A stretch of DNA of 13,864 bases from Candidatus Rifleibacteriota bacterium. GTDB taxonomy: Bacteria; Muiribacteriota; Ozemobacteria; Ozemobacterales; Ozemobacteraceae. How positions within the stretch are numbered: position 1 is the stretch's first letter; the number at the start of each line of letters is the position of its first letter. Positions 1-13,864 of this stretch are shown here, piece by piece. The notes beneath the pieces are model-generated. The model was not told the origin of the DNA. It saw only the letters and a program-made list of their open reading frames with translations, and ran no database searches. Location of the stretch: the NCBI GenBank assembly GCA_049325495.1, contig JBMOKV010000334.1, forward strand, positions 1-13,864. The letters run 5' to 3'. Made by a program: the position numbers and the translations under genes.

Positions 1-3000
1 GCAGCATTTGTGTTATTGAAAACCCTCCTTCAATTTCTATTGACAGTGTTACTGCTGTTCCGACTGTTGTTTACCTGAATCAAAAGAATCTGTCTGTCCA
101 GGTCGTGGTTCGCAACAGTGGACAGGCAACAGCAGTTCTTGAAGCCGCCAGCCTGACCTTTGATATAGGATCATATCAGCAAAGCCTTGTTTCACCGGCC
201 ATGCCTTATGAGCTTGCCGGTGGCGGTTCGACGGTGACCCTGGTATTCGATATTTCGGTCAATACCAGTTCTGCATCTGGATTGAGCACTTTCAATGCCA
301 ATGTAAAATGGTATGACAAAAACTGGGCAGATAATCAGGGCTATGTTAATGGCTCTACACCCAATGACAGCTGGACGATCAATTCGGTTGGTATTATTTT
401 GTCGTCGAACCTTACTTACAGCCCGACACAGGATGACTTCAACCGTAATCAGACAGTTTATATAAGATGTTACGGCCTGGCAGCCTTATCTTCATGGTAT
501 CGCGTAAGGCTTTACAATACTCAGATAGCACAGGCGGTTACTAGCCCTGGCGGTTGGATTATTCCGCCATCTCCCCAGCTTTCGGCCGACGGTGATGGTT
601 ATGTTGACCATCTGTATCCAATACCGGCAGCCGCTGTAATCGGAACCTGGAGCGTGGTCATCGATGATGGAACCAACACAGTTGCCGGTAACATGATGGG
701 TCTGCAATATTTCCGGGTCCAAAACCCCGGCGATCTGGTGGCTTCTTTGACTATCAGCCCTGCGTCTGTTTTTGTCGGCGAAAACTTTACGGTGACTATG
801 CTGGCATCGAATACGGTTTCGCAATCTTCGACCATCGATTACGCCTCGCCCTCGGAGCTGATCGATGCTTCAACTGAACCGAACTTTGACGGAAGCGCGA
901 CATTGATTTCAGGCCCCGACCCGGCAAGTATCACCGTAAAATCTCTCGATACCCAGACAATAAGTTATACTTATAGAGCCGACTCTGATACTGGGCTTGC
1001 GGGCGGTTACATGCTGACCGTTGCCCCAACATGGTATCTTGCCGGGTATGATCGAAATACTCTGGCAACCGTTTATTCTGGGAATGGGGTTTCAAACCCG
1101 ATTACGATTTACAGCCGTAAATTGCTGCTCTCGCCCGACTCTCTTGACTTTTTAACCCTCGAATGCGGCGAAACATTCAAAGTCGACGCAACGGTGCAGA
1201 ATATAGGAAATTACCAGCTTGACTATGTAAAATGGATAACCACCGATATGAACGGGCCGGCTGGTCTGAAAATCAGTAAGTCAAACCTGAGTATGAGCCC
1301 TGACCCGGTTAATGGGCTTGCCGGCCTATCAAACAAAGCTGCTTCGGCAACTCTTTTCGTGCCTTATAATAAAGAGGCGGGCAGTTACATTGCCACCATG
1401 TCGGTTTACAATGACCGCAATATGGATGACCTGCAGAGCATTGATGAGGCTTACGACCTTTTCAATGCCCGGGTTGTAGTTCCACCCTGCAAGAAGATTT
1501 TCGTTTCAGAGAGCGTCGTTGATCTTGGTGCCTGGCCAATCGGGCAGACCTCTTTGGGCCAGCCGGTAAACTATTTCAGCGGTGGTAACATTGCCCTTGA
1601 TGACGTCAAATTCATGCAGATTGTTGGCACCAATACGCCCGATTTCAATATTACATTGACACCAGACAATCCAGGCCCGATGGGGATTACTGACTCAGGA
1701 ATCGCCAGTGCGGTTGCCGTAGCGGTTGATACCGCCGGATTCTATATCGCCACCTGGACAATCTGGAATGATGCGGCCAATCCAGGGGTTGTCGATGCGG
1801 GAGAGGCCAGTGACACCTTTCAGGTGCATGTTCTGGTGGGAATAATGAATTTTGTTCTTGCACCGGCAACTCTGAATGCAGGCACGGTGGAACCATCTGC
1901 CCTTGAAATCTGCACCGGCCTTACTTTGACTAACGACGTGGCCGGCTTGCCATTGACCAAACTGAAGCTCGATGTTTTTGAGCTTTCAGACGGTGCTGGG
2001 CATGTTATCGCAACTGACAGCATTGCGATTTATCAGGTCGATAACCCAATTCCCGCAAAAGTCAACGCTGGTCAGGCCATACCCATAGATCTGGCTTTGT
2101 TTGTTCCTGCCGGAACTTTTGCGGGCACCTATTCTGGAACACAGTATGTCTATCACGACGACAACCTTAACGGCCAATGGGATGCCGGCGAATTCAGAGC
2201 TTCATTTATTCTTCAGTGCACGGTGCCACTGGTGCCCAAGGTTCAGGTAATGGTTGGAACGGTGGGCTTGGGCGGTATCGCGCCAAATACCTCGAAGATA
2301 GTAAGTTTTCCGTGTCGAAATACAGGTAACGTAGATTTGACCGGTCTGATGTGGGAAAAGGTTAAGCTGGTTTCAGGCGCCAATGAGATACCTGCGGTCA
2401 ACGCCAGTTTCCCGCCTTCAGAAATGTTTTCAGTTCCGATTGGCCAGTTTTTTACCCGGGAAATCGAAATCACGGTCCCCCCCGGGCAGCCCTTTGGTGT
2501 TTATAACAGTATTGCGCCGCAATTCTGGATATTTGCCGACATGCCGCCAACGGTTGATGGCGTCAGAACAGCAGGCGAGGCATCGTGCAGCTTTCAGGTA
2601 ACCTGTGAGGTCGGTGATCTTCTTGTTGATATCGTTGAAGCGAATCTTGCCGTAACCGGAGGTCCTAACAGTGTTTCAACTTCGGCGGCTTTCAATGCCC
2701 AGAATATCGGTTCACTGGCATTGGTAAACCTGAAGGCGACCGGCTCAGTTCTCGTTCCTTCGGTTGCTGGACCAATCAATATTGAAGCTTCTCAGAATTC
2801 GTTTACGCCGTCTTCGCTTGGCGGGGCAAATGCCGGTCAGAGCCGCAGCAGTGCCTGGTCGGTCAATATCCCGGCCAATGCTTCGGCAGGGGCCTACATC
2901 GGAACAGTAACAGTTTATGAAGACTCCAACTACAACAATGCCCAGGATGCAGGGGAAGCCTTTGCGCAAGTGCCGGTTCAATTGAACGTTCTGAGCCAGC

Positions 3001-4667
3001 CGGCAATAGATGTTAACCTGACACAGCTAGACCTTGGCTATGTGGGAAAAAATAACTCCAAGTCAGGGCAAATTATAATTACCAACGCCGGTAATGCAAT
3101 TGTAAATTCCCTTTATTTCTCAAAAGCTCCGTTGATCTTTGGAGCAAACAGCATTCCGGTTGGCAGTATCACCTTTGAAACTTTGCCAGCCATGCCATTG
3201 TCTCTCGATGTCGGTGACTCGGTTACTGCAACAGTAACTGTGACAATTGGTGCGGTTCAGGGTGCTTTTACCTATTCAGGTATCCAAAGAATGTTTGAAG
3301 ACGCTGACCTTGACTCAACCTGGGATGCCACTGAGGTCTCAGATACCTTCGAGCTGGTTATCAGTATTGGGGATAAGTTAATTTATGAAACCAATGCCAC
3401 AAATCCCACAGTTGCCTTTGGTAATCGCAATGTTAGTGCCACTTACAACCAGGCTGTAACCGTTTATGCCGGCTCTGCCGTGCCGTTGAACCGGGTAAAA
3501 TGGAAAGTTCTCGGGGCTTTTGAGGGCATCGACTATACTTTTCCGGTTGCCAGCCTGACTTTTACCCCTGCAACGGCCCAATTCATCGATGGTTTGAATA
3601 ATAGAGTTTTTCAGGCGGTTGCAGAGGTTGGCTTTGTTTCAGCAGGCTTATATGTTGCAACTGCCTCTTTCTACGATGATGACGACAATGATGGGGTAAT
3701 TGATGCAGCTGAAGCTTCCTGTTCATTTAATCTGTCTTTGACCGTTAACCCAGTATATGCTCTTGACCTGGTTCCGACTGTGGTTGATTTTGGCCAGGTT
3801 GCTCAGGGAGATGCGGTTAACAAGGAAATCATGTTCAGGAATAGCGGCAACATTCAATTGAGCAATTTCAGCTGGACCTTTTCAGCGCTGGACAAGGCTC
3901 CAGATCAAATTTTGCCGGCAAATTTGACCTATTCGCTAACCTTTACACCAGATCCTGTTTTGATGGGTGAATATGCCACCTCAACCGTTACCCTCTCGGT
4001 TGATGCGGCTCAACCTCTTGGCGTTTATGGCCCATCTGGTCCACAGACGATTCAGACCACCGATGGCACTGCTCCCACAGACTGGGCAAACTTTACCTGT
4101 GAAGTTGTAACCACCGGTGCTCCGACTTTCCAGCTTGCCTCTGGCAGCCTTTCTCAGGATATTGCCACCCTGTCTTTTTCGGCCACTGCACCTGACAACC
4201 GCTACTACATGTCTGCCTGGATCTGCCCAGGAACCGGTTCGGCCAACATTTCCTTTGTTACCTACAACGAGTTTGGCGAAGCGGTTGGTACCGTATCGGC
4301 GCAGATTGATTCAACTGGAAATCTCACCAGTAGTGGTGCGCCAATGGCGGTTGCAGACTCGGGTATTCTCGACAAAGTTCCCTATGAGCACCCTGACCAC
4401 CCGGGTGAAGACTTCTATTATTATCGAGTTTTTGTGGCGTTTGATTACACCTACAGCCAGGTTACTGCCAGCAATACCAGAATTATTCTTGGTAATACCA
4501 GCAATCCCGATGCTCCAAAAAATCGGGTCTGGTTTGATGGTGTCCAGTTGGAGCGAAGACGCGATGTGAATCAGACGAAACCAAGTGCATTTCATTCGAT
4601 CAGAACCATTTATTCGCCAACGCCGAAACAGACGATAACCGGAGAGGATCGCTACAATGAATGGTAA
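1..4667 (+). CDS. Giant secreted cell-surface repeat protein, 5'-truncated. The reading frame is open from base 3, and the GTG at 105 is only the first in-window start. It carries about 8 tandem ~127-aa Ig-like/CARDB-like beta-sandwich modules with NxGN and DxNxNGxxDAGEAS (Ca-binding-like) motifs, followed by a C-terminal CBM-like jelly-roll domain (aa 1342-1520 of the ORF, nt 4128-4664).
   Basis: The frame stays open to the left edge (..SICVIENPPSISIDSVTAVPTVVYLNQKNLSVQVVVRNSGQ..). The ORF is 4.5 kb with uniform Thr/Ser/Asn/Gly/Val-rich, Lys/Arg-poor composition typical of extracellular beta-rich proteins. The 'DAGEAS'-type motif recurs at a regular ~127-aa period (module ends at ORF aa 447, 564, 693, 823, 948, 1074, 1200 and ~1322). 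The C-terminal domain ends in 'VWFDGVQLE', reminiscent of the CBM4/9-type terminal strand. The stop overlaps the next start. Confidence 0.85.
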   Translation, partial: SICVIENPPSISIDSVTAVPTVVYLNQKNLSVQVVVRNSGQATAVLEAASLTFDIGSYQQSLVSPAMPYELAGGGSTVTLVFDISVNTSSASGLSTFNANVKWYDKNWADNQGYVNGSTPNDSWTINSVGIILSSNLTYSPTQDDFNRNQTVYIRCYGLAALSSWYRVRLYNTQIAQAVTSPGGWIIPPSPQLSADGDGYVDHLYPIPAAAVIGTWSVVIDDGTNTVAGNMMGLQYFRVQNPGDLVASLTISPASVFVGENFTVTMLASNTVSQSSTIDYASPSELIDASTEPNFDGSATLISGPDPASITVKSLDTQTISYTYRADSDTGLAGGYMLTVAPTWYLAGYDRNTLATVYSGNGVSNPITIYSRKLLLSPDSLDFLTLECGETFKVDATVQNIGNYQLDYVKWITTDMNGPAGLKISKSNLSMSPDPVNGLAGLSNKAASATLFVPYNKEAGSYIATMSVYNDRNMDDLQSIDEAYDLFNARVVVPPCKKIFVSESVVDLGAWPIGQTSLGQPVNYFSGGNIALDDVKFMQIVGTNTPDFNITLTPDNPGPMGITDSGIASAVAVAVDTAGFYIATWTIWNDAANPGVVDAGEASDTFQVHVLVGIMNFVLAPATLNAGTVEPSALEICTGLTLTNDVAGLPLTKLKLDVFELSDGAGHVIATDSIAIYQVDNPIPAKVNAGQAIPIDLALFVPAGTFAGTYSGTQYVYHDDNLNGQWDAGEFRASFILQCTVPLVPKVQVMVGTVGLGGIAPNTSKIVSFPCRNTGNVDLTGLMWEKVKLVSGANEIPAVNASFPPSEMFSVPIGQFFTREIEITVPPGQPFGVYNSIAPQFWIFADMPPTVDGVRTAGEASCSFQVTCEVGDLLVDIVEANLAVTGGPNSVSTSAAFNAQNIGSLALVNLKATGSVLVPSVAGPINIEASQNSFTPSSLGGANAGQSRSSAWSVNIPANASAGAYIGTVTVYEDSNYNNAQDAGEAFAQVPVQLNVLSQPAIDVNLTQLDLGYVGKNNSKSGQIIITNAGNAIVNSLYFSKAPLIFGANSIPVGSITFETLPAMPLSLDVGDSVTATVTVTIGAVQGAFTYSGIQRMFEDADLDSTWDATEVSDTFELVISIGDKLIYETNATNPTVAFGNRNVSATYNQAVTVYAGSAVPLNRVKWKVLGAFEGIDYTFPVASLTFTPATAQFIDGLNNRVFQAVAEVGFVSAGLYVATASFYDDDDNDGVIDAAEASCSFNLSLTVNPVYALDLVPTVVDFGQVAQGDAVNKEIMFRNSGNIQLSNFSWTFSALDKAPDQILPANLTYSLTFTPDPVLMGEYATSTVTLSVDAAQPLGVYGPSGPQTIQTTDGTAPTDWANFTCEVVTTGAPTFQLASGSLSQDIATLSFSATAPDNRYYMSAWICPGTGSANISFVTYNEFGEAVGTVSAQIDSTGNLTSSGAPMAVADSGILDKVPYEHPDHPGEDFYYYRVFVAFDYTYSQVTASNTRIILGNTSNPDAPKNRVWFDGVQLERRRDVNQTKPSAFHSIRTIYSPTPKQTITGEDRYNEW

Positions 4668-5307
4668 AATTAATTCAAATAAAAATTTGATTGTTCTGCT
4701 GGCAACGTTTCTTGTTGTTTTTTTCATGGTAGATGGGGCTATTGCCAAGAAGAAACCGCCTAAGGTTAAAAAGCCAAAACCTTCCGAGCTTGAGAAGAAT
4801 CAGGTGTATCAGGATATTCCGCTTAAAACGTTTTCGGCCATTGCGCCGGATAATGCCTATATTCTTTCAGGTTGGATCTGCCCTGGCAGTGGCAGCGCAA
4901 GACTTGCGCTGGTTACCTACAAGGGTGGCGGCAAAATTGAGGATTCGGCAGGGGTTGAAATCGCTTCGACCAGCGATTTAACCCTGCTGGGATTTGCCAA
5001 CGATGTGGGCATTGCCAATGCAAGAGGGTTCAATCATCCCGGTTACCCTGGTGCCGGTTTTCGTTATTTCAGGGTGTTTGCCCGGTTCAATTTCACTTCC
5101 GTTCCATCTATCAAAGCTGCTAGAATAATACTGCAGAACACCAGCAATGAAACTGCTTCATGTTCCGTGTGGTTTGATGGTATAAAATTAGAGAAAGCTC
5201 TGAAACCCGATCAGGAATATCCGACCAGTTACCATTCAATTGGTAATCTGTTGTCATCAGAATTCGTTGACACTCTTGAAGGAGGTCCGCAGTATTATGA
5301 ATGGTGA
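4657..5307 (+). CDS. Small secreted protein (216 aa) that is a stand-alone paralog of the giant protein's C-terminal CBM-like domain. It has an N-terminal signal peptide (h-region LIVLLATFLVVFFMV, probable cleavage after AIA) and a Lys/Pro-rich linker.
   Basis: It is about 40% identical by eye to aa 1342-1520 of the upstream ORF. Examples: SAIAPDNAYILSGWICPGSGSA vs SATAPDNRYYMSAWICPGTGSA; FRYFRVFARF vs FYYYRVFVAF; RIILQNTSNE..VWFDGIKLEK vs RIILGNTSNP..VWFDGVQLER; C-terminus ..GGPQYYEW* vs ..GEDRYNEW*. There is a GGAGAGGA RBS 9 nt upstream. The ATG overlaps the upstream stop (ATGAATGGTAA). Confidence 0.8.
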   Translation: MNGKINSNKNLIVLLATFLVVFFMVDGAIAKKKPPKVKKPKPSELEKNQVYQDIPLKTFSAIAPDNAYILSGWICPGSGSARLALVTYKGGGKIEDSAGVEIASTSDLTLLGFANDVGIANARGFNHPGYPGAGFRYFRVFARFNFTSVPSIKAARIILQNTSNETASCSVWFDGIKLEKALKPDQEYPTSYHSIGNLLSSEFVDTLEGGPQYYEW

Positions 5308-5854
5308 ACTGCATTTAAACAACAGAAAAGGTGCTTTGATGCTTATGCTTCTGGTAGTGATTGTTATCGGCGGCATTGTTGCTCTGCGTATGCTTCCACA
5401 GGAAGACGTAATTGCCAAGCGCGAAAAAGAAGAAAACCTACACAAGAATCTGAGCCAGATACGTGAAGCATTTGACCTTAAATGGCAGGCCGACGAAAAC
5501 TGGACTCCTGATTTGACCAACAAAGCAGGAATCCGAGCTGCATTGCAGACTCTTGCCAATGAAGGATTCCTGCGGGAAGAGGATATCCTTGATCCGACAG
5601 TTCCAACTTATCTTTGGGACACCTCTGACATCTATTACTGGAAAGCTTCAACCAATATTGCTTCAAATGCCAGTTTTGAACTTGAAGATCCGTCAGACCC
5701 AACTTTGATTGCTTCGTGGACCAAGGCTCCGGATACCGAAGCAGCAACGGTAACACAATATCTTGATGACAATATTCTTGATGATTACCCGCATCAGAAC
5801 AAGCTTGGAGCCCCGCTTCAGGGCGGTGGAACCTCGCTGATGATTGTTAAATGA
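5297..5854 (+). CDS. Small membrane-anchored protein (185 aa) with an N-terminus reminiscent of type IV pilin/pseudopilin: a short basic leader MNGELHLNNRKG followed by a ~21-aa hydrophobic helix ALMLMLLVVIVIGGIVAL. The remainder is a ~150-aa acidic extracytoplasmic domain.
   Basis: I chose the internal ATG at 5297 as the start rather than the ORF-track start at 5240. A GGAGG RBS sits 11 nt upstream. The ATG is embedded in the same ATGAATGGTGA stop/start overlap seen at 4657. Confidence 0.65.
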   Translation: MNGELHLNNRKGALMLMLLVVIVIGGIVALRMLPQEDVIAKREKEENLHKNLSQIREAFDLKWQADENWTPDLTNKAGIRAALQTLANEGFLREEDILDPTVPTYLWDTSDIYYWKASTNIASNASFELEDPSDPTLIASWTKAPDTEAATVTQYLDDNILDDYPHQNKLGAPLQGGGTSLMIVK

Positions 5855-5872
5855 ATATTTAAAACAGCCTTT

Positions 5873-7024
5873 TTACGGCTTCTGCATGCTTTCGAATATT
5901 TTGCCGGCCCAATCGCGGGCAATCTTGCTGCCTTCATTCCCCCAGAAATGTACGCCATCGCCGCCGTTATCGGGGTAGTGAGTGTGGGGGCGAGAATCAA
6001 TGAAACTGCCGTATTTTTCGGCTTCGGCTTTCAGATTTTCATACAACCTGTTCTGTTTCTCAGTGGGCTTTTTATCGGCCCGACCGTTTGGGGGGCCGAC
6101 CCAGACGATCTGGCAACCTGCTTTTTTGGCAATATCGCAGACCGATTTTACCTGCGATCTGATTGCTTCCGGTGAAGCGCCAATCATGTTCGCGCCAAGG
6201 GAAAAAACGATTATTCCAGGTTTGAAGTCTTTGATAAGTTTGTTTAGATTCGGGGTTGAGCGAGGAGTTCGCCAGTCGGCCGGCTGATCGATGCGGCTCT
6301 GCTCGTCTTTGGCAAAATACCCTGATTTCCCAACAGTTTCATTGAGATACCATGATGGTGATGAGCCTGAAACCCCAACGGTCGTGATCGCCGCGCCGGT
6401 GCTGCGCATAAGATCATCCATGGCTTTACCGTAAATTCCACAGGTGTGAGAATCGCCGATATGCAGAACTCTGCTTTCGGGGGTAATCAGTGGCCCGCCG
6501 GACCTGCTGGAATTTTCATTGCCGGTAACTGAAGCGGAAGGAGCTGGGTTAGTCTCTGAGCTGCTCATTGTTTCATCGGTTTCTGAGGTGTTTGGGGTGT
6601 CGCTTACTATCTGCCTGTCGGCTTTTTCAGATTTTGCCGGCGCAAGTCTGAGATTCCAGCCGACCAGAATAAGATCGGGATTTTTTAGAAGAGACGGGTA
6701 GCGGTCAAGGTTCCATGAGACCAGGTCACGCCATCGACCGGCATCGCCAAGAAATTTTCGTGCAATGCCTGAAAGGGTGTTGCCTTTGACCACCAGGTAG
6801 TCGCCGGATGAGGATGAAGAACCTTCATTCTCATTGGATGAGTCGGTTATAAGGTCAGATATTTCATCTGAAATATCATCGATTTCTTCAATCAACGAAT
6901 CGGTACCATCTATAGAAAATTTGATTTCGACTTCTTCTTCGGTAAAGGGGTTTTGGGCAAACCCCGGATCAGAAGAAACTATTGATGCCATTAAAATCAG
7001 CGGAATCATCTTTCGAGCTTTCAT
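5873..7024 (-). CDS. Secreted LysM-domain + SGNH/GDSL-family hydrolase (383 aa). Likely a cell-wall (peptidoglycan or glycan) esterase/deacetylase-type enzyme.
   Basis: The start is set at the internal Met (MKARKMIPLILMASIVSS..), which has an AGGAGGG RBS 5 nt upstream and a signal-peptide-like N-terminus. An acidic Ser/Asp/Glu linker follows. The LysM motif is 'DYLVVKGNTLSGIARKF..LVSWN..LILVGWNLRL'. The SGNH blocks are all present: I 'HIGDSHTCG', II 'GVSGSSPSW', III 'FSLGANM', V 'DGVHFW'. Confidence 0.8.
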   Translation of the reverse strand: MKARKMIPLILMASIVSSDPGFAQNPFTEEEVEIKFSIDGTDSLIEEIDDISDEISDLITDSSNENEGSSSSSGDYLVVKGNTLSGIARKFLGDAGRWRDLVSWNLDRYPSLLKNPDLILVGWNLRLAPAKSEKADRQIVSDTPNTSETDETMSSSETNPAPSASVTGNENSSRSGGPLITPESRVLHIGDSHTCGIYGKAMDDLMRSTGAAITTVGVSGSSPSWYLNETVGKSGYFAKDEQSRIDQPADWRTPRSTPNLNKLIKDFKPGIIVFSLGANMIGASPEAIRSQVKSVCDIAKKAGCQIVWVGPPNGRADKKPTEKQNRLYENLKAEAEKYGSFIDSRPHTHYPDNGGDGVHFWGNEGSKIARDWAGKIFESMQKP

Positions 7025-7104
7025 TTTCCCTCCTGTACGCCATGGCGGGTAATCAAACCACATTTATAATACCAGAAAACCGGAAAAAGGTTTTAATTTG
7101 TTGA

Positions 7105-7133
7105 TTGTATTAAATCCTGAGGTCTTCTATAAT
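7105..7133 (+). promoter_or_regulatory. Putative sigma70-type promoter for the MVP-like gene: -35 TTGTAT, 17-nt spacer, -10 TATAAT.
   Basis: The hexamers were read directly from the sequence, with a perfect -10 and 17-nt spacing. It lies ~37 nt upstream of the RBS/ATG at 7170. Confidence 0.5.
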
Positions 7134-7169
7134 TTTATCAGGATGATTACTTTAAGAGGAGACAGGAAG

Positions 7170-13864: not shown

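Follow-up and report, generated by a model that had tools for sequence, protein, structure and literature searches.

A giant, probably Sec-exported protein of Riflebacteria with an array of eight Ig-like modules and predicted EF-hand-type loops

Introduction

What kind of protein does the long open reading frame at the start of this locus encode, and what might its evenly spaced acidic motif do? The window analyzed here, a stretch of 13,864 nt from a Candidatus Rifleibacteriota contig (JBMOKV010000334.1), had been read from its letters alone as carrying, at nt 1–4667, a giant surface protein whose tandem modules each end in a calcium-loop-like motif and form a stalk that presents a C-terminal lectin-like domain. 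This raises the questions of whether the modules are true repeats, which fold they take, whether the loop is of a calcium-binding type, and which end of the protein is held at the cell.

Results

An uninterrupted reading frame (frame 3) runs from nt 3 to a stop at nt 4665–4667 and encodes 1554 aa (1554 codons plus stop, nt 3..4667 on the + strand, as are all features below). Its 5′ end lies outside the window, as the original prediction had it: homologs reach at least 1500–2500 aa further in the N-terminal direction and begin with Sec-type signal peptides. Judged from these homologs, the window probably holds the last 1554 residues of a Sec-exported protein of ~3000 residues. Residues are numbered here from nt 3 (prefix p), and the numbering used in the prediction equals p minus 34. 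The segment ahead of the modules (nt 3..1139) contains Ig-like domains outside the ~127-aa period, with weak CARDB-like and MG2-like matches (Pfam MG2 at p178–230, 17.2 bits, below the cut-off), and the module HMM described below reached only E = 0.17 there. When the whole protein, 33 single modules, two full-length relatives, and an N-terminal fragment were scanned against Pfam and NCBIfam, the only matches were weak or partial ones to Ig families, with neither an enzymatic domain nor a known anchor among them.

Eight tandem modules of 118–129 aa each occupy nt 1140–4118, in line with the predicted count of about eight modules of ~127 aa. An HMM trained on six of them found copies at p396–495, 499–616, 619–744, 747–873, 875–999, 1001–1125, 1127–1252, and 1254–1342; the two copies outside the training set scored E = 1.8e-17 (module 1) and 5.8e-8, and leave-one-out HMMs over the training modules gave E from ~9e-15 to 1e-19. 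The envelope of the array by this HMM, p380–1356, corresponds to nt 1140–4070 and agrees with the periodic stretch of nt ~1100–4070 proposed before. DAGEAS-like strings occur at p598, 727, 856, 982, 1108, and 1234, which are the motif positions 564, 693, 823, 948, 1074, and 1200 of the prediction, and the last loop residue, Glu12, falls at p482, 601, 730, 859, 985, 1111, and 1237 (spacings 119, 129, 129, 126, 126, and 126 aa). With Glu12 spacings of 119–129 aa and significant leave-one-out HMMs, the proposed motif period of ~125–130 aa holds. The consensus of 33 modules has 'G.Y..T...Y.D.N' ahead of the loop and, close to where the module begins, 'D.G...N.GN..L..LK', where a 'G.Y' motif and a strand motif, respectively, had been described. 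Linkers between modules are ~4 residues long. Within this protein the modules are just 15–29% identical to one another, so the array is ancient, and a recent or slippage-type repeat is ruled out because Tandem Repeats Finder detected no nucleotide-level tandem repeat in nt 1–4667. Alignment of module pairs also revealed a two-module super-period in the array.

Modules 1–7 carry the loop between their last two strands, and module 8 has none. Module 1 (p380–497, nt 1140..1493) carries the EF-type loop DRNMDDLQSIDE at nt 1413–1448. In the modules placed by the module HMM, the loops are canonical in module 3 (p617–745, nt 1851..2237; DDNLNGQWDAGE, nt 2157–2192), module 5 (p873–1000, nt 2619..3002; DSNYNNAQDAGE, nt 2922–2957), module 6 (p1000–1126, nt 3000..3380; DADLDSTWDATE, nt 3300–3335), and module 7 (p1126–1252, nt 3378..3758; DDDNDGVIDAAE, nt 3678–3713). 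The loop is degenerate in module 2 (p497–616, nt 1491..1850; DAANPGVVDAGE, nt 1770–1805) and both degenerate and lengthened in module 4 (p746–874, nt 2238..2624; DMPPTVDGVRTAGE, nt 2538–2579). Module 8 (p1253–1372, nt 3759..4118) is predicted to be an ASH/PapD-like Ig domain without a calcium loop, having only a short plain hairpin here and family-wide. The claim that every module ends in the motif thus stands for the presence of a loop in modules 1–7, five of them canonical, and fails for module 8, where a degenerate eighth motif had been placed at ~1322; likewise the first loop (447 in the earlier numbering), taken as degenerate, is nearly canonical, and it is modules 2 and 4 that deviate.

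The canonical 12-residue EF-hand pattern is present in five modules (starting at p471, 719, 974, 1100, and 1226). Under the strict pattern D.[DN].[DNS][GNDS]..[DS]..E, these five matches compare with an expectation of 0.0037 per shuffled sequence; in 20,000 shuffles, two or more matches never occurred together. The loop of module 2 keeps Asp1, Gly6, Asp9, and Glu12 and has lost positions 3 and 5; Asp1 and Glu12 are kept in modules 2 and 4 too, beyond the five canonical loops, and are the sole invariant columns across the 33 aligned modules and almost invariant family-wide. In 29 full-length relatives, each of modules 1–7 has Asp1 in 93–100% and Glu12 in 76–100% of sequences, positions 3 and 5 are Asp or Asn in ~80–100% of modules 1, 3, 5, and 7, and position 6 is most often Gly. 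In modules 2, 4, and 6, the ligands at positions 3 and 5 are missing from 30–45% of loops family-wide. Several loops have a hydrophobic residue at position 8 (W, W, I).

Motif spacing and conservation support the assignment of a 12-residue EF-hand-type calcium loop, Dx[DN]x[DN]G..D..E, consistent with the Dx[DN]xDG calcium-loop-like core first noticed, whose spacing and Asp1/Glu12 conservation fit such a loop. In the AlphaFold model the loop sits between two β-strands (module 6: model residues 101–113); since its flanks are strands and not helices, it would be an EF-hand-like loop in a β-hairpin rather than an EF-hand proper. The Dx[DN]xDG motif binds calcium in nearly identical fashion in at least 12 structural contexts (PMC3123361), and the module loops are likely to bind Ca2+ as well; AlphaFold2 models themselves carry no ions. 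The original prediction had asked whether the loop forms an inter-domain site, and here each loop supplies all of its own ligands within one module, with none shared.

The AlphaFold model of a di-module is all-β (pLDDT 95.4), and the closest structural matches of the modules are ASH/PapD-like Ig domains (hydin, CEP192, and VesB), with no calcium-binding domain among the closest solved structures. The modeled fold is the PapD-like/MSP β-sandwich of PF22544 (HYDIN/CFA65/VesB-like Ig). The whole protein matches that family at 44.6 bits against a threshold of 25.5, a score driven by module 8 (p1254–1333), and the loop-bearing modules scanned singly reach E = 0.069 at best, below the family threshold. 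Choice-of-anchor D (NF012200) gave 25.2 bits against a cut-off of 45; CARDB (PF07705) matched at p24–78 alone, ahead of the array, with 15.5 bits against 22.7; and SdrD B-like (PF17210) gave 10.7 bits against 29.7, as a weak local alignment of p970–1007 to profile positions 6–44, the predicted fold being ASH-like and not CnaB-type. NPCBM_assoc (NEW3; PF10633) scored 36 bits against 24.4 at p933–971 in module 5, over profile positions 37–75 of 78 only, and matched nine of the 33 modules at E < 1. A sequence-profile search of the PDB with a module returned only GH123 N-terminal domains (E = 0.008) and no calcium-binding relative; the GH123 entries 5l7v and 5fqe were found by both sequence and structure. 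Of the proposed Ig-like/CARDB-like sandwiches, therefore, the Ig-like part is upheld (pLDDT 95.4), and the modules are nearer to ASH/PapD-like domains than to CARDB proper. None of the Pfam and NCBIfam domains listed in the original prediction reaches its threshold on the modules, so that the earlier impression of no obvious named domain, and perhaps an undescribed variant, is a fair one.

The array is followed by a domain predicted to be a β-sandwich of jelly-roll type (p1377–1520, nt 4131..4562; final strand VWFDGVQLE) and by a conserved tail (p1521–1554, nt 4563..4664; ...SP......G...Y-N-E-W-COOH) that is predicted to be disordered from ~p1531 (pLDDT < 50 at model residues 281–302). Nowhere is the family more conserved than in this domain and tail (42% mean column identity): in 32 sequences the P, G, and W of the tail are invariant and Q, P, and Y nearly so, and an [YF]x[EQ]W ending was found in 48 among the top representatives. 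The best structural match of the domain includes the galactose-binding module of a bacterial sialidase. By sequence it does not belong to the galactose-binding-domain-like CBMs: no Pfam family reached threshold (best BetaGal_ABD2, E = 0.0039, in 3 of 32 members), and a PDB sequence search with the domain found nothing. The domain also occurs in small stand-alone secreted proteins. A general sorting domain carried by many passengers was considered and rejected, as the profile search found the domain only on the giants and on these small proteins.

The family comprises ~50 clusters at 50% identity and 54 genomic loci, all in Riflebacteria except two records whose organism labels are apparently wrong, and in a search of 1.84 billion proteins the combination of module body and loop was almost confined to it. 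Full-length relatives are ~2750–3800 aa long and have Sec-type signal peptides, and nearly all have the eight-module array. Each module is nearest to the same-numbered module of its orthologs (41–56% identity, vs. 15–29% between modules of one protein). The stretch that precedes the array is ~1570 to ~2540 aa long, depending on the relative. A relative on DYKG01000074.1 shares 90% identity with the last 302 aa of the protein. Genomes carry two to four paralogs, often in tandem. Literature searches on Riflebacteria, Ozemobacter, and Rifleibacterium yielded nothing on this protein family. With a diderm envelope proposed for Riflebacteria (10.1101/2021.05.31.446380), and no outer-membrane route identified, an extracellular or surface location of the protein is an assumption.

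Two genes follow directly. The first (nt 4657..5307, 216 aa) encodes a signal peptide and a Lys/Pro-rich linker, after which the C-terminal domain is present as a separate copy, tail included (...QYYEW); the product is 41% identical to the C-terminus of the giant protein over 178 aa (BLASTP, E = 3e-42), and similar proteins of ~215 aa exist elsewhere. Its start overlaps the stop of the giant gene by 11 nt, and the same 11-nt stop/start overlap (ATGAATGGTRA) joins it to the second gene (nt 5297..5854, 185 aa from the ATG at 5297), whose product is pilin-like, with the N-terminus ...NNRKG|ALMLMLLVVIVIGGIVAL and without Glu5. A profile of 13 homologs of this second product matched Geobacter PilA-N (7tgg, E = 0.0026) and GspG (5wda, E = 0.58), and TIGR01710 GspG matched at E = 0.039. 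Of the features of a class III signal peptide (basic residues, Gly at −1, a hydrophobic helix, and Glu at +5), the first three are present and align to PilA-N and GspG, and Glu5 is absent from all 18 homologs; the pilin match is marginal. At 19 of 51 loci, a homolog of the pilin-like gene stands directly 3′ of a gene whose product ends in the C-terminal domain, and at these 19 the two genes are always close and mostly overlapping. The C-terminal module is translationally coupled to a conserved, noncanonical pilin-like gene. The window contains no genes for pilus or type II secretion machinery.

Discussion

The reading that we favor, with moderate confidence, is that of a giant Sec-exported protein with a rod of eight Ig-like modules built around Ca2+ loops. 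Each loop would chelate one Ca2+ through the side chains of positions 1, 3, 5, and 9, the backbone carbonyl of position 7, and a bidentate Glu12. In Ig topology the hairpin of the last two strands (the F–G hairpin) lies at the N-terminal pole of the module, and from this general topology, rather than from measurement, the loop would adjoin the short linker from the preceding module. Ions bound at that place would stabilize the modules and stiffen their junctions, and the stiffened array could form a rod, a few tens of nanometers long by our estimate, that would separate the variable N-terminal region from the conserved jelly-roll domain and Y-x-E-W tail. Some junctions would escape such stiffening, because the ligands at positions 3 and 5 are missing from two of the seven loops here and, family-wide, from 30–45% of those in modules 2, 4, and 6.

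The modules share with the staphylococcal Sdr B repeats (PF17210) a tandem arrangement of ~110–130-aa units in a large exported protein and a strand-DxNxNGxxDxGE-strand hairpin. The calcium loop of the SdrD_B model is near the start of the domain. The B repeats are CnaB-type, whereas the modules here are ASH-like with the loop in the last hairpin, and the giant protein has neither the LPXTG anchor nor the SD repeats of the Sdr adhesins; the resemblance is functional and local, not one of domain homology. The staphylococcal proteins nevertheless offer a precedent: each B repeat, a CnaB-type domain, carries an EF-hand loop, which in SdrD binds Ca2+ and makes the conformation compact, and SdrE melts at a higher temperature with Ca2+ (PMC3775735). 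CARDB (PF07705), NPCBM_assoc (PF10633), and the GH123 N-terminal domain have sequence features of the pre-loop strands in common with the modules ('...ip.na.aG.Y.gtvtv'); the CARDB and NPCBM_assoc matches cover about half a module, and neither reaches the calcium loop. Unlike the modules, the matched structures of ASH/PapD-like or MSP-fold Ig domains (PF22544, NF012200) are not known to have an EF-type loop in the last hairpin. RTX adhesins (MpIBP and LapA), SiiE, and cadherins are tandem β-sandwiches that Ca2+ near the junctions stiffens into a long rod; in those giant adhesins the junction sites are formed by two neighboring domains, and export is by type I secretion with C-terminal RTX signals. 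The proposed rod principle is the same, but the loops here are self-contained and EF-type, the relatives have N-terminal Sec signal peptides, and the predicted jelly-roll and YxEW tail form the C-terminus; the Pfam and NCBIfam scans detected no RTX repeats.

Which end of the rod is anchored bears on the earlier picture of a stalk presenting a lectin-like C-terminal domain. The predicted jelly-roll, with its match to a galactose-binding module, agrees with the lectin-like part, and it is the presenting that is doubtful: conservation at the C-terminus, a variable N-terminal region, and coupling to a pilin-like gene are no less in keeping with an anchoring or assembly end than with a presented one, and the C-terminal domain may be the anchored end. 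A specific form of this, which we regard as unlikely, has the C-terminus attached to a type-IV-filament-like structure, the jelly-roll and Y-x-E-W tail docking onto the pilin-like product, e.g., by strand addition, while the rod projects the variable N-terminal region outward; the physical role of the Ca-loop rod would be unchanged and its polarity opposite to that first proposed. This would suit the high conservation of the C-terminal domain and tail next to an N-terminal region of variable length, a tail conserved though predicted to be disordered in the monomer, the use of the domain in small stand-alone secreted proteins, and the pilin-like character of the neighboring product (7tgg, E = 0.0026; GspG, E = 0.039–0.58), whose gene adjoins a C-terminal-domain gene at 19 of 51 loci and is part of the chain of 11-nt overlaps at both junctions in the window. 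It is opposed by the other 32 of the 51 loci, which have no downstream pilin-like gene, by the marginal pilin match without the conserved Glu5, and by the lack of pilus or type II secretion machinery genes in the window. That the jelly-roll and Y-x-E-W module defines an undescribed, Riflebacteria-specific surface-attachment or assembly system, with the giants tethered C-terminally to a type-IV-filament-like component, seems to us similarly improbable.

If the protein were an S-layer or sheath subunit, which we think distinctly improbable, its Ca2+ loops would mediate inter-subunit lattice assembly, as in calcium-dependent S-layers, and would not serve to stiffen a single rod. A giant, Sec-exported, Ig-rich protein with two to four, often tandem, paralogs per genome would be in keeping with this, as would a weak hit to NCBIfam NF033506, a model named 'putative S-layer protein'. 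That match, however, amounts to 20.6 bits against a cut-off of 110, Pfam and NCBIfam scans found no SLH or other known S-layer anchoring domain, the full ligand set in each loop suits intramolecular sites, and ~3000 aa is large for a lattice subunit. It is very unlikely that the acidic loops are not structural Ca2+ sites and serve instead as ligand or mineral contacts (other cations, cationic polymers) or as a tight folding turn: positions 3 and 5 do vary in alternate modules and the nearest structural relatives bind no metal, but positions 1, 3, 5, 6, 9, and 12 keep the exact EF-hand spacing, which a turn requirement alone hardly explains, and Ca2+ binding by the same Dx[DN]xDG pattern is known from many folds that are unrelated (PMC3123361).

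For the rod of calcium-loop modules, the principle is not new, as Ca-stiffened tandem Ig domains are a recurrent bacterial solution to building a surface rod. What is new is the placing of a self-contained EF-hand-type loop within the final hairpin of a domain of ASH/PapD-like type, a combination that current domain libraries miss, its repetition in a fixed eight-module array, and a very large, otherwise unannotated protein family confined to an uncultured phylum. The family supplies a defined, testable module for a domain database and, in the giant protein, what is probably a major component of the Riflebacteria envelope to look for by cryo-ET and proteomics, and the C-terminal tail with its coupled pilin-like gene offers a lead on how proteins are attached in a putatively diderm group. 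The family was seen only by exhaustive profile search, a word-indexed homolog search having given seven proteins.

Tandem Ig-like modules in the giant protein

The giant open reading frame runs in frame 3 of the + strand from nt 3 to a stop at 4665-4667 and encodes 1,554 residues (numbered p, from nt 3). Because no in-frame stop occurs upstream as far as the window edge, the 5′ end of the gene lies outside the window, as the original prediction had it; that prediction took the GTG at nt 105 as its first codon, and 34 must be subtracted from p to obtain its numbering. It had also claimed a regularly recurring motif. An HMM trained on six modules identified eight tandem copies at p380-p1356 (nt 1140-4070), including two copies outside the training set (E = 1.8e-17 and 5.8e-8), and each training module, when left out, was still recovered (E = 9e-15 to 1e-18). 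The motif's invariant Glu is found at p482, 601, 730, 859, 985, 1111, and 1237 (successive spacings of 119, 129, 129, 126, 126, and 126 aa), and the strict EF-loop pattern occurs five times, compared with 0.0037 occurrences expected per shuffled sequence. HMM copies, Glu spacing, and pattern counts thus agree that the periodic motif is real, and the claimed positions were matched exactly by DAGEAS-like strings at p598, 727, 856, 982, 1108, and 1234.

The periodicity is visible at the protein level (the eight HMM copies), but not at the DNA level, where Tandem Repeats Finder returned no repeats in nt 1-4667. Since identity among the modules is only 15-29% and no DNA-level repeat was found, the array must be old and does not stem from a recent expansion. 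Module pairs 2+3, 4+5, and 6+7 are mutually in register (a two-module super-period, 1140-3758), whereas pairs 1+2 and 3+4 align shifted by one module, which indicates that the unit was once a pair of modules.

Modules 6+7 (p1000-1252), modelled with AlphaFold2 from 37 in-register di-module sequences, came out all-beta (mean pLDDT 95.4, pTM 0.79), with a four-residue inter-module linker and with the loop between the last two strands of both modules (model residues 101-113 and 227-239). Foldseek against the PDB matched this model to tandem ASH/PapD-like Ig domains: ciliary central-pair proteins of the hydin type (7sqc, 9ijj), the SPD-2 domain of CEP192 (7ptb), and a P. gingivalis protein with no known function (2qsv); no calcium-binding domain was among the PDB structures closest to the modules. 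The suggested comparison with Pfam left the modules without a full named-family match except for module 8, which alone passed the threshold (PF22544, E = 1.8e-11). Module 5 has a half-domain match to NPCBM_assoc, and every CARDB, DUF1573, choice-of-anchor D, and SdrD_B score in the giant protein and its modules was below threshold. That the giant protein contains tandem Ig-like modules with EF-type loops is highly probable.

Conservation of the calcium-type loop

Aligning 33 modules, taken from the giant protein and five relatives, left just two columns invariant, the Asp that opens the motif and the Glu that closes it; almost invariant is a Tyr 11 residues ahead of the loop (p1091 in module 6). 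The canonical 12-residue loops (DDNLNGQWDAGE, DSNYNNAQDAGE, DADLDSTWDATE, DDDNDGVIDAAE, and DRNMDDLQSIDE, the last with Ser at position 9) start with Asp (position 1) and end with Glu (position 12); positions 3 and 5 hold Asp/Asn, position 6 is Gly, Asn, Ser, or Asp, position 9 is either Asp or Ser, and in several loops position 8 is hydrophobic. This layout is the one by which EF-hands coordinate calcium. Modules 2 (DAANPGVVDAGE) and 4 (DMPPTVDGVRTAGE) retain only the loop ends, and in module 8 a short plain hairpin takes the place of the loop. Among 29 full-length relatives, Asp1 is present in 93-100% and Glu12 in 76-100% for each of modules 1-7. Asp or Asn occupies positions 3 and 5 in ~80-100% for modules 1, 3, 5, and 7 but in only ~55-70% for modules 2, 4, and 6; the loop is missing from module 8 in 28 of the 29. 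Calcium binding by the Dx[DN]xDG motif is near-identical across at least 12 unrelated structural contexts (PMC3123361). We consider it likely that the loops bind Ca2+.

A possible rod and its anchoring

The most likely mechanism is a rod of the eight modules in which each canonical loop would chelate one Ca2+. By established topology, the hairpin of the last two strands of an Ig-like domain lies at the pole that bears the N-terminus (the CDR3 or FG-loop pole), so the ion would sit beside the short linker from the preceding module, where it would stabilize its own module and stiffen the junction. Sdr B repeats offer a precedent: Ca2+ bound by their EF-hand loop makes the protein more compact and more stable (PMC3775735). 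The chances are about even that the array acts as a rigid spacer in a protein that is extracellular or sits on the surface.

In a model of p1253-1554 (pLDDT 87.7), module 8 is followed by a beta-sandwich of ~145 residues with the final strand VWFDGVQLE, and then by a tail of ~25 residues at pLDDT < 50 that nevertheless has an invariant Pro, Gly, and terminal Trp. The original prediction pictured this C-terminal domain as lectin-like and presented at the end of the stalk; against this picture, the pattern of conservation and the coupled pilin-like gene suggest the C-terminus as a candidate anchor. Riflebacteria are considered diderm (10.1101/2021.05.31.446380), and for the giant protein the analysis found no way across the outer membrane.

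Downstream companion genes

The first companion gene (4657-5307, + strand) encodes 216 aa, comprising a signal peptide, a Lys/Pro-rich linker, and a stand-alone C-terminal domain with a YYEW tail that shares 41% identity with the C-terminal domain and tail of the giant protein (E = 3e-42). The same stand-alone arrangement is found at two related loci (L002 and L035), and similar ~215-aa proteins occur elsewhere in metagenomes (P0156-P0166). The second (5297-5854, + strand, listed as ORF 5240-5854) has a pilin-like N-terminus (...NNRKG|ALMLMLLVVIVIGGIVAL) without Glu5; a profile of 13 homologues matched Geobacter PilA-N (E = 0.0026) and, weakly, GspG. In 19 of the 51 Riflebacteria loci, a pilin-like homologue is conserved directly 3′ of a gene whose product ends in the C-terminal domain.

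Both junctions share an 11-nt out-of-frame stop/start overlap (4657-4667, ATGAATGGTAA; 5297-5307, ATGAATGGTGA), ATGAATGGTRA. One reading frame gives the conserved C-terminal end [Y/N]-E-W-stop, the other the Met-Asn-Gly start of the next gene, which accounts for the MNGK with which homologues of that gene open. The shared overlap implies that the junctions are translationally coupled.

Family and distribution

A word-indexed search turned up no more than seven relatives, each from a Riflebacteria MAG or a metagenome. When 1.84 billion representatives were searched exhaustively with a profile, 3,123 proteins scored E < 1e-3, 99 of them E < 1e-30. The full design is common to about 50 of the top clusters: an N-terminal Sec-type signal peptide, a pre-array region of 1,570-2,540 aa almost devoid of domain annotation, exactly eight modules, and a C-terminus of ~200 aa ending in [YF]-x-[EQ]-W. 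Weaker matches cover the sandwich body alone, as in generic CARDB-, DUF11-, or ASH-type repeat proteins with different C-terminal anchors, or the acidic loop alone; body and loop in one protein are almost limited to the Riflebacteria giant-protein family. The rod principle, and the fold and loop motif taken separately, are already well known. What is new is their combination in a fixed eight-module array, its place in an unannotated giant protein family limited to one phylum, and the conserved YxEW module that accompanies this family.

With one genome per species in GTDB, 54 loci encode the C-terminal part, and giant-protein paralogues number 2-4 per genome, frequently in tandem. The closest relative of the window, DYKG01000074.1 (L002; 90% identity over the last 302 aa, 84-88% over aligned DNA stretches), carries the deposited label 'Candidatus Methylomirabilis sp.', and 'Erysipelotrichia bacterium' is the name given to another family member (the loci concerned are L002, L003, and L038 (SABV01000026.1)). 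These two labels are probably binning or taxonomy errors, because every other named locus belongs to Riflebacteria or Ozemobacteraceae MAGs. One locus (L001, ERZ21831104 ctg97078l, 1-11853) carries two tandem giant paralogues with a pilin-like gene in between. Both show apparent frameshifts, e.g., at ~4630-4691, where a 590-aa signal-peptide-bearing N-terminal ORF is separated from the relative P0002; these are probably assembly errors, so that database gene calls would understate the true protein length (~3,000 aa).

Other genes of the window

The gene at 7098-9629 (+ strand, 843 aa) is a bacterial major-vault-protein-like gene, its product matching the eukaryotic major vault protein (MVP shoulder domain, E = 1.8e-28; Vault_3 repeat; SPFH/Band 7) and continuing into a long coiled-coil-like tail; the L035 copy is 90% identical. 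The gene at 5873-7063 (− strand), conserved in L002 and L035, encodes a secreted protein that combines a Ser-rich acidic linker with a LysM domain and a GDSL/SGNH-type hydrolase domain (weak Pfam matches). Two adjacent paralogues on the − strand (9991-10992 and 11008-12042) are of the galactose-1-phosphate uridylyltransferase-like type (HIT superfamily), the second with additional matches to DUF4921 and DUF4931. Finally, an ORF at 13036-13434 (− strand) encodes 132 aa, nearly all Asp and Glu, and TTC/TCT-rich tandem arrays (13039-13332, Tandem Repeats Finder) fall within it.

Follow-up and report, generated by a model that had tools for sequence, protein, structure and literature searches.

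At the start of the window analysed here (a 13,864-nt stretch of a Candidatus Rifleibacteriota MAG contig), the gene for a giant surface protein is followed by a gene for a small secreted protein resembling the giant's C-terminus and then by a gene for a pilin-like protein. This arrangement raises the question of what the shared domain does and why a free copy of it is encoded between the two other genes. An earlier note on this DNA regarded the domain as the ligand-binding part of an adhesin. The features that bear on the question are as follows.

3..4667, +: giant surface-protein gene, Ig-like repeats and then the C-terminal domain; 1,554 codons in the window
4131..4553, +: jelly-roll body of the domain in the giant; ends VWFDGVQLE; BLASTP against ORF216 E = 2e-42
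4554..4664, +: conserved 37-aa C-terminal tail of the giant (RRRDVNQTKPSAFHSIRTIYSPTPKQTITGEDRYNEW-COOH); motif kept in 69 sequences
4641..4647, +: Shine-Dalgarno-like GGAGAGG, 9 nt before the start of ORF216, within Gly-Glu-Asp codons of the giant tail
4657..4667, +: junction 1, ATGAATGGTAA; overlap of N-E-W-stop (giant) with the start M-N-G (ORF216)
4657..5307, +: ORF216, stand-alone copy, 216 aa, with orthologs, an AF2 model and a dN/dS of 0.14
4657..4746, +: signal-peptide-like N-terminus of ORF216
4747..4782, +: K/P-rich linker of ORF216, KKKPPKVKKPKP
4786..5193, +: jelly-roll body of ORF216
5194..5304, +: tail of ORF216
5280..5286, +: Shine-Dalgarno-like AGGAGGT, 10 nt before the start of ORF185, within Glu-Gly-Gly codons of the ORF216 tail
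5297..5307, +: junction 2, ATGAATGGTGA; overlap of Y-E-W-stop (ORF216) with the start M-N-G (ORF185)
5297..5854, +: ORF185, pilin-like; leader MNGELHLNNRKG ending in Gly, 21-residue hydrophobic tract, Pro at +22

Two domain copies and their overlapping genes

The giant ORF is open up to window position 3, and its 5′ end is therefore cut off by the contig edge. Full-length orthologs have 3,187–3,411 aa; the ortholog at locus L005 (3,187 aa), which is 52% identical to the giant over 1,572 aa, begins with a signal-peptide-like N-terminus. Pfam matches in the giant were to HYDIN/VesB-like Ig (E = 2e-11) and NPCBM_assoc (E = 7e-9) models.

Using the last 221 aa of the giant as a BLASTP query, its C-terminus (4131–4664, open-frame aa 1377–1554) was aligned to mature ORF216 (4786–5304, aa 44–216) with 41% identity and 57% positives over 178 aa and 5 gap positions (E = 2e-42). 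The paralogy of the two regions, proposed earlier by eye, is thus borne out, and each of the motifs then listed, WICPGxGSA, F(R/Y)Y(F/Y)RVF, RIIL(Q/G)NTSN, VWFDG(I/V)(K/Q)LE and Y(N/Y)EW-stop, was found in the alignment. The last ~180 residues of the giant are indeed duplicated as the small secreted protein ORF216.

The stand-alone copy begins with the signal-peptide-like MNGKINSNKN-LIVLLATFLVVFFMV-DGAIA/KKK, as had been claimed; the call was made by inspection and by conservation in the 13 orthologs. These orthologs share 51–100% identity, and every one is 206–218 aa long. If a tandem duplication had spanned the domain, the junction and the 5′ end of the pilin-like gene, this signal peptide would derive from the pilin-like N-terminal helix. 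Such an origin is not supported: with the forced MNG left out, 203 of 2,000 block-preserving shuffles gave a local alignment score as high as that of the two N-termini themselves. The AF2 model of ORF216 has nine strands and a pLDDT of 81.7, and the protein retains all residues conserved across the family as well as the tail. Compared with the ortholog locus L006, dN/dS was 0.14 for ORF216 and 0.09–0.25 across the three genes, all of which are under purifying selection.

The free copy had been called unusual and traced to the neighbouring giant. In this phylum it is not unusual, stand-alone forms occurring in several lineages. As to its source, the paralogy stands, but descent from that giant's own domain is weakly supported: all of 300 bootstrap replicates recover the stand-alone clade as monophyletic, its grouping with the clade of the adjacent giant has a 27% NJ bootstrap, and ORF216 is about equally similar to several giant clades (36–42% identity).

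The two domain-bearing genes also end in the same way. The pattern ATGAATGGTRA has only two matches in the window, against a mean of 0.01 in 200 shuffles, none of which reached two. The identical 11-nt stop/start overlaps described before are confirmed at 4657–4667 and 5297–5307, and with them a set of three putatively coupled genes. The protein terminus is shared far more widely, as Y-x-E-W-stop terminates nearly all of the 67 loci of a genome scan. At locus L001, where no downstream gene overlaps, the giant still ends in KYYEW-stop, and therefore the terminus is conserved at the protein level; it is encoded there by TAC GAA TGG TAA, in which the Tyr codon TAC abolishes the ATG. More generally, TAC, TTC, TCG or a similar codon precedes GAA in genes without an overlapping downstream gene, and the ATG is missing. 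Conservation of the terminus together with loss of the ATG where nothing overlaps argues that the junction ATG and the forced MNG/MSG N-termini are maintained by overlapping-frame selection, the MNG start of the downstream gene being imposed by E-W-stop.

The earlier note took the duplication unit to be the domain plus its junction. This is sensible as an insertion history, because in other Rifleibacteriota (loci L014, L020, L022, L023 and L028) the giant gene leads directly into a pilin-like gene through the same ATGAATGGTAA overlap. The junction itself is no passive relic; identity between the two copies is down to 41% at the amino-acid level. The locus provides a clean case of overlapping-frame constraint, in which a conserved C-terminal Tyr/Asn-Glu-Trp-stop gives the next gene its start codon and fixes its first three residues (MNG or MSG), with a TAT to TAC codon switch where no gene follows.

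A C-terminal domain family of Rifleibacteriota

A word-indexed homolog search with the giant C-terminus found one protein only, and an exhaustive profile search was needed. Among 1.84 billion (1.84e9) representative proteins, the domain profile matched only 72 clusters, and nearly all of these matches end at the last residue or within one of it; in the giant, the profile covered aa 1373–1554 (E = 1.2e-76). The carriers are either giants of 2,000–3,800 aa with Ig repeats or signal-peptide proteins of ~205 aa. The 67 loci of the genome scan lie in nearly all cases in MAGs of Rifleibacteriota, Riflebacteria or Ozemobacteraceae, several of which have 3–4 domain loci each. No Pfam or NCBIfam model covers the domain, a PDB sequence search with the profile gave nothing meaningful, and literature searches on pili or giant proteins of Riflebacteria turned up no account of such a family. 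Based on these searches, the family appears to be restricted to the phylum Rifleibacteriota, strictly C-terminal and previously undescribed. Because the giants of the family are paralogous along their whole length, common descent, and not a need for this placement, may account for part of the fixed position.

The module comprises a beta-sandwich of the jelly-roll type (~135 aa), as predicted by AF2, and a tail of ~37 aa with the free terminus G-x3-Y-x-E-W-COOH. The tail motif, Q-x2-P-[TS]...S-P...G-x3-Y-x-E-W, is conserved in 69 sequences, and the tail as a whole is conserved to the same degree as the folded body (2.29 vs 2.24 bits per column), yet its AF2 pLDDT is below 50. This combination is typical of a segment that becomes ordered on a partner. 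Two other readings of the sequence were rejected. A catalytic or thioester role of the Cys in WICPG is contradicted by N, S or G at this position in other members, and an outer-membrane beta-barrel or autotransporter-like domain, suggested by the terminal Y-x-W, by the confident sandwich predicted by AF2.

The pilin-like neighbour

The hydrophobic tract of ORF185 is ALMLMLLVVIVIGGIVALRML, followed by Pro. Class 3 signal peptides consist of a short hydrophilic leader ending in Gly or Ala and a hydrophobic tract of ~21 residues (PMC9934059), and ORF185 has both the leader ending in Gly and the tract. Further pilin features are Gly-1, Gly+14 and Pro+22. Glu+5 is absent from ORF185, with Met in its place; nearly all of 20 aligned homologs have Met at this position, and none has Glu. 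The accepted pilins PilX and GspK are also without Glu5 (PMC7541494). The ORF185 family profile aligned in register with the PilA-N of Geobacter (PDB geopilin), with Gly and Pro matched (E = 0.0045), and AF2 predicted an N-terminal helix of ~57 residues (9–65). The match to the GspG model TIGR01710 (E = 0.034) was below threshold, with 14.2 bits against a cut-off of 88.85, and no Pfam pilin model (N_methyl) was matched. One homolog has been named PulG by JGI. The dN/dS of ORF185 compared with L006 is 0.25.

Pilin-like genes adjoin domain-bearing genes in 26 fetched loci, four of which are copies of one place, and in the window. Three arrangements were found, with the pilin-like gene overlapping downstream, downstream without overlap or upstream. 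Over half of the loci that encode the domain lack a pilin-like neighbour. In the 10-kb flanks examined, no machinery for type IV pili or type II secretion was detected, and no genes for a prepilin peptidase, assembly ATPase or platform protein were seen.

Possible roles of the domain

Our preferred reading, offered tentatively and at somewhat below an even chance, is that the domain docks the giants onto the pilin-like partner and that the free copy shares this site. The module would then be the docking or anchoring end of the giant and not its adhesive head. A Glu5-less pilin-like protein of the tip type, the product of the adjoining gene, would hold the Sec-exported giant through a direct physical contact, and the giant might in this way become part of a filament; the tail would probably fold onto the partner. 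In the lineage of the window, the coding segment of the module, together with the Y/N-E-W-stop/ATG overlap, would have been duplicated between the giant and pilin-like genes, and the new copy would then have gained a signal peptide and a short Lys/Pro-rich linker. Since the free copy keeps the conserved residues and the tail, we infer that it binds the same partner site, where it could serve as adaptor or spacer, or compete and thereby set the number of mounted giants. The 11-nt overlaps, with Shine-Dalgarno sequences inside the upstream genes, would couple translation of the three products.

The domain had previously been seen as an adhesin's ligand-binding head. This is probably not its role, as it is strictly C-terminal, occurs in every one of the paralogous giants and has a conserved tail; its repeated linkage to a pilin-like gene, which the earlier note had missed, weakens the idea further. 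A broader form of it is that the module is a CBM-like lectin by which the giant binds an external glycan or, in an S-layer-like anchoring, the polysaccharide of its own envelope, with the free copy acting as a soluble competitor, decoy or matrix cross-linker and the pilin-like linkage being incidental. A CBM-like fold suits a lectin equally well, and we regard this as possible, though less probable than docking. Of the CBM4/9-like jelly-roll module suggested earlier, the beta-jelly-roll sandwich fold stands, but a generic jelly-roll is no proof of sugar binding, and neither the CBM4_9 HMM (PF02018) nor Foldseek gave a significant match. No Pfam CBM model matched nine domain sequences, namely both window copies and seven diverse relatives (E ≤ 0.1 for ORF216, E ≤ 5 for the others), and Foldseek returned nothing at E ≤ 0.001, with TM ≤ 0.37. 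The module is accordingly no member of the CBM4, CBM9, CBM16 or CBM22 sequence families, and it differs from those modules in its extra conserved 37-aa tail and its confinement to the extreme C-terminus. A lectin also leaves unexplained the always-last position, a tail and terminal E-W as conserved as the fold, and the pairing with pilin-like genes.

Another candidate role is that of a lineage-specific C-terminal sorting or secretion signal, a functional analogue of the T9SS C-terminal domain, which a machinery for envelope export or attachment would recognise and perhaps cleave. The determinant recognised would be Y-x-E-W-COOH, comparable to the Y-x-F ends of outer-membrane proteins as read by PDZ domains or BamA, with the free copy as either a small cargo or a pathway regulator. 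Strict terminality in nearly all of the 72 clusters, a near-invariant aromatic residue at the end and the presence of the module in several proteins per genome fit this reading, as does a weak match to choice-of-anchor D, which is typical of proteins with C-terminal sorting domains. Moreover, Rifleibacteriota are classed as diderm Terrabacteria with OmpM (10.1101/2021.05.31.446380), and a giant surface protein must therefore cross an outer membrane. Like the T9SS C-terminal domain, the module is a beta-sandwich confined to the very end of large secreted surface proteins and present in several of them per genome. However, it is larger (~135 aa plus the tail vs ~80–100 aa) and differs in topology, and Pfam and NCBIfam scans gave no match to Por_Secre_tail/TIGR04183 or other sorting models. 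Unlike that of true sorting tags, the cargo is also not diverse, being one paralogous giant family and domain-only proteins; the phylum is a different one, and neither T9SS genes nor other candidate machinery was seen nearby. We consider a sorting signal unlikely. Far less probable still is a duplication without special function, with ORF216 a neutral or decaying by-product and the junction a mere remnant. Repetitive giant genes do often undergo tandem duplication, but ORF216 has orthologs of constant length in at least 12 other clusters at 51–92% identity, retains all family-invariant residues under a dN/dS of 0.14, and is old, because its clade is monophyletic and the two copies have diverged to 41% identity. 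The conservation data effectively refute this view already.

Docking on a pilin-like protein has a parallel in PilY1 and PilX of the type IVa pilus tip, where a large Sec-exported protein is likewise encoded beside a pilin-like gene without Glu5. PilY1, like the giants, combines a conserved C-terminal domain with a variable N-terminal part, and PilX and the T2SS tip pseudopilin GspK, Glu5-less like ORF185, are located at the filament tip. The C-terminal PilY1 domain, however, is a beta-propeller with no sequence relationship to the jelly-roll and tail described here, and Pfam scans of the giants show Ig-like modules only, the C-terminal PilY1/Neisseria_PilC domain being absent. The giants are also 2–3 times larger than PilY1, a single pilin-like gene stands in place of the FimU-PilV-PilW-PilX set, no pilus machinery lies nearby, and the interaction is here a predicted one. 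In Streptococcus sanguinis PilC, a lectin module is joined to a pilin in a tip-located adhesive complex (PMC9934059). The resemblance lies in the combination of a jelly-roll module with a pilin moiety; PilC is one polypeptide with the pilin part N-terminal, whereas ORF216 and ORF185 are separate products of overlapping genes, and a lectin role here is only putative.

Taken further, the jelly-roll, the Y-x-E-W-COOH tail and the Glu5-less pilin-like protein might together represent an undescribed way of mounting adhesins of 2,000–3,800 aa on a type IV-filament-like structure in a diderm phylum of Terrabacteria, a proposal that we make as a long shot. If it is true, the conserved tail would complete or clamp the pilin-like subunit, and ORF216-type proteins would be dedicated adaptors or caps for the same site. 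An unannotated domain family is a hallmark of the giant surface proteins across an entire uncultured phylum, and its signature is simple, VWFDGxxLE followed after ~35 residues by Y-x-E-W-COOH. The recurrent association of the family with a tip-type pilin-like gene offers a testable hypothesis for how proteins of several thousand residues may be displayed by a diderm Terrabacterium.

The three-gene unit and its neighbours

At the 5′ end of the window, a surface-protein gene with Ig repeats (hereafter, the giant) is followed by two overlapping genes. Names with L denote loci in related genomes, and those with P proteins from the profile search.

From position 3 (frame open) to 4667, + strand: giant gene
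4641-4647, + strand: Shine-Dalgarno-like GGAGAGG, inside tail codons, 9-10 nt before the ORF216 ATG
4657-5307, + strand: ORF216, stand-alone copy of the giant's C-terminal domain, overlapping the giant gene by 11 nt
5280-5286, + strand: Shine-Dalgarno-like AGGAGGT, inside tail codons, 9-10 nt before the ORF185 ATG
5297-5854, + strand: ORF185, pilin-like, overlapping ORF216 by 11 nt

Since its frame is open at position 3, the giant gene must run past the contig end; complete orthologs range from 3,187 aa (L005, with a signal-peptide-like N-terminus) to about 3,400 aa. Inspection and comparison with 13 orthologs point to a Sec-like signal peptide at the N-terminus of ORF216, carrying an A-x-A site and preceding KKKPPKVKKPKP. 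In comparison with L006, an ortholog locus, dN/dS was lowest in the C-terminal domain of the giant (0.085), followed by ORF216 (0.14) and ORF185 (0.25), and therefore all three are real genes under constraint.

Based on BLASTP, the last 221 aa of the giant share 41% identity with ORF216 over 178 aa (E = 2e-42; window 4131-4664 aligned with 4786-5304). This bears out the proposal of the earlier note that the C-terminal domain had been duplicated as ORF216, and all the shared motifs quoted there were found in both copies. In stand-alone copies, a Lys/Pro-rich linker directly follows the signal peptide (window 4747-4782, KKKPPKVKKPKP; L016, about 9900-9990, KPKPPKPPKPPKPPKP), like rigid proline-rich spacers such as that of TonB.

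The remainder of the window contains the following genes:

5873-7063, - strand: secreted protein, convergent to the three-gene unit, with a LysM motif (E = 7e-4), an acidic/Ser-rich linker and an SGNH/GDSL hydrolase domain (E = 1e-5)
7098-9629, + strand: 843-aa protein with MVP_shoulder (the Pfam major vault protein shoulder domain, E = 1.8e-28), Vault_3 (E = 4.3e-7) and a coiled-coil C-terminus
9991-10992 and 11008-12042, - strand: tandem paralogous GalT/HIT-family genes, galactose-1-phosphate uridylyltransferase-like
13036-13434, - strand: 132-aa ORF, almost entirely Asp and Glu
13026-13406, + strand: Leu/Arg-rich ORF, probably spurious

Judging by its domain matches, the 843-aa protein is a predicted bacterial MVP-like protein. 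A GalT-like gene also occurs in L005, where a mobile element (11540-19457; integrase, small terminase, DUF927 and ORF6N genes) lies between it and the pilin-like gene, taking the place that the LysM-GDSL and MVP-like genes occupy in the window. Upstream of the giant, L005 (1-325), L001 (9283-9768, - strand) and L014 (980-1534) carry a small gene encoding 160-190 aa. In L005 and L001 its product has a hydrophobic, transmembrane-like C-terminal segment; these two proteins show weak mutual similarity (E = 3.5e-5) and gave no meaningful Pfam match.

Duplication history and junction

In L014, L020, L022, L023 and L025-L028 nothing separates the giant from the pilin-like gene downstream, their junction being ATGAATGGTAA or ATGAGTGGTAA; in the window, L005, L006 and L011/L007 the stand-alone copy stands between the two. 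The stand-alone clade (window, L006, L007, L005, L001 and L008) was monophyletic in 300/300 NJ bootstraps; its grouping with the domains of the neighbouring giants received only 27%. Thus, the simplest reading is that domain plus junction were inserted once, long ago, between the giant gene and the pilin-like one, with the neighbouring giant's domain as a candidate donor. Further stand-alone forms occur elsewhere in the tree, in L016 (KPKPPKPP... linker), L036 and L039; a free copy is therefore a recurring feature of the phylum, and not unusual, contrary to the earlier note. Whole-gene tandem duplication also occurs in the family, as L055 (one Riflebacteria MAG) has two giants of about 2,300 aa encoded in tandem (1319-8236 and 8900-15778), both with the C-terminal domain.

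Exactly two matches to ATGAATGGTRA lie in the window, each at a stop/start overlap (0.01 expected from shuffles), which confirms that both genes end in the same junction. Among the 67 genome-scan loci, nearly all domain-carrying ORFs end in G-x3-Y-[YFS..]-E-W-stop, and conservation in the tail is on a par with that of the folded body (2.29 vs 2.24 bits per column, 69 sequences). The giants of L001-L004 are on the other strand and no downstream gene overlaps them, yet they still end in KYYEW*, encoded by TAC GAA TGG TAA, so that the ATG is absent. At other non-overlapping loci the codon before GAA is TTC, TCG, ACA and similar; at overlapping loci it ends in AT (TAT, AAT or CAT), and E-W-stop forces M-N-G in the other frame, or M-S-G if Glu is GAG. 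The two junctions, in copies with an amino acid identity of only about 41%, are therefore kept identical by dual-frame selection and are not a fossil of the duplication event.

The domain family and its pilin-like neighbour

Nine domain sequences, the two of the window among them, had no match in Pfam (E <= 0.1 for ORF216, E <= 5 for the others). NCBIfam had none either, for ORF216 or across the giant's C-terminal domain (E <= 0.1), and a PDB sequence search with the domain profile found nothing. When 1.84 billion representative proteins were searched exhaustively with the HMMER profile, only 72 clusters were recovered, in nearly all of which the match ends at the last residue or at most one residue short. 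Those of full length fall into two size classes, giants of about 2,000-3,800 aa and small proteins of about 200-220 aa, several of the latter with clear signal peptides (P0043, P0046, P0052, P0064, P0076). The 67 loci, found by scanning one genome per species, belong almost entirely to Rifleibacteriota, Riflebacteria or Ozemobacteraceae MAGs or to "uncultured bacterium" bins, with 3-4 loci each in several MAGs; a few bins are labelled otherwise, and the match in L072 (Bacillota) is marginal and partial.

The AF2 model (15-sequence alignment; pLDDT 81.7, pTM 0.82) comprises a nine-strand sandwich (model residues 6-137) and a tail with pLDDT below 50, and hence predicts a CBM-like jelly-roll. 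Of the CBM4/9-like jelly-roll suggested earlier, the fold thus stands and the specific CBM family does not, having no Pfam match. The family profile also matches inside giants (L001, aa 237-255; L005, aa 1053-1088; L062, aa 1016-1058), at the last strand (VWFDGxxLE) and tail start, and the giants' N-termini resemble CBM starts (LNQLLNSDFTTDYSGW); further related jelly-roll modules are therefore probable in these proteins.

The N-terminal domain of Geobacter PilA aligned in register to the ORF185 family profile (E = 0.0045), with both the leader Gly and Pro22 matched, TIGR01710 (GspG) gave a match at E = 0.034, and one homolog was named PulG by JGI. The leader and 21-residue hydrophobic tract agree with the definition of a class 3 signal peptide in PMC9934059, with Met in place of Glu+5. 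Pilin-like genes adjoin domain-bearing genes in the window and 26 fetched loci, which include four copies of one place, lying downstream with overlap, downstream without overlap or upstream. No pilus or secretion machinery was found in the flanks examined. Overall, the family is undescribed, phylum-restricted, C-terminal and linked to pilin-like genes.

Possible role of the module

The reading that we tentatively favour, at somewhat under even chances, is that the domain would be a docking module attaching the giants and the free copy to the Glu5-less pilin-like partner. Such docking would be an analogue of the PilY1-PilX arrangement and not a member of that family. A lectin with putative sugar binding is rather less probable, and the earlier idea of a ligand-binding head was not upheld; a sorting signal at the C-terminus is less probable still. 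Both are compatible with docking. A functionless duplicate is ruled out for ORF216 by the conservation data.

Rifleibacteriota have been classed as diderms with OmpM (10.1101/2021.05.31.446380), so that moving a giant protein across the outer membrane is a genuine difficulty, which the domain module might address.
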